A stretch of 64,000 nucleotides of DNA from assembly GCA_963681965.1 (NCBI GenBank), contig OY820579.1, forward strand, positions 1,088,001 to 1,152,000, in the 5' to 3' direction. The stretch's first letter is position 1, and each line of letters starts with the position of its first letter. Made by a program: the position numbers and the translations under genes. Below the pieces are notes generated by a model, which was not told the DNA's origin, searched no databases, and saw only the letters and a program-made list of their open reading frames with translations. Origin of the DNA: a bacterium (GTDB lineage Bacteria > Electryoneota > JAOADG01). Shown piece after piece: positions 1-64,000 of this stretch.

Positions 1-107
1 AGTCTCCGACTATGCAATCATCAACAGCCTTTTACAAACACTTGATTATTTATGAGATTTCATATACATTGATTTTACAATAAACAATCCTCATGATAAG
101 GTGATAA

Positions 108-728
108 ATGACAAATACTGATCAAAACGCTCCTAACAGTCCTCTTCGGCAAGAGTATACATGCGAACGGAACTTATATATCCAACTTATGAGTGAGCAG
201 TCCAAACTATTTGATAATTCCATTTTAACAATATCCTCAGCAGCCATCGGTATTGGTTTTCTCCTAATTAAAGATCTCCAATTCCGAAGCTCGATGTGGC
301 TTATTTGGGTTAGTTTAGTACTCTTTGTTGTGTGCATAATACTAGTACTTTATTCTTTCCAAACAAGTCAATCTTGGTTGAGCCAACGAATTAACAATCT
401 TGATAGGAGACTAGAGAATGATAAAGAACTGCCAGAAAGTGAAGGCATTACAGATCTATTGAATAAAATATGTTGGAGAATATTTATTATAGCCGTTTTG
501 CTGGAATGCTTTTTTGTTTACGTAAACGTAGGAGAGAAAATGTCGAATGAACCAAAGCCCGAATCGATATCTAAGGTTATATCAAATGATCTTAATCGAG
601 GGCTACCACAATTTCCAAAACAGGTTCCACCCAGTCCTTCTACAACCACTACCGCAACTACCACTACACCAACACAAAACACGAACTCCCCTTCGAGTTC
701 TCCACAGGGAGATACACCCAAGAAATAA
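108..728 (+). CDS. Hypothetical membrane protein (about 3 TM helices) with Pro/Ser/Thr-rich C-terminal tail
   Basis: 206-aa ORF, three hydrophobic segments, AT-rich, low-complexity tail PPSPSTTTTATTTTP; no family recognised. Confidence 0.65.
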   Translation: MTNTDQNAPNSPLRQEYTCERNLYIQLMSEQSKLFDNSILTISSAAIGIGFLLIKDLQFRSSMWLIWVSLVLFVVCIILVLYSFQTSQSWLSQRINNLDRRLENDKELPESEGITDLLNKICWRIFIIAVLLECFFVYVNVGEKMSNEPKPESISKVISNDLNRGLPQFPKQVPPSPSTTTTATTTTPTQNTNSPSSSPQGDTPKK

Positions 729-768
729 TCATAGTTAACTGAATTTCTAACTCCACTTCTAAAACAGA

Positions 769-793
769 ACTACCCGTGAAAATCACGGGTAGT
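769..793. terminator. Hairpin between convergent genes (likely terminator)
   Basis: Perfect 11-bp stem ACTACCCGTGA-aaa-TCACGGGTAGT. Confidence 0.65.
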
Positions 794-818
794 ATTGTAA
801 AAGTGTCCGGAGGTTGAA

Positions 819-1157
819 TTAGAACCGTCGTCCACCACCGCCGCCGCCGCCGAAGCCGCCGCCGCCGCCAGGACGACGATGTCCGCCGCCACTGCCGCCA
901 CCACGAGGTGCTTCACTACGCGGGCGTGCTTCGTTGACGATCAACGAGCGACCCATGTGCTCTGCGCCATTCATATCTCGGATTGCATTAATTGCTTCCG
1001 TCTTACCCGGCATTTCCACGAACCCGAAACCACGGGATTCGCCACTATACCGATCCTTTACTACTGTAGCCGAACTGACGGTTCCGAATGGCTCAAAGGC
1101 CGCTCGTAAATCGTCATCCGTCGCGCTGTGCGACAGATTCCCAACATAAATATTAAT
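819..1157 (-). CDS. RRM (RNP-1) RNA-binding protein with Gly-rich tail; probable ATT start
   Basis: RNP-2 IYVGNL, RNP-1 RGFGFVEM, VNEARP and GGR tail; SD AAGGAG 6 nt before ATT at 1157. Confidence 0.92.
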   Translation of the reverse strand: MNIYVGNLSHSATDDDLRAAFEPFGTVSSATVVKDRYSGESRGFGFVEMPGKTEAINAIRDMNGAEHMGRSLIVNEARPRSEAPRGGGSGGGHRRPGGGGGFGGGGGGGRRF

Positions 1158-1320
1158 ATCGATCTCCTTTATCGATTCAATCCGCTCACCGTTGAGCGGC
1201 GATAAAGCAAGGTACAATGATTTTCATCGATTCCAAATTGTAACTCAAAAGAACAATTTTCGCCTCCGATTGGAGTAGAACATTGTGATCAATTCACAGT
1301 TTTGTGAAGTTTGTCACGAT

Positions 1321-1617
1321 TTAGGCGTTCACCCAAACGGCTAAAAGGGGCTGAAACTTGACCGGATTGAACTCTACAATCCGATGAAATGCCACATTTT
1401 GAATAGCATACGGATCATTTTTGAAGTAATCCTCGATTTGCTCGAAGTTTTGTGATCTTCCGATCACAATTCCGCCGTCACGAGGGTTCTTTGGTCCGGA
1501 ACAGAGCAGAATCCCCTTTTGATAACCAATATCCAAAAAAGCACGATGTTCGGCGATAACTGGTTCAACTTCATCGAATGGAACAGTAAACGTTATTTCA
1601 ATCAGAAAGTGTTTCAT
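1321..1617 (-). CDS. YciI family protein
   Basis: 98 aa, HRAFL...SGPKNPRDGG...DPY pattern. Confidence 0.85.
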   Translation of the reverse strand: MKHFLIEITFTVPFDEVEPVIAEHRAFLDIGYQKGILLCSGPKNPRDGGIVIGRSQNFEQIEDYFKNDPYAIQNVAFHRIVEFNPVKFQPLLAVWVNA

Positions 1618-1629
1618 TGGGTTCTCCCG

Positions 1630-1654
1630 AAAAAAGGCGCGATTAAACGCGCCT
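1630..1654 (-). terminator. Rho-independent terminator
   Basis: Minus strand AGGCGCG-tttaat-CGCGCCT followed by T-run. Confidence 0.7.
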
Positions 1655-1685
1655 GAATAAAACTATCAACATTTTTTTTGAGTAT

Positions 1686-2522
1686 TTACCACTTGATGTC
1701 CTCGGCATAACTGAGCGCGACCGATCGATCTGGACTCGAGATGCCGTTCCGATTGCCCAATACATCCTTGCATTCGAACTGGATATAAATCTTATTAATA
1801 GCCCAACGTAATCCCAAATTCAAATATCCTTTACCGCGTCCGAGTGAGACAAACTGACCATTGTTTTTCTTGTTATCGTCGAGTGCGGCATTGTATTCAA
1901 CCAATGCAATCAACTCTTCGTTCAACGAGATATCGGCACCGAGTGATCCGGTCAAACCGCGATCGTCATTGGTTTCGACGCTGTTCCAGTTGACTGTGGC
2001 ATGTATTCCAAAATTACGATCGGTACCAAATTTGAAGTTCTTCGATGCCGCGATAAACAGTCCGGGTGCCTTGTATTCGTAACGACTCAAAGAATCGCTC
2101 CAGCGACCGCTTCCCTGATTGTCGTACCCCAATGCGAAGGCAGGTAGAGGTTCGGTTTCTTCCCAGATCCGATACTTTACCAAGACGCCGGGTTGCTTGT
2201 TACCGGTGATTTTACCGCGTCCAACGACATTCGTCCCGCCGTAGGATAAACCGAACATGGTTCGGCGAAAGAGACCGATACCCATGTGGAGTTGAATACC
2301 ACCTTCGGGATACACTCGCAGATCGGTATTGAATTCCGAGCGGTGATTGAGTCCCGCAGTTGGCATGTCGATCACCCGCAGTGGTTCGCGTTGCGCCGCT
2401 TCCGGGGCTTGAGCAAAGGCAGGGATCGTGACCATGAAAGCAGTGGCGAGAATTATCCAAAAGAAATAAACGGATCGAATTGGCGATAGTCCGATCGCAA
2501 GGTTCCGATTCGAAGCAGTCAT
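1686..2522 (-). CDS. Outer-membrane beta-barrel protein, YjbH-like
   Basis: Signal peptide, IDMPTAG motif, alternating amphipathic strands, C-terminal aromatic residue. Confidence 0.7.
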   Translation of the reverse strand: MTASNRNLAIGLSPIRSVYFFWIILATAFMVTIPAFAQAPEAAQREPLRVIDMPTAGLNHRSEFNTDLRVYPEGGIQLHMGIGLFRRTMFGLSYGGTNVVGRGKITGNKQPGVLVKYRIWEETEPLPAFALGYDNQGSGRWSDSLSRYEYKAPGLFIAASKNFKFGTDRNFGIHATVNWNSVETNDDRGLTGSLGADISLNEELIALVEYNAALDDNKKNNGQFVSLGRGKGYLNLGLRWAINKIYIQFECKDVLGNRNGISSPDRSVALSYAEDIKW

Positions 2523-2693
2523 CCCGTCTCCTGTGATTAGAATAGAAAAAGCTACGGATTTCGCAGAGAGCTGTCAAGAGCAGATCGTTCGTTTTTTTGT
2601 GAAAATCAGGCTTTCTGGTCAATATTTGAGATTGAACCTGCTCCTTACTACTTTGTTGGGGAGAGCTAACCAGAGGAAAGTTGCGGAGTCATC

Positions 2694-3473
2694 ATGATTT
2701 CTTTGAAAGACAAGATCGTATTTATCACCGGCGCCTCGGCGGGTATCGGAGAAAGCTGTGCTCGGGTATTTGCCCGTGAAGGGGCGAAACTACTGCTTAC
2801 CGCCCGTCGAATCGAACGATTGAAGAAACTCGAACCCGAGTTGCTCGCACTCGGAGCAACCGCGGTTCATTCCTTTGCGCTTGATGTTCGAAATTGGAAC
2901 AGTGTTTCAAAAGTACTCGATGGACTCCCGGAAGCATGGCGATCGATCGACATCCTCTTGAACAATGCCGGACTATCACGCGGTCTTGACAAAATCCACG
3001 AAGGAGATCTACAAGATTGGGAAGAGATGATCGACACCAATATTAAAGGTCTTTTGTATGTGACGCGTAAAATAACTCCGGGAATGGTGGAGCGTGGTTC
3101 CGGACATGTTATTCATATTGGCAGTATCTCCGGTACGGAAGTATATCCCGGTGGGAACGTCTATTGCGCGACAAAATTCGGTGTCCGAGCCCTGACGATG
3201 GGTATGCGCGTCGACCTGCTTGGTACCGGTGTCCGGGTCAGCAGTGTCGATCCCGGTCTGGTCGAAACTGAGTTTGCCACCGTTCGCTATCATGGCGATA
3301 CCGCTCGCGCGAAAACAACCTATAATGGAATGATCCCGCTGAATGGTGACGATGTCGCCGAAACTGTACTATTTGTCGCAACACGCCCGCCACATGTCAA
3401 CATCAACTTCTTGAATGTCATGCCTACCGATCAAGCTGGCGTCGCATTCGTTTATCGTGGACGGAGCGCATAG
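2694..3473 (+). CDS. SDR family oxidoreductase (YdfG-like)
   Basis: TGASAGIG, NNAG, YCATK catalytic motif. Confidence 0.92.
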   Translation: MISLKDKIVFITGASAGIGESCARVFAREGAKLLLTARRIERLKKLEPELLALGATAVHSFALDVRNWNSVSKVLDGLPEAWRSIDILLNNAGLSRGLDKIHEGDLQDWEEMIDTNIKGLLYVTRKITPGMVERGSGHVIHIGSISGTEVYPGGNVYCATKFGVRALTMGMRVDLLGTGVRVSSVDPGLVETEFATVRYHGDTARAKTTYNGMIPLNGDDVAETVLFVATRPPHVNINFLNVMPTDQAGVAFVYRGRSA

Positions 3474-3477
3474 CAGA

Positions 3478-5343
3478 ATGCCAACCTACGACCAGGAACT
3501 CGTTGATCGGATTCTGGCTGCCACCGACATTGTGGCGCTAGTCGGCTCGGTCGTACCGTTGACCAAACGGAGCGGGGATAACCTGTTCGGTCGCTGTCCA
3601 TTCCATAAAGAAAAAACCGCATCGTTTTCGGTAAATCGACGCAAGCAAATTTTCCACTGTTTCGGTTGCGGTGTCGGTGGCGATGCCATCGGTTGGTTGA
3701 TGCGGTATGAGAAAATCAACTTTCCCGAAGCGGTACGTCGTCTTGCCGAACAAGCCAAGATTGATCTCCCGCGTTACCGACCTAGCGGCGAAGACTCGCT
3801 CAACGAATCCCTATTTCGGCTTCATGAGGTTGCTCAGAAATTATTTTTAGAGCGACTTCGCGATTCCTCCAACACCAAAGCACAATCGGCGATGGATTAT
3901 TTACTCGGACGGGGACTGACCCCGGAGACCATCGATAGCTGTGGAATCGGACTTGCGCCGGATAGTTGGGATACTTTTGCGCTGCTGGCAATGCGGGAAG
4001 GATTTCGGATCGAGCAACTGTTGGGATCGGGTTTGTGCGGCAGGAACGATTCCGGCAATGTCTACGATCGGTTTCGAGATCGCATCACTTTCCCAATCCA
4101 GAATCTCTCGAATCGCATTGTCGGATTTGGCGCTCGTGTTCTTCCCGGAAAAGACGACGGCGCGAAATATCTTAACTCGCCCGAGACTGCAATCTACAAG
4201 AAGAGTGAAATCCTCTACGGTCTTCCATGGGCGCGAGATGAAATTCGGAAGCAGGATTCAGTCATTGTCGTCGAAGGGTATCTCGATCTGATTTCATTGC
4301 ATCAATTCGGAGTACAGAATGTTGTCGCAACCAGTGGAACCGCTCTGACCAACCGCCAAGCACGTCTCCTTCACCGCTTCTCGCCGAAAGTATTTTTAGT
4401 GTACGATGGCGACGAAGCCGGACGGCGAGCTTCGTTGCGCGGTGGTGACGTAATGATTGCCGAAGGACTCGATGTACATGTCGCCTTTCTTCCTGAAGGT
4501 GAGGATCCCGATACTTACGTTCAGAAATTCGGTGCCGAAGCATTTCATGGGTTACTGCTTCAAGGACAGGGATGGTTGGAGCATCAGTATGCTCACTTTG
4601 TGAGACTCGGAGCACTCAACTCACCTTCCGATACGGTTGCCGCTTTGCGAGAATTGATTCGGGTGTTGCGCGAGATGTCCGACTCGACGATTCAAAATTT
4701 CTGGGTGAAAAGAATCGCACAGCGGTTTCAGATCGCTGAATCGGTCGTGCGTCACGAATTGTCTCGCGGAACAATTGCTACCCGAAACGATGATGATGAG
4801 ACCGTCGATACACAGACTGAATGGAATGAAGACGAAGCGCAAATCATCGCATTTCTAGTAAAGTATCGCGAAACTCCGGAAGATTTCGAGTATCATAAAC
4901 GGATTCACCGCTGGCTAAAACCGGATATCTTCACAACACCTCCACTACGAGCGCTGTACGACTTGTTCGTTCGCAAATGGCTTGAAGAAAACGAATTCCC
5001 CGAGATCAGCGATTTAATAGCAACAGCGAAACTATTTCCCCAGCTTGAGGATTGGGTCAATTCGGTGCTGATGCAGAAGCTTTCGAAGATTCCCCATCAA
5101 CCAAACCCCTCGGTTATCGATGAAATCGACTTTTTTGAACACGATTTGGCAATGACCGAGGAAAAGATCCGTGTGCTGATGGTCCCGGTTTACGAGCGTC
5201 AAATTGAAGAGATTGAGTTTAAAATTGTGCGAGCATCGCAACAGGAATTACCAGAACTATTCCAATCGAAACATCAAGTGAACCGGATTATTAAACAACT
5301 TCAAAAAACAGGATTTTTGGCTATCTCGACCTCGGATCTTTAA
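3478..5343 (+). CDS. dnaG: DNA primase
   Basis: CHC2 zinc finger CPFH...CFGC, KYLNSPET, TOPRIM EGYLD and DGDEAG; start at MPTYD rather than 3415. Confidence 0.96.
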   Translation: MPTYDQELVDRILAATDIVALVGSVVPLTKRSGDNLFGRCPFHKEKTASFSVNRRKQIFHCFGCGVGGDAIGWLMRYEKINFPEAVRRLAEQAKIDLPRYRPSGEDSLNESLFRLHEVAQKLFLERLRDSSNTKAQSAMDYLLGRGLTPETIDSCGIGLAPDSWDTFALLAMREGFRIEQLLGSGLCGRNDSGNVYDRFRDRITFPIQNLSNRIVGFGARVLPGKDDGAKYLNSPETAIYKKSEILYGLPWARDEIRKQDSVIVVEGYLDLISLHQFGVQNVVATSGTALTNRQARLLHRFSPKVFLVYDGDEAGRRASLRGGDVMIAEGLDVHVAFLPEGEDPDTYVQKFGAEAFHGLLLQGQGWLEHQYAHFVRLGALNSPSDTVAALRELIRVLREMSDSTIQNFWVKRIAQRFQIAESVVRHELSRGTIATRNDDDETVDTQTEWNEDEAQIIAFLVKYRETPEDFEYHKRIHRWLKPDIFTTPPLRALYDLFVRKWLEENEFPEISDLIATAKLFPQLEDWVNSVLMQKLSKIPHQPNPSVIDEIDFFEHDLAMTEEKIRVLMVPVYERQIEEIEFKIVRASQQELPELFQSKHQVNRIIKQLQKTGFLAISTSDL

Positions 5344-5373
5344 TCCTACCTCTTCCTATCGTATTTTCTTCTG

Positions 5374-7839
5374 ATGCACTCACTCGACACCAACTGCGCT
5401 CATTGCGGGCGACCGGTTCCCCAAAATCTACTGGGAACGTTCAACCCCAAGCAGGCAAATCATTCGCCCGATTCGACGCGACTGGAATTTTGTTGCTCCG
5501 GTTGCGCAACCGTCTACGCCATTTTACATGAATGCAATTTGGATGATTACTACCGATTACGAGCTGAATTGAGCGATTCCAATCCTCAACCGGCAAAAGT
5601 TTCGGACAAGGATTATCGCGGATACGATGATCCAATATTTCTCGATCAAACCGCTCGTAAATTAGCGGGTGGATTACTGGAAGTTGAATTGTATGTCGAA
5701 GGGACTCATTGTATCGCATGTGCGTGGTTGATCGAAAAGATTTTGGTCGAACGTGCCGGGGCAATTACCGCACGCCTTGACCTTGGTCGAAGTGTCGTTT
5801 CCCTAACATTCGATCCGGTGAAAACACCGTTAAGTCATCTTGCACGGCAACTTGACCGTATCGGTTACCCGCCGCATCCCCTCTTCGATACTGCTCAGAA
5901 AGGATTGCTGAAATCCGAGCGGACGCTTTTGACCCGAATTGGCGTTGCCGCTGCTGGCGCGGGAAACATCATGCTGTTGGCATTCGCTTTGTATGCCGGC
6001 GAGTATTCGGGAATGGAGCAGCAGTATACTTCACTATTTCGCTGGGTTAGTTTAGTACTGACCCTTCCGGTACTGTTATACTCGGCTTTTCCTTTTTATC
6101 AAGGTGCTTACCACAGTATTCGCAATCGAGTGGCAGCCATCGATCTGCCGATCGCACTCGGTATAACGATTAGTTTTCTTGCTAGTACCATTGCGACGAT
6201 CTTTCACCGTTCCGAAGTCTACTTTGATAGTATCACCAGCCTGATTTTCTTATTGCTGGTTGGAAGGTTTGTGTTGGCACGAGCCAATCGGTGGGCAAAT
6301 GAAGCGAGTGTGTCGCTGTTGGGAAATGTCCCGAAGTTGGTGCGAGTGCTTCGCGGGGAAAGCGAGATTGAGCTACCCATACAAGAATTGACAACCGGAG
6401 AGATTATTCTTCTGAAACCGGGTGATGTTGTTCCGGTCGATGGAATTGTTCTGGATCACCCAGCAACAGTTTCCGAAGCTTCGTTGACGGGTGAAGCAAC
6501 AATTCAATGGAAGCAACCTGGAACTATAATATACGCGGCTAATCAGGTTGTCGAGCGATCGCTGAAACTCCGCACCGAAGCTGTTGGCGTAGCGACACGA
6601 CTCGGACGCCTGACTGAGATGATGCGTGCGGCAAAATCCGACCGTGCGCCGATGACGATTATGACCGACCGTATCGCTGGATGGTTTGTGATCGGTGTTA
6701 TCGCGCTAGCGATTGTAACGATCGCAATATGGTGGCATATCGATCCGATGAAGGCACTCTGGTTTACGACAGCCATGATGGTAGTTACTTGCCCTTGTGC
6801 GTTGGGTATTGCGGTTCCTGCCACCTATGCGTCGGCAATCGGTTTTGCCGCGAAACATGGGATTTACATCCGCGGTGCCAGTGTTCTGGAAAAAGCCGCT
6901 TCAGTAAATACAATTCTGCTCGATAAGACCGGTACACTGACGATGGGTGAGCCCGTACTTCGAGAAATTGAAATGATCGCAAACGTGTCGAGCAACATCG
7001 ACCGCGAAATGCTGTTACGAAAAATTTCGGCAGTAGAACGACAGTCGAATCATCATTACCGGAAATCGTTGCTCCGGGATGATGATCGCGAGTTTACAAT
7101 CGACGATTTTATTCAAGTTCCCGGTGCTGGAATTTCAGGTCGGATCACAGCAAATGGAATTGTTGAACGAATCACGATCGGAACCGAGCAATATGTTACC
7201 GGTATCATTTCGACACCGGAACCTCACGCAAAACATCTCGATTCTACACCAATTTGGGTTGCAATTGATAGTACTGCGGTTGCCAAAATATGGCTTCACG
7301 ATCCTATCCGTCCTGAAGCTAAGACCGTGATTGAAGAATTGAAGTCGCTCGGCATGAAATTGGAAATTGTTTCGGGCGACGCATTCGAACCGGTATCATC
7401 GGTGGCAAAAAGTCTGGAGATTTCGAATTTCTTTAGTCGAATGACACCCGAAGCAAAATTGGAACATGTAGCCAACATGTCGAAGACTGCTCATGCATGT
7501 GTATTGATGGTTGGCGATGGTGTAAATGATGCGGCTGCACTGGGTATTGTCGATGTCGGTATTAGTCCCGCCGGTAGTGCTGAAGTGACTCGCGAAGCCG
7601 CTGCGGTGTTTCTTGTGAATCCCGGTATCGAACCGGTGGTATCATTACTTCGACTTGCACGACGAACTTCAAATCGAATTCGGTTGAATTTAGCGATTGC
7701 CTTCTTGTATAATATTCTAGGAGCAATTCTTGCAATTACTGGACACGTAACACCACTAGTCGCAGCGGTTCTAATGCCAATAAGTAGCCTGACATCGCTC
7801 TATATTGCAACTCGGAGAGGGTTTTTACAGTGGAAATAA
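5374..7839 (+). CDS. ccoI: P1B-type Cu-translocating ATPase for cbb3 oxidase assembly
   Basis: N-terminal CAHC/CCSGC, HCIAC, TGE, CPC, DKTGT, GDGVND motifs; followed by ccoS. Confidence 0.9.
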   Translation: MHSLDTNCAHCGRPVPQNLLGTFNPKQANHSPDSTRLEFCCSGCATVYAILHECNLDDYYRLRAELSDSNPQPAKVSDKDYRGYDDPIFLDQTARKLAGGLLEVELYVEGTHCIACAWLIEKILVERAGAITARLDLGRSVVSLTFDPVKTPLSHLARQLDRIGYPPHPLFDTAQKGLLKSERTLLTRIGVAAAGAGNIMLLAFALYAGEYSGMEQQYTSLFRWVSLVLTLPVLLYSAFPFYQGAYHSIRNRVAAIDLPIALGITISFLASTIATIFHRSEVYFDSITSLIFLLLVGRFVLARANRWANEASVSLLGNVPKLVRVLRGESEIELPIQELTTGEIILLKPGDVVPVDGIVLDHPATVSEASLTGEATIQWKQPGTIIYAANQVVERSLKLRTEAVGVATRLGRLTEMMRAAKSDRAPMTIMTDRIAGWFVIGVIALAIVTIAIWWHIDPMKALWFTTAMMVVTCPCALGIAVPATYASAIGFAAKHGIYIRGASVLEKAASVNTILLDKTGTLTMGEPVLREIEMIANVSSNIDREMLLRKISAVERQSNHHYRKSLLRDDDREFTIDDFIQVPGAGISGRITANGIVERITIGTEQYVTGIISTPEPHAKHLDSTPIWVAIDSTAVAKIWLHDPIRPEAKTVIEELKSLGMKLEIVSGDAFEPVSSVAKSLEISNFFSRMTPEAKLEHVANMSKTAHACVLMVGDGVNDAAALGIVDVGISPAGSAEVTREAAAVFLVNPGIEPVVSLLRLARRTSNRIRLNLAIAFLYNILGAILAITGHVTPLVAAVLMPISSLTSLYIATRRGFLQWK

Positions 7840-8000
7840 TTTACCTGCTCTTACCACTGTCACTGGGATTGGCATTAGTCGCCGTGGCGGGATTTCTCTG
7901 GGCAAATAAAAACAAGCAATTCGATGATATGGAAACTCCGGCAAAGAGAATCCTGCTTGACGATGAACGTGTTGAACCAAAACCCGAACCGAAACCGTAA
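7830..8000 (+). CDS. ccoS: cbb3-type oxidase assembly protein CcoS (56 aa, not in ORF track)
   Basis: GTG start after GGAGAGG; MEIIYLLLPLSLGLALVAVAGFLWANKNKQFDDMETPAKRILLDD matches the CcoS/FixS pattern. Confidence 0.9.
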   Translation: MEIIYLLLPLSLGLALVAVAGFLWANKNKQFDDMETPAKRILLDDERVEPKPEPKP

Positions 8001-8024
8001 GTTGCCTTTTATGTTTTTCAATGT

Positions 8025-8056
8025 AAAAACCGGAGTGCAATACACTCCGGTTTTTT
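8025..8056. terminator. Bidirectional Rho-independent terminator
   Basis: AAAAACCGGAGTG-caata-CACTCCGGTTTTT between convergent genes. Confidence 0.85.
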
Positions 8057-8082
8057 GTTATCATCTGTAAAAAATCACCGTT

Positions 8083-8937
8083 TCATTTTGTCAACTGCAT
8101 TCTCCGTACTTGCACATCGTGTCCGGATTCCAACCGATAAAAATAGGTTCCCGAGGAAAGCGCGTTTCCATCGAATGTGACAGTATATTCGCCGGCTGGT
8201 TGTTGTCGATCTACCAACGTTTGAATTTTGCGACCGGTCACATCGAAGACTGATAGATTGACGGGTGCGGAATGATGTAACGAGTATGATATTGTCGTCG
8301 TCGGATTGAATGGATTGGGATAATTCGCTGCCAGTCGGAATGAGTGAAGCAGCTCTCCCCGTGGCGAAATTACTGGTGTTTGTCGCATACCGAGGTACTC
8401 GGCAGTATGCATGTCGATAATATGATCTTGATAAATCGTGTCGATTCCGATCGAAGCAACGTAGGACACAATACATAGCCTTCGACTCGGATTCGCAGGA
8501 ACTGCTCCAAAAGTTGCATATGCTACGTAAGTCCTCACATCGAAGTGCGATGATACAAATGCAGTTCCACCATGAGCACTGGCGATCCAAATTGCAGTAT
8601 CGCTATTCACAAACGGAGCAGTCAGGATGTTATACTGCGATGGGAGTCTTTGCGAGAATGGAGTACTCACGACGATGTCGCGGACTTCGTCGCAGAGCGC
8701 TGCAACCAAGGTGAAGTTATTTGAGAATGGAGAGTAGTACACATAATTCCAACCACTACAGCTCCCATCGCTGGAAACCGGACCATTGCTGATGATGTAA
8801 TGAAGTTCATTGGAATTGTCGAGGCTATCGGCGTAATCGCTCACTTGACTAAAACGATCGAATGAATGAACTTGAGCAAACCCTACCGATGCGACAAGAA
8901 GCGAAACGAATATCGCTAAAATTTTTCTATATGACAT
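8083..8937 (-). CDS. Secreted protein with C-terminal T9SS-type/FlgD-Ig sorting domain
   Basis: Signal peptide; C-terminal NYPNPFNPTTTI...LSSGTYFYRL. Confidence 0.85.
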   Translation of the reverse strand: MSYRKILAIFVSLLVASVGFAQVHSFDRFSQVSDYADSLDNSNELHYIISNGPVSSDGSCSGWNYVYYSPFSNNFTLVAALCDEVRDIVVSTPFSQRLPSQYNILTAPFVNSDTAIWIASAHGGTAFVSSHFDVRTYVAYATFGAVPANPSRRLCIVSYVASIGIDTIYQDHIIDMHTAEYLGMRQTPVISPRGELLHSFRLAANYPNPFNPTTTISYSLHHSAPVNLSVFDVTGRKIQTLVDRQQPAGEYTVTFDGNALSSGTYFYRLESGHDVQVRRMQLTK

Positions 8938-9391
8938 ATTGCCTCCAGAGCAACTTGCGTCGAGAATGAATCATCGAATGATAATGTATTCGAATGAATG
9001 GAAAGTCAGTTGTTGTCACTTCCGATCGGTCTTATATCGGTAGGACGCAATGTCGCTGGTTGAAGTTGCAGTAGGGTTTTGGCGAGTTATTTAAAACGAT
9101 ACACAATGTACAGATCTGTATCATTGGGTTGTGTGACGAATAGAAAAGTGTCTGAATTTAGTACACAAATTTCTACGGTATTTACTTTGAAAAAACGAGA
9201 TCAATTCGTGTAGTAATATTATCAAAGATATAACTCGAACTCCGAAGAGGCTTTCAGAGTAGTCCAGTAAAATTGCTCTGTTTTAATCGGGTTAATCGAT
9301 ATCACTCTGGGATAGAATCGGATAGATGTACCGATCTTCGGCAATTGTGAGGAATTGCCGTCAGTGCTAAGGGTGTATTTGCTTGAGCGAT

Positions 9392-9847
9392 TTAGTTGGA
9401 CAATCGTCGCTGACTGATCGATTCCATCATTAGCGCAGTGGTACGATAATGATTGCTCGCAGCAATATCGCCTTTTTTCTGGATCGCACTCGCCAATACC
9501 GAAAATGCTTTCGGTAAGATCGGAACCTGTTCGAGCGAACTCTCAATCACGGTTTCAATACATTGAATCGATTTTTCAATGTCACCCATCGCTAAGTATG
9601 TATTTGCTAACGCGATGCGAATCTCCACTCGTTGAGGTTTTAAAGCGAGAGCTTTTTGATAATTGACAGCCGCTAAATCGAATTGGTGTTTGCGAAAGTA
9701 AATGTTTCCAAGGTGTAAATAGGCAAGTAAATAATCGGGATCGAGGGTCAATGATCGTTGATAAAATTCGATTGCAAGATCAACATCACCATTTGCAACC
9801 GCTTGGTCACCCTTGACCGTATACATTTCGGGCCAGACATGCCACAT
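9392..9847 (-). CDS. Small TPR protein
   Basis: Repeated AxxxYQKALxLxP / AYLHLGNIY TPR signatures; SD AGGAGG upstream. Confidence 0.8.
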   Translation of the reverse strand: MWHVWPEMYTVKGDQAVANGDVDLAIEFYQRSLTLDPDYLLAYLHLGNIYFRKHQFDLAAVNYQKALALKPQRVEIRIALANTYLAMGDIEKSIQCIETVIESSLEQVPILPKAFSVLASAIQKKGDIAASNHYRTTALMMESISQRRLSN

Positions 9848-10277
9848 GATAGCCTCCTGGAATGGTTGTGTCAGTTGTTAATCGAAGTACACTGTTGTAT
9901 GGTTGTCATGATAACGCACGATTGTAATACTCGCAAGTATGTTTTGAAATATTATTGTAAATTCCGTGAAACCAATTTTATTCCTAACTTAGACGATTGT
10001 TTTGTTCTATTATAAACAACGCTTTAAATGTTTTTTATTGTTATGGCTGTTTGGTCAGTTTTATCACTCGCAGCGAGCGAGAGTCGGTTTATTATGGCAC
10101 TTACGTAAATATGTAAGAGGGGATTAGAGAGCTGAAAATCAAAGAAATCAAATTTCTTGTCTTTTCAGTTCTTGTGTCGTAAGTAACGCTATATATTTAA
10201 CAATTCAGTAACAATTGCTTCAATTGCACTACATCTTCGGACAATAACCCGTTTGAGAATCTGATTCGGAGTTCGGT

Positions 10278-12407
10278 ATGGATACCTTCCGCTACGATGA
10301 TGCAATCGTTCGGAAATTTGTAATTGCCACTGTGTTCTGGGGCATCGTGGGGATGCTGGTCGGATTGGTTGTCGCTACAGAATTGGCGTTCTGGCAAGTC
10401 AACGCCGGCATTGCGCAGATTACCTTCGGTCGGCTTCGCGCACTTCACACCAATGCAGTAATCTTTGCCTTTGCTGGAAATGCAATCTTTGCTGCAGTCT
10501 ATTATTCAGCACAGCGGTTGTTGAAGGCGCGCATGTTCAGCGACACCCTGTCGAAGTTGCACTTCTGGGGTTGGCAGCTCATTATCGTTGCTGCGGCATT
10601 GACACTTGTCTCGGGTTATTCTGTCGGTAAGGAGTATGCCGAGTTGGAATGGCCGATCGATTTGGCGATTGCCGTTGTCTGGGTAATCTTCATTATCAAT
10701 TTCTTCGGTACTATTTTCAAACGCCGCGAACCACATCTCTATATCTCGATGTGGTATTACATTGCCAGTATTCTCGCGATCGCGATCCTTCATATCGTCA
10801 ATTCCATTGAAATTCCTGTCAGTTTCCTGAAGAGCTATCCGGTATACGCCGGTGTTCAAGATGCGATGGTGCAGTGGTGGTACGGTCACAATGCCGTGGG
10901 TTTCTTGCTCACTACCCCCTTTCTGGGGATGATGTATTATTTTGTCCCGAAACAAGCGCAACGCCCAATTTTCAGCTATCGTCTGGGTATTGTCAGTTTC
11001 TGGGCACTGATCTTCATCTATATGTGGGCAGGCCCGCACCATTTGCTCTATACCGCCCTGCCGGAATGGTCGCAAACTCTCGGTATGATCTTCAGTTTGA
11101 TGTTGCTCCCCCCGTCATGGGGCTCGATGGTCAATGGGTTGTTGACGCTGCGTGGCGCTTGGGACAAACTCAAGACCGATCCAATTCTCAAATTTCTTGC
11201 AGTCAGTGTGACTTTCTACGGGATGTCGACGTTTGAAGGTCCGATGATGGCGATCAAGTCACTCAATTCGATCACCCACTATACAGATTATACTGTCGGA
11301 CACGTTCACAGCGGTGCCCTTGGCTGGGTTGGGTTTATGGTGTTTGCGGCACTTTATTTCATGATTCCCCGACTTTGGCGTCGACCGTTGCACAGCAAAC
11401 AGCTTGCCGAGACTCACTTCTGGTTCGGTACAATCGGTATCATCCTGTATTACATCCCGATCATCACTGCCGGTATCATTCAGAGTTTGATGTGGAAGGC
11501 GTTCGATGCCGAAGGGCTGTTGAAGTATCCGAATTGGATGGAAACTGTCAATGCGATCATGCCGTTGTATTATCTCCGTATTTTTGGCGGGACGGCTTAT
11601 CTGATCGGTGTCTTTTTGATGGGCTTTAACCTTTGGAAAACAGCTCGCGGCGTAACCAAAGTAGAGCTAGCCGATGAACTGGTTCAAGCACAACCCATGC
11701 CGCAACAAGTCGATATTAAGAAGGGATCGTTTTTCCATAATTTCATCGAGACGGCTCCGATCACTTTGACTTTAATTGCAGCCGTACTCGTCAGTATCGG
11801 TGGAATCGTTCAGATTACACCACTCTTAATTAATTCCAAACCTCAACCGGTCTTCCAAAGTATTGTAAAACCGTATACATCACTCGAGTTAACGGGACGG
11901 GATATTTACATTTCAGAAGGGTGCTACAATTGTCACAGTCAGATGGTCCGACCATTACGCGATGAATTGATCCGATATGGTGAATACTCGCGTCAGGAAG
12001 AATCCATTTACGATCACCCATTCCAATGGGGAAGCCGGCGAATTGGACCCGATCTAGCTCGTGTCGGAGGAAAATATCCGGATAATTGGCATTACTTACA
12101 TATGAAGGATCCGCGTGCCATCACACCCGGTTCGATCATGCCGCCTTATCCATGGTTGTTGAAAGAAAAATTTGATCTCTCCATGATCAACCGGAAAATG
12201 GCAGTGTTGCGAATCGAAGGGGTACCTTACTCCGAAAGCGATATCGAACAAGCGATCCCCACGGCAAAGATTCAATCCGGTGAAATTGCGGCGAAGCTTG
12301 CGAAAGATGGACACCAGAACACGCAAGACAAAAAGATCGTTGCTCTAATTGCATATTTGCAACGATTGGGAATGGATTTCCGGAATCTTCGGGTAGCTGA
12401 GAAATAA
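10278..12407 (+). CDS. ccoN: cbb3-type cytochrome c oxidase, fused subunits I/II (CcoN-CcoO)
   Basis: WWYGHNAVGF, WAGPHH, GHVHSG and CcoO heme motif CYNCH, WGSRRIGPDL. Confidence 0.96.
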   Translation: MDTFRYDDAIVRKFVIATVFWGIVGMLVGLVVATELAFWQVNAGIAQITFGRLRALHTNAVIFAFAGNAIFAAVYYSAQRLLKARMFSDTLSKLHFWGWQLIIVAAALTLVSGYSVGKEYAELEWPIDLAIAVVWVIFIINFFGTIFKRREPHLYISMWYYIASILAIAILHIVNSIEIPVSFLKSYPVYAGVQDAMVQWWYGHNAVGFLLTTPFLGMMYYFVPKQAQRPIFSYRLGIVSFWALIFIYMWAGPHHLLYTALPEWSQTLGMIFSLMLLPPSWGSMVNGLLTLRGAWDKLKTDPILKFLAVSVTFYGMSTFEGPMMAIKSLNSITHYTDYTVGHVHSGALGWVGFMVFAALYFMIPRLWRRPLHSKQLAETHFWFGTIGIILYYIPIITAGIIQSLMWKAFDAEGLLKYPNWMETVNAIMPLYYLRIFGGTAYLIGVFLMGFNLWKTARGVTKVELADELVQAQPMPQQVDIKKGSFFHNFIETAPITLTLIAAVLVSIGGIVQITPLLINSKPQPVFQSIVKPYTSLELTGRDIYISEGCYNCHSQMVRPLRDELIRYGEYSRQEESIYDHPFQWGSRRIGPDLARVGGKYPDNWHYLHMKDPRAITPGSIMPPYPWLLKEKFDLSMINRKMAVLRIEGVPYSESDIEQAIPTAKIQSGEIAAKLAKDGHQNTQDKKIVALIAYLQRLGMDFRNLRVAEK

Positions 12408-12462
12408 CGATTTGTTCCGAAAGTTTTTTAGTGATTGCTTCAACTAGAAATTGGGATAATCA

Positions 12463-12636
12463 GTGCTGCAACAGATAGCATCGAAAATCGATCCGATCTA
12501 TGGTATCATAAGCTTGATACTCTGTTTCATTGCCTTTGTGGTCGTGCTGATTCAATTGTTTTTGGTTCGCAAAGAACGATGGGATCAGCAGGCATTGTTA
12601 GCACTAGATGAAACCGAACGGCAGCAAACCGAGTAA
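12463..12636 (+). CDS. ccoQ: cbb3 oxidase small subunit CcoQ (57 aa, not in ORF track)
   Basis: GTG start; single TM YGIISLILCFIAFVVVLIQLF followed by ...ALLALDE; sits between ccoNO and ccoP. Confidence 0.75.
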   Translation: MLQQIASKIDPIYGIISLILCFIAFVVVLIQLFLVRKERWDQQALLALDETERQQTE

Positions 12637-12743
12637 AGCAAATTTGTGATTCGCACCGATCGACAGAGACGTCTAAGTCTGTTTGATCTTGACACTGTTA
12701 GACAATTCACTGAATATTAAACCATTCATATGAAAATTCGATT

Positions 12744-13448
12744 ATGAAAAACACCACAAACCCCAATGAACCGGAACAGCATTCGGAAGAACACCTTCCG
12801 GTTTTCGACGACGATGTGACCGAAGCGGATAACCCGATTCCACGCTGGTGGCTGGCTTTTTTCTTTACCATGATCGCAGTCGCGGTATTTTATTTCGGGT
12901 ACTATCAGATTTTTGCCGTCGGGTATTCGCTTGAGGATGAATTGCGCATTGATGTTCAGCAAGCGAAAATCGAGCAGGATATTCGCGATCGCGAACTGCA
13001 AGCCAAAATGGAATCGACGATGGCTCCGGAAGCGATCGGAAAGAAGTATTTCAAGACCTTCTGTGCGAGTTGTCATGGTGCCGAAGGTGAAGGCAATATC
13101 GGACCGAACTTCCATGATAACAGTTGGATTCATGAACCGACGCAAGCCTCGCTGATCAATGTTGTGACCAATGGTGTTGCAGCCAAGGGAATGCCGACTT
13201 GGGGTCCGATTCTCGGCGATAAGAAAATCAAGTCGTTGATTGCCTATGTGATGTCACTGCGTAATGAAACATTAACTGTTGCCGGAAAAGCTCCGGAAGG
13301 AAACGTGTATTCCAAAGAACAACTGGAAGCGTTAATGACCGGTAAAGCTGTCGAAATGGCGACCAATACTTCACCGAGCCGCGATAAACCGGCAGCAGAA
13401 AAAGCGAAATCAACATCGAAACCGAAAGGGAAGAAAGGGAAGAAGTAA
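12744..13448 (+). CDS. ccoP: cbb3 oxidase subunit III (mono-heme CcoP)
   Basis: EADNPIPRWW N-terminal motif, CASCH, GMPTWG. Confidence 0.9.
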   Translation: MKNTTNPNEPEQHSEEHLPVFDDDVTEADNPIPRWWLAFFFTMIAVAVFYFGYYQIFAVGYSLEDELRIDVQQAKIEQDIRDRELQAKMESTMAPEAIGKKYFKTFCASCHGAEGEGNIGPNFHDNSWIHEPTQASLINVVTNGVAAKGMPTWGPILGDKKIKSLIAYVMSLRNETLTVAGKAPEGNVYSKEQLEALMTGKAVEMATNTSPSRDKPAAEKAKSTSKPKGKKGKK

Positions 13449-13504
13449 CATATACCGATCGAACATAAACATATCGATCTGTCTCAAATGAAATTGTAAA
13501 TCGC

Positions 13505-14908
13505 ATGGCACAATACAACACGGACCAATCTGTTCACGGTTCCCTCATCTTAGGCGGGAAACGAAAACGGCAGTATCCCGATCGTGTTCCCGGGCGATGG
13601 ACCATCCGACGAGAGACCGTTGGTTATTTCTTAATGTTTCTGTTTTTGGTTTTACCTTGGATTAATATTGCTGGTAAACAAGCAATATTGTTTGATATCG
13701 CTGACCGAAAATTCACTATTCTCGGATCGACTTTCATACCGGAAGACTTCTTTCTACTTGCCTTATTTCTCTTGTTAAGTACTCTTGCCTTGTTTCTTTT
13801 CAGTGCACTATTTGGTCGGATCTGGTGTGGGTGGGCATGTCCGCAAACGGTCTTCATGGAGAGTGTTTACCGTCAGGTTGAGCGATTCATCGAGGGCAAT
13901 TCCCGCAAGATGTTGGTGCGCGATCAAGCCAAATCTGCCGGGACACCGCCGAAAGATTATTATCCCGTAAAGATAATAAAACACCTTGTGTTCATCGGAA
14001 TGTCCGGTTTTTTTGCACTCAACTTTATGACCTATTTTCTCGGTCGCAAACAAGGATTTCAATTACTATCAATCCCGACCGATACCCATCCTTACGGCTT
14101 TGTCGCATTTCTAATTCTAGCGGCGTTCATGTATTTCGTCGGTGCGTTTTTCCGCGAAATGGCGTGTACCTTCGTTTGTCCGTATGCGAGATTTCAATCG
14201 GTATTACTGGATCGACATAGTATCGTTGTCGGTTACGATAAAGTGCGCGGAGAACCCCGCGAAAAAATCACCCGGAACGTCGAACGTACGGCTGGTGATT
14301 GTATCGATTGCAACCGATGCGTTCAGGTATGTCCTACCGGAATCGATATCCGCAATGGTCTCCAACTCGAGTGCGTCAATTGCACTGCTTGTATCGATGC
14401 TTGCGACGAAGTAATGGTTCGTGTTGGTAAACCGAAAGGGTTAATTCGATACGATTCAACTGCTGCGTTGGAAGGGGAAAAGCGCCGAAAAATATTTCGA
14501 ACCAGAACGATTATTTATCTGGTGCTATTTACAGTTATTGTTGTCCTTTCCGGACTGCAATTGCACCGTCGGGGCGATGTACAAGCCAGTGTCCTCCGCG
14601 CTCCGGGAATGCCATATATCAAACAAGCGGACAATCGTGTTCGAAATGCCTTTATCGTGAAGTTGGAAAATCGGAGTAACACCCCGCAATCTATTTCAAT
14701 CCGACCGGATGGGCTTCCCGGTGCGGAGTGGATCATCGCAGGCGATCCATTTTCGCTCATACCCGAGAGTGAATTGCGCGTGAATGTATACGGCGTTGTA
14801 CTACAAACGAGTGTCAAACAGGAAGAAATACCGATTCAATTCCACATAATCCAGAATAATCGGGAGATCATGATTCTGAAGGCTAAGTTTCTCGGACCCG
14901 AAGAATAG
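13505..14908 (+). CDS. ccoG: cbb3 oxidase accessory protein CcoG/FixG
   Basis: WCGWACPQT, CPY, CIDCNRCVQVCP, CVNCTACIDAC clusters. Confidence 0.93.
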   Translation: MAQYNTDQSVHGSLILGGKRKRQYPDRVPGRWTIRRETVGYFLMFLFLVLPWINIAGKQAILFDIADRKFTILGSTFIPEDFFLLALFLLLSTLALFLFSALFGRIWCGWACPQTVFMESVYRQVERFIEGNSRKMLVRDQAKSAGTPPKDYYPVKIIKHLVFIGMSGFFALNFMTYFLGRKQGFQLLSIPTDTHPYGFVAFLILAAFMYFVGAFFREMACTFVCPYARFQSVLLDRHSIVVGYDKVRGEPREKITRNVERTAGDCIDCNRCVQVCPTGIDIRNGLQLECVNCTACIDACDEVMVRVGKPKGLIRYDSTAALEGEKRRKIFRTRTIIYLVLFTVIVVLSGLQLHRRGDVQASVLRAPGMPYIKQADNRVRNAFIVKLENRSNTPQSISIRPDGLPGAEWIIAGDPFSLIPESELRVNVYGVVLQTSVKQEEIPIQFHIIQNNREIMILKAKFLGPEE

Positions 14909-14912
14909 TATC

Positions 14913-15437
14913 ATGACCGAACCCACTCATCCTCCCAAGAAAATGCCGCTAGGTTTTAAAATCCTGATTGGAATTTTGATTGGGAATGTGTTATTGATGA
15001 TCGGTTTAGTTCTACTATCGGAACAAAACAAACCGGAATTGGTCGATGAAAATTATTACATAAACGGTAATCTTGATTCGGTAAAATTGACCGCTCGCGA
15101 GAATGCGAAAAGTGGTTGGAAACCAATTATTCAATGTAACGGAGTTGATTCCGGAGCGACTGAAATTCGGATCTGGTTGAACGTTTCCCCAGCCGATACG
15201 GCATCGATGCTCGGTGTCACGGGAACGATTGCTTTGTTCCGCCCATCGGGAAAACAGTGGGACCGAAGATCGATCTTACTTAAACCGGATCGACGATGGT
15301 TTTTTACGGCACACTTCGAACCTGAACTCGAACACGGTCGGTGGCTGGCTCAGTTGGATTTGCGATCAACTACCGGAAAACACTTCAAAGATCAGATCGC
15401 TTTTGAATACAAGCCCTCTGCTCTCGGTAATAAATAG
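14913..15437 (+). CDS. ccoH: FixH/CcoH family protein
   Basis: N-terminal TM, LVDENYY, LFRPS..WD and GRW motifs; follows ccoG. Confidence 0.75.
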   Translation: MTEPTHPPKKMPLGFKILIGILIGNVLLMIGLVLLSEQNKPELVDENYYINGNLDSVKLTARENAKSGWKPIIQCNGVDSGATEIRIWLNVSPADTASMLGVTGTIALFRPSGKQWDRRSILLKPDRRWFFTAHFEPELEHGRWLAQLDLRSTTGKHFKDQIAFEYKPSALGNK

Positions 15438-15478
15438 CAATTTTAATTCTAATGGATCGAGACCGTGGAAAAGTGACA

Positions 15479-15976
15479 ATGTCGAATATATCTCTTTCCT
15501 CTCAACCAGCTTCGATTACAATCTCACTTGCAACAACGCAGCACAATATTGCAATTGCACGAACACTATTTATCGAATATGCCCAGAGCCTCCATTTCAA
15601 TCTCTGTTTTCAAAACTTCGATTCCGAACTGGCACGGTTACCCGGTGAATATGCGCCACCATCGGGTCGACTCTATTTGGCGAGATTTCAACGTAAAGTT
15701 GCTGGGTGTGTTGCGTTGCATGCATTCGATCGGGATATCTGTGAAATGAAGCGATTGTATGTTCGACCGAATTTTCGTGGATTTCATTTAGGTCGCCTCC
15801 TCGCGGAGAAAATCCTACAAGACGCGAAAACCATCGGGTATCGCTCAATGAGGTTGGATACGATCGATACAATGGTGGAAGCGATCCGATTGTACGAACG
15901 GATGGGATTTCAACGGATTCACCCATATCGCCCCAATCCGATACCGGGTGCAGTGTTCATGGAAATCACGTTATAA
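15479..15976 (+). CDS. GNAT family N-acetyltransferase
   Basis: CEMKRLYVRPNFRGFHLG, AIRLYERMGF. Confidence 0.88.
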   Translation: MSNISLSSQPASITISLATTQHNIAIARTLFIEYAQSLHFNLCFQNFDSELARLPGEYAPPSGRLYLARFQRKVAGCVALHAFDRDICEMKRLYVRPNFRGFHLGRLLAEKILQDAKTIGYRSMRLDTIDTMVEAIRLYERMGFQRIHPYRPNPIPGAVFMEITL

Positions 15977-16239
15977 ACACAATTTGAATTATATATATTG
16001 AATGTAAAAATTTATTCTCGTGAAATGGTTTTGTTCAGAAGACAAGAATGAATAAATTAACTCCATTATTTTAGCGAACTCAGTTAATACACGAATGTGA
16101 ATGATTGAAAACCCGTTTCACAGCATCGATTTGACACTCAAACCTGAAACGGATCATCACTCGCATTTGAATCATACCTTTCGCACATCAGAGTATCGGT
16201 CGAATTCCGGATCTCGATCGAGTTCAATTTGGATTTCGC

Positions 16240-17637
16240 ATGAATGATGTTGAATATCAAGATCAAGCAATTACGGTTGCTGATTTAGTGAATACTTCCC
16301 CCGACGATTTCTCAGCGTCGAAATCAGCAGTGGAACCGGGATTTTACGGTGGAGCTGCGGTTTCGGAGATTTTAAAGCGCGTTCAACGCCATACCCTGAA
16401 GAACGGGATGACATTGCTGATGGTCGAGGATCATCAGGCACCTGTCGTGACCGTCCAATTCTGGGTGAAAACGGGAAGCCGGAACGAACGACCTGGAATT
16501 ACCGGAATAAGTCACCTGTTCGAACACATGATGTTCCGTGGATCGATTAAGTATGGGCCGGATGAACATGCGAATTTAGTCAAGCGTCACGGTGGTGTGC
16601 TCAACGCTTACACTTCCTTCGATCATACCGTCTACTACGAGACAATTTCCAGCGATCAGTTGGAGTTAGTATTGCATCTTGAGGCGGAACGGTTTGCCAA
16701 TCTCAGACTTAATCCTACCGTGTTGCGCGAAGAAAAGAAAGTCGTTGCCGAAGAACGTCGGATGCGTTACGACAACAGTGTCCAAGGTGCATCACAGGAA
16801 CAGTTGATTATCAATAGCTATCGCTCGACTCCATACAGTTGGATGGTGATCGGATGGATGCACGATATTCAAAACTACACTCTCGCCGATGTTCAGGAAT
16901 ATTACCGGTTGCACTATGCGCCTAATAATATTGTCGGAGTTATCGTCGGTGATTTCGAATCCTCGAAAGCACTCCGGTTGGTGCGAAAATATTGGGGCAA
17001 AATCCCTCCGCAACCCACACCTCCAGCCCCACCAATGATTGAGATCGAACAAAAGGGTGAACGTCGGATTGAGTTCAAGTATCCTTCCGAATTGCCGATG
17101 ATCTATGCCAGTTTCCGAATGCCGCCGTTCGATCATCCCGATATCGTTCCGCTGAATGTCGTTGCCCGCGTCTTGTCGCGCGGACAATCTAGCCGTTTTT
17201 ACCAACGATTGGTATATCAGGATCGCATGGCATTATTCGCCGAGGGGGATATTCTCTCGTTGATCGGACCTGGACTCTTTATTTTCTCACTCGGTATGAC
17301 CCCGGGATATGAGCTGGCACAAGGGGAACGAGCGATGTGGGAAGAAGTCGAGCGGGTTCGTGCGGAAGGAATATCCGAGGCTGAGTTGCAAAAAGCCAAG
17401 AATCAATTGGAAACTGAAATGGTCGGTGAATTGGTAACTTCACGCGGTATTGCTTCCGAATTGGGACGGTACGAAGCAGATGGCGGCGATTACCGTAAAG
17501 CAACGGCTTATTTGGACGGGATCAGACGCGTGACGAATAAGGACGTAATTCGAGTTGCTCAGAAATATCTAAACCCCGATCTTCGAACAGTCGTATTGGT
17601 AATTCCGACTAAAAACGGAACCGGAGGTGAACAATGA
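16240..17637 (+). CDS. M16 family zinc peptidase, catalytic subunit
   Basis: Inverted zinc motif HLFEH, NAYTS, downstream EE.R. Confidence 0.92.
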   Translation: MNDVEYQDQAITVADLVNTSPDDFSASKSAVEPGFYGGAAVSEILKRVQRHTLKNGMTLLMVEDHQAPVVTVQFWVKTGSRNERPGITGISHLFEHMMFRGSIKYGPDEHANLVKRHGGVLNAYTSFDHTVYYETISSDQLELVLHLEAERFANLRLNPTVLREEKKVVAEERRMRYDNSVQGASQEQLIINSYRSTPYSWMVIGWMHDIQNYTLADVQEYYRLHYAPNNIVGVIVGDFESSKALRLVRKYWGKIPPQPTPPAPPMIEIEQKGERRIEFKYPSELPMIYASFRMPPFDHPDIVPLNVVARVLSRGQSSRFYQRLVYQDRMALFAEGDILSLIGPGLFIFSLGMTPGYELAQGERAMWEEVERVRAEGISEAELQKAKNQLETEMVGELVTSRGIASELGRYEADGGDYRKATAYLDGIRRVTNKDVIRVAQKYLNPDLRTVVLVIPTKNGTGGEQ

Positions 17638-19115
17638 ACCGCTCCAAATCCAATGCTACTGCTGCCAAAAAGATCGCTAAACCGGTAGTGAAGAAAACGA
17701 AGAAAAGCACTATTGCAAGTAAACCATCTGGCGAATCGAAGGCTGATCACGTTCCCGCATTCAATCCAAAGAATGCGTTGAAAACGCTTCCTGTAAACGT
17801 ACCGGACTATTCGACTTACGATTTACCAAATGGAATGCGAATTTTGCTGTTGCCGCGTAAGCGCATCCCGTTGTTCGAAGCGATCTTGATGATTAAAAAT
17901 GGCGGTCAACACGATCCTTCAGGTGCGGCTGGCTGCTCCTATTTAACCGGAGAATTGCTGACAGCCGGAGTCGAATTTAATGGGCAAAAGCTCTCGAAAA
18001 TCGATATTGCCGAACGGATCGATTCAATTGGTGGAGCTCTGAGTGTTGGAGTTACGCATAGTCGCCTTCAAATTACCGCCTCGGGTTTATCGAAACACGC
18101 TCATACGTTGCTTGAACTCTTGACCGCGATTGTCCGCTATCCTCTGTTTCCCGAGGAAGAATTGGAACGTGAACGGCAGCAGATGCTGGCGTCGCTGGTA
18201 GCAAAACGGGATCAACCCAGTTGGGTCGCGAACGATGTTTTGATGAAGACGATTTACCCGGATCATCCTTTTGGGGAGCCGATCGACGGGACAATGGAAT
18301 CAATCACTGCGATCGATCGCGATCTGATCCTTCGCCAATGGGATGCTCTGGCAAAACCGAATGGGATAACACTTGCCATAGTTGGTGATTTCAGTGCCCG
18401 AGATATCCGGCATAAAATCGATCTGCTGTTTGCCGATTGGCAGGCGGGTTCTCTTCTTCCGCAAATCCCGGATTGCGATCGAATACCTGCTGGTAATCAA
18501 GTTGTAATCGTGGAAAAATCGGGTGCTGTACAAGCGAATATTCAATTGGGTCACTTTGGCGTTGCGCGAACGCATCCCGATTATTATCCATTATTAATTC
18601 TCGAACAAATTTTGTTTATCGGGATGTCGAGCCGGTTCTATCGAGTGATTAGAGCGGAACGGGGTTTGACTTATTCCATTGGTGGTGGTTTCCAAATGGG
18701 TAAGCAAGCCGGTCCGCTGGTAATTCACACGTCGACAATGAGTGAACGAACAGGGTATATGCTTGCCAGTATCTTTGAAGTGATTGAGAAGTTTCTGGAT
18801 CAAGGACCTACTGTTAAGGAATTGGCAGACGCAAAATCGTATTTGAACGGTAGCTATCCCCTTCGCTTCGAATCGAGCAGTTCGATTGCCGCAGTGCTGC
18901 TGGGTCTCGATCTGATGGAATTACCCGATTCGACGATTTCGGAATATCGACAACGGATTGCAGAAGTGTCTCGACAAGATGTCTTGCGAGTCGCTAAGGA
19001 ACATTTGCATCCATCGCAATTGCAAATGGTCGTTGTCGGTGAATCCAAAGCAATCGAACCGCAACTGAAGGAAATTCCTCGAAAGATTTCCGTGAAGATT
19101 GTCGAGAACGTTTAG
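17634..19115 (+). CDS. M16 family peptidase, non-catalytic partner subunit
   Basis: M16 fold motifs (SRFYRVIR.ERGLTY) but no HxxEH; ATGA overlap with upstream gene; Lys-rich N-terminus. Confidence 0.88.
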   Translation: MNRSKSNATAAKKIAKPVVKKTKKSTIASKPSGESKADHVPAFNPKNALKTLPVNVPDYSTYDLPNGMRILLLPRKRIPLFEAILMIKNGGQHDPSGAAGCSYLTGELLTAGVEFNGQKLSKIDIAERIDSIGGALSVGVTHSRLQITASGLSKHAHTLLELLTAIVRYPLFPEEELERERQQMLASLVAKRDQPSWVANDVLMKTIYPDHPFGEPIDGTMESITAIDRDLILRQWDALAKPNGITLAIVGDFSARDIRHKIDLLFADWQAGSLLPQIPDCDRIPAGNQVVIVEKSGAVQANIQLGHFGVARTHPDYYPLLILEQILFIGMSSRFYRVIRAERGLTYSIGGGFQMGKQAGPLVIHTSTMSERTGYMLASIFEVIEKFLDQGPTVKELADAKSYLNGSYPLRFESSSSIAAVLLGLDLMELPDSTISEYRQRIAEVSRQDVLRVAKEHLHPSQLQMVVVGESKAIEPQLKEIPRKISVKIVENV

Positions 19116-19162
19116 GCTGAATTTGTTTTCAATTCAGTAGTTAATCGGTAAGGAAGTATAGT

Positions 19163-19696
19163 ATGACGATGCAGGAACAAGTACTGGCAATTTGGCCGGA
19201 AATTGATTGGATCCAGAATCCCGAATTACGAAAGAAAACGTTGGACGCGTGGGTATATGCGATTGAAAACAGCGTTTTATCTCCGGAAGATCTTGAAAAA
19301 ATTCCGTTCTCGTTGTTGATAAAACAGTACGTTTCATTCATGAATCACAAGCGTACTTGCGTTCATCTTTCAGTCGATATGGCAAAACGGATGCTGGCGA
19401 ATTTCGGTGAAGCCATCAAAATCGATATGGATATCCTGATTTCTGGAGCGATCCTCATCGATGTCGGTAAACTGTTCGAGTACGATCTCGTCGATGGAAA
19501 ATTGACAACGAGCAATGCCGGAAAATTGCTTCGTCATCCTTTTAGTGGAGTCGCGATTGCCGGTCGGTTCGATTTACCCCCGGAAGTGCTACATATAATC
19601 GCCACGCACTCTAAAGAAGGCGATCTCGGGGCAAGATCAGTCGAATCGATTATTGTTCATCATGCCGATTTTGTTAGTTTTGAACCGTTTAAATAA
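19163..19696 (+). CDS. HD-superfamily (HDIG-like) metal-dependent phosphohydrolase
   Basis: H...LIDVGK...H...HS...HHAD pattern. Confidence 0.75.
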   Translation: MTMQEQVLAIWPEIDWIQNPELRKKTLDAWVYAIENSVLSPEDLEKIPFSLLIKQYVSFMNHKRTCVHLSVDMAKRMLANFGEAIKIDMDILISGAILIDVGKLFEYDLVDGKLTTSNAGKLLRHPFSGVAIAGRFDLPPEVLHIIATHSKEGDLGARSVESIIVHHADFVSFEPFK

Positions 19697-19948
19697 CGAA
19701 TTTCGAAGGTAGTTAGCGAAAATTAGGTTTGAATAACAATATAATAACCAGTTTTCAATGACTTCAGTAATGTTTATCGCATATTTTGACTTGCACTCGC
19801 TTGAGAAACACTCTACTTTTCAAAGTTGCGTAAACTTCACTTTGCACTTCCGATTGGTTTCGGTTCGTGCAAAAGTGGTCATTTTTTTATTTAGTTACTT
19901 GTATAGTAAGAATTAACCTACAATTGTTTTGTCAGAGGGCGTTTCGCT

Positions 19949-21799
19949 ATGATGCAGACGATGCGCGAGAACACGAAGAAAATTCTTTGGATAGTAATCC
20001 TCGCGTTCTTGGCTACGATTATTTTCGCTTGGGGTAAGGGTGGTTTCGACCGTAACGGTCGGTACAGTGCCGGTGTGTTGGCTTCCGTCAACGGTCACAA
20101 AATCTTCCAAGATCAGTTCGACCGTCGTGTTGAACAACGGGTTACGCAGGAACGCGAGAAGAACAAGGGTCAGGAACTCGACGAGAACAAAGTTCGAAGC
20201 CTTCGCACCGAAATTTGGGATCAGGCAGTCAATGAAGTACTGCTTTCCGATGAGTTGGATCGACTCGGTATCAAAATCGGTTCCCGCGAAATCGCCTATG
20301 AAATTCGCAATAATCCTCCGGAATTCGTTCAGCAGGCGGAATATTTCAAGAATAACGGGCAATTCGATCAACAGAAATACGAAGATTTTCTGAAGAATCC
20401 GCAGGCTGTTAACGAAGTGATCATGCTCGAACAGGATACTGAAGCGCGTCTTCGACAACAGCGGTTGATCGATCAAGTCACCGCTGCTGCTGTTGTTTCG
20501 CCACGCGAATTGTGGGATGAATTTACCGATCGGAACACAACGATTAAATTGAAATTCGTTCGATTTCCGGTCGAAGTACTTCCCGCCGACACCACACTGG
20601 TGACACAAGAAGAGATCGAGAAAGATTATAAAGCGCGGTCTAAAGAATTCGAAGACCCCGAGCAGCGGAAAGTATGGTTTGTCACTTTTAAGGAAGTGCC
20701 TACCGCGGCTGATAGCGCTCACGCCAAGGAAATGGCTGACGAAATTTATACCCGTGCGAAACACGGTGAAGATTTCTCCGAATTGGCTCGCACTTACTCC
20801 GAAGATAATAGTGCACAGAATGGTGGCTCGGTCGGATATTTTTCCCGTGGTCGAATGGTCAAATCGTTTGAAGAGACCGCCTTCAATACCCCGATCGACA
20901 GCGTTGCTCGCCCGGTTTTATCGCAGTTTGGCTGGCACGTAATCAAAGTAACCGGACACAAAGCTACGGTTGCCGCGAAGAAGGGGAAGAAGGGGCAACC
21001 CGACACTCCGGCTCAGGAAGAGCAGGTTGAGGCTTCACACGTATTGTTTAAGTTCGCTCCGTCGGTTGAGACCAAGGACAATATTCGCGAACGAGCGAAA
21101 GAATTTGCTACTCGCGTTCAAGCCAAACCGAATGATGTGCAGGCAATCGCCAAAGAGTACAATGTAAAACCCGACACCAGTGGGTTCTTTAAACTTGAGG
21201 GTGGTTCGATTTCGAAACTGGGTCGTACAGTTGTCGGTGTTGGCTTTGCTTTTGACAATAAATTGCATGCGATCTCATTCCCCTATTATATCCGCAATAG
21301 CTGGGTAATCCTTGGGGTCAATGAAATCAAGAAGAGCGGTCTGCGACCGTTAGCTGAAGTACGACGAACGATTCAGGATAACCTCGTTCGCGAAAAGAAA
21401 ATCGATAAGGCATTGGAAAAGGCAAAGGGCGCTCGTGGTATGGGCGTGACGTTGGAGCAGATTGCCGGTGCGGTAGGTCTGAAAGTCGACACTACCGGGA
21501 TGATTCGTGCGAACGACTACCTTCCTCAATTAGGTCGTGAACCCGATCTTACTCGCACTGCGAAAGATGCCCCATTGAATACTTTACTCGGTCCGGCACG
21601 GGGTCGATCCGGTGCGTTCTTGTTCACAGTTGTCGATCGGGCAAAAGCGGATTCGACGCAATTCAATTCGCAGATGACGCAGCAAATGAATCAGACGATG
21701 CAACGCCGTCAACAACAACTGTACAATGACTACTTGGCGAAGCTGAAGAAGAATGCGAAAATTCAGGATTTCCGATACGTGATGTACAGCGACTTTTAA
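19949..21799 (+). CDS. PpiD/SurA-type peptidyl-prolyl isomerase/chaperone
   Basis: N-terminal TM, SurA_N region, parvulin motifs FSELARTYSED, MVKSFEETAF, SQFGWHVI. Confidence 0.9.
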   Translation: MMQTMRENTKKILWIVILAFLATIIFAWGKGGFDRNGRYSAGVLASVNGHKIFQDQFDRRVEQRVTQEREKNKGQELDENKVRSLRTEIWDQAVNEVLLSDELDRLGIKIGSREIAYEIRNNPPEFVQQAEYFKNNGQFDQQKYEDFLKNPQAVNEVIMLEQDTEARLRQQRLIDQVTAAAVVSPRELWDEFTDRNTTIKLKFVRFPVEVLPADTTLVTQEEIEKDYKARSKEFEDPEQRKVWFVTFKEVPTAADSAHAKEMADEIYTRAKHGEDFSELARTYSEDNSAQNGGSVGYFSRGRMVKSFEETAFNTPIDSVARPVLSQFGWHVIKVTGHKATVAAKKGKKGQPDTPAQEEQVEASHVLFKFAPSVETKDNIRERAKEFATRVQAKPNDVQAIAKEYNVKPDTSGFFKLEGGSISKLGRTVVGVGFAFDNKLHAISFPYYIRNSWVILGVNEIKKSGLRPLAEVRRTIQDNLVREKKIDKALEKAKGARGMGVTLEQIAGAVGLKVDTTGMIRANDYLPQLGREPDLTRTAKDAPLNTLLGPARGRSGAFLFTVVDRAKADSTQFNSQMTQQMNQTMQRRQQQLYNDYLAKLKKNAKIQDFRYVMYSDF

Positions 21800-21818
21800 T
21801 CTATTCGCGTTTAGAATG

Positions 21819-21847
21819 AAGGGCACCTTTTCGGTGCCCTTTTTTTC
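21819..21847 (+). terminator. Rho-independent terminator
   Basis: AAGGGCACC-ttttc-GGTGCCCTT plus T-run. Confidence 0.85.
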
Positions 21848-21961
21848 TTGTTTAACCAGAACGGGATCGCACGAATGACAATTGAGAAGGACAACGTACA
21901 TTTTTGCTTGTTTCTTTCTACTTGAACCGATACCTTATACAATTACCGAATTGCAGCTTTT

Positions 21962-23845
21962 ATGACAAACCGAATCGATTCACCTTTGCTCAGAATATTT
22001 ACTAAATACATGATCCTGATTGGGATCGTTATTGCTGCGCATACAATTGTGATTTCCAAGGGTTGGGCACAAGGATCGGTCGTTCCGTTAGGCTCCCCTG
22101 CTTATCGATTATTGGAACGAGCTGACAATTTAGGACTACTCCAAACACCATTTCCTCAACTTCGACCACTTTCTCGTAAGACTATTGCATTGTATCTATT
22201 TCAACTCGATTCCGTGAAAATGTCCCTCTCAGTTAGCGATCGTAACCGGCTGCATGAACTTCTCCGCGAGTTCACCTTTGAACATTCCGGAACGCTCTTA
22301 TCGAATTCCGATACGCGTGTGAATTGGGTTCGAAGCAAAGCATTCAAATGGTTGCCGAATTGGATCTATCGAAATGGAGATGATCTCTCGCAATATCGGG
22401 AAGATGATTTTACCCTTCGAATCAATCCCAAATTCCGGTACGATGTCGGTCAAAGCCCGATTGAATCTTGGAATGGTTTACGTCGGATGGGGTTTGGATG
22501 GTCGATTCAAGCCGATTGGCAACAAAAATTAGGTATAAATTTCAGGTATATCGATCATTTCGATGCTGCCAACAGCTCTAGTTTCAATCACACTTTTCAC
22601 GATTGGCAGACCATCAGCAGCTCTGATTTATTGGTATCAGGTGAGTCACCCAGCAGCATTACTCGAAACCCGGGTGATTCTGCCAAGCCAAAGACCAGCG
22701 ATGAATATATTGTCTCCGAAACATCGCTTAGTTATCAAGTCGGTCGATTACATATCCTGTTAGGTCGTGAACCCATTTCATGGGGACCGGGTGTTTGTCA
22801 GCAACTGACGCTAGGTCGTCAAACAGCACCAATGGACCAAATCCGCCTGGACTTTGAACTCTCGCGCCATTTCCGGTTTATGTATATCCATGGGTGGCTA
22901 TATGCTCAACCACAGGTAGTGGATTCGATCTATGACCCGAACGATGCACATCCACGGAAACTCGATCGTCCGAAATACGTTGCTGCACATCGCGTGGAAT
23001 GGACGCCTAATAAACGAGTGACGATTGGAATTTCCGAATCGGTTATTTACGGCGATCGAGCACCGGATTTACCTTACCTAATTCCAATCAATTTATTCTT
23101 TGCCTCGGAAGAAAATCGCGGTGACAACGATAATAAGAGTCTAACTGTCGATTTTAAATTCAGACCGATCGATCGCGTTACTACCTATGGCGGGGTATGG
23201 GTTGATGACCTGACTTTCGGTAAAGTTGGAACCGGTTTTTTACAGAATAAATTCGGATATCTTGCTGGAGCGGTTACCGACGATCCGTTCCGTCTTTCCG
23301 GAACTCGATGGCTATGCGAATATACGCGAATGGACCCCTATGCCGGTGGACATTTTTACGCGATCAACCGGTACGATCATTGGGGACGCCCGCTAGGACT
23401 GGATTTGCCGCCAGATGCCGATCGTCTGACATTGAGATCCGAGTACACGCCAACAGCTCGATGGCAACTGGCGATCGAATCGCAAACCGCACGACATATC
23501 GATTTTGCTTATATTGATAGTATCTTAGTATATCCGGGCAGTATTCTCAGAATGTATCCCTACAGTGTTCAAGAGCGATCGTTGTCTTGGGGAAGTGGTG
23601 CTGGAAGCTTTCAACAGGTTATTTCGCTGACAGCGCGCTATGAATTTCTGGAGCACTTTTGGGTTTCATTTGCATGGCAACAGAACCGTACCGGAACGTT
23701 TATTTCGCAATCGGAATTCCGAAAGGATTTTCCGAAGGGGTATAATTCGCAAGCGCGCCCCGGCTTGTTTGATTGGGCAAGCAAGAAGTTCGACAATACT
23801 TCTACTTTGTGGACGCTATCGGTGATGGTTAATCCGGATCGATAG
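21962..23845 (+). CDS. Capsule-assembly Wzi-like outer-membrane beta-barrel
   Basis: Signal peptide; GREPISWGPG, AAHRVEW.P, SESVIYG motifs. Confidence 0.75.
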   Translation: MTNRIDSPLLRIFTKYMILIGIVIAAHTIVISKGWAQGSVVPLGSPAYRLLERADNLGLLQTPFPQLRPLSRKTIALYLFQLDSVKMSLSVSDRNRLHELLREFTFEHSGTLLSNSDTRVNWVRSKAFKWLPNWIYRNGDDLSQYREDDFTLRINPKFRYDVGQSPIESWNGLRRMGFGWSIQADWQQKLGINFRYIDHFDAANSSSFNHTFHDWQTISSSDLLVSGESPSSITRNPGDSAKPKTSDEYIVSETSLSYQVGRLHILLGREPISWGPGVCQQLTLGRQTAPMDQIRLDFELSRHFRFMYIHGWLYAQPQVVDSIYDPNDAHPRKLDRPKYVAAHRVEWTPNKRVTIGISESVIYGDRAPDLPYLIPINLFFASEENRGDNDNKSLTVDFKFRPIDRVTTYGGVWVDDLTFGKVGTGFLQNKFGYLAGAVTDDPFRLSGTRWLCEYTRMDPYAGGHFYAINRYDHWGRPLGLDLPPDADRLTLRSEYTPTARWQLAIESQTARHIDFAYIDSILVYPGSILRMYPYSVQERSLSWGSGAGSFQQVISLTARYEFLEHFWVSFAWQQNRTGTFISQSEFRKDFPKGYNSQARPGLFDWASKKFDNTSTLWTLSVMVNPDR

Positions 23846-24113
23846 CTGTTTGATCACTTCATGCTTCAAAATTATGAATTCCGTCGATATTATTGATAAT
23901 GCAATACTTGTCGGTGGTAATTCAGTTCAGCCCCCATTGCATATTATTGCAATCCTGATTTAAATCGCTAGTAAGACCATTTGGATGGTTCGACATCTTG
24001 AAGGTGTCGAATTACGATAGATCTCAACTCCGAGACCGTAACGGGTGGAATATGTTTCCGGTACGTCTTTGTGGAAAACATCACAAACTTGAACCATGTT
24101 GGTAGGACAATCT

Positions 24114-25430
24114 ATGCGTTGGTTGGAATCATACAATCGTAAGAAGATGACTGCAGAAGAAGCAGTTCGGCTGATCAAAAGTGGAGATCGGGTTTACCTG
24201 CATCCGGGGTGTGCTGTTCCTGAATTGTTGGTAGATGCGATGGTCGCTCGGGCGAGCGAATTGCACGATGTCGAAGTGGTTCACATTCTTAATATGGGTA
24301 AAGCACAATACGCTACTCCCGAAATGGAAGGTCACTTCCGGCACAACGCATTGTTCATCGGAACGAATGTTCGCCAGGCAGTCAATGAGGGTCGTGCCGA
24401 CTGGACGCCAGTATTTCTCTCCGAGATCCCGGAATTGTTTCGAAATGGTACTTTACCGATCGATGTGGCGATGGTACAGGTCTCACCACCGGATGAACAC
24501 GGTTTTTGTTCTTTCGGGTTGGGAGTTGAAATTACCAAACCTGCCGCCGAACACTCGCGGATCGTAATTGCCATGGTTAATCCGCGAATGCCGCGTGCTT
24601 TGGGCGACTGTTTTATTCACATCAACAAGATCACCGCTATCGTCGAAGCGGATATGCCGTTATTCGAATTGCCGCAATTCCGCTCCAATTCGGAAAACGA
24701 AGAATACAAAATCGCGCAAAAGATCGGCCAGCATATTGCCGGTTTGATCGAAGATGGCTCGACGCTGCAAATGGGAATTGGTATGATTCCCGATGCAGTA
24801 TTGAATTTCCTTGAGACCAAACGCGATTTGGGAATTCATACCGAAATGTTTTCAGACGGTGTCGTCGAACTGGTAGAACGCGGTATCATCAATAATGAAA
24901 AGAAAACCCTACACCGTGGAAAAATCGTTGCTTCGTTTGTGTTGGGTAGTAAGCGTACGTACGATTTCCTCGACAACAACCCACTGTGCGATTTCCATCC
25001 ATCGGATTATGTGAACGATATTTTTATTATCTCGCAACACGAGAAGATGGTCGCAATCAATTCGGCAATCGAAGTCGATTTAACCGGGCAGGTTTGCTCG
25101 GACAGTATCGGATTTCGGCTGTTCAGCGGGTTTGGTGGACAAGTCGACTTTATCCGGGGATCGGCACGATCGAAAGGTGGCAAACCGATTATAGCGTTAC
25201 CCAGCACAACCCTGAATGGTAAAATTTCCCGGATTTGTACGCGACTGAAAGACGGCGCCGGTGTTGTAACAAATCGCGCCGATGTCCATTACGTTGTGAC
25301 TGAATTTGGTGTTGCCTCGTTGCACGGTCGTACAATTCGAGAACGTGCGAGATCGCTGATTAATATCGCACATCCGGATTTTCGTGAGGAGCTGGAAAAA
25401 TTTGCTTTTGAACGGCGCTGGTTTAAATAG
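24114..25430 (+). CDS. Acetyl-CoA hydrolase/transferase family (4-hydroxybutyrate CoA-transferase-like)
   Basis: LQMGIG, HTEMFSDG, SGFGGQVDF, VVTEFG motifs; SD GTAGGA before ATG 24114. Confidence 0.92.
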   Translation: MRWLESYNRKKMTAEEAVRLIKSGDRVYLHPGCAVPELLVDAMVARASELHDVEVVHILNMGKAQYATPEMEGHFRHNALFIGTNVRQAVNEGRADWTPVFLSEIPELFRNGTLPIDVAMVQVSPPDEHGFCSFGLGVEITKPAAEHSRIVIAMVNPRMPRALGDCFIHINKITAIVEADMPLFELPQFRSNSENEEYKIAQKIGQHIAGLIEDGSTLQMGIGMIPDAVLNFLETKRDLGIHTEMFSDGVVELVERGIINNEKKTLHRGKIVASFVLGSKRTYDFLDNNPLCDFHPSDYVNDIFIISQHEKMVAINSAIEVDLTGQVCSDSIGFRLFSGFGGQVDFIRGSARSKGGKPIIALPSTTLNGKISRICTRLKDGAGVVTNRADVHYVVTEFGVASLHGRTIRERARSLINIAHPDFREELEKFAFERRWFK

Positions 25431-25446
25431 AAAAATTATAGTACAC

Positions 25447-25483
25447 AAAAAAAAACGGGGCGCCAGAAGCGTCCCGTTTTTTT
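25447..25483. terminator. Bidirectional Rho-independent terminator
   Basis: A-run CGGGGCGC-cagaa-GCGTCCCG T-run between convergent genes. Confidence 0.85.
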
Positions 25484-25496
25484 GTAAGAAATCGAT

Positions 25497-27173
25497 TTAT
25501 TGTCGATTAGGCGTAACAACCATTCCAAAAATCTGAGATAATACTGCACGATTGTATACTGCAAGATTGCCGTCGTCGCGAACAGCGATCATGAGACCCC
25601 AAGGATAATCGGCGATCGGATTATGGCACATGATAACTTCCTGAACTTTCGCGTAGATACCGGTTTGAAGCATCGTTGCAAGCGGACGGAAGGTAACGCG
25701 ATCGAATACGCGAATATTGTTGAATTCGTCTAATGCGATTAGATAGCCACCCTGTGCATTGTCCCAGAGTGAAAGTGCCGTAACAGGCGACTCGAACAGA
25801 TCTTTTCCTAGGGAAGTAATGAATGAACCGTCGATACCATACACGTCGACCCGACCGTACTGCTTGTCGATTAATGAAGTATAGATTCGGTGGTGGCGAG
25901 GATCGTATGCGATGTCGGTGATTTTGTCGGCATTCTTTAAATTACTCGAAGCAAAAGCGATTGGTGTCGATCCCGAGATTTTATTCTCGTTCCAAATCAG
26001 ATCAATCGATTTGATCGATGCGTTAGTCGTTCCAAAATTGTCAAGAACCCATGCCGAATTTTCCCCGACGGCAATAACATAAGGCGCCTGCAATGCGCCA
26101 TTGCCAAGATACCCAACTAGTTTCAATCCGGGAAGTGTCATTACGCAAATACGCTTGGTTCCGGAAGAGGCAACGAACAAATAATCTTTGCCTTCATGTT
26201 TTACTACTGCAATGCTCCGCGGATGATCCACTACGACTACTTGCTCGAGATCGGCTTTAATTTTAACTCTGATCGAATCGCAAGTAGAACGCTGTGTTGG
26301 TAGGGGTTTACCTTCGTCGGTCGCTTTGGCAAGTTTTTGTTCCGAAGCGGAAGCAATCATTTGTAACGAGGTAACAACTGGATCGATTTCCGGCAACCTT
26401 GTCCGTTTCGTATCGTAAATCGGTTGCGTTTCAGTGACGACTTTTTGCGCTTGAGCAATCTGGGCATTCAATAGCGGAATTTGCTCTTGACTTTTTTTAA
26501 GCACGACTTTGATCGAATCGAGCGATTTCTTCGTGGCAATTATTTTCCCGTCAGCTTTCCATTTCACCGAATTTTTCTTGGCGGTATCCACAATCTGGGT
26601 TTGCTCTTTGATGATATTCTTGAACTCGGCGATGGAGGCTTCGGCGCTGGAGATTTGGTCTTGTGTCTTTGCCAATAATTCCGTTTGAGACTTAACGCTT
26701 GCCTGATTATCGGCAATCCGTTTTTCTAGAACAGGAGTTTCTTGAACAAGAGTTGTCTTTTCAGCTTGAAGGCGCACGATCACCTTCTTTGCAGAATCGG
26801 CGCGGCTCGATTCATCGAGTTTGAGCTGTTCGAGTTGAGCGATATGCGAGTTAATTTCTGCTATTTGGGAGGAAAGTTCGGCATCGCGACGATACACTCT
26901 GATTGATTCCGCTTGGAATTGCTCGATTCCAACGAAAGGAAGCGTTGACAACGTCTTTCCAGTTACCGGATCGATCGCGATCAACGAATTTTTTTCCGGA
27001 TCGGTCAGAAGAATCTGAGTGGTTGAATCGTTTACACTCCAAGTCGTTCCGGAAACGGGATGAATTGGGAGCTTTAAAGTATTGCTCGGTTGGATTTGAG
27101 TTTGCGCCCAAGTCATAGTTGCCAACAACATAACCCAAAGAAGTATTAAACGTGTCACGGACAAACGGTTCAT
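25497..27173 (-). CDS. Secreted beta-propeller (NHL/phytase-like) protein with long coiled-coil insertion
   Basis: SD GGAGG before ATG 27173, signal peptide, propeller-like blades (PRSIAVV, YPWGLMIA), central heptad-rich region. Confidence 0.65.
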   Translation of the reverse strand: MNRLSVTRLILLWVMLLATMTWAQTQIQPSNTLKLPIHPVSGTTWSVNDSTTQILLTDPEKNSLIAIDPVTGKTLSTLPFVGIEQFQAESIRVYRRDAELSSQIAEINSHIAQLEQLKLDESSRADSAKKVIVRLQAEKTTLVQETPVLEKRIADNQASVKSQTELLAKTQDQISSAEASIAEFKNIIKEQTQIVDTAKKNSVKWKADGKIIATKKSLDSIKVVLKKSQEQIPLLNAQIAQAQKVVTETQPIYDTKRTRLPEIDPVVTSLQMIASASEQKLAKATDEGKPLPTQRSTCDSIRVKIKADLEQVVVVDHPRSIAVVKHEGKDYLFVASSGTKRICVMTLPGLKLVGYLGNGALQAPYVIAVGENSAWVLDNFGTTNASIKSIDLIWNENKISGSTPIAFASSNLKNADKITDIAYDPRHHRIYTSLIDKQYGRVDVYGIDGSFITSLGKDLFESPVTALSLWDNAQGGYLIALDEFNNIRVFDRVTFRPLATMLQTGIYAKVQEVIMCHNPIADYPWGLMIAVRDDGNLAVYNRAVLSQIFGMVVTPNRQ

Positions 27174-27431
27174 ATTTTCCTCCACTGTATCAAGGAATTT
27201 GTTGCTAAAAAAGCTGATGTTCAAGCGAATGAGAAAGATACTACGGATTTTTTTACCCTGATCTATCGCTACTGCCTCAGTTGATAAAAGAAAAAGAGCC
27301 AACTGCTTTAAATTTAGGGGCAAACTGAACAAAAACAATGCAATAATGATTATGTACAATATAGATACGAAACTTGGAGTATCAGCTACCCTATTCTTGC
27401 TTCTCGGAGTCAGCCAAGAAGTTTTAGACTG

Positions 27432-29840
27432 TTATTGTTTTTTCAACGTTACGATCGTGGCACCCCCTGAACCTTCGCCATATAGTCCAACTCGCCACTC
27501 AGCAACAAAAGAACACTTCTTGAGAAACTCCGCGGTCGCTTCCTTTAGTACACCCATCCCTTTCCCGTGAATGATCTCAACTCGGGACCACCCTTCGGCG
27601 GCTGCATCGGCAATGTAAGTTTCGAGGGTTTCCAGCGCTTCTTCTCGCAACATACCTCTTAAATCGACGCGATTTCCAACGCCAGTTGATGTACTACGGG
27701 CAGAAGTTGTCGCGGCTGGGCGAGCCACCCCTTTTCCGGGAAGAATACTGTCGAAGGAGAGGCGTATTTTAACGTTTCCAGCTTCTACCTGCACATAATC
27801 ATCGCCAATTGCCGTCACCATAGCTTCGTTTCCACTGTCGCGTAATTTGACCAAATCGCCGACCCGAAGCTCTCGAGCCGGTTCGACAGGTTGAACATGA
27901 ATCGGTGTTGGCGTTGCTGAAGCGTTATTTGGTGTTGGCGAAATAGTACTGATCGATCTCTTTTTGGGTGAACTATTCGTTTTGCTGCGCAATTCGTCGC
28001 GTATTGCATCGATTGTTGCATGGGCTTGTCGAATTGCTTCGGGAGTCGCTTGTGTTTCACGCAATTGACGAACTTCAGCTTCGATCCGTTTGTTCGCGTC
28101 TCGTAAAATCCCCTCGGCAAGGGTCGATGCTTCCCGTTTGGCGTGTAGTAATTCTGCCTTTGCGGTTTCCCGGTCGGTTTTCGCGGCTTCAGCCTGACGG
28201 TCAATCTCGGATTTTTCTTTTAACGTTTCCCGTTGAAGGCGCTGAGTCTCCTCTCGAATCGTTGAAATCTCTTCCAGTAGCCGTTCGATTTGCACCGTTC
28301 GATCGCCTAATAGCGATTTTGCCCGATCAAGCACGTTGACGGGAATATTGACCTTCGCAGCGATTTCCAGTGCATAACTGGATCCCGGTACGCCCAATCG
28401 GAATCGAAAAGTCGGATGAAGACCATGCTCGTCAAAAGTCATCGACCCATTAATCATTCCCGGTTCTTCTTGTACGAATAGCTTTAGTGATGATTGGTGC
28501 GTCGTACAAACCACAAAGCAGCCATCGTCACGCCACCGTTCCAGCAATGCGCGCGATAGCGCACTCCCTTCGGTGGGATCGGTTCCACTACAGATTTCAT
28601 CGACCAGTATCAGCTTATTCGATTGTCGGCTTTGAAGAGTTCGGACTAAACCCGTCAGGTGAGCACTGAAAGTCGAGAGGTCAGTCTCGATCGATTGATC
28701 GTCGCCGATGATGGCAAATAGTTCGGTAAGGAACGGTATTTCCGCTACATCGCAACATACCGGAAGACCGGAAAGCGCCATTGCCAGAGTTAAACCAACA
28801 GTCTTCAGAGTAACGGTTTTACCGCCGGCATTGGGTCCGGAGATCAACAACACGCGACCGTCCTGCTCGGTTAAATCGAGATCGAGCGGAACCACATGGT
28901 CTCTACCGATTCGTAACTGGAGCAAAGGGTGTCGTGCGCCGCGCAGACGTAATTCTCGAGTCGGTGACAGCGTGGGAAGACACCCATTGACGGCTTTACC
29001 GAAAAATACCCGTGCCGATAGGTGATCGAGTTGAATGGCTGCAGCGACCGACTCTTCGATTTGGACGATTTCTGGCTGGATTTGATTCGCCAGCACCTTG
29101 AGGATTCGTCGAATTTCTTCTTCTTCCTCGTGTAACGTGGCTCGCATACGATTGCCCAACTCAATCACTGCGATCGGTTCGACGTAAACGGTATTGCCGC
29201 TTTGGCTAGTATCCTGAGCTACGCCACGGACGCGATTTTTAAAATTGACCAACACCGGAATGACATAATGACCATCGCGAATCGTGACGAGTTCGTCCTG
29301 CAGATACCCCTTACTCGCCCAGTCTTTCAGAGAAGATTCGAGTGAATCGCGAATCAACGATTCGAATTTTGCCAGTTCGCGGCGGATTTTCCGAAGTTCG
29401 ACCGAGGCATCGTCGCGTACCCGACCATTAGGGTCAATGATGTCGTCGATCGCTTCTTCGAGATCGGGACGCGCTTGAATTCGATCGACGATCGCTTTTA
29501 ATTCGGTCGATCGGTTTCCGCGATCGGTAAACCATTTGCGAACAACTCGCAACCCGTGGAGTGAATGCTGTAACTGGAGAAATTCATCGGTATCGAGACT
29601 GGCATCGATCGACTGCAAACGTTCAAGTACTTTCCGCGGATCGCCGATTTCGAAAAACGGAGGAGATCCCTCTTCGAGTAAATACCAGAGTCGTTCTAAC
29701 CAAACTAATTCGCCAGCGAGAAACTCCTCATCGGTGTGAGGGGTTAACCTGCGGAGCAAATCTTCTGCAATCGGCGTTCCGGCATAATGCGCAACGGCGT
29801 CGAGGAGTCTGCGAAATTCTAGGGAATCGGGAATGTTCAT
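27432..29840 (-). CDS. mutS2: Endonuclease MutS2
   Basis: Walker A GPNAGGKT, DDQSI..LSTFSAH, DE..SGTDP, C-terminal Smr DLRG...IIHGKG. Confidence 0.95.
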   Translation of the reverse strand: MNIPDSLEFRRLLDAVAHYAGTPIAEDLLRRLTPHTDEEFLAGELVWLERLWYLLEEGSPPFFEIGDPRKVLERLQSIDASLDTDEFLQLQHSLHGLRVVRKWFTDRGNRSTELKAIVDRIQARPDLEEAIDDIIDPNGRVRDDASVELRKIRRELAKFESLIRDSLESSLKDWASKGYLQDELVTIRDGHYVIPVLVNFKNRVRGVAQDTSQSGNTVYVEPIAVIELGNRMRATLHEEEEEIRRILKVLANQIQPEIVQIEESVAAAIQLDHLSARVFFGKAVNGCLPTLSPTRELRLRGARHPLLQLRIGRDHVVPLDLDLTEQDGRVLLISGPNAGGKTVTLKTVGLTLAMALSGLPVCCDVAEIPFLTELFAIIGDDQSIETDLSTFSAHLTGLVRTLQSRQSNKLILVDEICSGTDPTEGSALSRALLERWRDDGCFVVCTTHQSSLKLFVQEEPGMINGSMTFDEHGLHPTFRFRLGVPGSSYALEIAAKVNIPVNVLDRAKSLLGDRTVQIERLLEEISTIREETQRLQRETLKEKSEIDRQAEAAKTDRETAKAELLHAKREASTLAEGILRDANKRIEAEVRQLRETQATPEAIRQAHATIDAIRDELRSKTNSSPKKRSISTISPTPNNASATPTPIHVQPVEPARELRVGDLVKLRDSGNEAMVTAIGDDYVQVEAGNVKIRLSFDSILPGKGVARPAATTSARSTSTGVGNRVDLRGMLREEALETLETYIADAAAEGWSRVEIIHGKGMGVLKEATAEFLKKCSFVAEWRVGLYGEGSGGATIVTLKKQ

Positions 29841-30625
29841 TTGAATCGAGGATCGGGACGAACTTCAGGTGTTACAGCCCGTTGGTATTCTTGTTTCGAG
29901 ACAATTAGTTGCCAAATTTTCTGCGATTTTTTCTCATTACTCAGAGAATCGGTGGCAACTACCACTTTGATTTGGTCATATAGTGAATTATCGACTGGTA
30001 TGGCAACACCAGGTGTCGGTCTAGTTTCACCCTGTTTGATTAATTCCTGCATCAGCTCCGGGTTGCCGAACAGCTTGTCGATTGCCGAATGGCTAACGCC
30101 CCATTTCAAGAGCATCGATGATAGTTGGCGAGTGATTTCGTCGGTAAAGGTGCGCGCGCGATTGGCTAGTAATTCCGAACCGGAAGTAATCATCGGGGCA
30201 TAAGTACCTTCATTTGCCCAGATTTTGAACCGCTCCGATGAGGGACTCAGAAGACCGATCATGACGAGCAAAATGAGTAGAACAATCCCTTGCACTACAC
30301 CAAAGAAAAAACCGAAGACGCGATCCATTCCTCCGAGCATTGTAATTTCTGCACCTTTGTGAATCATCGCGCCGATAATTTTAACGATAACATAGCCGAT
30401 GAGAAAAAGTGCGATGAACATTAGGCTGCATCGAGAAAGATAGGAGAGTGGAATCATGTCGGCTTGAATTGCCGATTCGCGAAAGAGAAATGTTGCTAAA
30501 AGAAAGCCACCGATCACCGCCAACACTCCGAACAGCGAGCGCATGAACCCCTTAACCACTCCTCGAATTCCGAAGGCGCAAAGTAACACCAAAAAAATTG
30601 TATCGGCGGACGACCAATTCTCCAT
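29837..30625 (-). CDS. cvpA: CvpA (colicin V production) family membrane protein
   Basis: 4 TM, GIRGVVKGF and DRVFGFFFG motifs; adjacent to mutS2. Confidence 0.85.
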   Translation of the reverse strand: MENWSSADTIFLVLLCAFGIRGVVKGFMRSLFGVLAVIGGFLLATFLFRESAIQADMIPLSYLSRCSLMFIALFLIGYVIVKIIGAMIHKGAEITMLGGMDRVFGFFFGVVQGIVLLILLVMIGLLSPSSERFKIWANEGTYAPMITSGSELLANRARTFTDEITRQLSSMLLKWGVSHSAIDKLFGNPELMQELIKQGETRPTPGVAIPVDNSLYDQIKVVVATDSLSNEKKSQKIWQLIVSKQEYQRAVTPEVRPDPRFK

Positions 30626-30769
30626 GAATAATTTCTCTCGAATGATTAGTCAATAAACGATCGAATGAAGGACGATCGGTTCTTTTCAAGGCATAATTTA
30701 CGACAGGCAATGAGCCATGTAAAACACGATTCTCGTGGTTTGATCAGTTAGACGCGATCAAAGGAACAT

Positions 30770-31120
30770 TTACGAGAGCAAACTTTCACCCGGAGAATAG
30801 CGCAAAACATTGACTTTCTCCAGTGTGACCAAACCTTCGTTGAGCATTTCGTCGAGTTGTGGGAGAATTCGGTCGATATTCTCCTTGGAATCGACGACTT
30901 CAATTACCAGTGGTAAATCGCCACTTAACCGGAGGATGTGATCGGTATGCAGATGACTCTTTGCACCGAAACCCATAATTCCGCGTACAACCGTTGCACC
31001 GGCGATGTGTTCGCGTTTGAGAAATTCGACAATTGCCTGATATAATGGTTGTTTATTGTATCGATCGGATTCGCCAATAAAGATTCGCATCAGAAAATGA
31101 TCGCCACTCAAAGTGCGCAT
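30770..31120 (-). CDS. DUF190 family (PII-like) protein
   Basis: RIFIGESD, GATVVRGIMGFG, LSGDLPLVIEVVD; follows crcB. Confidence 0.9.
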   Translation of the reverse strand: MRTLSGDHFLMRIFIGESDRYNKQPLYQAIVEFLKREHIAGATVVRGIMGFGAKSHLHTDHILRLSGDLPLVIEVVDSKENIDRILPQLDEMLNEGLVTLEKVNVLRYSPGESLLS

Positions 31121-31121
31121 C

Positions 31122-31511
31122 TCAGTTTCCTCCCAACAGTGCTTTAGCCGCCACAATTCCGAGCCAACAAGCCAGTAAACACCCCAATAGATTTGCCGAG
31201 GAGTTCAACAATGCGGTATTCCACATTCGGGTTTCCAACAATTTTACGGTCTCGTAGCTGAAGGTGGAAAAAGTAGTGAAAGCACCCAGAAAACCAATCG
31301 TTGCTGCGACTCGGACCGTTCGGGGGAGCAGTGTTGTCGCCGTTCCCACTTGCATGATGAAGCCAATCGCAAAACTGCCGAGAACATTGACAACCAGTGT
31401 CCCGAGTGGAAACTGATCGGAATCGACAATTTTGTATACAAATCCGGTCAACCCGTATCGGCAGAGTGTACCGAGTACACCGGCGATACTAACCCAGAGA
31501 ACTTCAGTCAT
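31122..31511 (-). CDS. crcB: Fluoride channel CrcB/FluC
   Basis: GTLCRY, PLGTLVVN, GFLGAFTTFSTF. Confidence 0.95.
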   Translation of the reverse strand: MTEVLWVSIAGVLGTLCRYGLTGFVYKIVDSDQFPLGTLVVNVLGSFAIGFIMQVGTATTLLPRTVRVAATIGFLGAFTTFSTFSYETVKLLETRMWNTALLNSSANLLGCLLACWLGIVAAKALLGGN

Positions 31512-31541
31512 AGTAAAATATGCTCTGTTACCAATTTAGAA

Positions 31542-31997
31542 CTACGCACCAAGTGATGTTTTGACGAGTGTTGCGATTTTTCCGGCATCGAATCGACCTT
31601 TGGTCTGAGGCTGCACGATTCCCATCACTTTACCCATTTCTTTGATCGACGTTGCACCAGTCTGAGTGACCGCATCGGCGATAATTTGTTTGACCTCTTC
31701 TTCGGTCAAGGGAGTGGGGAGGTACGATTTAATGATTTCGATTTCAGCCTGTTCGCGTTCGACCATATCGGCACGATTCGCCTTCTGATACAGAACAATC
31801 GATTCTTCGCGCTGTTTTTTGGCTTTTTCCAATACCGTCAACTCTTCGGTGGGACCGAACCCTTTTCCCATCGAATCGATCCGAGCTTTTTTGACGGCTG
31901 CAAGAATCGTGGTTAAAATTTCACGGCGACGGGCATCGTGGTTCTTTAACGCTTCTTGAGCGTCATGTGTCAAGCGTTGTTCCAAGGTTTCAGACAT
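31542..31997 (-). CDS. GatB/YqeY domain protein
   Basis: KQREESI..Y....R...E..E, YLP, MGKVMG. Confidence 0.92.
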   Translation of the reverse strand: MSETLEQRLTHDAQEALKNHDARRREILTTILAAVKKARIDSMGKGFGPTEELTVLEKAKKQREESIVLYQKANRADMVEREQAEIEIIKSYLPTPLTEEEVKQIIADAVTQTGATSIKEMGKVMGIVQPQTKGRFDAGKIATLVKTSLGA

Positions 31998-32011
31998 GTT
32001 CTTCTCCGAGT

Positions 32012-32042
32012 AAAAAGCCCCCTCGGCAATGGCAGAGGGGGC
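32012..32042 (-). terminator. Hairpin plus short U-tract downstream of rpsU
   Basis: Minus strand GCCCCCTC-loop-GAGGGGGC-TTTT. Confidence 0.55.
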
Positions 32043-32063
32043 GGCGCACTACAAAAACCAATA

Positions 32064-32267
32064 TTATCGGCTCTGGGATAGCATCTTGCGCATTTTACGG
32101 CGAGCTATGGCAGATTTGCGTTTCCGCGCTTCAGACGGTTTTTCATAGCGTTCATGCTTCCGAATTTCCGCCATCAGACCACTCTTCTCACACGATTTTG
32201 TGAAACGGCGATAAGCGCGTTCAAACGTTTCGCCATCGCGAACTTTAACGTTCGGCAACCGACTCAC
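32064..32267 (-). CDS. rpsU: 30S ribosomal protein S21
   Basis: VKVRDGETFERAYRRF...YEKPS; GTG start after GGAGGAG. Confidence 0.93.
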   Translation of the reverse strand: MSRLPNVKVRDGETFERAYRRFTKSCEKSGLMAEIRKHERYEKPSEARKRKSAIARRKMRKMLSQSR

Positions 32268-32372
32268 CTCCTCCCGGTGCCTATAAAACTCAACAATAGC
32301 AGTGGTCTAAAACCACTGTTTCATACAACTTTTCAATTTACACCGCTGCAACACAATCTGCAAACCAACCGA

Positions 32373-32711
32373 TCAACCCGGAGGCCACGACATTTTTCTG
32401 CCGCCAAGTAGATGAAAATGCAGATGCATTACGCTTTGACCGACCCGCTCACCGCAATTTGTTACAACCCGGTAATCGGTCAAATCCATCTCTTTAGCTA
32501 GCTTTGCAATGCGAAAATGGATGGCTCCGATGAGACCATTGTCCTGCTCGGAGAGGTCAGCCATCTTCGAAATGTGTTTAACTGGGATAAAAAGGACGTG
32601 AGTGGGCGCAGCCGGCTTAATATCGTGGAACGCGACCATCATATCGTCGCGATACACTTCTTTTGCCGGGATTTCGCCAGACACAATTTTACAAAAGATA
32701 CAGGTATCCAT
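32373..32711 (-). CDS. Histidine triad (HIT) nucleotide-binding protein
   Basis: CIFCKI, HLHFHLLGGR.M.WPPG. Confidence 0.95.
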   Translation of the reverse strand: MDTCIFCKIVSGEIPAKEVYRDDMMVAFHDIKPAAPTHVLFIPVKHISKMADLSEQDNGLIGAIHFRIAKLAKEMDLTDYRVVTNCGERVGQSVMHLHFHLLGGRKMSWPPG

Positions 32712-32838
32712 TCGGATCTCGATTTTTCTTCATCCATAATAGCAAATCATATTTGCAGGCGCAAACTGAAATCAAATAGATGGCGCCAGATAATTGTGAA
32801 GCACTTGCCAGCACCGGTTTTGCGACTCAGTTCGACCT

Positions 32839-33447
32839 TTACTTCTTGATGTAAGTACCGATTAATTCTGTTTGCTCTAAGATGTGTCCTTTCATTTTTT
32901 CCAGAAGTTCATTCTTTGTCGGTTTTTTTAAGTCAGAGAATACCGTATCAAGTGCATAAAGTTTGAAAAAGTAACGATGGCGACCGATTGGCGGGCAAGG
33001 ACCGTGATACTCACAATCTCCGATGTCATTCTTTCCCGCGATAGTTCCTTTTGGCAACGTTTTTTCAGTGACCCCCTCGGCAAGAGTATCGATTGATGCC
33101 GGAATATTGAACAACACCCAGTGTACGAAAACCCGCTTAGGTGCAGCGGGATCCGGGGCATCGGGATCGTCGACAATCAGCGCAAACGATTTTGTCAAAT
33201 TGGGGGGATTTTCCCAATGCAATGGGGGTGCGATATTAGCTCCCTCGCAGGTATACATTGATGGAATATCGGACTTATCCGAAAAAGCAACCGATGAAAT
33301 CTGAAAATTCATGATTTTTACCCCTTCTAACTTATTCTTCGCAGTGGCTAAACCAAGACCGAACAAAAGACTCAGTATTAATAATAAGATATTTAAAATG
33401 TGATGCCGACAACCAAAGGGCGATGTTTTCAATGTTGCTAGGTCCAT
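32839..33447 (-). CDS. YbhB/YbcL (PEBP/RKIP-like) family protein
   Basis: DPDAP, HWV, GPCPP.G.HRY motifs; N-terminal signal-like segment. Confidence 0.92.
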   Translation of the reverse strand: MDLATLKTSPFGCRHHILNILLLILSLLFGLGLATAKNKLEGVKIMNFQISSVAFSDKSDIPSMYTCEGANIAPPLHWENPPNLTKSFALIVDDPDAPDPAAPKRVFVHWVLFNIPASIDTLAEGVTEKTLPKGTIAGKNDIGDCEYHGPCPPIGRHRYFFKLYALDTVFSDLKKPTKNELLEKMKGHILEQTELIGTYIKK

Positions 33448-33579
33448 GTACTTCTCCTTTACTTCGATAAGACAAGATAGAATGTATTAACGATCAATGG
33501 AATTGAGTTGGAGGTGGTCGTTTTTTTTTGGATCGGTGATCTATTCTCAATAACTTTACTGTCTTATAGGAGAATACGT

Positions 33580-34182
33580 GTGCGGATACTGATCGTTGTA
33601 TTGGCAATAATAGTGGTTGGCATTGGTGGTTATTTTCTCTACCAACAGCTAAAAAAGCCGACACCAAAGCAAGTTATTGTCGATCCCTATTCGACGTATG
33701 GAAAATTGATGCGAGAGTCCGAAGAGTCGGTGGCTCGGGGAATTCATTTTTTAAATCAAGGTGATGTCGGTCAAGCGAAATTTGAATTCGAAGACGCGAT
33801 TCGCTTAGATACTAACAACTATCGAGCGTATTATAATCTAGGTATTATCTATCGGGCGATGGGCGAATTCGATCGGGCGGAAGGGTACTACCGCACTGCT
33901 ATCGAATTTGCACCGCAGTTCTACGTAATATATAACAATCTGGCAAATCTGCTGTTACTAAAACATGCAGCTCCCGATAGTGCGTTAGTATATATCTCGA
34001 AGGCCGTTTCGGCTTACCCGGATTGTACGGATTTTGTCGATACGAAAATCGATGTATTGTTAGCTTCCGGAAAAAAAGCGGATGCTGAAAAGTTATGGCG
34101 ACAGGCTATTGCCAAGGATTCCACCAATCGGGGATTGATCAACAAATTTGATATTTTCGAAGCACAGAGGGGGCAACAATGA
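33580..34182 (+). CDS. Membrane-anchored TPR protein
   Basis: GTG start after AGGAG, N-terminal TM, AYYNLG / YNNLA TPR repeats. Confidence 0.82.
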   Translation: MRILIVVLAIIVVGIGGYFLYQQLKKPTPKQVIVDPYSTYGKLMRESEESVARGIHFLNQGDVGQAKFEFEDAIRLDTNNYRAYYNLGIIYRAMGEFDRAEGYYRTAIEFAPQFYVIYNNLANLLLLKHAAPDSALVYISKAVSAYPDCTDFVDTKIDVLLASGKKADAEKLWRQAIAKDSTNRGLINKFDIFEAQRGQQ

Positions 34183-37100
34183 TCGGGAAACGCTTCAGTT
34201 TCATTTTCATCCTACTAAGTATATGTACTGTTAGTTTCGCAGTACGCGCACCATCAACTCCTACCCAAACCTATCCGGCGTTCGCCACCGAAGCGCAGAC
34301 TCAATATCCTGCTCTGCCAACACAAGCTGCAGGAGTTCTCGCGACTCTGAAACAACAAACCGGTCACGATTGGAAGGGGTATGCTCGAAATGACGGTTTT
34401 GCAAGCTGGCATCTGTTTGGTGCCGGTTTAGTCGGTTATAATCCGGTTTCAGAGAGTGATGCCTTCGAACAATCGGAAGCGATTCTTGCTAAGATTCTCC
34501 CATCGCTCTATAACTCGCCGATCGAGCTTCAACGCGCTACGGCAAATCATGCTGGCGCGCGCTGGTATGTCGAATTCCGGCAGATTATCGGTGGAATTCT
34601 CGTGCACGGTGCAACCGTCGCGCTGCGCTTCGATTCACAAGGTCGAGTCACACTGCTTCAACTGGGCGCTGTCAATCCGCTGAATGTTCCACCATTCACT
34701 GGAATCGGTGAAAATTCTGCTAAATCGTTAACCGAAGCGACTATAAAAGGAACCGTTGATCATGTGGAATCGGCTTGGTTGGTTCGAGACGGCGATTTTA
34801 GTACTGGTCCCAAATTAATTCCCACTTATTACGTTACTGCCGATGTCGCATCTGATAATCGCCCGGCGCTTTTTATCGATGCACAATCCGGAGCAATTGT
34901 TGCCGGGTGGAACCGGGTGAATTTCGATCGTGCGTATGCGAACGTGAAAGGTGTAGTTCGACCGGCGCACTTAAACGATTCGATCGTAATAAACACGTTA
35001 CGGTTCGATTCAGTGAGATTTAATAGTAGAGTTTGGGCAGTTACCGATACGAATGGTAACGCATCAGCGAATTTTACCGGACGCGCCGACTCGGTGTATG
35101 ATACTGCCCAAGTTTATCTCCGCGGTCGATTTGCTAATGTTCGACCATACGAGAGTACGATAAGTCGAGCACGCATTACAACACGAAGTACCGACACGAT
35201 TCAAGTGTTATTCAATAGTACGAATTCGCTTGCAGCCGAACCGAATATGTATTGGCATTTGAATAATGTTCGTACTTGGATGAAAGGACTAAATCCTGGA
35301 TTCGATAGTTTGGCGTATGCAATCCCGGCAAAAGTCGAGCGACTTAATTACGATAATGCCTATTGGGATGGCAGAGGCGTCAATTTCGGTGATGGTGGTG
35401 GATCATTCTACAGCTTTTCGATGTTTTGCGATGTAATCTATCACGAATATCATCATGGAGTATCTCAATTTCAATACATCGGTTCCGATTTTCCTTATTC
35501 CGGTGAAACCGGTGCGATGAATGAAGCGTGGTCGGATTATTTCGCATGCTCCATGACCAACGATCCCAATATGGGTGAAGGTGGATTGTTCCGCGATGGA
35601 TCGGCATATATGCGTTTGTTAACCAACGTTTTTATGTATCCGCGAGACATCATCAATGAAGTACATTACGATGGCATGATCATCAGCGGTGCAATGTGGG
35701 ATTTACGCGCTAGCATGGGAACCCATTACGCGGATTCCGTGTTACATTTTTCAAAATATGCCCACGCTGCTTCGTTCGTCGATTATTTCGTCGATATTCT
35801 CGAATACGACGACGACGATGGCGATTTAACCAACGGAACGCCTAATAGCAACCAGATTTACGCTGCCTTCGGGCGTCACGGTATCGGTCCCGGAAGCACG
35901 GTACGATTGAAGATCAAAGACTTAACTTATCGTTTCGACGGTCTAGGTGGCTCAATCGGCAATGGCAATCGTTATTTCGATCAGGATGAATCCCTTGCTG
36001 TAACCTTTACATTGCGTAACGATGCAATCCTTTATCCACCACCCGCGCAGAATGTCAGATTACAATTTTTCACGCTCGATAGTAATCTGGTGCTGCCGGT
36101 AATCGATACTGCATACACCTTGGCGGCACATGATAGCATGCTTTGCGGAACATACCTGATCCGCAATTCTTCAGCTACTTCTCGATATGCTAAGATTTTT
36201 ATCGCCGCGACTGCCGATGGTGGTTTTTCGACGCTGGATTCCTTCCGGTTGCTAGTAGGTCATCCCAGAATCTTAATGGTTTCGAAAGATACATCGAGTT
36301 ACAATGTTCGATTTGTGACGAATACTCTCGATTCATTACATGTCGGATATTATCTGGTTAAAGCCGGAAGTAATATTGATCCGACAACGATCATGCCCGA
36401 TCACGATCGTCTAATTTGGATGGGTGGCGACAATCAAACCCTTATGTCGGATAATGACGCGGCTGCGATTGTAGATTTTCTTAATCGTGGTGGAAAAATG
36501 GTTTTGAGTGGTCAGTACATGCAAGCTCTGACCAATTTTCCGCCGCTGTTGGCGCTTCTACATTTTTCGTTGGGAATTCAAGTTACTCCTACTATCCAGA
36601 TCACACATATTGATCCTATTCCGGGTTCACCTTTTGCCTCTGTGAGAACTTATCTCACCGGCGGAGAAGGTGCGGGAAATACCCGATCACCCTCGGTCTT
36701 GTTGCAAGATAGTTCGGCGTTGCCGGTTTATCGCTACGATCAATGGAACAATGAGACAGCAGCATTTGTGTATGGTGAGGAATCCCATCCCGAACGATAT
36801 CGGGTATTAGTAACCGGGTTCGGCATTGAATCGATCAATCAACCGTATCGTCAACCCCGGCTCTACGAACTGTTCGAGCGCACTTTTGCCTGGTTCGATG
36901 GGACGTTATCGGCACCGGAAATTGCTCCGCAATTGCCGATGACCTTTAAAGTATCGACATATCCCAATCCGTTTAACTCGGAGTTGAGGGTGAACGTTCA
37001 AGTTCCAAACCGCGGCACATTGAAAATGCAGTTGATCGATGTTCTTGGACGAACCGTTTGGACGGAGATGCAACCGGTCCAACCGGGAAATTTCACGACC

Positions 37101-37199
37101 ACAATCAATGGATCGAGACTTACCAGCGGTTTGTACTTCCTCCGAATTGAAACCGGAGGACGGATGCAAAGCCTTCAAAAAGTGACACTGTTGAAATAA
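34179..37199 (+). CDS. Secreted thermolysin-like (M4) metalloprotease with C-terminal sorting domain
   Basis: Signal peptide, FTP/PepSY-like propeptide, NAYWDG, HEYHH, NEAWSD, EVH; C-terminal YPNPFN...SGLYFL. Confidence 0.88.
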   Translation: MIGKRFSFIFILLSICTVSFAVRAPSTPTQTYPAFATEAQTQYPALPTQAAGVLATLKQQTGHDWKGYARNDGFASWHLFGAGLVGYNPVSESDAFEQSEAILAKILPSLYNSPIELQRATANHAGARWYVEFRQIIGGILVHGATVALRFDSQGRVTLLQLGAVNPLNVPPFTGIGENSAKSLTEATIKGTVDHVESAWLVRDGDFSTGPKLIPTYYVTADVASDNRPALFIDAQSGAIVAGWNRVNFDRAYANVKGVVRPAHLNDSIVINTLRFDSVRFNSRVWAVTDTNGNASANFTGRADSVYDTAQVYLRGRFANVRPYESTISRARITTRSTDTIQVLFNSTNSLAAEPNMYWHLNNVRTWMKGLNPGFDSLAYAIPAKVERLNYDNAYWDGRGVNFGDGGGSFYSFSMFCDVIYHEYHHGVSQFQYIGSDFPYSGETGAMNEAWSDYFACSMTNDPNMGEGGLFRDGSAYMRLLTNVFMYPRDIINEVHYDGMIISGAMWDLRASMGTHYADSVLHFSKYAHAASFVDYFVDILEYDDDDGDLTNGTPNSNQIYAAFGRHGIGPGSTVRLKIKDLTYRFDGLGGSIGNGNRYFDQDESLAVTFTLRNDAILYPPPAQNVRLQFFTLDSNLVLPVIDTAYTLAAHDSMLCGTYLIRNSSATSRYAKIFIAATADGGFSTLDSFRLLVGHPRILMVSKDTSSYNVRFVTNTLDSLHVGYYLVKAGSNIDPTTIMPDHDRLIWMGGDNQTLMSDNDAAAIVDFLNRGGKMVLSGQYMQALTNFPPLLALLHFSLGIQVTPTIQITHIDPIPGSPFASVRTYLTGGEGAGNTRSPSVLLQDSSALPVYRYDQWNNETAAFVYGEESHPERYRVLVTGFGIESINQPYRQPRLYELFERTFAWFDGTLSAPEIAPQLPMTFKVSTYPNPFNSELRVNVQVPNRGTLKMQLIDVLGRTVWTEMQPVQPGNFTTTINGSRLTSGLYFLRIETGGRMQSLQKVTLLK

Positions 37200-37210
37200 A
37201 TGAACGGAAG

Positions 37211-37235
37211 AGGCGGGGATCAACCCCGCCTTTTT
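37211..37235 (+). terminator. Rho-independent terminator
   Basis: AGGCGGGG-atcaa-CCCCGCCT-TTTT. Confidence 0.8.
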
Positions 37236-37303
37236 ACTGATATCGGTTGACGATTGACCGATCCGGTTGTACTTTGCAGAATGTTTATGCAAGGTACTCT
37301 TCT

Positions 37304-38515
37304 ATGGCAGAACCTGAACACAGTTCCCAGACGACCAATACCTTCCTGATTGTCGCTGGATCAATCCTTTTCGCGGTTTTTCTATATAGTATTCGATCGG
37401 TGTTGATTGCACCGATCATGTACGTGGCAATTCTGGCGTTGCTTTGGCAATATCAATCCAACCGAATAATCACGACGGTCATTTATGTAACAACCGGTTT
37501 GTTTGCCGCGTATCTAATTGTCGAATTGAAAACACTGATTCCGGCTGCAGTAGTCAGTACTTTGCTGATTGTTTTATTACGCGGTCCGGTAGAGTGGCTC
37601 GTAAAACGTAATATTCGCCGCAATTATGCAGTCTTGATCGTGATGGCAGTGTCGTTTGCTTTCCTCTCGCTGGTGTTGATTATGGTGATTCCTGCCTTGG
37701 TCGAACAATCGCGAATTCTGGTTATTCTCCTCCCGACCTATTATGATCGACTTCACCACCTGATCGTCACTGATTGGCTACCGGCACTGCAGTCGATTCC
37801 CTTTTTGAAGCAAGTGGATTTAGCATCGATTCAGGATAAATTGCCGGAAATTGCTCAACGTGCTTTACGAGTCGTATCGCAGACCGGAATGGCGTTAGTT
37901 GCTTCTAGCGGTAACGTACTTGGGCAGCTTGTTAATCTCTTTTTGGTTCCGATTATTGTGCTGTACTTGCTTTTGGATGAAAAAAGTCTGATCGATAGTA
38001 TCGCGAAAATTCTGCCATCTGAACAGTCGAAAAATTGGCAAGCCCGCGGAAAGCATATTTCGACAATTCTGGGAAAGTGGTTAAAAGGTCAAATTATGGT
38101 ATCCACGATAAATGGCACGTTGATTGGGATTGGGCTGGCAATTATCGGTGAAAATTATGCGTTAATGCTGGGTACGATAACAGTGTTTCTCTGTTTTATC
38201 CCCTACATCGGATTACTGACCAGTTTCTCATTGGCAGTGCTGATCGCATTAACCGGTGGGGCTGGTTTCAGTTTTATAATGCTGATTGCACTCGTTTATA
38301 TTGTCGTGCAATTGGTCGAGAGCAATCTGATCACACCCCGGGTAATGGGGAAAGCGGTCGGTTTATCGGATTTAGTAACGATCATTGCAATTGCTATCGG
38401 TGCCGAACTGTTTGGCTTTTTTGGAATCATATTCGCAGTACCGGTTACTGCGATTGCTGTCGTGTTTATCCGCGAATGGTGGTCGACACGAGAACGGATA
38501 GAGATTAATGACTGA
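37304..38515 (+). CDS. AI-2E family transporter
   Basis: Multi-TM, WLKGQ, FIPYIG, QLVESNLITPRVMG. Confidence 0.9.
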   Translation: MAEPEHSSQTTNTFLIVAGSILFAVFLYSIRSVLIAPIMYVAILALLWQYQSNRIITTVIYVTTGLFAAYLIVELKTLIPAAVVSTLLIVLLRGPVEWLVKRNIRRNYAVLIVMAVSFAFLSLVLIMVIPALVEQSRILVILLPTYYDRLHHLIVTDWLPALQSIPFLKQVDLASIQDKLPEIAQRALRVVSQTGMALVASSGNVLGQLVNLFLVPIIVLYLLLDEKSLIDSIAKILPSEQSKNWQARGKHISTILGKWLKGQIMVSTINGTLIGIGLAIIGENYALMLGTITVFLCFIPYIGLLTSFSLAVLIALTGGAGFSFIMLIALVYIVVQLVESNLITPRVMGKAVGLSDLVTIIAIAIGAELFGFFGIIFAVPVTAIAVVFIREWWSTRERIEIND

Positions 38516-39260
38516 AGAAACTCCCGTTGAACGGGAAGGATGGTTGTTCGGACGGCGCGCAATTATCGAAGCGTTGGCGGCAGGTCGCCCGGTAGAGCGT
38601 ATTTATCTTGCGCAAGAAACTTCTGGCGCGATTTTAGCCGAATTACGTCATGCTGCGGCAGCGATTTGCGAAGTAGATCTCGTTCCCCGAGCAGCGATCG
38701 ATCGGTATGCACGCGGCGTCCATCATCAAGGTGTGGCGGCGCGAGTCGCGATGGTTTCCGCTCTCAAATTAGCCGATTGGTTAGAATCCACAAAGAGTGA
38801 GACAAATGTTCAGGCAATTTTGTGCGATGGAATCGTCGATCCCGGAAATCTCGGAGCAATCATTCGATCAGCGACCGTTTTTGGTGCTTCTGCAGTCTTA
38901 TTGGGTAACAAACACGCCCCGCTATCGGCAACAGTAGCGAAAACCTCGGCAGGGTGTATTTTTCATATGCCCATCGTTATTTGCGACAATCTTGGAAGCG
39001 CATTAAAAGATCTAAAGGATGCGGGATATTGGGTGTATGCAACTGCCGAACAAGCAGAAGAATCGATTATCGATGTAGAAATTCCCGCGAGGTTAATTTG
39101 GGCGATTGGAAGCGAAGAGCTAGGTGTTTCGAGGGTGGTTACATCCTTAGCCGATAAAACTGTTTCGATTCCAACTGCTGGAAAAACAAAAAGTCTGAAT
39201 GCATCAGTCGCCGCTGGAGTGGTATTATTTACTACCTTATCGGCGCGACTCATTCCCTGA
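38508..39260 (+). CDS. rlmB: 23S rRNA 2'-O-methyltransferase RlmB (TrmH/SPOUT family)
   Basis: HQGV, DPGNLGAIIRSA, GSEELG, SLNASVA. Confidence 0.88.
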   Translation: MTEETPVEREGWLFGRRAIIEALAAGRPVERIYLAQETSGAILAELRHAAAAICEVDLVPRAAIDRYARGVHHQGVAARVAMVSALKLADWLESTKSETNVQAILCDGIVDPGNLGAIIRSATVFGASAVLLGNKHAPLSATVAKTSAGCIFHMPIVICDNLGSALKDLKDAGYWVYATAEQAEESIIDVEIPARLIWAIGSEELGVSRVVTSLADKTVSIPTAGKTKSLNASVAAGVVLFTTLSARLIP

Positions 39261-39376
39261 TCCGCTTCGAATGCTATGATACTAATTATTAATAATATGT
39301 AATGATAAATAAAAGAACCTGAGTGCAGACTTTGATCGTTGGTAATTCTTTATTATATAGTTCCATGTGAAGTCAA

Positions 39377-40228
39377 TTGTCGGTAACTATGATTAAACGA
39401 GGCGGACCTCCGCCAGATTCGCAAGAACCGCATTATTCCTTACTTTGGATTCCCCCCGATCACCGTGAACCGACCTCGTTGGTGATGTCGGTACAGGGAT
39501 GGTGGTGGATTCAGCTCGGTTTGGCGCTTCTGGTCGTATTAGTCATATTGATTGTAGTGACTTGGGGGGTGTTTTTACACCGTGCACTCGCATACGACCA
39601 ACTGATTCGGGAAAACGAATCGCTCCGACAAAGCACAGAGAAACTCGAATTACTCAAAACGCGGGTCGAACAAATGCAAATTCTCGACTCGCAAGTCCGA
39701 CGAGCATTAGGGAGTCGACCTGGGTTAACACCGGAAGATCGCGCTCTGTTGCGGGAACGCTTTCGAAATCGGCTGTGGGATAATGGCAGTCAAACCAATA
39801 GCGGAATTGTAGATCCTACTGCGATCCCAACGCTGATGCCGGTTACGGGCTTTCTATCGCGAAAATACTCCGACGATCCGCTTGCCGGTGGGAGAGGACA
39901 TCGCGGCGTCGATTTTGCCGCGACTGCCGGGTCTCCAATTATTGCTTCTGCGAGTGGTCGAGTACTATTTGCCGGATGGACTCAACAATACGGATATGCG
40001 ATTGCGATTGGGCACCGGTCCGGAAATACGACGTTTTATGGTCATATGAATGCGCTTTTTTACAGTGCCGGCGATGATGTCAAACAGGGCGATCCAATTG
40101 GTCTCACTGGTTCGACTGGCGTTTCAACGGCACCACATCTGCACTTTGAATTATGGAAAGACGGCATGCCGGTCGATCCATTCACTTTATTGAAAGCAAA
40201 TTCACCGGTGGCAACCGGTAAAAAATAG
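39377..40228 (+). CDS. M23 family metallopeptidase
   Basis: TM plus coiled coil, HRGVD and HLHFE zinc motifs. Confidence 0.9.
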   Translation: MSVTMIKRGGPPPDSQEPHYSLLWIPPDHREPTSLVMSVQGWWWIQLGLALLVVLVILIVVTWGVFLHRALAYDQLIRENESLRQSTEKLELLKTRVEQMQILDSQVRRALGSRPGLTPEDRALLRERFRNRLWDNGSQTNSGIVDPTAIPTLMPVTGFLSRKYSDDPLAGGRGHRGVDFAATAGSPIIASASGRVLFAGWTQQYGYAIAIGHRSGNTTFYGHMNALFYSAGDDVKQGDPIGLTGSTGVSTAPHLHFELWKDGMPVDPFTLLKANSPVATGKK

Positions 40229-40244
40229 ATTTGGCGGAGGAAAA

Positions 40245-40742
40245 ATGATTTCGCGAACCACAACAACAACCGGATCGGAATTAGGAACTGTTATTGGAAC
40301 AGAAACACTGATCAAAGGCGACATCACGGTACCTCACTCGATGCGCTTGGATGGACGTGTGCAGGGACAGGTTCAGGTGAACGATACTTTAACTGTCGGT
40401 CCAAACGGAGTTGTCGAAGGAAATGTGCAAGTTCGATCGGTCATGATTGGTGGAAAAGTAGTAGGATCGGTAACCGCTTCCGATAAAATTACTTTGAACT
40501 CCACTGCGGTGATGAACGGCGACATGGTTTGTACGAAACTTGTTATTGAAGAAGGGGCGACTTTCGACGGGATGTCGAAAATGCGGGGCGACAAATTGCC
40601 GTTGATGATGCCGCAAAGTGAACCGCAAGTTGCCGCGGCTCCTGTCACTCCGGTACGACCGGCAACTGCACCGACACCGCCTCCGAACAAACCGGGTGGC
40701 GAAGATTCCGATTTACCACGGTGGGCAGAACGCCGTCGATAA
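40245..40742 (+). CDS. Bactofilin (polymer-forming cytoskeletal protein)
   Basis: Beta-helix repeats TVIG...IKGDI...RLDG.V.G...IEEGATFDG. Confidence 0.92.
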   Translation: MISRTTTTTGSELGTVIGTETLIKGDITVPHSMRLDGRVQGQVQVNDTLTVGPNGVVEGNVQVRSVMIGGKVVGSVTASDKITLNSTAVMNGDMVCTKLVIEEGATFDGMSKMRGDKLPLMMPQSEPQVAAAPVTPVRPATAPTPPPNKPGGEDSDLPRWAERRR

Positions 40743-40834
40743 ATTTGGTTTTAACAACTCCGATCTCGGGTAAAGAAGATACATGTTTTTATCAAATAAT
40801 GGTTTCTCAGAACGATTTATAGTGAGAGTGAATC

Positions 40835-41068
40835 ATGCCGATACTCGATCCAGAGGCGATGAAAACGTTTCGATCCGTCGGCGACATCAGCTCGATCGGT
40901 ATCGGATTGGCGGCAACCATTATTTTTTGCGGTGCGATTGGTTGGTGGATTGATGATACATGGCAGTGTAAACCGTGGGGAACCCTGATCGGGTGCTTGA
41001 TCGGAATCGCCGGTGGGATGTATAACATGATCCGTATCGTGATCAAAGCCAACAAAGACACAAAGTAA
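40835..41068 (+). CDS. AtpZ/AtpI family protein
   Basis: 77 aa, two TM, IGWWID..W...PW...G. Confidence 0.88.
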   Translation: MPILDPEAMKTFRSVGDISSIGIGLAATIIFCGAIGWWIDDTWQCKPWGTLIGCLIGIAGGMYNMIRIVIKANKDTK

Positions 41069-41211
41069 GATCGTATTAATAAGTAGTTTTCGATTTATTT
41101 TGTAACTGATTTCACGAACACGATCGTGCTAACTTAAGTTTATTACAAATATTATTTGCATCATCCGGGAGAATTGTTATTTTACCGGAAACGACTGAAA
41201 AAGAGCGGTTA

Positions 41212-41583
41212 GTGATAAATAAATCCACAGTGAGGTGGTTCGCAATTACGGCTGTGGCTGCGATTCTCATCTTTTTTTTACCACCCCAGGGTTTATTCAA
41301 CGGTAAGTTTTTAGCGGCACTTCTATCTGGTGTCGGTGTCGGTGCCTCCGGTTTATGGCAACTAAGTATCCTGAAACGGTATCCGACTCAGCCGTTGCGC
41401 GCCGTTGCAATTGGCGCTATATCGCGAACCGCAGTCGTTATTGTGGGAATCATTATTGTTTACTTCGTGCTACCAGGCGACCAATTAGCCGGTACTGCGA
41501 TATCGATCGTGGTTATTTATTTCGCTGTGCAGATGGCGGAAATGCCATTGTTACTAAAGAGTCTTAACGAACAGAAACCGTAG
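41212..41583 (+). CDS. Probable ATP synthase protein I-like 4-TM protein
   Basis: Four hydrophobic helices; located between atpZ and atpB. Confidence 0.55.
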   Translation: MINKSTVRWFAITAVAAILIFFLPPQGLFNGKFLAALLSGVGVGASGLWQLSILKRYPTQPLRAVAIGAISRTAVVIVGIIIVYFVLPGDQLAGTAISIVVIYFAVQMAEMPLLLKSLNEQKP

Positions 41584-41607
41584 CGATCCAATCGAGATAA
41601 CTGTCTA

Positions 41608-42540
41608 ATGAACCTTTTCAACAAGCATTTTACTCGCGCTTCAACGCTTCTAATGTTAGCTGGTACTTACGTTGCTCGAGCCAATGAAGCTGCTGGAGAA
41701 GGCGCTGAATCCGATTCGCTTTCGAATGTCTGGAACGGCAACAAACTGGTTGAGAATTTGTTGGATCACCACCTCCATTTTCTCCCCGATTGGGGTACGT
41801 TCACCATCACGAAGCACGCTTTTATTCTGATTATCGCCACTACTGTATTTGCGATCATGGCAATTTTAGCCGGTCGATCGGCAAAGAAAAATCTTGGCAA
41901 AGCGCCGCACGGTCTAGCGAATTTCATGGAAGTCATGGTGAAGTTTATTCGCGACGAAGTCGTCTTTCCCTCGATGGGCGAAAAGATGGGTCGCCATTTA
42001 CTGAATTACTTCCTGACGGTCTTTTTCTTTATTCTGTTCGGCAATCTTGCCGGTGTCTTCCCGGCGTCGAAATCACCCACGATGAATATCTCGGTTACCC
42101 TAACCTGTGCATTGATGACTTTCACGTTAATGATTTATGCCGGTATTCGCGCCAATGGCGTATTAGGGTTCCTTAAGCATTTCACGCCGCCCGGAATTCC
42201 GTGGCCGGTCTATATCATTTTAACACCGATCGAAATCATTGGTCTCTTTATCAAACCATTCGCTTTGACGATCCGTCTTTTTGCGAACATGGTTGCCGGC
42301 AAAGCGCTGGTCTTGAGTTTCATCGGTTTGATCTTCATGCTCGGTTCGGCGCTAGGCGTCGGCGCGGCATTCGGAATTGGAATTTTGCCGTTTCTTGGCG
42401 GATTGGGTATTATGCTGCTCGAAATTTTCGTTGCAGTACTGCAAGCATTCATTTTCACGATGTTGTCGGCGCTGTTTATCGGTCAGCTCTCCTATCACGA
42501 AGAGCACGATGAGCATCATGGCGAGGCGCATTCGCACTAA
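41608..42540 (+). CDS. atpB: F0F1 ATP synthase subunit a
   Basis: KPFALTIRLFANM, LQAFIFTML; N-terminal signal-like extension, His-rich C-terminus. Confidence 0.96.
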   Translation: MNLFNKHFTRASTLLMLAGTYVARANEAAGEGAESDSLSNVWNGNKLVENLLDHHLHFLPDWGTFTITKHAFILIIATTVFAIMAILAGRSAKKNLGKAPHGLANFMEVMVKFIRDEVVFPSMGEKMGRHLLNYFLTVFFFILFGNLAGVFPASKSPTMNISVTLTCALMTFTLMIYAGIRANGVLGFLKHFTPPGIPWPVYIILTPIEIIGLFIKPFALTIRLFANMVAGKALVLSFIGLIFMLGSALGVGAAFGIGILPFLGGLGIMLLEIFVAVLQAFIFTMLSALFIGQLSYHEEHDEHHGEAHSH

Positions 42541-42727
42541 TTGCCGACTGTCGTTCTTTGAGTTTCGTCCCTCGGGACACCCTGCGCATTCACGGAACAT
42601 CCCTGATCGCAGGTTTTTCGCGGAGACTTTGGCTCCGTACCGATGCTAAAGCGTGATGCGGCATTGGATTGTTCGTTGTCGCGGGATAGACGCGACGAAA
42701 AGAAAATCGTTACAGGAGAAAAAACTG

Positions 42728-42970
42728 ATGAATCCAGGAATTACCAATGGCGCGTATGCGTTTATCGCCGCCGGTATCGGTGCCGGATTAGTCGTAATCG
42801 GCGCCGGTCACGGTATCGGTCAGTTGGCAAAGGGTGCAATGGAAGGCATTTCGCGACAACCGGAAGCCTCGGGCAAAATTCAGACTGCTATGATCATCGC
42901 CGCTTCGTTAATCGAAGGTGTCGCGTTGTTCTGCTCGGTGATCTGTTTGTTGCTGTACCTCAAGGGCTAA
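42728..42970 (+). CDS. atpE: F0F1 ATP synthase subunit c (H+-type signature)
   Basis: GAG...GIG, RQPE loop, carboxylate in SLIEG; SD CAGGAG. Confidence 0.95.
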   Translation: MNPGITNGAYAFIAAGIGAGLVVIGAGHGIGQLAKGAMEGISRQPEASGKIQTAMIIAASLIEGVALFCSVICLLLYLKG

Positions 42971-42982
42971 GAACTTGTTCGA

Positions 42983-43014
42983 ATCCGGGCGGTCGATTTC
43001 ATCTCCGCCCGGAT
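42983..43014 (+). promoter_or_regulatory. GC-rich hairpin after atpE (mRNA stabiliser or partial terminator)
   Basis: ATCCGGGCGG...CCGCCCGGAT 10-bp stem. Confidence 0.55.
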
Positions 43015-43097
43015 TTCTCAGGATCTCTGATAGCAAGTTTACGATGAAGCAATAAATCGCGATTGCATACCGATGCAGCGCATTTCAAAGAAAAACT

Positions 43098-43592
43098 ATG
43101 AACGCAATTGATTTAGTCACCCCGAATGTCGGTTTGGTTTTCTGGACGACAATGTTGTTCCTGGCGGTTCTGATTGTGCTCCGCAAGTACGCTTGGGGAC
43201 CGATCATGCAGGGCTTGGAGCAACGCGAGAAAACCATTGCCGACGATCTCCGCCGTGCCGAAGAGGCACGGGTTGCCGCCGAGCAGGCACGCGACGACTT
43301 GCTGAAAGAGCAAGCGAAGCACTTGCAGGAGACCAACGACCGGATCGTACAGATGATGCGCAATGCCGAGAGCCGCTCGCTGGAATTGGTCGAAAAAGCC
43401 AAGGGCGAAGCCGTGAAGATCCGCGATGCCGCATTGGCGGATATCGAATTGGAACGGCAGCAGGCAATCGCGTCGCTGCGGAACGAAGTCGTTTCGATCG
43501 CGATCATGGCGGCAAGCAATGTGATCGGTCGCGAACTCAAGCCGGAAGATCACCGCCTGTTGATCGAAAATTCGATCCCGAAACTGAATTGA
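43098..43592 (+). CDS. atpF: F0F1 ATP synthase subunit b
   Basis: N-terminal TM, KYAWGPI...LEQRE, coiled coil. Confidence 0.94.
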   Translation: MNAIDLVTPNVGLVFWTTMLFLAVLIVLRKYAWGPIMQGLEQREKTIADDLRRAEEARVAAEQARDDLLKEQAKHLQETNDRIVQMMRNAESRSLELVEKAKGEAVKIRDAALADIELERQQAIASLRNEVVSIAIMAASNVIGRELKPEDHRLLIENSIPKLN

Positions 43593-43602
43593 GGGACTTA
43601 CA

Positions 43603-44127
43603 GTGAACTTACTGGTAAGCCGATACGCTGAACCATTTTACCGCGCGGCGAAAGAAGCCGGCGAAATCGACCGGGTTCGTGCCGATTTGGAATCACTTGC
43701 GACGCTATGGAACGAACCGGCAATGCATGCGTTTATGCTCTCGCCGCAGGTTCCGGATGCGGAAAAGATTGCACTGGTAAAACAGATTTTACCCGATGCG
43801 AGCAAGCTGACAATCAATTTCTTCAAGCTCGCTTTCGAGCGCGGTCGTGAAGAAATCCTGCCCGATATTCCGGGTGAATTTTTCCGTCGTGTTCGTAGCG
43901 ATTCCGGTATTGTCAAAGCGATCACTACTAGCGCCGTCACGTTATCGCCGGATCAACAAACCGAATTGGCGAAGAAGCTGGGCACCGAATTAAAGAAGAC
44001 CGTGGAATTGGAAGTGACGGTCGATCCCAGCCTAATTGGCGGGATGGTGATTGAAATCGAAGGGAAGCGTTACGACGGTTCGATTATACGACGCCTCGAC
44101 AGTCTGAAACACAAGATGGTGTCGTAA
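43603..44127 (+). CDS. atpH: F1 ATP synthase subunit delta
   Basis: SRYAE, TSAV.L, VDPSLIGG, YDGS. Confidence 0.94.
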   Translation: MNLLVSRYAEPFYRAAKEAGEIDRVRADLESLATLWNEPAMHAFMLSPQVPDAEKIALVKQILPDASKLTINFFKLAFERGREEILPDIPGEFFRRVRSDSGIVKAITTSAVTLSPDQQTELAKKLGTELKKTVELEVTVDPSLIGGMVIEIEGKRYDGSIIRRLDSLKHKMVS

Positions 44128-44191
44128 TTGCAACGCAATTTTTTATATGCATTCATAGTGAATCATTAACATCTTGTCTTCGAGGGAAGTC

Positions 44192-44467
44192 ATGCAAATC
44201 GTCAAACTAAAAGATGGTTCATTCAGCTATCAAGGTCTTCCTGAAGAGGACTTTCGGATTCTGGAAAAGCTCGTCGAGAAGAACAGCACTGTAATGTTGT
44301 CCAATTACTTCTTGATCCAGCAAGCGATCGAGCTGGCATTGAATGAAGGAATCGAGAAACCTACGGTAAAAGAGATTCAAGAAATCGTCGACGAGCTGGA
44401 AGAGATGATGGAAGAAGAATTTACCGATTCGGAAGACGAAGCGGACGGGGAAGCGGAAAAGAAGTAA
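44192..44467 (+). CDS. Small acidic hypothetical protein
   Basis: 91-aa ORF, SD GAGGGA, strongly acidic C-terminus. Confidence 0.6.
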   Translation: MQIVKLKDGSFSYQGLPEEDFRILEKLVEKNSTVMLSNYFLIQQAIELALNEGIEKPTVKEIQEIVDELEEMMEEEFTDSEDEADGEAEKK

Positions 44468-44482
44468 CTGTGGCGGATTGAC

Positions 44483-44806
44483 ATGACTCGCGAACAGGCA
44501 CTTGATATTGCACGTGAATTGAAACGCCGCTTGGAACCCTTGTACGGCGACCGGTTGCAGCAGGTGATTGCGTATGGTTCGCAAATCCGCGGCGATGCAA
44601 CCGACGAGTCCGATCTCGATGTAGCGGTTTTGCTCGATCCATGTTTTGAGTTTGGAACTGAGTGGAATTTGGTCGCGAATGAATTAGTCGAGATGGGTAT
44701 CAAGAATAACGTTGTGATTGATACCAATTTTATTCCATTACAGGATTATAACACCGGAACTGAGGCATTGTATCGATCGATCCGAAGCGAAGGCGAAGTA
44801 TTATGA
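44483..44806 (+). CDS. Minimal nucleotidyltransferase (MNT) antitoxin, copy 1
   Basis: YGSQIRGD...SDLD motif. Confidence 0.9.
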   Translation: MTREQALDIARELKRRLEPLYGDRLQQVIAYGSQIRGDATDESDLDVAVLLDPCFEFGTEWNLVANELVEMGIKNNVVIDTNFIPLQDYNTGTEALYRSIRSEGEVL

Positions 44807-45180
44807 ATCCGGAGATCGAGCGTCATTTTGAACGAGCAGATTTGTTCTTAATTCGATCTGAGCATCATATTCAATGTGAGTTTTACGACGATTCGATTAA
44901 TCGTTCATACTATGCAATGTTCCATGCAATCACGGCACTGTTGCTGACAAGAAATATTGTGCGAAGTAAACACTCTGGTCTTATTGCATCATTCAATCAA
45001 AATTTTATTAAGTCCGGCGAATTCGATATTCGTTTCAGCGGAGTGGTACAAAAAGGTTTTGAGTTGCGTAACAAGAACGACTATTTATCAGCACCCATCA
45101 ATAATCTGGAAGACACGCAACAGTTATTGCACGATGCGAAAGACTTAGTGAAAGCGTGTCGGGAGTATTGCAACCGGTAG
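44803..45180 (+). CDS. HEPN domain protein (COG1895-like), copy 1
   Basis: NRSYYAMFH, SKHSG, R...DY; ATGA overlap with MNT. Confidence 0.9.
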   Translation: MNPEIERHFERADLFLIRSEHHIQCEFYDDSINRSYYAMFHAITALLLTRNIVRSKHSGLIASFNQNFIKSGEFDIRFSGVVQKGFELRNKNDYLSAPINNLEDTQQLLHDAKDLVKACREYCNR

Positions 45181-45237
45181 GAATTAACCCTTGCTTGCAT
45201 TCATGGTTTTATTAATCAATTGTATTGGTAAATTTTC

Positions 45238-45561
45238 ATGACTCGGGAAAATGCGCTAGAGATCGCACGAGAACTGAAACGCCGTCTGGAACCCTTGTAC
45301 GGCGACCGGTTGCAGCAGGTGATTGCGTATGGATCACAAATCCGCGGCGATGCCACCGATGAATCCGATCTCGATGTGGCAGTGGTTCTGTATCCGTGCG
45401 GCGATCAGTGGACTGAATGGACTGCCATTTCAGATTTACTGCTCGAACTCGATATGAAACTGAATGTTCTTTTGGATGTTTTTATCGTATCTCAGCAGGA
45501 ATTTGCGAATGGTACGTATGCTTTGCATCGAGAAATGAAACGTGAAGGTGTAGCGGCATGA
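45238..45561 (+). CDS. Minimal nucleotidyltransferase (MNT) antitoxin, copy 2
   Basis: YGSQIRGD...SDLD; N-terminal half near-identical to copy 1. Confidence 0.9.
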   Translation: MTRENALEIARELKRRLEPLYGDRLQQVIAYGSQIRGDATDESDLDVAVVLYPCGDQWTEWTAISDLLLELDMKLNVLLDVFIVSQQEFANGTYALHREMKREGVAA

Positions 45562-45935
45562 AAACCGAAGTCGAAGACTATCTCATTCGTGCTCGCGAGA
45601 CTCTGATCGAATCGAAATTTGCTCACGGTTCTCAGTTCTGGAATATGTCTGTCAATCGAAGTTATTATGCCATGTTTTATGCTGTGACCGCTGTATTACG
45701 AACAAAAGAAATTGTGAGAAGTAAACACTCGGGTTTGGTTTCGGCATTTATTGAGAATTTTGCGAATACTGGACTATTTGAAGTAAAATACGCGCAATCA
45801 CTGAATAAAGGGTTCAAGTTTCGCAATGTGAACGATTATGTTCAACATCCGATAGCGACTGAAGAAAATTCGAAATTGTTGTTAGAGGAAGCGATCGCGT
45901 TGGTAGAAAAATGTGAAGAGTATTGCAACCGGTAG
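45558..45935 (+). CDS. HEPN domain protein (COG1895-like), copy 2
   Basis: NRSYYAMF, SKHSG, R...DY; ATGA overlap with MNT. Confidence 0.9.
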   Translation: MKTEVEDYLIRARETLIESKFAHGSQFWNMSVNRSYYAMFYAVTAVLRTKEIVRSKHSGLVSAFIENFANTGLFEVKYAQSLNKGFKFRNVNDYVQHPIATEENSKLLLEEAIALVEKCEEYCNR

Positions 45936-45942
45936 TTGCTTA

Positions 45943-46060
45943 GGCAATTTGCCCGGAGGTGGGGCTTCAGCCCCGCCAAGTATGATCTTTAAATCGTTTT
46001 GGTTGGAGCGGTTCGCGAACCGCCCGTGTCAGGAAAATCTTGAGATCACAAATTGTGATC
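45943..46060. repeat. Cluster of four short palindromes (REP-like remnants)
   Basis: GGCAATTTGCC 45943-45953; GGTGGGGCTTCAGCCCCGCC 45958-45977; GAGCGGTTCGCGAACCGCCC 46006-46025; GATCACAAATTGTGATC 46044-46060. Confidence 0.6.
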
Positions 46061-46116
46061 GCAAAGTTCATTGGATTTGAATCTTTTCTTTCTGGTAGTT
46101 CTTTGAAATCATTACC

Positions 46117-46140
46117 GTAGGGGCGTATAGCAATACGCCC
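46117..46140 (+). repeat. GTAG-family REP, copy 1
   Basis: GTAG-GGGCGTAT-AGCA-ATACGCCC. Confidence 0.9.
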
Positions 46141-46199
46141 GAAATAAAATGAATAATACTTGCAAAGAAGTTCTATTTTATTGTTAGTAGGTTTGAATA

Positions 46200-46835
46200 G
46201 TGGCAAAAAGCAAATTAAAATTGATTGAAATAATCACAGTCATATTATCTGCAATTGCAATATTAGTTGCGGGTTACAGTGTATGGGTGACCAAACAAAC
46301 ATCGATAGAGACCGCTAAAATTGCTGAAAAAGTGGCTCGTGAAACTACCGAACTACAACTTAAAAAACAGATGGCACAATCGATATTTGATAAGTATTAC
46401 ACTTTGTTACCAAAAATAGATAACCTTAGAAAAAAGACAGAGAGCTTAAGAAATAGAATTAACGTAATGAATTCAGAGAGTATAACCGGGTTAAATATAG
46501 AGTACTTTGATGATGCGAGAATGAGTGAATTAGATTCTATTATTGGCAACATCGCAGCACAACTACCTTCGTTGAGCGATTCTGCTGAGATGAGAACAGT
46601 AAATTTATGTAAATCTCGTTTAGATACGATTAAATTTATTGTTGATGATCGATACAAAGTCATCTCTAACTATAGTGAACCAGTGAATCGAGAAAGAGCT
46701 GTTAAATTGTTTCCAATTGATGTTAAGAACATGTTGGGGTATTGTTCTGAAGTAGATAGTTGTTGTGATGCAATAGCCAAAAACTTGCGAAGCAAAAAGG
46801 ATTACATCGAGTTATCGTTAATGAGTAAACAGTAA
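46200..46835 (+). CDS. Low-GC orphan protein (N-terminal TM plus helical/coiled-coil domain), REP-bracketed
   Basis: 211-aa ORF, GTG start; a sampled 60-nt line is 18/60 GC. Confidence 0.7.
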   Translation: MAKSKLKLIEIITVILSAIAILVAGYSVWVTKQTSIETAKIAEKVARETTELQLKKQMAQSIFDKYYTLLPKIDNLRKKTESLRNRINVMNSESITGLNIEYFDDARMSELDSIIGNIAAQLPSLSDSAEMRTVNLCKSRLDTIKFIVDDRYKVISNYSEPVNRERAVKLFPIDVKNMLGYCSEVDSCCDAIAKNLRSKKDYIELSLMSKQ

Positions 46836-46854
46836 GAAGTGTTAGATAAAACCC

Positions 46855-46878
46855 GGGCGTATTGCCATACGCCCCTAC
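46855..46878 (-). repeat. GTAG-family REP, copy 2 (inverted)
   Basis: Reverse complement GTAG-GGGCGTAT-GGCA-ATACGCCC. Confidence 0.9.
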
Positions 46879-46931
46879 TGAGATTTGATAGAATTGGGCA
46901 AAGCTGTTGCCCGCGTGTGTATTGAGCAAAC

Positions 46932-46952
46932 AGGCATCATATATGCCTCTAC
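46932..46952 (-). repeat. Second-type GTAG hairpin (REP-like)
   Basis: Reverse complement GTAG-AGGCAT-ATATG-ATGCCT. Confidence 0.55.
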
Positions 46953-46973
46953 GAAGCAACGTAGGAATTGTAA

Positions 46974-48482
46974 ATGCAACTTAGACCAGATGAAATTACC
47001 TCGATCCTCAAGGAGCGAATCCTCTCCTTCGAATCGCAGGTGAAAATGGACGAAGTGGGGCGTGTCCTCACGGTGGGCGACGGTATCGCCCGCATCTACG
47101 GCCTTGAAAACTGCCTCGCCGGCGAATTGATCGAATTCCCGGGCGAAGTATACGGCATGGCGTTGAACCTCGAAGAAGACAATGTCGGCGTCGCGCTGTT
47201 CGGCAGCGACGAGAACATTAAAGAAGGCGACATTGTCAAACGCACCGGTCGCGTCGTCGACGTACCCGTCGGCCCCGAACTGTGCGGTCGCGTGGTCAAT
47301 CCACTCGGATTCCCGATCGACGGCAAAGGTCCCATCGACGCCAAGCAGCGCAACCCGGTCGAGCGTAAAGCCACCGGCGTTATCACGCGCCAGCCGGTGA
47401 AAGAGCCGCTGATGACCGGTATCAAAGCCATCGACGGTATGATCCCGATCGGTCGTGGACAACGCGAATTGATCATCGGCGACCGTGGTACCGGCAAGAC
47501 CGCTATCGCAGTCGACACGATCATCAATCAAAAAGGGCAGAACGTCTATTGCATCTACGTGGCAATCGGTCAGAAAGGCTCGACCATCGCCAAGGTGGTC
47601 AAGACGCTGCAGGATCACGGCGCAATGGAATACACTACGGTGATTTCCTCGACTGCCGTCGAAACTGCGCCGATTCAGTACATTGCCCCGTTCGCCGGTG
47701 CCGCCATGGGCGAGTATTTCCGCGACAAGGGTATGCACGCGCTGGTGATTTACGACGATCTTACCAAACACGCCTGGGCTTATCGCCAGTTGTCGTTGTT
47801 GCTCCGACGTCCACCGGGACGCGAAGCCTATCCGGGTGACGTGTTCTATCTGCACTCGCGCTTGCTCGAACGTGCGGCGAAGCTCTCCGATGCCCTTGGT
47901 GGCGGTTCGTTGACGGCACTCCCGATCATTGAAACGCAAGCCGGCGACGTTTCGGCGTACATTCCGACCAACGTGATTTCGATTACCGACGGTCAGATCT
48001 ACCTCGAACCCGACCTGTTCTATTCCGGCATTCGTCCGGCAGTAAACGTCGGTATTTCGGTTTCGCGAGTCGGTTCCAGTGCGCAATATCGCGCCATGCG
48101 CGCGGTCGCAGGGTCGATGCGACTCGACTTGGCACAATTCCGCGAACTGGCGGCATTTGCTCAATTCGGCAGCGATCTCGATGCTTCCACCAAACAGCAG
48201 TTGACACGCGGCGAGCATTTGACCGAATTGCTGAAGCAAGGTCAATACATGCCGTGGTCGCTCGAACGACAGGTGGCGATCATGTTTGCCGGAACGCAGG
48301 GTCTTGCCGATAATATTCCGATTTCGGCGTTGCGGAAATGGGAATCGGAAATCATCTCGTATCTCGAGAGCAATCATGGCGACTTGATGAAGGAAATCGT
48401 CGATACAAAGCTTTTGAATGAAGCGCTGAAGACCATGCTGAGAGCAGCGATCGAGTCGTTTAACACTACTTTTGTCGTGTAA
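46974..48482 (+). CDS. atpA: F1 ATP synthase subunit alpha
   Basis: GDRGTGKT Walker [23 protein letters not shown]. Confidence 0.98.
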
Positions 48483-48487
48483 TCGCT

Positions 48488-49351
48488 ATGCCATCACTCA
48501 AACAAATCAAACGGCGGATCAGCAGCGTTAAATCGACGCAACAGATCACCAAGGCGATGAAAATGATTGCCGCGGCGAAACTGCGCCGTGCCCAAAACAA
48601 CATGCTTTCGGCACGACCGTATTCGCACCGCTTGCGGGATACGATTGCCGAAATGGCGGCGCGCACGACCGAATCGCATCCACTGCTCGAAGTTCGTGAC
48701 CCGAAAAATGTCGGATTCGTCGTGGTTGCTTCGGATCGCGGTATGGCGGGCAGTTTCAATGCGAATGTGATCAAACATGCGGTTGCTGCCTACAAGCAGC
48801 ACGAAAATGCCGACAATCGCTACCTGATCACGGTAGGTCGCAAGACGACCGACTTTTTTACCAAGCGCGGGTACAACGTCATCTCCAAGCACCTCGATAT
48901 CTTCCCCGATCCGACGCTAGAGTCATCACGACGGATTGGTGAACGGATTATCGATCTGTACAAGATGGAGACGTTGGGTCTTGACCGGGTCTACTTGGTG
49001 TACAACGAATTCAAGAATGTTGCGCAGCAGCAAGTGATCGTCGAGCAACTGCTTCCGGTCGTTCCGGCAAAACTCGATAGCCCGATTCATCAGGATTTTG
49101 AATTCGAACCGGATCCCATGACGATTCTCGATGTCATTCTTCCACAATATATCGATGTGGAAATCTGGCATGTACTGCTGGAATCGTTTGCCGCGGAAAT
49201 GGCGGCGCGAATGACGGCGATGGAGAATGCGACCAAGGCGGCGACCGATCTAATCAAGTCGTTGACGCTGCAATACAACAAAGCGCGGCAGGGAGCGATC
49301 ACGAAGGAGCTGCTCGAAATTGTCGGCGGCGCCGAGGCGTTGAAGGGGTAA
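48488..49351 (+). CDS. atpG: F1 ATP synthase subunit gamma
   Basis: ITKAMKMIAAAK, ARMTAMENAT, ARQGAITKELLEIVGGA. Confidence 0.97.
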   Translation: MPSLKQIKRRISSVKSTQQITKAMKMIAAAKLRRAQNNMLSARPYSHRLRDTIAEMAARTTESHPLLEVRDPKNVGFVVVASDRGMAGSFNANVIKHAVAAYKQHENADNRYLITVGRKTTDFFTKRGYNVISKHLDIFPDPTLESSRRIGERIIDLYKMETLGLDRVYLVYNEFKNVAQQQVIVEQLLPVVPAKLDSPIHQDFEFEPDPMTILDVILPQYIDVEIWHVLLESFAAEMAARMTAMENATKAATDLIKSLTLQYNKARQGAITKELLEIVGGAEALKG

Positions 49352-49385
49352 GGTTTAGCACCCTTTCACTGTTGGAGTAGAAGGA

Positions 49386-49793
49386 ATGCTGGAAGTCACG
49401 CATCTCGAACGGGCAATCAAGTCTTTAGAAGAAGGCATCGAATTGTTCGAAAGGAGTCGGACTCTCGACTCAATCACACAAGAAGCGATTCGAGACGGAG
49501 TTATTCAGCGTTTTGAATTTACATATGAATTGTGCTGGAAGTCTTTGAAGCGTTTTCTTGTTATTTTTGGAGCCGATATACCTCCATCAATGACAATGAA
49601 AGACATTTATCGAGTCGGATTTGAGCGTGACTTGATTCGTGATGCGGAGTTGTGGTTCGGTTATATGAAGTACCGAAACCTCTCGTCTCACACGTACGAC
49701 TCGGAGACTGCAGAAGAGGTATATAGTCATATTGCAGATTTCCTTGTCGATGCCAACTATTTGTTGAATCGCTTGAAAGCGATCGAACAATGA
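49386..49793 (+). CDS. HI0074-family nucleotidyltransferase substrate-binding/HEPN protein
   Basis: RDGVIQRFEFTYELCWK and intact R-X4-H motif RNLSSHTY. Confidence 0.92.
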   Translation: MLEVTHLERAIKSLEEGIELFERSRTLDSITQEAIRDGVIQRFEFTYELCWKSLKRFLVIFGADIPPSMTMKDIYRVGFERDLIRDAELWFGYMKYRNLSSHTYDSETAEEVYSHIADFLVDANYLLNRLKAIEQ

Positions 49794-50074
49794 TCGACAT
49801 CTCGGAGAAGCATCTGGAGATTGTCAAGGCAATCCTTCGCGAATGGTTGCCAAATTACGAAATTCAAGCATTTGGATCGCGAGTAACTGGTAAGGCGAAA
49901 CCGTATTCCGATCTTGATTTGGCAATCGTCTCGGATGAACGAGTGCCGTTTCGGCAAATTGCGATGGCGTGTGCGGCATTCACCGACTCCGATCTCCCGT
50001 TTCGAGTCGATCTAGTAGAACGGTGTAAAATCAAGGATTTTCCTATTGAACCGACGGAAGTGATAGTCATGTAG
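49790..50074 (+). CDS. Minimal nucleotidyltransferase (HI0073-like MNT)
   Basis: FGSRVTG...SDLDL, SDLPFRVDLV; ATGA overlap. Confidence 0.92.
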   Translation: MIDISEKHLEIVKAILREWLPNYEIQAFGSRVTGKAKPYSDLDLAIVSDERVPFRQIAMACAAFTDSDLPFRVDLVERCKIKDFPIEPTEVIVM

Positions 50075-50075
50075 T

Positions 50076-50243
50076 TTTCTGTGTCAATCGTGTGGTAGAA
50101 GTCCGGTAACCTATTCAGGTATCGAATTGCACGTCGATCACAAGATTCCGTTTTCGCTGGGTGGAAGAACAATCACCGAGAACTTAGAAACGAAGTGTTC
50201 GGATTGTAATTTGGGTAAGAGAAATCGATTTATTGAACAGTAG
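50076..50243 (+). pseudogene. 5'-truncated HNH endonuclease remnant (not in ORF track)
   Basis: Reads FLCQSCGRSPVTYSGIELHVDHKIPFSLGGRTITENLETKCSDCNLGKRNRFIEQ*; in-frame TAG at 50064-50066 and no ATG. Confidence 0.85.
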
Positions 50244-50263
50244 GGGCGTATGGCAATACGCCC
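50240..50263 (+). repeat. GTAG-family REP, copy 3
   Basis: GTAG-GGGCGTAT-GGCA-ATACGCCC. Confidence 0.9.
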
Positions 50264-50276
50264 GCATCTTGTGAGC

Positions 50277-50804
50277 ATGGAAAACAAGAGCCATTTCATT
50301 CAACGTCAATCGATGCGTCAATCCATTTTGGATTATTCGGTGGGGTTCTTTTTCATCACAATTTGTACGGATCGACGCCGGTGCTATCTTTGTCGCATTC
50401 GCAACGATGAAGTCGCACATAGTTGGATTGGTCAAATCGTCGAAGAAGAGTTGAAAAAATCGACCTTGATCCGATCCGAATTGATCCTTGACAAGTATGT
50501 AATCATGCCGAATCATCTTCACATGATCTTAGGCATGAATCGCGATATTCCATTTGGATCAATCAAAAGCTTTACATCGCCTGCCAAAAATTTTGGCGCG
50601 TTTATTCGTACTTTGAAAGCGGTGACAACAAGACAGATTCGAGAACGAATCGGAAAATCCGATTTCATCTTATGGCAAAGGAACTTCTACGATCACAGCA
50701 TTCGGAATGAGGACGATTATCGCAAAACGATTCAATACATCGATCTGAATCCATCGAGATGGAGTTGTGATCGAGAGAATCCGGTTTTGATTGGAAGAGA
50801 ATAA
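50277..50804 (+). mobile_element. REP-associated tyrosine transposase (RAYT, Y1 HUH family)
   Basis: FFITICT, HUH motif MPNHLH, WQRNFYDHSIR, catalytic YI..NP..W; flanked by inverted REPs. Confidence 0.9.
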
Positions 50805-50818
50805 AGAATTCAGAGAAC

Positions 50819-50842
50819 GGGCGTATTGCCATACGCCCCTAC
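50819..50842 (-). repeat. GTAG-family REP, copy 4 (inverted)
   Basis: Reverse complement GTAG-GGGCGTAT-GGCA-ATACGCCC. Confidence 0.9.
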
Positions 50843-50889
50843 TGAATAGCGAGATCGCTAGTCAGAATTTCATGATCGATCGTGCGAAA

Positions 50890-52669
<1,780 letters not shown>

Positions 52670-52680
52670 CGGAATTCTCT

Positions 52681-53082
52681 ATGTCGCTATTATTCGAAAT
52701 CGTTACACCTCGCGGAGTAGTTTTTCAGTCCAGTGCCCGGCATGTAAAACTGCCGGGCTCTGCTGGCGAATTCGGTATTCTTGCGGGACATACTCCGTTC
52801 ATGACAACAATGCAAGCCGGAGTAATCGAACTCACCACTCCTGACGGTCAAATGGCAAAATTTGCCGTATCGGCAGGTTTTGTTGAGGTGTTACCGGAAA
52901 AAATTGAAGTACTCGCCGAGACTGCCGAGACGGCATCGAGCATCGATCTGGTGCGTGCTGAAGCCGCCAAGAAGCGAGCCGAAGATACTTTGAGGAATCC
53001 ATCAGACAAGGTTGAAGCAAACCGGGCACATCTGGCATTAATGCGTGCAAAAGCCCGAATTAAAGCTAAAGGCACAAACTAA
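52681..53082 (+). CDS. atpC: F1 ATP synthase subunit epsilon
   Basis: EIVTP, GEFGILAGH.P, C-terminal helices ending ALMRAKARI. Confidence 0.95.
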   Translation: MSLLFEIVTPRGVVFQSSARHVKLPGSAGEFGILAGHTPFMTTMQAGVIELTTPDGQMAKFAVSAGFVEVLPEKIEVLAETAETASSIDLVRAEAAKKRAEDTLRNPSDKVEANRAHLALMRAKARIKAKGTN

Positions 53083-53177
53083 TTTTTATTCCCGATCTAG
53101 TTTACATTTTTTTTCTTGAACGGTCAAAGCGGTTCGGAAAGCTTTGATCGGTTATTTATATTGTTGAATGAATGATC

Positions 53178-53206
53178 TTGACAAAGCCTCAATCAGGCTT
53201 CATATT
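53178..53206 (+). promoter_or_regulatory. Putative sigma70 promoter with palindromic spacer
   Basis: TTGACA, 17-nt spacer AAGCCT-caatc-AGGCTT, then CATATT. Confidence 0.5.
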
Positions 53207-53280
53207 CTATGTAAACCTAGTTGTTTCAAGAGTCACTATTCCCGAACTGGTCAAATAAGATCGAATGTAGGGGTGCAAGA

Positions 53281-55455
53281 ATGATTCAAACGGCGAAACG
53301 CCTTGCTGGACAGGTCTGTCTGGCAGCGACCGTTTATGCGTTGACCACATTTTCCTTTGCCCAAGAAATGCCCGCCTCGTGGGTAGATCGTGTTTTTTCA
53401 CGCGCCAAAGCGATTCACGTCGCAAAAGAAATGAGTGGATTCACCGCCAATCTTCAATTGCGGGAAGCCTTCTTATCGCAGATGATTACCGGAAATAACA
53501 AAGAAATCCGGCATCGCAGTCGTTTAGGTGGGCAAGTTCCGAATATCAATTGGCCGAAATCAGACGAACTGGATTATTGGAAGCTACGAGATACGTTGGA
53601 TTTAATCGGCAGCTTTGAAGATTATCGGAAAATTGCAATTAAAGATTATAACGAGAAATTAGTAGCTGCTCGGAAGCTAAAACTCGATTTGATCAGTACC
53701 GGTTCTGCCCTTGATTTAGAGCGGATGCGCGATAACGATTGGACCGTTTTCCAAAGTTATATTTCGGGCGATAATGGGGACAATAAATACCCGTTTGACC
53801 CTACTCTTAGCTTGATGCTTTCCGATGAATATGCCCGAAACTATCCCCAAGCACTTGCTGATAGCTTCTGGTTCTATCGCGGTGAGGCGGCACTTTCTGG
53901 CGGTTATTACGACGATGCGATCATTGCATATGGTCGGATTGTCAATCAGGAAGGGTCGAGTTTCCGGAAGTTCTCCTTTACTCGATTAGCATTTCTTTAC
54001 TCCGAAATCGGTGATCAAGAACGGTCCGAAGAGAACTGGAAGGCGTGGATAGCTGCAGGAAAACCAAATGCTTCCGAGGGGAGAATTCAGTTCTTCACCG
54101 GGCGCCTAAGATATGAAAGCGGCGATTATTCCGGCGCATTAGAAGCATTGCGGGAGATCAATTCCAATAGCATTTATGCGCTCGAGACTGATTTACTTCT
54201 TGGTATGTGTTATGGTATGGTCGGGCAATACGATGCGGCATTGAAATCGTTACAGCCGATTGTCAGCAACAAATTGTTGAACGAAGTGACAATTACGGCT
54301 GAAATGAAGATCTTTGCGCAGATCAAATTCGCCCAAATTCAGAATTTAGCCGGACATCCGGACGACGCTTTAAAAACGCTGACACCGCTTAATTCTCAGG
54401 ACATGTTTGGGGATCAGGTACTCATTTCCCGGGCATGGATTTTCCGTTCGATACCGAAGTATTCCGAGACGATTTCGACATTGGACACATTAATTACCCG
54501 CGCAGGTTGGAGCCCATACGTACCTCTAGCATCGGCTTGGAAAGCAGAAATCGCCGAATTGGAAAAAGGTACTTTAGCGGCTCTTCCAGCGTACGAAAAA
54601 CTATTGTCGATGGTCGATCAAAATCAACAATTGTTGGCGTATTCTGAGGAGCGATATAAGCTTTACGAATTGGACAACAAGCTCTCATTACTCGAAGGAG
54701 ATATTCTCCGAGCCAACGATATCGGTTTGTTTGCTAAATTCCTCGATCAGCGCAATCGCAATCGACTACTGATTCAAAAAAATCGACATGGCGCCGCGTT
54801 AGTTGCCAATCCTGCATTAGCTGCACTATACGAAGAAGAGATTGCCGTTTCGAAGATGAAACGGGATTTGGCGGGTGCACGCAAAGAAATCGATTTTGAA
54901 CATCAGGGATCGGTAGCGAAAAAGTACTTTAAAGTCGAAGCGAAAACTCACGATCTTTCCACCAATCTGGAAGAGATGATGAGTCGCGCAAGCCAATTTA
55001 CACCAGCATTACAACGTCAAGCCGACGTCGCAGCCTTTAACAAACAAGTTCGGATTTTGGCGCAACGTTCGCGCGAATTGATCGATCAATATCGACCCGA
55101 TCAAACCTTCAATGTTCCCGACCGAGCCGTGTTAACCAACATGCATTTCGACGAATTCAATGCAAAAATGCTAACGTCCAAATTGGACGAAGTAGAAACC
55201 GATATCAATCGTGCCGCTGGATTCGCGTTAGCGCGATATGCTTTGGGCGGCTTCGATTTCGATGTCTTGCAACGCGAACGTGAACGAAGCGATGAATTGA
55301 CGAATTATATCAAGAAATTGGAAAATGCGCTGGCGGAAAAGAAAGAAGCGGACGAAGAAGCGAAATTAGCCGAACCGACCGAAGAACCGAAACCAAGCGA
55401 AGTTTCGGAACCAGTTTCACCGTCCAATCCGACAACACAACCGGAAAAGAAGTAA
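53281..55455 (+). CDS. Secreted TPR/coiled-coil protein (Glt-like cluster component)
   Basis: Signal peptide, TPR-like helices, C-terminal coiled coil; first gene of the motor cluster. Confidence 0.7.
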   Translation: MIQTAKRLAGQVCLAATVYALTTFSFAQEMPASWVDRVFSRAKAIHVAKEMSGFTANLQLREAFLSQMITGNNKEIRHRSRLGGQVPNINWPKSDELDYWKLRDTLDLIGSFEDYRKIAIKDYNEKLVAARKLKLDLISTGSALDLERMRDNDWTVFQSYISGDNGDNKYPFDPTLSLMLSDEYARNYPQALADSFWFYRGEAALSGGYYDDAIIAYGRIVNQEGSSFRKFSFTRLAFLYSEIGDQERSEENWKAWIAAGKPNASEGRIQFFTGRLRYESGDYSGALEALREINSNSIYALETDLLLGMCYGMVGQYDAALKSLQPIVSNKLLNEVTITAEMKIFAQIKFAQIQNLAGHPDDALKTLTPLNSQDMFGDQVLISRAWIFRSIPKYSETISTLDTLITRAGWSPYVPLASAWKAEIAELEKGTLAALPAYEKLLSMVDQNQQLLAYSEERYKLYELDNKLSLLEGDILRANDIGLFAKFLDQRNRNRLLIQKNRHGAALVANPALAALYEEEIAVSKMKRDLAGARKEIDFEHQGSVAKKYFKVEAKTHDLSTNLEEMMSRASQFTPALQRQADVAAFNKQVRILAQRSRELIDQYRPDQTFNVPDRAVLTNMHFDEFNAKMLTSKLDEVETDINRAAGFALARYALGGFDFDVLQRERERSDELTNYIKKLENALAEKKEADEEAKLAEPTEEPKPSEVSEPVSPSNPTTQPEKK

Positions 55456-55488
55456 CCTGTTCGTTCGGACAGATAGGAGCCGTAGCTT

Positions 55489-58400
55489 ATGCTTCGCCAA
55501 CAGCCGAATCGTTTGTCGATAGCAATAATCACCGGAATACTCTTGTTATGTATCGGGAGCGTGTATTCAGCTACTCCTGCAGCACCTGCTGCTGGTACTG
55601 AAACAGCTCGCGATACTGCTTATGTCAAACAATGGCAACAAGAGCGTTTAGTGATCGAACGACAAATTAGCGAGCTTTCGCGAGTCGCTTCTTCCCAATT
55701 GTCGGATCCAAACTCCCCGGCATCCAGAAGAGTAACCGATCTTCGCGATCGCCTCAGTGCGATCGATCTGAAAATTAAGGTTCTTGAGTGGAATGCGTTA
55801 CCAATCGATTCATTATTGGCAATGGAAACCAATTTCCGCAAGGAAAAAGAAGCAGTTAACGAGCAATATCGTGCTACCTGGAAAGCCTACATCGGAAAAG
55901 CGGAACAGTTTCTGATTAATTGGAATAAAGACCCGAGCTTTCAGGCTTTGCGCGGTAAAAAAGAAGCGAACGCCGATCTATTGGCTCAAGTTACTTTGCG
56001 GTTAGCGGAGCTTTATGCAATTCAGGCTGTTGATACGTTTGGTTTGTTACAGGAAAAATGGTTAGCATCCGGTGCTCCCGCGAGTATGGAACCAAAGCTT
56101 GATTTTGGCAAAGCGGAGCAGATGTACCGAACCGTGTTAACGGAATATCCCAATTCTCAATGGGCTTCTGATGCTTTATATAGCTTAGCATACATCCGGG
56201 GTGAAGAAGGCGAACAACTCGAACAACCGGCACTTGCCAGTCAAAAACGAGAAGAATCAAAATCGAAGTATCAGACCTTATTGAATGACTATGCCGACAG
56301 TAAATACCGGGAAGACGCGATGTTTGCACTCGGTAAATACTGGTTGGTAACGCCGCCGAAAGGTATTCCAATTAAACAGCAGTTGGACTCGGCACAGCAT
56401 TACTTTAGTCAAATTTTATTGACCCCTGAATCGAAACGAAGCAAAGACGCACTCTACATGTTGGGGTGGACTGCTTTTCGCCGACCCGATTATCCGACAG
56501 CGCTGGATTATTTCGTCCGCACAATCAATTTTGATTATGAACGCGTAGCGACAGAAGATACAATTGGAAGCGCACGGTTCAATCAAGACGCTATTGCCTA
56601 CATGGCTGAAATCTTCTCGGAACCAGTCAGAACCTGGGATGGCGCTGGCGTTGCCAAGGCAATCGAGTTTGTTGGCAGTGATACGATTAAGCTAGAGCGC
56701 TTCGGCATCAAAATGCTCGAATTGATTGGCGATCGCAATCAAAAAGTATTGAATGAGTACGACTCCGCAATTTACGTCTGGAAGGGTGCGATTACATTAG
56801 CACCGATGCATGCCCGGGCACCGTTTATTCAGCAGAAGATTGTTGAGTCTGCGTTGAACGATAAACATGACATGAATCTCTGGTTTGCCGAGGGCAAAAC
56901 CCAATTCACCAACTATCGGATTGAAAGCGACTGGTGGAAATCAAACCGGAAATTGTCGCTGCGTAAAGAAGTGAAACCGATTGTCCGTGATACCTACAAT
57001 CGCGTCGTTGCTTATGCCGTCGATCGATCGATCAACAAAGACCGACCTGATTTCAATCCCAAGATGGCGGAAGAAGCCGCGCTCGTGAGTGCGGAATATG
57101 TTAAAGCGTTCCCGTCGGATAGTATGGCGTACGAATGGAATTTCCAATTGGCGAACCTGTTAGCCAACACGCCTAATAAATCCGAAGCAGCCTACGCCGA
57201 GTACAAGAACGTAGTTGGTAATAAGCTGTATACGAAATACAAACAACCGGCAGCGCAACAAATGCTCGCAGTTGCTGACGAAATGGCTACGAACGATGAG
57301 AAAACTCGTCCCTTCACTCCGTTCGGCAGCGATACAACAACTGGTTTACCAGTAGCAACAGTTGACTCCCTTACTCCCGGTGAAATGTTACTAGCCAATG
57401 CCGCAAACGAATATGCGACGATGTTTTCCGATGATAAATCGATTTCTCCTGCTTATTTATACAAGGCTGGAAGAATCAATTATCAGCGTGGTCAAATTGC
57501 AGCAGCAAACAGCTTCTTCGATCAGATAATTACGAAGTATCCGCAGACCAAGGTGACTGAACGTGCATATCAACTATATGTAGAAGGATATCTTGTTCAG
57601 CGGGATTTCGCCAATGCGGAGCGCTTGACCAAGGAAATTCAAACATCCTCGGTCAGCGATACTTTGAAGCGATTTGCTCAGGAACGTCGTGCCGCAGCAA
57701 TCTTCTCGTCGGCTACGATTGCATCGAACACTGCCGATGTCGCAGTGGCAGATACTGCCGCGACCGAGCAGAGCAAAACCGACCGGAAAGCGCAATTTGA
57801 AAAGGCTGGCGACGATTACGTTCGGGTCGTTACTGAAATTCCCGACTTTAAAGATGCCGATATGGCGTTGGAGAACGCTGCAGTCTCTTACCGAAAAGCC
57901 GAAAAGCCGGAAAAGGAAATCGATGCTTACATGATGTTGGCGCAGCGCTTCCCGTCTTCGAAACGTACGCCACGAGCACTGTTTAATGCCGGTTTGATTT
58001 ATCAAAATGAACTTAAGAAACCGCTTGATGCCGCCAAGACCTTCGACCGGTTGGTTACATCCTATCCCGAAGGTGAACACGATGTAAAGCAAGCGATGAT
58101 TAATGCATCTTACAACTTCGAAGCGGCTCAGGATTATGCCGACGCAGTTCGAATTAATCAGCGATTTGCCGACAAATATACTGGCGATGAAGTCGCGACA
58201 GCACTGCTGTTTAAATCTGCTGCCTTGTATTTGAAGATGGGTGATGTCGCTGCCGCAAACCGTATTTACGATGATTTCTCGCGCAAGTATCCGGATCATC
58301 CGAATGCGATTTTGGCGAATTACGAACGTGGTAAATATGCGCAGGAACATGGCGATCTAGCTCAAGCGAAAAACGAGTATTCTGCCGCAGTCAATCGCCA

Positions 58401-61221
58401 CAGCACGTTGGTGAAGGCTGGTAAGCCGGGTAATCCCGAATATGCATCGAAATCGTTAGCACAATTGGTTACTTGGGATTTGGATAAATACAAAGCAATT
58501 CAGTATAGCTGGCTGGATAAATCTGCTGAAGGCGCGACTGAGCGCAAGGAAAAAGCGAAGCAACACGATGCAATTTACGAGCAGATTAAAACCTTGGTTG
58601 AATTTGGACAACCGGAACAGTTTGCTGCGCTTTACTGGGCGGGTGAGGTTGAAGAGAACTTAGGTACAACCTATCTCAACCAAAAAATGCCAAAGATAAC
58701 GAAGCCGGAAGACGAATTCTTCAAGCGTCGCGACGTTATTTATAGTACGATTCAGATTTATGTCAAGGCAGTAAACGAGTACGCATCGTCGTTGAAGCGC
58801 TTCGAACAAACGATCAAAGCATTGGAAGAGTTCCAAGCTAGCCGTGCTTCGGCTCGTGATGCATTGCAATCGTGGATCGATGCGAATACCATTTCAGCAC
58901 CAGCGGGACTTTCCGATTCTACTACTGTGCTGGATGGAATAAAGAAAGGTATCGGCAGACTTGATGCCGCATTGACTGAAGCCAGACGGTGGCAAAGTGC
59001 TACCCGCGAAAAAGCACCGGAATTAGCCAATCGCGCAGCCAGTCTAAAAGCTGAAATCTTCCGAATGGCATTGGCACTACCTGATGCCGCAGTGCCGCGC
59101 CTCGATCCGTTGGTCGGTCGCGCTTTGTACCGACAGCAAGTGTTGCGCGATGTCGTTGGTCCGTCGACAAAGGATTTATTTGACGATTATCTAGCGGCAA
59201 TTCAAGTTGCACGCGACGCCGGATTTGAAGAAAAATGGGCAGTTCCGGCACGCGAAAGCATGAGAAATGCACTGGATACGATGATGCAAGCTGCCAGTGA
59301 ATTGAACAACCGCTGGTTCACCGTATTCGAGAAAGATCACAACGCGTTACAGGAATTGTTACCAAAGGGTCCGAATGGACGCGATAGATTGAATCGCGAC
59401 GTGTTGTATTACACTGCCGAAATGATGCAGGTCATCGAATTTTACGGTGGTGAAAAAGGCGTTTCCAGCTTAATGAATATTCTGATGGATAGTCTTTTCG
59501 TGAAGATCGCCAAAGATGCGCCGGGTATACCAACTCTCCAACCAGCGATCGACCAAGTGGTCACATGGTATTTGAGAGAGTCCGATCGCGCAGAACAATT
59601 CTTCAATGTGGCGAAAACTGCTGAAGCAACGGCACGAGAGAAAGCGAAGGAAACGAACGAGCAGCAGTATACCGACGCTTTTACCGGTTACGAAACTGTT
59701 AAGTTGACCTTCCAACAACAAAATCGCGATCTGTTGACTTCCATCTACGACTTGGCAGAGCGGAACGGATTGAAATCTGCACAGATGCAGCCAGTATTGC
59801 AGAAGCTTGCAGTGATCGATCCGGAAACTTACGGACCGAAGATTGGTTTGCAGTTGACTGAAAATTGGATCGGTTCAGATGATAGCTGGATTGGAATTGA
59901 CCATCCGGTAGATAATTTCCAAGAACCGAATCTTGACGTTTCAAATTGGAAATATGTCGATGCAGTAAGCCAGATTGATGCTCCGCTAGATAGTTTTACT
60001 GTAGCGAAAGCTATTCCTGTTTCCACATTCCGACCGGGTGAACCATCAAAAGCCGGAAAGCATTGGTATCGTAAATCTGTTTGGATTCCCGAACGAGTTA
60101 CAATGGCTGAAGTCCGCGTGATCGCTGCCGGTAAAGTATCGATCTATGTGAATAAGGACTTCATCAGCGAAACACCTGAGGGCGCGGATTGGAAAGCACC
60201 GATTATTCAAGATGTATCTGCTCAAGTCAAACCCGGATACAACGTTATTGCGTTCGAAGTTGCCGACAGTCTGAATACAGGTGGATTTCTGGTCGCAGCG
60301 ATGAAATATCGAACTGTGCCCGGTTCGGTGACTCCGGTATTGCCGGAACCGCCGAATGCGATTACAATCCAAAAGGTAGGTAAGAATATTGAGGTGACTG
60401 CGCCGGCTCAGACACCACCGGTTCAAGAAACTCCAGCACCTGCTCCGGCAGAAACGCCTGCAGCAACGCCACCGGCTCAAGAGACTCCGGCACCGGCACC
60501 GGTTGAAACTCCGGCAGCAACGCCACCGGCTCAAGAGACCCCGGCACCGGTCGAAACTCCGGCAGCAACGCCACCAGCTCAAGAGACTCCGGCACCGGCA
60601 CCGGTCGAAACTCCGGCAGCAACGCCACCGGCTCAAGAGACTCCGGCACCGGCACCGGTCGAAACTCCGGCAGCAACGCCACCAGCTCAAGAGACTCCGG
60701 CACCGGCACCGGTCGAAACTCCGGCAGCAACGCCACCGGCTCAAGAGACCCCGGCACCTGCACCGGTTGAAACTCCGGCAGCAACGCCACCGGCTCAAGA
60801 GACTCCGGCACCGGCACCGTTTGAAACTCCGGCAGTAACGCCGCCGGCTCAAGAGACACCGGCACCTGCACCGGTCGAAATTCCGGCAGCAACGCCACCG
60901 GCTCAAGAGACCCCGGCACCTGCACCGGTCGAAACTCCGGCAGTGACGCCACCGGCTCAAGAGACTCCGGCACCTGCTCCGGTTGAAACTCCGGCAGCAA
61001 CGCCACCGGCTCAAGAGACTCCGGCACCTGCTCCGGTTGAAACTCCGGCAGCAACGCCACCGGCTCAAGAGACTCCGGCACCTGCTCCGGTTGAAACTCC
61101 GGCACCAGTTCCGACTGAACCATCTGTTCCAGTAGTAACACCGGAACAAACGCCACCTGCGACTGTTCCGGTAGTACCGGATACGACTAATCAGGCTGTT
61201 CCGGATACGACTAAGAAGTAA
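55489..61221 (+). CDS. Giant secreted TPR protein (GltD/AgmK-like) with jelly-roll domain and Pro/Ala/Thr repeat tail
   Basis: 1910 aa, signal peptide, many YPxS...ALY/ALF TPR units, WYRK...IYVN...GYNVIAFEV domain, 18-aa repeats. Confidence 0.8.
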   Translation: MLRQQPNRLSIAIITGILLLCIGSVYSATPAAPAAGTETARDTAYVKQWQQERLVIERQISELSRVASSQLSDPNSPASRRVTDLRDRLSAIDLKIKVLEWNALPIDSLLAMETNFRKEKEAVNEQYRATWKAYIGKAEQFLINWNKDPSFQALRGKKEANADLLAQVTLRLAELYAIQAVDTFGLLQEKWLASGAPASMEPKLDFGKAEQMYRTVLTEYPNSQWASDALYSLAYIRGEEGEQLEQPALASQKREESKSKYQTLLNDYADSKYREDAMFALGKYWLVTPPKGIPIKQQLDSAQHYFSQILLTPESKRSKDALYMLGWTAFRRPDYPTALDYFVRTINFDYERVATEDTIGSARFNQDAIAYMAEIFSEPVRTWDGAGVAKAIEFVGSDTIKLERFGIKMLELIGDRNQKVLNEYDSAIYVWKGAITLAPMHARAPFIQQKIVESALNDKHDMNLWFAEGKTQFTNYRIESDWWKSNRKLSLRKEVKPIVRDTYNRVVAYAVDRSINKDRPDFNPKMAEEAALVSAEYVKAFPSDSMAYEWNFQLANLLANTPNKSEAAYAEYKNVVGNKLYTKYKQPAAQQMLAVADEMATNDEKTRPFTPFGSDTTTGLPVATVDSLTPGEMLLANAANEYATMFSDDKSISPAYLYKAGRINYQRGQIAAANSFFDQIITKYPQTKVTERAYQLYVEGYLVQRDFANAERLTKEIQTSSVSDTLKRFAQERRAAAIFSSATIASNTADVAVADTAATEQSKTDRKAQFEKAGDDYVRVVTEIPDFKDADMALENAAVSYRKAEKPEKEIDAYMMLAQRFPSSKRTPRALFNAGLIYQNELKKPLDAAKTFDRLVTSYPEGEHDVKQAMINASYNFEAAQDYADAVRINQRFADKYTGDEVATALLFKSAALYLKMGDVAAANRIYDDFSRKYPDHPNAILANYERGKYAQEHGDLAQAKNEYSAAVNRHSTLVKAGKPGNPEYASKSLAQLVTWDLDKYKAIQYSWLDKSAEGATERKEKAKQHDAIYEQIKTLVEFGQPEQFAALYWAGEVEENLGTTYLNQKMPKITKPEDEFFKRRDVIYSTIQIYVKAVNEYASSLKRFEQTIKALEEFQASRASARDALQSWIDANTISAPAGLSDSTTVLDGIKKGIGRLDAALTEARRWQSATREKAPELANRAASLKAEIFRMALALPDAAVPRLDPLVGRALYRQQVLRDVVGPSTKDLFDDYLAAIQVARDAGFEEKWAVPARESMRNALDTMMQAASELNNRWFTVFEKDHNALQELLPKGPNGRDRLNRDVLYYTAEMMQVIEFYGGEKGVSSLMNILMDSLFVKIAKDAPGIPTLQPAIDQVVTWYLRESDRAEQFFNVAKTAEATAREKAKETNEQQYTDAFTGYETVKLTFQQQNRDLLTSIYDLAERNGLKSAQMQPVLQKLAVIDPETYGPKIGLQLTENWIGSDDSWIGIDHPVDNFQEPNLDVSNWKYVDAVSQIDAPLDSFTVAKAIPVSTFRPGEPSKAGKHWYRKSVWIPERVTMAEVRVIAAGKVSIYVNKDFISETPEGADWKAPIIQDVSAQVKPGYNVIAFEVADSLNTGGFLVAAMKYRTVPGSVTPVLPEPPNAITIQKVGKNIEVTAPAQTPPVQETPAPAPAETPAATPPAQETPAPAPVETPAATPPAQETPAPVETPAATPPAQETPAPAPVETPAATPPAQETPAPAPVETPAATPPAQETPAPAPVETPAATPPAQETPAPAPVETPAATPPAQETPAPAPFETPAVTPPAQETPAPAPVEIPAATPPAQETPAPAPVETPAVTPPAQETPAPAPVETPAATPPAQETPAPAPVETPAATPPAQETPAPAPVETPAPVPTEPSVPVVTPEQTPPATVPVVPDTTNQAVPDTTKK
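60412..61107 (+). repeat. Intragenic 54-bp tandem repeat, about 12 copies (VETPAATPPAQETPAPAP)
   Basis: Directly visible 54-nt period; one 48-nt unit. Confidence 0.95.
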
Positions 61222-61262
61222 TCGTTTTACTGATTGACCTCATTCCAGAGGGGAGTTTATAT

Positions 61263-61559
61263 ATGAAAAAGTGGATTGGACTCTTAGCAATAGCAGTAGC
61301 GTTGCCAATGAGTGCGAAAGCACAACAGGCTGCGCCGCAAGTTATTACGCTACAACAGGAAACGATCAAAGGGGATGTGGTCATCCCCACGGGACGCACG
61401 AAACAGCGTCAAACACCGCAATTTCCTGTTTCTTCAATCGAATTGAAACCGAAGGAACTTCTAGCTCGGGTCCCACGGTCTTTAATCACGGTAGAGAAAA
61501 TTGAGCGAGTTCCGGTCAACAGTCTTGATGTCAACCTTCGAAAAAAGGTTGCGAAATAA
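61263..61559 (+). CDS. Small secreted protein, CglF/GltF-like
   Basis: 98 aa, signal peptide, I.L....I.G.V..P pattern; position in cluster. Confidence 0.55.
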   Translation: MKKWIGLLAIAVALPMSAKAQQAAPQVITLQQETIKGDVVIPTGRTKQRQTPQFPVSSIELKPKELLARVPRSLITVEKIERVPVNSLDVNLRKKVAK

Positions 61560-61659
61560 CCACCAAAGCTCTATATTCGCAAAAGCTTTGGGTATCCTTG
61601 ACGAGTTTTTTTTTACAAAAATCATTATGCAAGATCTAACTTAATCGACGGAGGAAAGA

Positions 61660-62310
61660 ATGAAGGTATTCTTGCAGTCGTATTTTGCTGCATACAGTTT
61701 AGACAATGAAGCAGCTTTCTTTATGTGGTTCCTTGCCCTAGTTGGAACGTGGGGTTGGATCATTGTGGTCGAACGCTTTTACACGATCTGGATGAAGGCA
61801 AATGTTAACCCAGCTGCTTTTATGGCAGAAATCCGCAAACTGGTGATGGCTGGCGACATCAAGAAAGCATTGGCACTTTGCCGTTCCGGTAAAGACCGTG
61901 CATTGCCCTATGTCATTGGAGCAATTCTCGAACAAGCTGATTCGAAAGGTGCTTACGATTTCCGTGCACTTCAGAACGCAGCCGACGAAGCAATTTTGGA
62001 AATTAATCCGAAATTGAACGCACGAACTAATTTCCTTGCGATGATTTCCGGTGTTTCGACACTTGCCGGTTTGATCGGAACGATTTACGGTTTGATCCTT
62101 CAGTTTAAATCGATGGGTCATACTGGTGGCGGTTCTGGCGGATTCGCAGTCGGTATTTCGGTCGCAATGATCGCAACGTTCGCCGGTCTGGTCAACGCTA
62201 TTCCAATGCTGATGTTGGAATCCGTGATCAAGAACAAGACGAACTCGATTATCGATGCTATCGATGAGCATTCCGTTAAGCTGATGAATTTACTCACCAG
62301 CGCCAAGTAG
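61660..62310 (+). CDS. MotA/TolQ/ExbB proton-channel protein (AglR-like)
   Basis: TLAGLIGTIYGLI and AMIATFAGLVNAIP helices; SD GGAGG. Confidence 0.92.
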   Translation: MKVFLQSYFAAYSLDNEAAFFMWFLALVGTWGWIIVVERFYTIWMKANVNPAAFMAEIRKLVMAGDIKKALALCRSGKDRALPYVIGAILEQADSKGAYDFRALQNAADEAILEINPKLNARTNFLAMISGVSTLAGLIGTIYGLILQFKSMGHTGGGSGGFAVGISVAMIATFAGLVNAIPMLMLESVIKNKTNSIIDAIDEHSVKLMNLLTSAK

Positions 62311-62343
62311 TTCGGTTTCGTTCATCCACACGAGGAGTGAGAG

Positions 62344-62997
62344 ATGGCGTTTAAACCGTCAAGTCGAGCGAGAGGAAGCGCACACGGCAAGGGCGATTAC
62401 GAGGATCCCGATCTCGTACCCATGATGAATATCATGTTGCTTTTGTTGCCGGTGATTCTATCCTTTATCTCGATCATCAAGTTTACCGAGATCTCGTACA
62501 ACCCGAGTCCAGAGATTATCGTTCAGGGTGATCCTAACGACCGATCAAAAGGTGGCGGTGAGGGAATCAAGGTTTCCAATAAACCACAGTTACAACTGTT
62601 GGTTAATATCACTGAGGGTGGTTTCCAAGTCTCAATACAGGGTGGATTACCCGGTGATAACGAGCATTATTGGAATGTCCCGGCAATTGTCAATTCCAAA
62701 GGTAAAATCGAATACGATTACGAGGGATTGAACAATCGATTGCACCTGATACGTCGCGATATTATCGGAAAGGTCGAAAAGCAGGAGATTACTCCCGACC
62801 CGGTCACTGGAAAATCGAAATACAAAGTCGAATTCCGGTTTGCCGATGCTCACCAGATCCGGCTATCTGCTCAATCGCAGATTCCTTGGAAGGTGATCAC
62901 GAGAATTCTGGACGTGATACGCGTGTATAAGTACGAGACTTTCAGCGACGGGGCTCCGATGCCTCTGTTCCAAGAGCCAATATTCGGTCAAATTTAG
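62344..62997 (+). CDS. ExbD/TolR family protein 1 (AglQ/S-like)
   Basis: MAFKPS N-terminus, DLVPMMNIM TM, IPWKVITRILD..R motif. Confidence 0.82.
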   Translation: MAFKPSSRARGSAHGKGDYEDPDLVPMMNIMLLLLPVILSFISIIKFTEISYNPSPEIIVQGDPNDRSKGGGEGIKVSNKPQLQLLVNITEGGFQVSIQGGLPGDNEHYWNVPAIVNSKGKIEYDYEGLNNRLHLIRRDIIGKVEKQEITPDPVTGKSKYKVEFRFADAHQIRLSAQSQIPWKVITRILDVIRVYKYETFSDGAPMPLFQEPIFGQI

Positions 62998-63016
62998 CGT
63001 TCCGAGGGAGAATAGC

Positions 63017-63517
63017 ATGGCGAATGCCCCGACGAAACGACCGTCGAAGACCAAGTCGAACGAGTTTAAAAGACCACCGTTAACTTCGCTGATCGATACC
63101 GTTACGATCATCATGTTTTATTTGATGACGCAAATGGGTACTTCGGCGATTACCAATCCGATGGTGCCTTCGGTTCCTTATTCGAATTCGAAGGAAGAGG
63201 CGCAAAAAGGCGTGACATTCGGTCTGGATAAAACGGGTTTGTATCAGGAAAAAGTCGATTTTAAAACCAATAATCCGTACAAAGAGAAGTTGGCGGATGT
63301 TGAGACATTACAATCGATGGATTTCGAACTACCCCGATTTCAGGCTGTGTTGGAAGAGGCAAAACTTACTGCCGAACGCCTTAAAACGCCGTTACCGAAC
63401 CTGACGGTTCAGGTCGATTCGATGATAACCTACCATTGGGTATTGAAACTGATGAATATCGCCAGTTCAATGCAGTATAAAAAGGTAGATTTCATCGTCG
63501 TCAATCCTAGCTTATAA
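63017..63517 (+). CDS. ExbD/TolR family protein 2 (AglS-like)
   Basis: LTSLIDTVTII TM, QVDSMITY..V.KLM. Confidence 0.85.
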   Translation: MANAPTKRPSKTKSNEFKRPPLTSLIDTVTIIMFYLMTQMGTSAITNPMVPSVPYSNSKEEAQKGVTFGLDKTGLYQEKVDFKTNNPYKEKLADVETLQSMDFELPRFQAVLEEAKLTAERLKTPLPNLTVQVDSMITYHWVLKLMNIASSMQYKKVDFIVVNPSL

Positions 63518-63540
63518 GGTTCGGGGGAAAGGAAATCTAC

Positions 63541-64000
63541 ATGGCGACAAACACGATGGTATTTCCGAAGGAATTCGAACGCCATTTCCTGAAGGATTTG
63601 GATAAAGAACTTCTCGGAATAATCGTAGTTCTCTATTCTATATGTTTGATCGGTTGTACGGTCATGTCGCAAATTGACCTGAACATCACCGAACAAGACA
63701 TTTCGATTCCCGGTTTGCCACCTGTTACCGTTCCGACCAATGTCGAAGTTACAAAACAGATGTCGACTCCGGAACCAAAAGCACCGGTTACTGTTAGCGA
63801 TGCTGGTGAAGCAACTGGTGGTAAAGGTGGTACTGGTGGAGCCGATCACGGTGCTGTATTGGGTAATGTCAAAGCTGGTGCTGCAAAAGGTTATGCTGCT
63901 GTAGGTGCAGTTGGTGTCTTCCGTCAAGCCGGTGGCGGCGGTGGCGGCGGCGGTGGTGGCTTTGGTGGCGGCGGCGGCGGTTTTGGCGGCGGCGCTGGCA
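63541..64000 (+). CDS. TonB-like/GltG (AgmX-PglI)-like protein, truncated by window end
   Basis: MATNTMVFPKEFER N-terminus, single TM, Pro- then Gly-rich linker; open to the end of the window; follows exbB-exbD-exbD. Confidence 0.6.
   Translation, partial: MATNTMVFPKEFERHFLKDLDKELLGIIVVLYSICLIGCTVMSQIDLNITEQDISIPGLPPVTVPTNVEVTKQMSTPEPKAPVTVSDAGEATGGKGGTGGADHGAVLGNVKAGAAKGYAAVGAVGVFRQAGGGGGGGGGGFGGGGGGFGGGAG

Follow-up and report, generated by a model that had tools for sequence, protein, structure and literature searches.

A RAYT gene with a GTAG-footed REP hairpin on each side was found within the F1Fo ATP synthase operon in a 64-kb stretch of bacterial DNA (hereafter the window). Judged from its motifs, this RAYT unit is a REPtron, an arrangement of a known kind. 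The same inverted REP pair also encloses an unrelated orphan gene upstream of atpA. A first-pass annotation had read the second unit as a non-autonomous REPIN whose cargo gene is served by the RAYT. The REPtron part of that reading stands. The movement of 46117-46878 as a cargo REPIN was neither supported nor refuted; the unit is seen once, and only the REP is common to both units. The explanation we favour, with about even confidence, is that the REPs multiplied locally beside the RAYT and landed in the two largest upstream non-coding gaps, around a horizontally acquired orphan.

Four copies of GTAG-GGGCGTAT-NGCA-ATACGCCC are present in the window, all within 4.7 kb and none elsewhere in it. 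Copies 1 and 3 lie on the forward strand (46117-46140 and 50240-50263) and copies 2 and 4 on the reverse strand (46855-46878 and 50819-50842). Pattern and mismatch scans of the window thus confirmed the four positions claimed before. With up to 3 mismatches allowed, the 20-mer core gave 4 sites against 0.01 expected from 100 shuffles; its near-palindromic sequence makes these sites appear as 8 strand-matches. A script scan of the window allowing 4 mismatches returned no additional site. Half-sites are also absent from the window: a search with the 12-mer GTAGGGGCGTAT, one mismatch allowed, returned only the same four REPs. Each REP is a complete 8-bp hairpin with a 4-nt loop, at –9 kcal/mol as single-stranded DNA (z –3.1 to –4.1). 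Copy 1 has a GTAG foot, the stem GGGCGTAT/ATACGCCC and the loop AGCA, and copy 2 has the loop GGCA on its own strand. Copies 2, 3 and 4 are identical across 27 nt (CAGTAGGGGCGTATGGCAATACGCCCG), and copy 1 deviates at the loop (A for G) and at the base two before GTAG. The earlier figure of 23-24 identical positions out of 24 is correct, as are the shared inverted geometry and the unit sizes of 762 and 603 nt. In both pairs GTAG points outward in inverted orientation, which is the REPIN-type arrangement of one REP family.

The RAYT unit (50240-50842, 603 nt) has REP arms of 27 nt that are 100% complementary. Its RAYT/TnpA(REP)-like gene (50277-50804, forward strand) encodes a Y1/HUH protein of 175 aa with the motifs NHLH, WQ and YIDLNP. 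The ATG lies 13 nt after the end of REP3, REP4 begins 14 nt past the stop codon, and the gene thus has GTAG-footed hairpins less than 1 kb away on either side. An alternative start, ATG at 50250 inside REP3, would give 184 aa. The protein matched NCBIfam REP_Tyr_transpos (NF047646) with an E value of 7.7e-19, at 68 bits under the cut-off of 80, and Pfam PF01797 at 21.7 bits under the cut-off of 23. Homologs at E ≤ 0.001 numbered 662 of 718 scored candidates, several of them named 'REP element-mobilizing transposase RayT', and identity to any listed homolog was at most 43%. A profile of 120 homologs, in which the window protein itself was included, scored it at 206.6 bits. These matches indicate that the window RAYT is a divergent member of the family. 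Its HUH motif (NHLH) and class 2 tyrosine motif Y---NP (YIDLNP) are both present according to the TnpAY1 class motif definitions in section 15 of PMC6006769, and the motifs match the subclass 2.4 row in Table 1 of Quentin 2018 (PMC6006769). In an ungapped alignment to E. coli TnpA(REP) (4er8), W, Q, D/E, H, R and the Y of Y---NP are kept. The residues that contact the GTAG guide in the E. coli enzyme (W94, Q95, E100, H101 and R104) correspond to W, Q, D, H and R, and D for E at this position has been reported in subclasses 2.5 and 2.7 (PMC6006769). The RAYT therefore looks catalytically intact from its residues. The motifs, the family matches and the inverted GTAG-footed hairpins together bear out the claim that copies 3 and 4 tightly enclose a Y1/HUH RAYT gene.

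The surrounding operon has the order atpB-E-F-H, atpA-G and atpD-C, and its two internal gaps hold selfish and accessory genes that are all codirectional with it. The insert from atpH to REP1 (44174-45935, forward strand) carries an acidic ORF of 97 aa together with two MNT/HEPN toxin-antitoxin pairs, of which the second is a diverged tandem copy of the first. The insert from atpG to REP3 (49386-50243, forward strand) carries a HEPN-like (NTase_sub_bind) and MNT pair followed by an HNH remnant of 55 aa, which lacks a start codon and has the TAG of REP3 itself as its stop codon. Directly after REP4, a HicB-like ORF (50791-51180, forward strand) overlaps the start of atpD; no hicA was seen beside it. 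Upstream of the RAYT unit the genes are closely packed, with 5 nt between atpA and atpG and 34 nt between atpG and the HEPN gene. Going further upstream, the first gaps to reach 40 nt lie on either side of the orphan (264 and 138 nt); they are the two largest non-coding upstream gaps. Judging by what has been described for REPs generally, the REP hairpins before atpA and atpD may also influence processing of the operon mRNA.

The orphan unit (46117-46878, 762 nt) is bounded by inverted REPs of 25 nt that are 96% complementary, with GTAG outward, and has a coding interior of 714 nt. Its ORF (46200-46835, forward strand, GTG start) encodes 211 aa with an N-terminal hydrophobic helix, is predicted to be all-helical and belongs to no family. 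The bracket is tight, with 59 nt before the ORF and 19 nt between its stop codon and REP2. No credible homolog was found among 1.84 billion representative proteins. The interior has 32.9% GC, compared with 43.6% and 56.4% for the 1-kb flanks and 47% for the window, and no stretch of the region is more foreign in composition than the gene. The low-GC 211-aa orphan noted previously between copies 1 and 2 is thus confirmed. GC does not mark the left boundary sharply, because the low-GC stretch runs about 70 nt beyond REP1. None of 2000 shuffles of the 714-nt interior matched the stop-free frame of 212 codons (the largest shuffled frame was 133), and the orphan is a real or very recently real ORF. 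When the whole strand of the unit was folded as single-stranded DNA, REP1 was predicted to pair with REP2. No RAYT remnant was detected in any frame of 46100-46900, where the best matches were not to RAYTs and had E ≥ 0.46. A sequence comparison of the two units gave nothing common beyond the 25-27 nt REP, and the searched proteins and DNA contained no second copy of the orphan unit; an empty site was not found either. The unit likewise lacks a transposase, its own terminal repeats and a target duplication.

In the explanation by local spread, the RAYT gene and its cognate GTAG-hairpin REPs sit in the operon as a REPtron. REP1 and REP2 would most likely be single REPs that were copied nearby by the same RAYT and settled in the 264-nt and 138-nt gaps on either side of the orphan. 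The bracket would then be a by-product of where non-coding DNA was available, and the orphan would not be carried by the REPs. We infer that the RAYT made the extra REPs, that it made them locally and that the orphan arrived independently. A precedent is found in Marinomonas, where REPs concentrated near tnpA(REP) have been read as a recent arrival followed by multiplication nearby (PMC8266576). Local spread is also supported by the finding that the two units are linked by the REP alone and that the orphan unit is devoid of a RAYT remnant.

Further support comes from other genomes, in which this REP is an ordinary dispersed intergenic REP. The exact pattern occurs in at least 127 stretches from many phyla. 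The matches listed hold 141 distinct sites, namely 66 of the double-foot form (a 28-nt palindrome, the commonest form) and 75 of the single-foot form. The REP is mostly solitary, with ordinary housekeeping genes on either side, and in some cases it encloses native genes that are unrelated. Its neighbours among 103 ORFs scanned are mostly housekeeping genes such as those of LysRS, LexA, MreB, AtpC, RNase Y, IspH, PntAB and thiolase. Among the matches listed, only 5 of 80 long loci, two of them overlapping, have a RAYT-like ORF at a distance of up to 2 kb, and 7 of 77 non-redundant long loci have a second REP at 0.4-2 kb. Three of the 7 pairs enclose proteins of the flavodiiron type (L030), Fic (L068) and MOSC (L033), and the others an unnamed ORF of 309 aa (L042), two pilin-like ORFs beside a RAYT (L002), a small ORF (L036) and, in one case, no clear ORF (L061). 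The GC of the enclosed genes is mostly equal to or between the values of both flanks. A local pile-up like that of Marinomonas was seen on a 2.44-Mb contig from the Salinibacteraceae, where at least 3 exact REP sites were found and those listed are all within 2.3 kb of its RAYT.

Several observations were nevertheless counted against local spread. Only 4 REPs are present in 64 kb, and the remaining 59 kb has none. Within 6 kb of the RAYT, five gaps measure 40 nt or more. If two extra REPs were placed among them at random, about 1 in 10 pairings would enclose a single gene, and GTAG would point outward in about 1/4 of those. The joint chance of a GTAG-outward bracket around one gene is a few per cent by our own after-the-fact estimate. 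In addition, the enclosed gene is foreign by composition, REP2, REP3 and REP4 are the same over 27 nt, both right-hand REPs lie 14-19 nt past a stop codon, and the predicted single-strand fold pairs REP1 with REP2. The content of a REP-bounded slot can also change, because some E. coli strains have lost the gene between the REPs, with tnpA(REP) precisely excised from between BIMEs in 7 strains, and others have exchanged the REPtron for hicA-hicB in 24 strains (PMC3333891).

It is possible, but unlikely, that the 762-nt unit is a non-autonomous REPIN on whose inverted REP ends the RAYT acts in trans, moving or exchanging the coding gene as a cassette. Several features agree with this. The unit matches the RAYT unit in its GTAG-outward geometry with near-identical REPs, the bracket is tight, the interior is of foreign composition, the enclosed gene is an ORFan, the REP is rare in the window (4 in 64 kb), the RAYT seems to keep its catalytic residues, and the predicted fold closes the unit by a REP1:REP2 stem. 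Moreover, the Anaerolineae have recurrent REP-associated units that are non-coding and about 190 nt long (4 loci in 3 genomes), and segments longer than the bare REP therefore propagate in this REP family. Against it, the orphan unit is single-copy, with no copy or relative of the cargo in the proteins and DNA searched, and the two units have no common subterminal sequence. Of the 7 REP pairs examined in other genomes, not one contains a gene with foreign-looking GC. In the enzymes studied, the inverse REP strand is neither bound nor cut (PMC8266576, PMC3333891), and recognition of both ends of a cargo unit would require opposite strands. According to these accounts, REPtrons do not seem to be mobile as whole units, and the known REPIN spacers are 34-110 bp (PMC3337134). 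The evidence thus neither refutes nor supports a cargo cassette, which we hold at low probability. There is a correspondingly small chance that the REP-bounded slot of a REPtron is a general gene holder whose coding interior the RAYT can excise, replace or move by its action on inverted GTAG hairpins, with 46117-46878 as the first coding REPIN, a RAYT-served cassette that carries an ORFan.

It is quite unlikely that REP1 and REP2 once bordered a RAYT, or nothing, and that recombination at the REPs swapped in foreign DNA, the whole unit having never transposed. The E. coli excisions and hicA-hicB replacements described above are a precedent, and REP edges are module junctions here as well, the RAYT unit abutting the HicB-like ORF and its TAG ending the HNH remnant. 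However, no frame of 46100-46900 retains a RAYT remnant, the replacement in E. coli took the flanking BIMEs away too (PMC3333891), and a second ancestral REPtron 3.4 kb from the first would have to be assumed. Very unlikely is an entry of the orphan DNA between the halves of a GTAG-outward pair or double-foot REP that was already present upstream of atpA: the 28-nt double-foot palindrome is the commonest form elsewhere (66 of 141 sites among the matches listed), it could derive from an inverted dimer by central deletion (Quentin 2018, PMC6006769) and insertion sequences are reported to target REPs (PMC1525189), but the unit lacks transposase, terminal repeats and target duplication, and every REP in the window is a complete hairpin rather than a half.

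RAYTs are regarded as domesticated enzymes that maintain short non-coding repeats only, and no report of gene movement by a RAYT was found in the literature searched. If the orphan unit does move or is exchanged, it would represent a new route of gene capture via single-strand hairpin ends. Such a result would also offer a way into the question of REP spreading, which is itself still unexplained. Nothing here shows that the orphan unit ever moved as a cassette. The locus is now mainly a clean, compact and divergent example of a REPtron. It also illustrates how the spacers of an essential operon fill with selfish genes while the operon is unbroken.

The orphan unit has a likeness to integron cassettes, in which a promoterless ORF is tied to a hairpin-forming recombination site recognised as single-stranded DNA. 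Integron cassettes have one attC each and depend on the tyrosine recombinase IntI and an attI platform; attC, IntI and attI are all absent from the window. In the IS200/IS605 family, likewise, a Y1 HUH enzyme uses single-stranded DNA chemistry on hairpins near the ends, and the interior may hold a second gene such as tnpB (PMC6006769). Unlike these elements, which have Y---Q and a high copy number, the window RAYT has YIDLNP and one copy in the window. Its score against NCBIfam transpos_IS200 was 19.5 bits under the cut-off of 55, and membership was rejected on this score and on the YIDLNP motif. In IS200/IS605 elements, as described for IS608, the two end hairpins differ from each other, and one strand carries both in the form that is read. 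The ends of the window units are one hairpin in inverted orientation, unlike IS200/IS605 ends.

The orphan unit resembles a REPIN in having two inverted REPs of one family, with ends able to pair in single-stranded DNA (Bertels and Rainey 2011; PMC3116915, PMC3337134). A RAYT present in single copy is believed to mobilise REPINs in trans (PMC3116915, PMC3337134). The REPINs of P. fluorescens SBW25 have non-coding, hairpin-forming spacers of 34-110 bp and tens to hundreds of copies (PMC3337134), whereas the orphan unit occurs once and has a 714-nt spacer that encodes a 211-aa ORF instead of a short non-coding one. REPtrons Ma and Mb of Marinomonas sp. MWYL1, whose REPs are concentrated beside tnpA(REP) rather than genome-wide (Corneloup et al. 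2021, PMC8266576), are similar to the window in having REPs close to the RAYT. Those REPtrons belong to RAYT groups 2 and 3 and have other REPs, and the passages of that report on them describe no pair enclosing a foreign gene (PMC8266576).

The RAYT unit most resembles TnpAY1 subclass 2.4 (Quentin et al. 2018, PMC6006769), which is RAYT group 4 of Bertels et al. 2017. An in-frame REP within the tnpA(REP) gene is called predominant, not universal, in this subclass (PMC6006769), and the exact REP lies in frame inside three RAYT homologs (L026, L083 and L002). Unlike subclass 2.4, the window RAYT is below the family cut-offs and without an internal REP, its REPs are single-foot, and it is located inside an ATP synthase operon. 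Like subclass 2.4, it is a Y1 HUH protein with NHxH, WQ and Y---NP, with inverted GTAG-footed long hairpins on both sides and a patchy spread across phyla (PMC6006769).

All four REPs (REP1 to REP4, GTAG-footed hairpin repeats numbered from left to right) lie inside the F1Fo ATP synthase operon. Its genes atpB, E, F and H extend to 44127, atpA and atpG occupy 46974-49351, and from about 51134 onward come atpD and atpC. In comparisons of AtpA, the closest records have 84-89% identity, and Calditrichota, KSB1 and Zixibacteria come next at about 72%. The accessory genes of the two spacers are all in the same direction as the operon. The atpH-atpA gap of 2.85 kb (44128-46973) holds a 97-aa acidic ORF, two MNT/HEPN-type toxin-antitoxin pairs (44483-45180 and 45238-45935) and the orphan unit (46117-46878, 762 nt), where REP1 and REP2 surround a 211-aa orphan ORF (46200-46835, +). 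The two pairs are tandem duplicates that have diverged, with 84% identity over 167 nt and a spacing of 755 nt. The atpG-atpD gap of 1.8 kb (49352-51133) holds a third pair of HEPN-like/MNT type (49386-50074), a 55-aa HNH-domain remnant without a start codon (50076-50243), the RAYT unit (50240-50842, 603 nt), where REP3 and REP4 surround a RAYT/TnpA(REP)-like gene (50277-50804, +), and a HicB-like ORF (50791-51180). The HNH remnant starts directly past the MNT stop codon, and its own stop is the TAG in the GTAG foot of REP3. It matched the IscB HNH region weakly in NCBIfam (E 1.4e-5, 24 bits against a cut-off of 175) and restriction enzymes in PADLOC. The HicB-like ORF lies directly past REP4 and overlaps the atpD start, with no hicA visible beside it. 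A cyanobacterial locus likewise has a HicB gene (L035:1427-1786), about 215 nt away from a copy of this REP, and the neighbourhood of REP/RAYT and hicAB may be recurrent. Separately, thirteen tandem 54-nt units at 60331-61242 encode a proline-/threonine-rich repeat at the C-terminal end of a 1910-aa TPR-type protein (55489-61221). Glycine-codon repeats rich in GGC/GCC (832-904 and 63930-63999) lie near both window ends on opposite strands.

The pattern GTAG-GGGCGTAT-NGCA-ATACGCCC occurs four times in the window, where shuffled sequences predict 0.01 occurrences. The copies are REP1 (46117-46140, +), REP2 (46855-46878, -), REP3 (50240-50263, +) and REP4 (50819-50842, -), and the GTAG foot points outward in both pairs. 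The pattern scan thus confirmed the positions and outward geometry claimed in the first-pass annotation. A fifth copy or half-copy was not found in the whole 64 kb. Twenty-seven nucleotides are the same in REP2, REP3 and REP4, and REP1 deviates in its loop and in one base of its flank. Each REP forms a hairpin of an 8-bp stem and a 4-nt loop upon ssDNA folding. A 33-nt direct repeat (46033-46065 and 50898-50930, 73% identity), whose copies lie beyond the outer ends of REP1 (by 51 nt) and REP4 (by 55 nt), was considered as a link between the two units. It was judged to be probably chance because at least 60 repeat families of such quality exist in the window. Two other strong, GC-rich hairpins (45958-45977 and 46006-46025) occupy the stretch from the HEPN stop codon to REP1; both lack the GTAG foot and are unique in the window. 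Promoter and terminator scans gave nothing better than shuffled sequences.

The orphan ORF is real, judged by its length, which was matched by none of 2000 shuffles. Its GC content is 33%. The protein is all-helical by prediction, with a hydrophobic helix at the N-terminus. A single-sequence AlphaFold model also gave helices throughout (pLDDT 79), and its fold search returned generic helical bundles only (E at least 0.018). The product is predicted to be a membrane-anchored helical protein, with nothing more assignable. A word-indexed protein search returned only the orphan itself among 228 candidates. In a full HMMER search of 1.84 billion representatives, the orphan matched itself and, spuriously, one 1124-aa sequence, which turned out to be a eukaryotic protein with BRCA2 repeats. 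No match appeared by tblastn against 50,697 phage records or the 127 listed REP loci, and no family was found in Pfam or NCBIfam. The closest ESM Atlas clusters are unnamed (top score 0.90). A weak PADLOC match to DruC (21 bits, E 2e-5) and PHROGs matches to groups of unknown function (E at least 4e-4) were treated as coiled-coil noise.

Other genomes were searched for the same REP with any base allowed at the four loop positions, and at least 127 DNA stretches (L001-L127) matched. They belong to Cyanobacteria, Chloroflexota, Planctomycetota, candidate phyla radiation (CPR) groups, Atribacterota, Zixibacteria, Omnitrophota, Gallionella, Bacteroidota and others. The 20 fixed bases recur across many phyla, oftenest as a perfect 28-nt palindrome with the loop TGCA; for a REP, such a distribution is unusually broad. 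After removal of three overlapping loci, at least 141 sites were counted, and among the matches listed 66 are full 28-nt double-foot palindromes and 75 are single-foot. The commonest loop among them is TGCA (54), followed by GGCA (15) and AGCA (9). Among the matches listed, a RAYT-like ORF lies within 2 kb of the REP in 5 of 80 long-flank loci (two overlap and one is weak), and the 103 neighbouring ORFs compared with Pfam are mostly ordinary housekeeping genes, apart from a few of mobile or defence type (two Uma2, one HicB and one NERD/UvrD). Therefore, the REP elsewhere behaves like a classical dispersed intergenic REP. Three loci (L026, L083 and L002) have the exact REP in frame within a RAYT ORF, just past the HUH motif, where it is translated as RGVLQYAPT or RGVWPYAPT. 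This is not a novelty, as PMC6006769 already reports REPs within RAYT genes of subclass 2.4.

Longer REP-associated repeats were all non-coding. One unit of about 190 nt is present in four loci (L037:1817-2028, L025:18-204, L085 and L111) of three Anaerolineae-type genomes. It starts with the REP, contains many CCCCTCCCC/GGGGAGGGG palindromes, is 75-92% identical between loci and looks like a REP-associated miniature element. Repeats of 80-180 nt were found in cyanobacteria and one Omnitrophota genome. In one Firestonebacteria genome, two loci (L032:225-596 and L074:1655-2031) have 377 nt in common at 78% identity. They encode P-II-like paralogs, as judged by eye from translation, with a REP about 30 nt ahead of each start codon, and this coding repeat was read as a gene duplication rather than cargo.

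A second REP 0.4-2 kb away (up to three mismatches) was found in 7 of the 77 non-redundant long loci among the matches listed. The pairs enclose a flavodiiron-type protein (L030), a Fic protein (L068), a MOSC protein (L033), an unnamed 309-aa ORF (L042), two pilin-like ORFs beside a RAYT gene (L002), a small ORF (L036) and no clear ORF (L061). No enclosed segment is itself a RAYT gene; the third REP of L002 lies inside the RAYT ORF adjoining the bracketed genes. None of the seven segments has orphan-like content, and the GC content of most is at or between that of both flanks. Considering this native-type content and ordinary GC, single-gene REP brackets arise around native genes, as is expected when REPs fill neighbouring intergenic gaps.

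The best explanation of the REPs around the orphan, at about even odds, is local seeding of REPs near the RAYT gene, around an orphan that would have been acquired independently. Going upstream from the RAYT unit, the operon leaves little space between its genes, and the first gaps of any size are exactly the two flanking the orphan. Local REP multiplication near a recently arrived tnpA(REP) is described in PMC8266576 and PMC3333891. Both points argue against the idea that the orphan unit is a non-autonomous cargo REPIN served by the RAYT, which we consider doubtful. The outward geometry, near-identical REPs, tight bracket, foreign composition of the orphan and scarcity of the REP in the window are in favour of such a cassette. 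Besides, a predicted REP1:REP2 stem would close the unit, and, as there are five gaps of at least 40 nt near the RAYT gene, random placement of two extra REPs among them would give this arrangement in a few per cent of cases, by a post hoc estimate. PMC3333891 also describes a REP-bounded E. coli gene precisely lost in some strains, and strains with hicAB in place of a whole REPtron. However, the orphan unit was seen once, has the REP alone in common with the RAYT unit and contains no RAYT relic. Moreover, PMC8266576 and PMC3333891 state that the enzymes studied do not bind or cleave the inverse strand of the REP, that movement of tnpA(REP) is without evidence and that REPtrons are seemingly not transposed as units. 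No coding REPIN or RAYT-moved gene was found in the literature searched on RAYTs and REPINs, on REPtrons with passenger or cargo genes, and on REPs as insertion targets or in islands; further cases may be given in Figure S10 and Table S1 of PMC6006769. Conversion of a former REPtron slot is quite unlikely, and the missing RAYT relic counts against it as well. Insertion of the orphan into an older REP doublet is very improbable.

The RAYT unit, in turn, was borne out as a RAYT gene between inverted GTAG REPs. Its protein contains the NHLH, WQ and YIDLNP motifs, and its alignment with E. coli TnpA(REP) (PDB 4er8) is gap-free across W/Q, D/E-H, R and Y---NP. It matched REP_Tyr_transpos of NCBIfam (E 7.7e-19) with 68 bits, under the curated cut-off of 80, and Y1_Tnp of Pfam slightly under the cut-off. 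Hundreds of homologs were obtained, with at most 43% identity among the 120 listed, and several are called RayT at source. According to Quentin et al. 2018 (PMC6006769), subclass 2.4 is characterised by the motifs NH[IFV]H, WQ and YIxNNP and by long, double-foot REPs that also occur in frame within the gene, and its hosts are Cyanobacteria, Bacteroidetes and various phyla. The window gene is similar to this subclass overall. However, it differs in its NHLH motif, its REP-free gene interior and its single-foot REPs. The RAYT unit is a REPtron of a known kind and a divergent new member of it.
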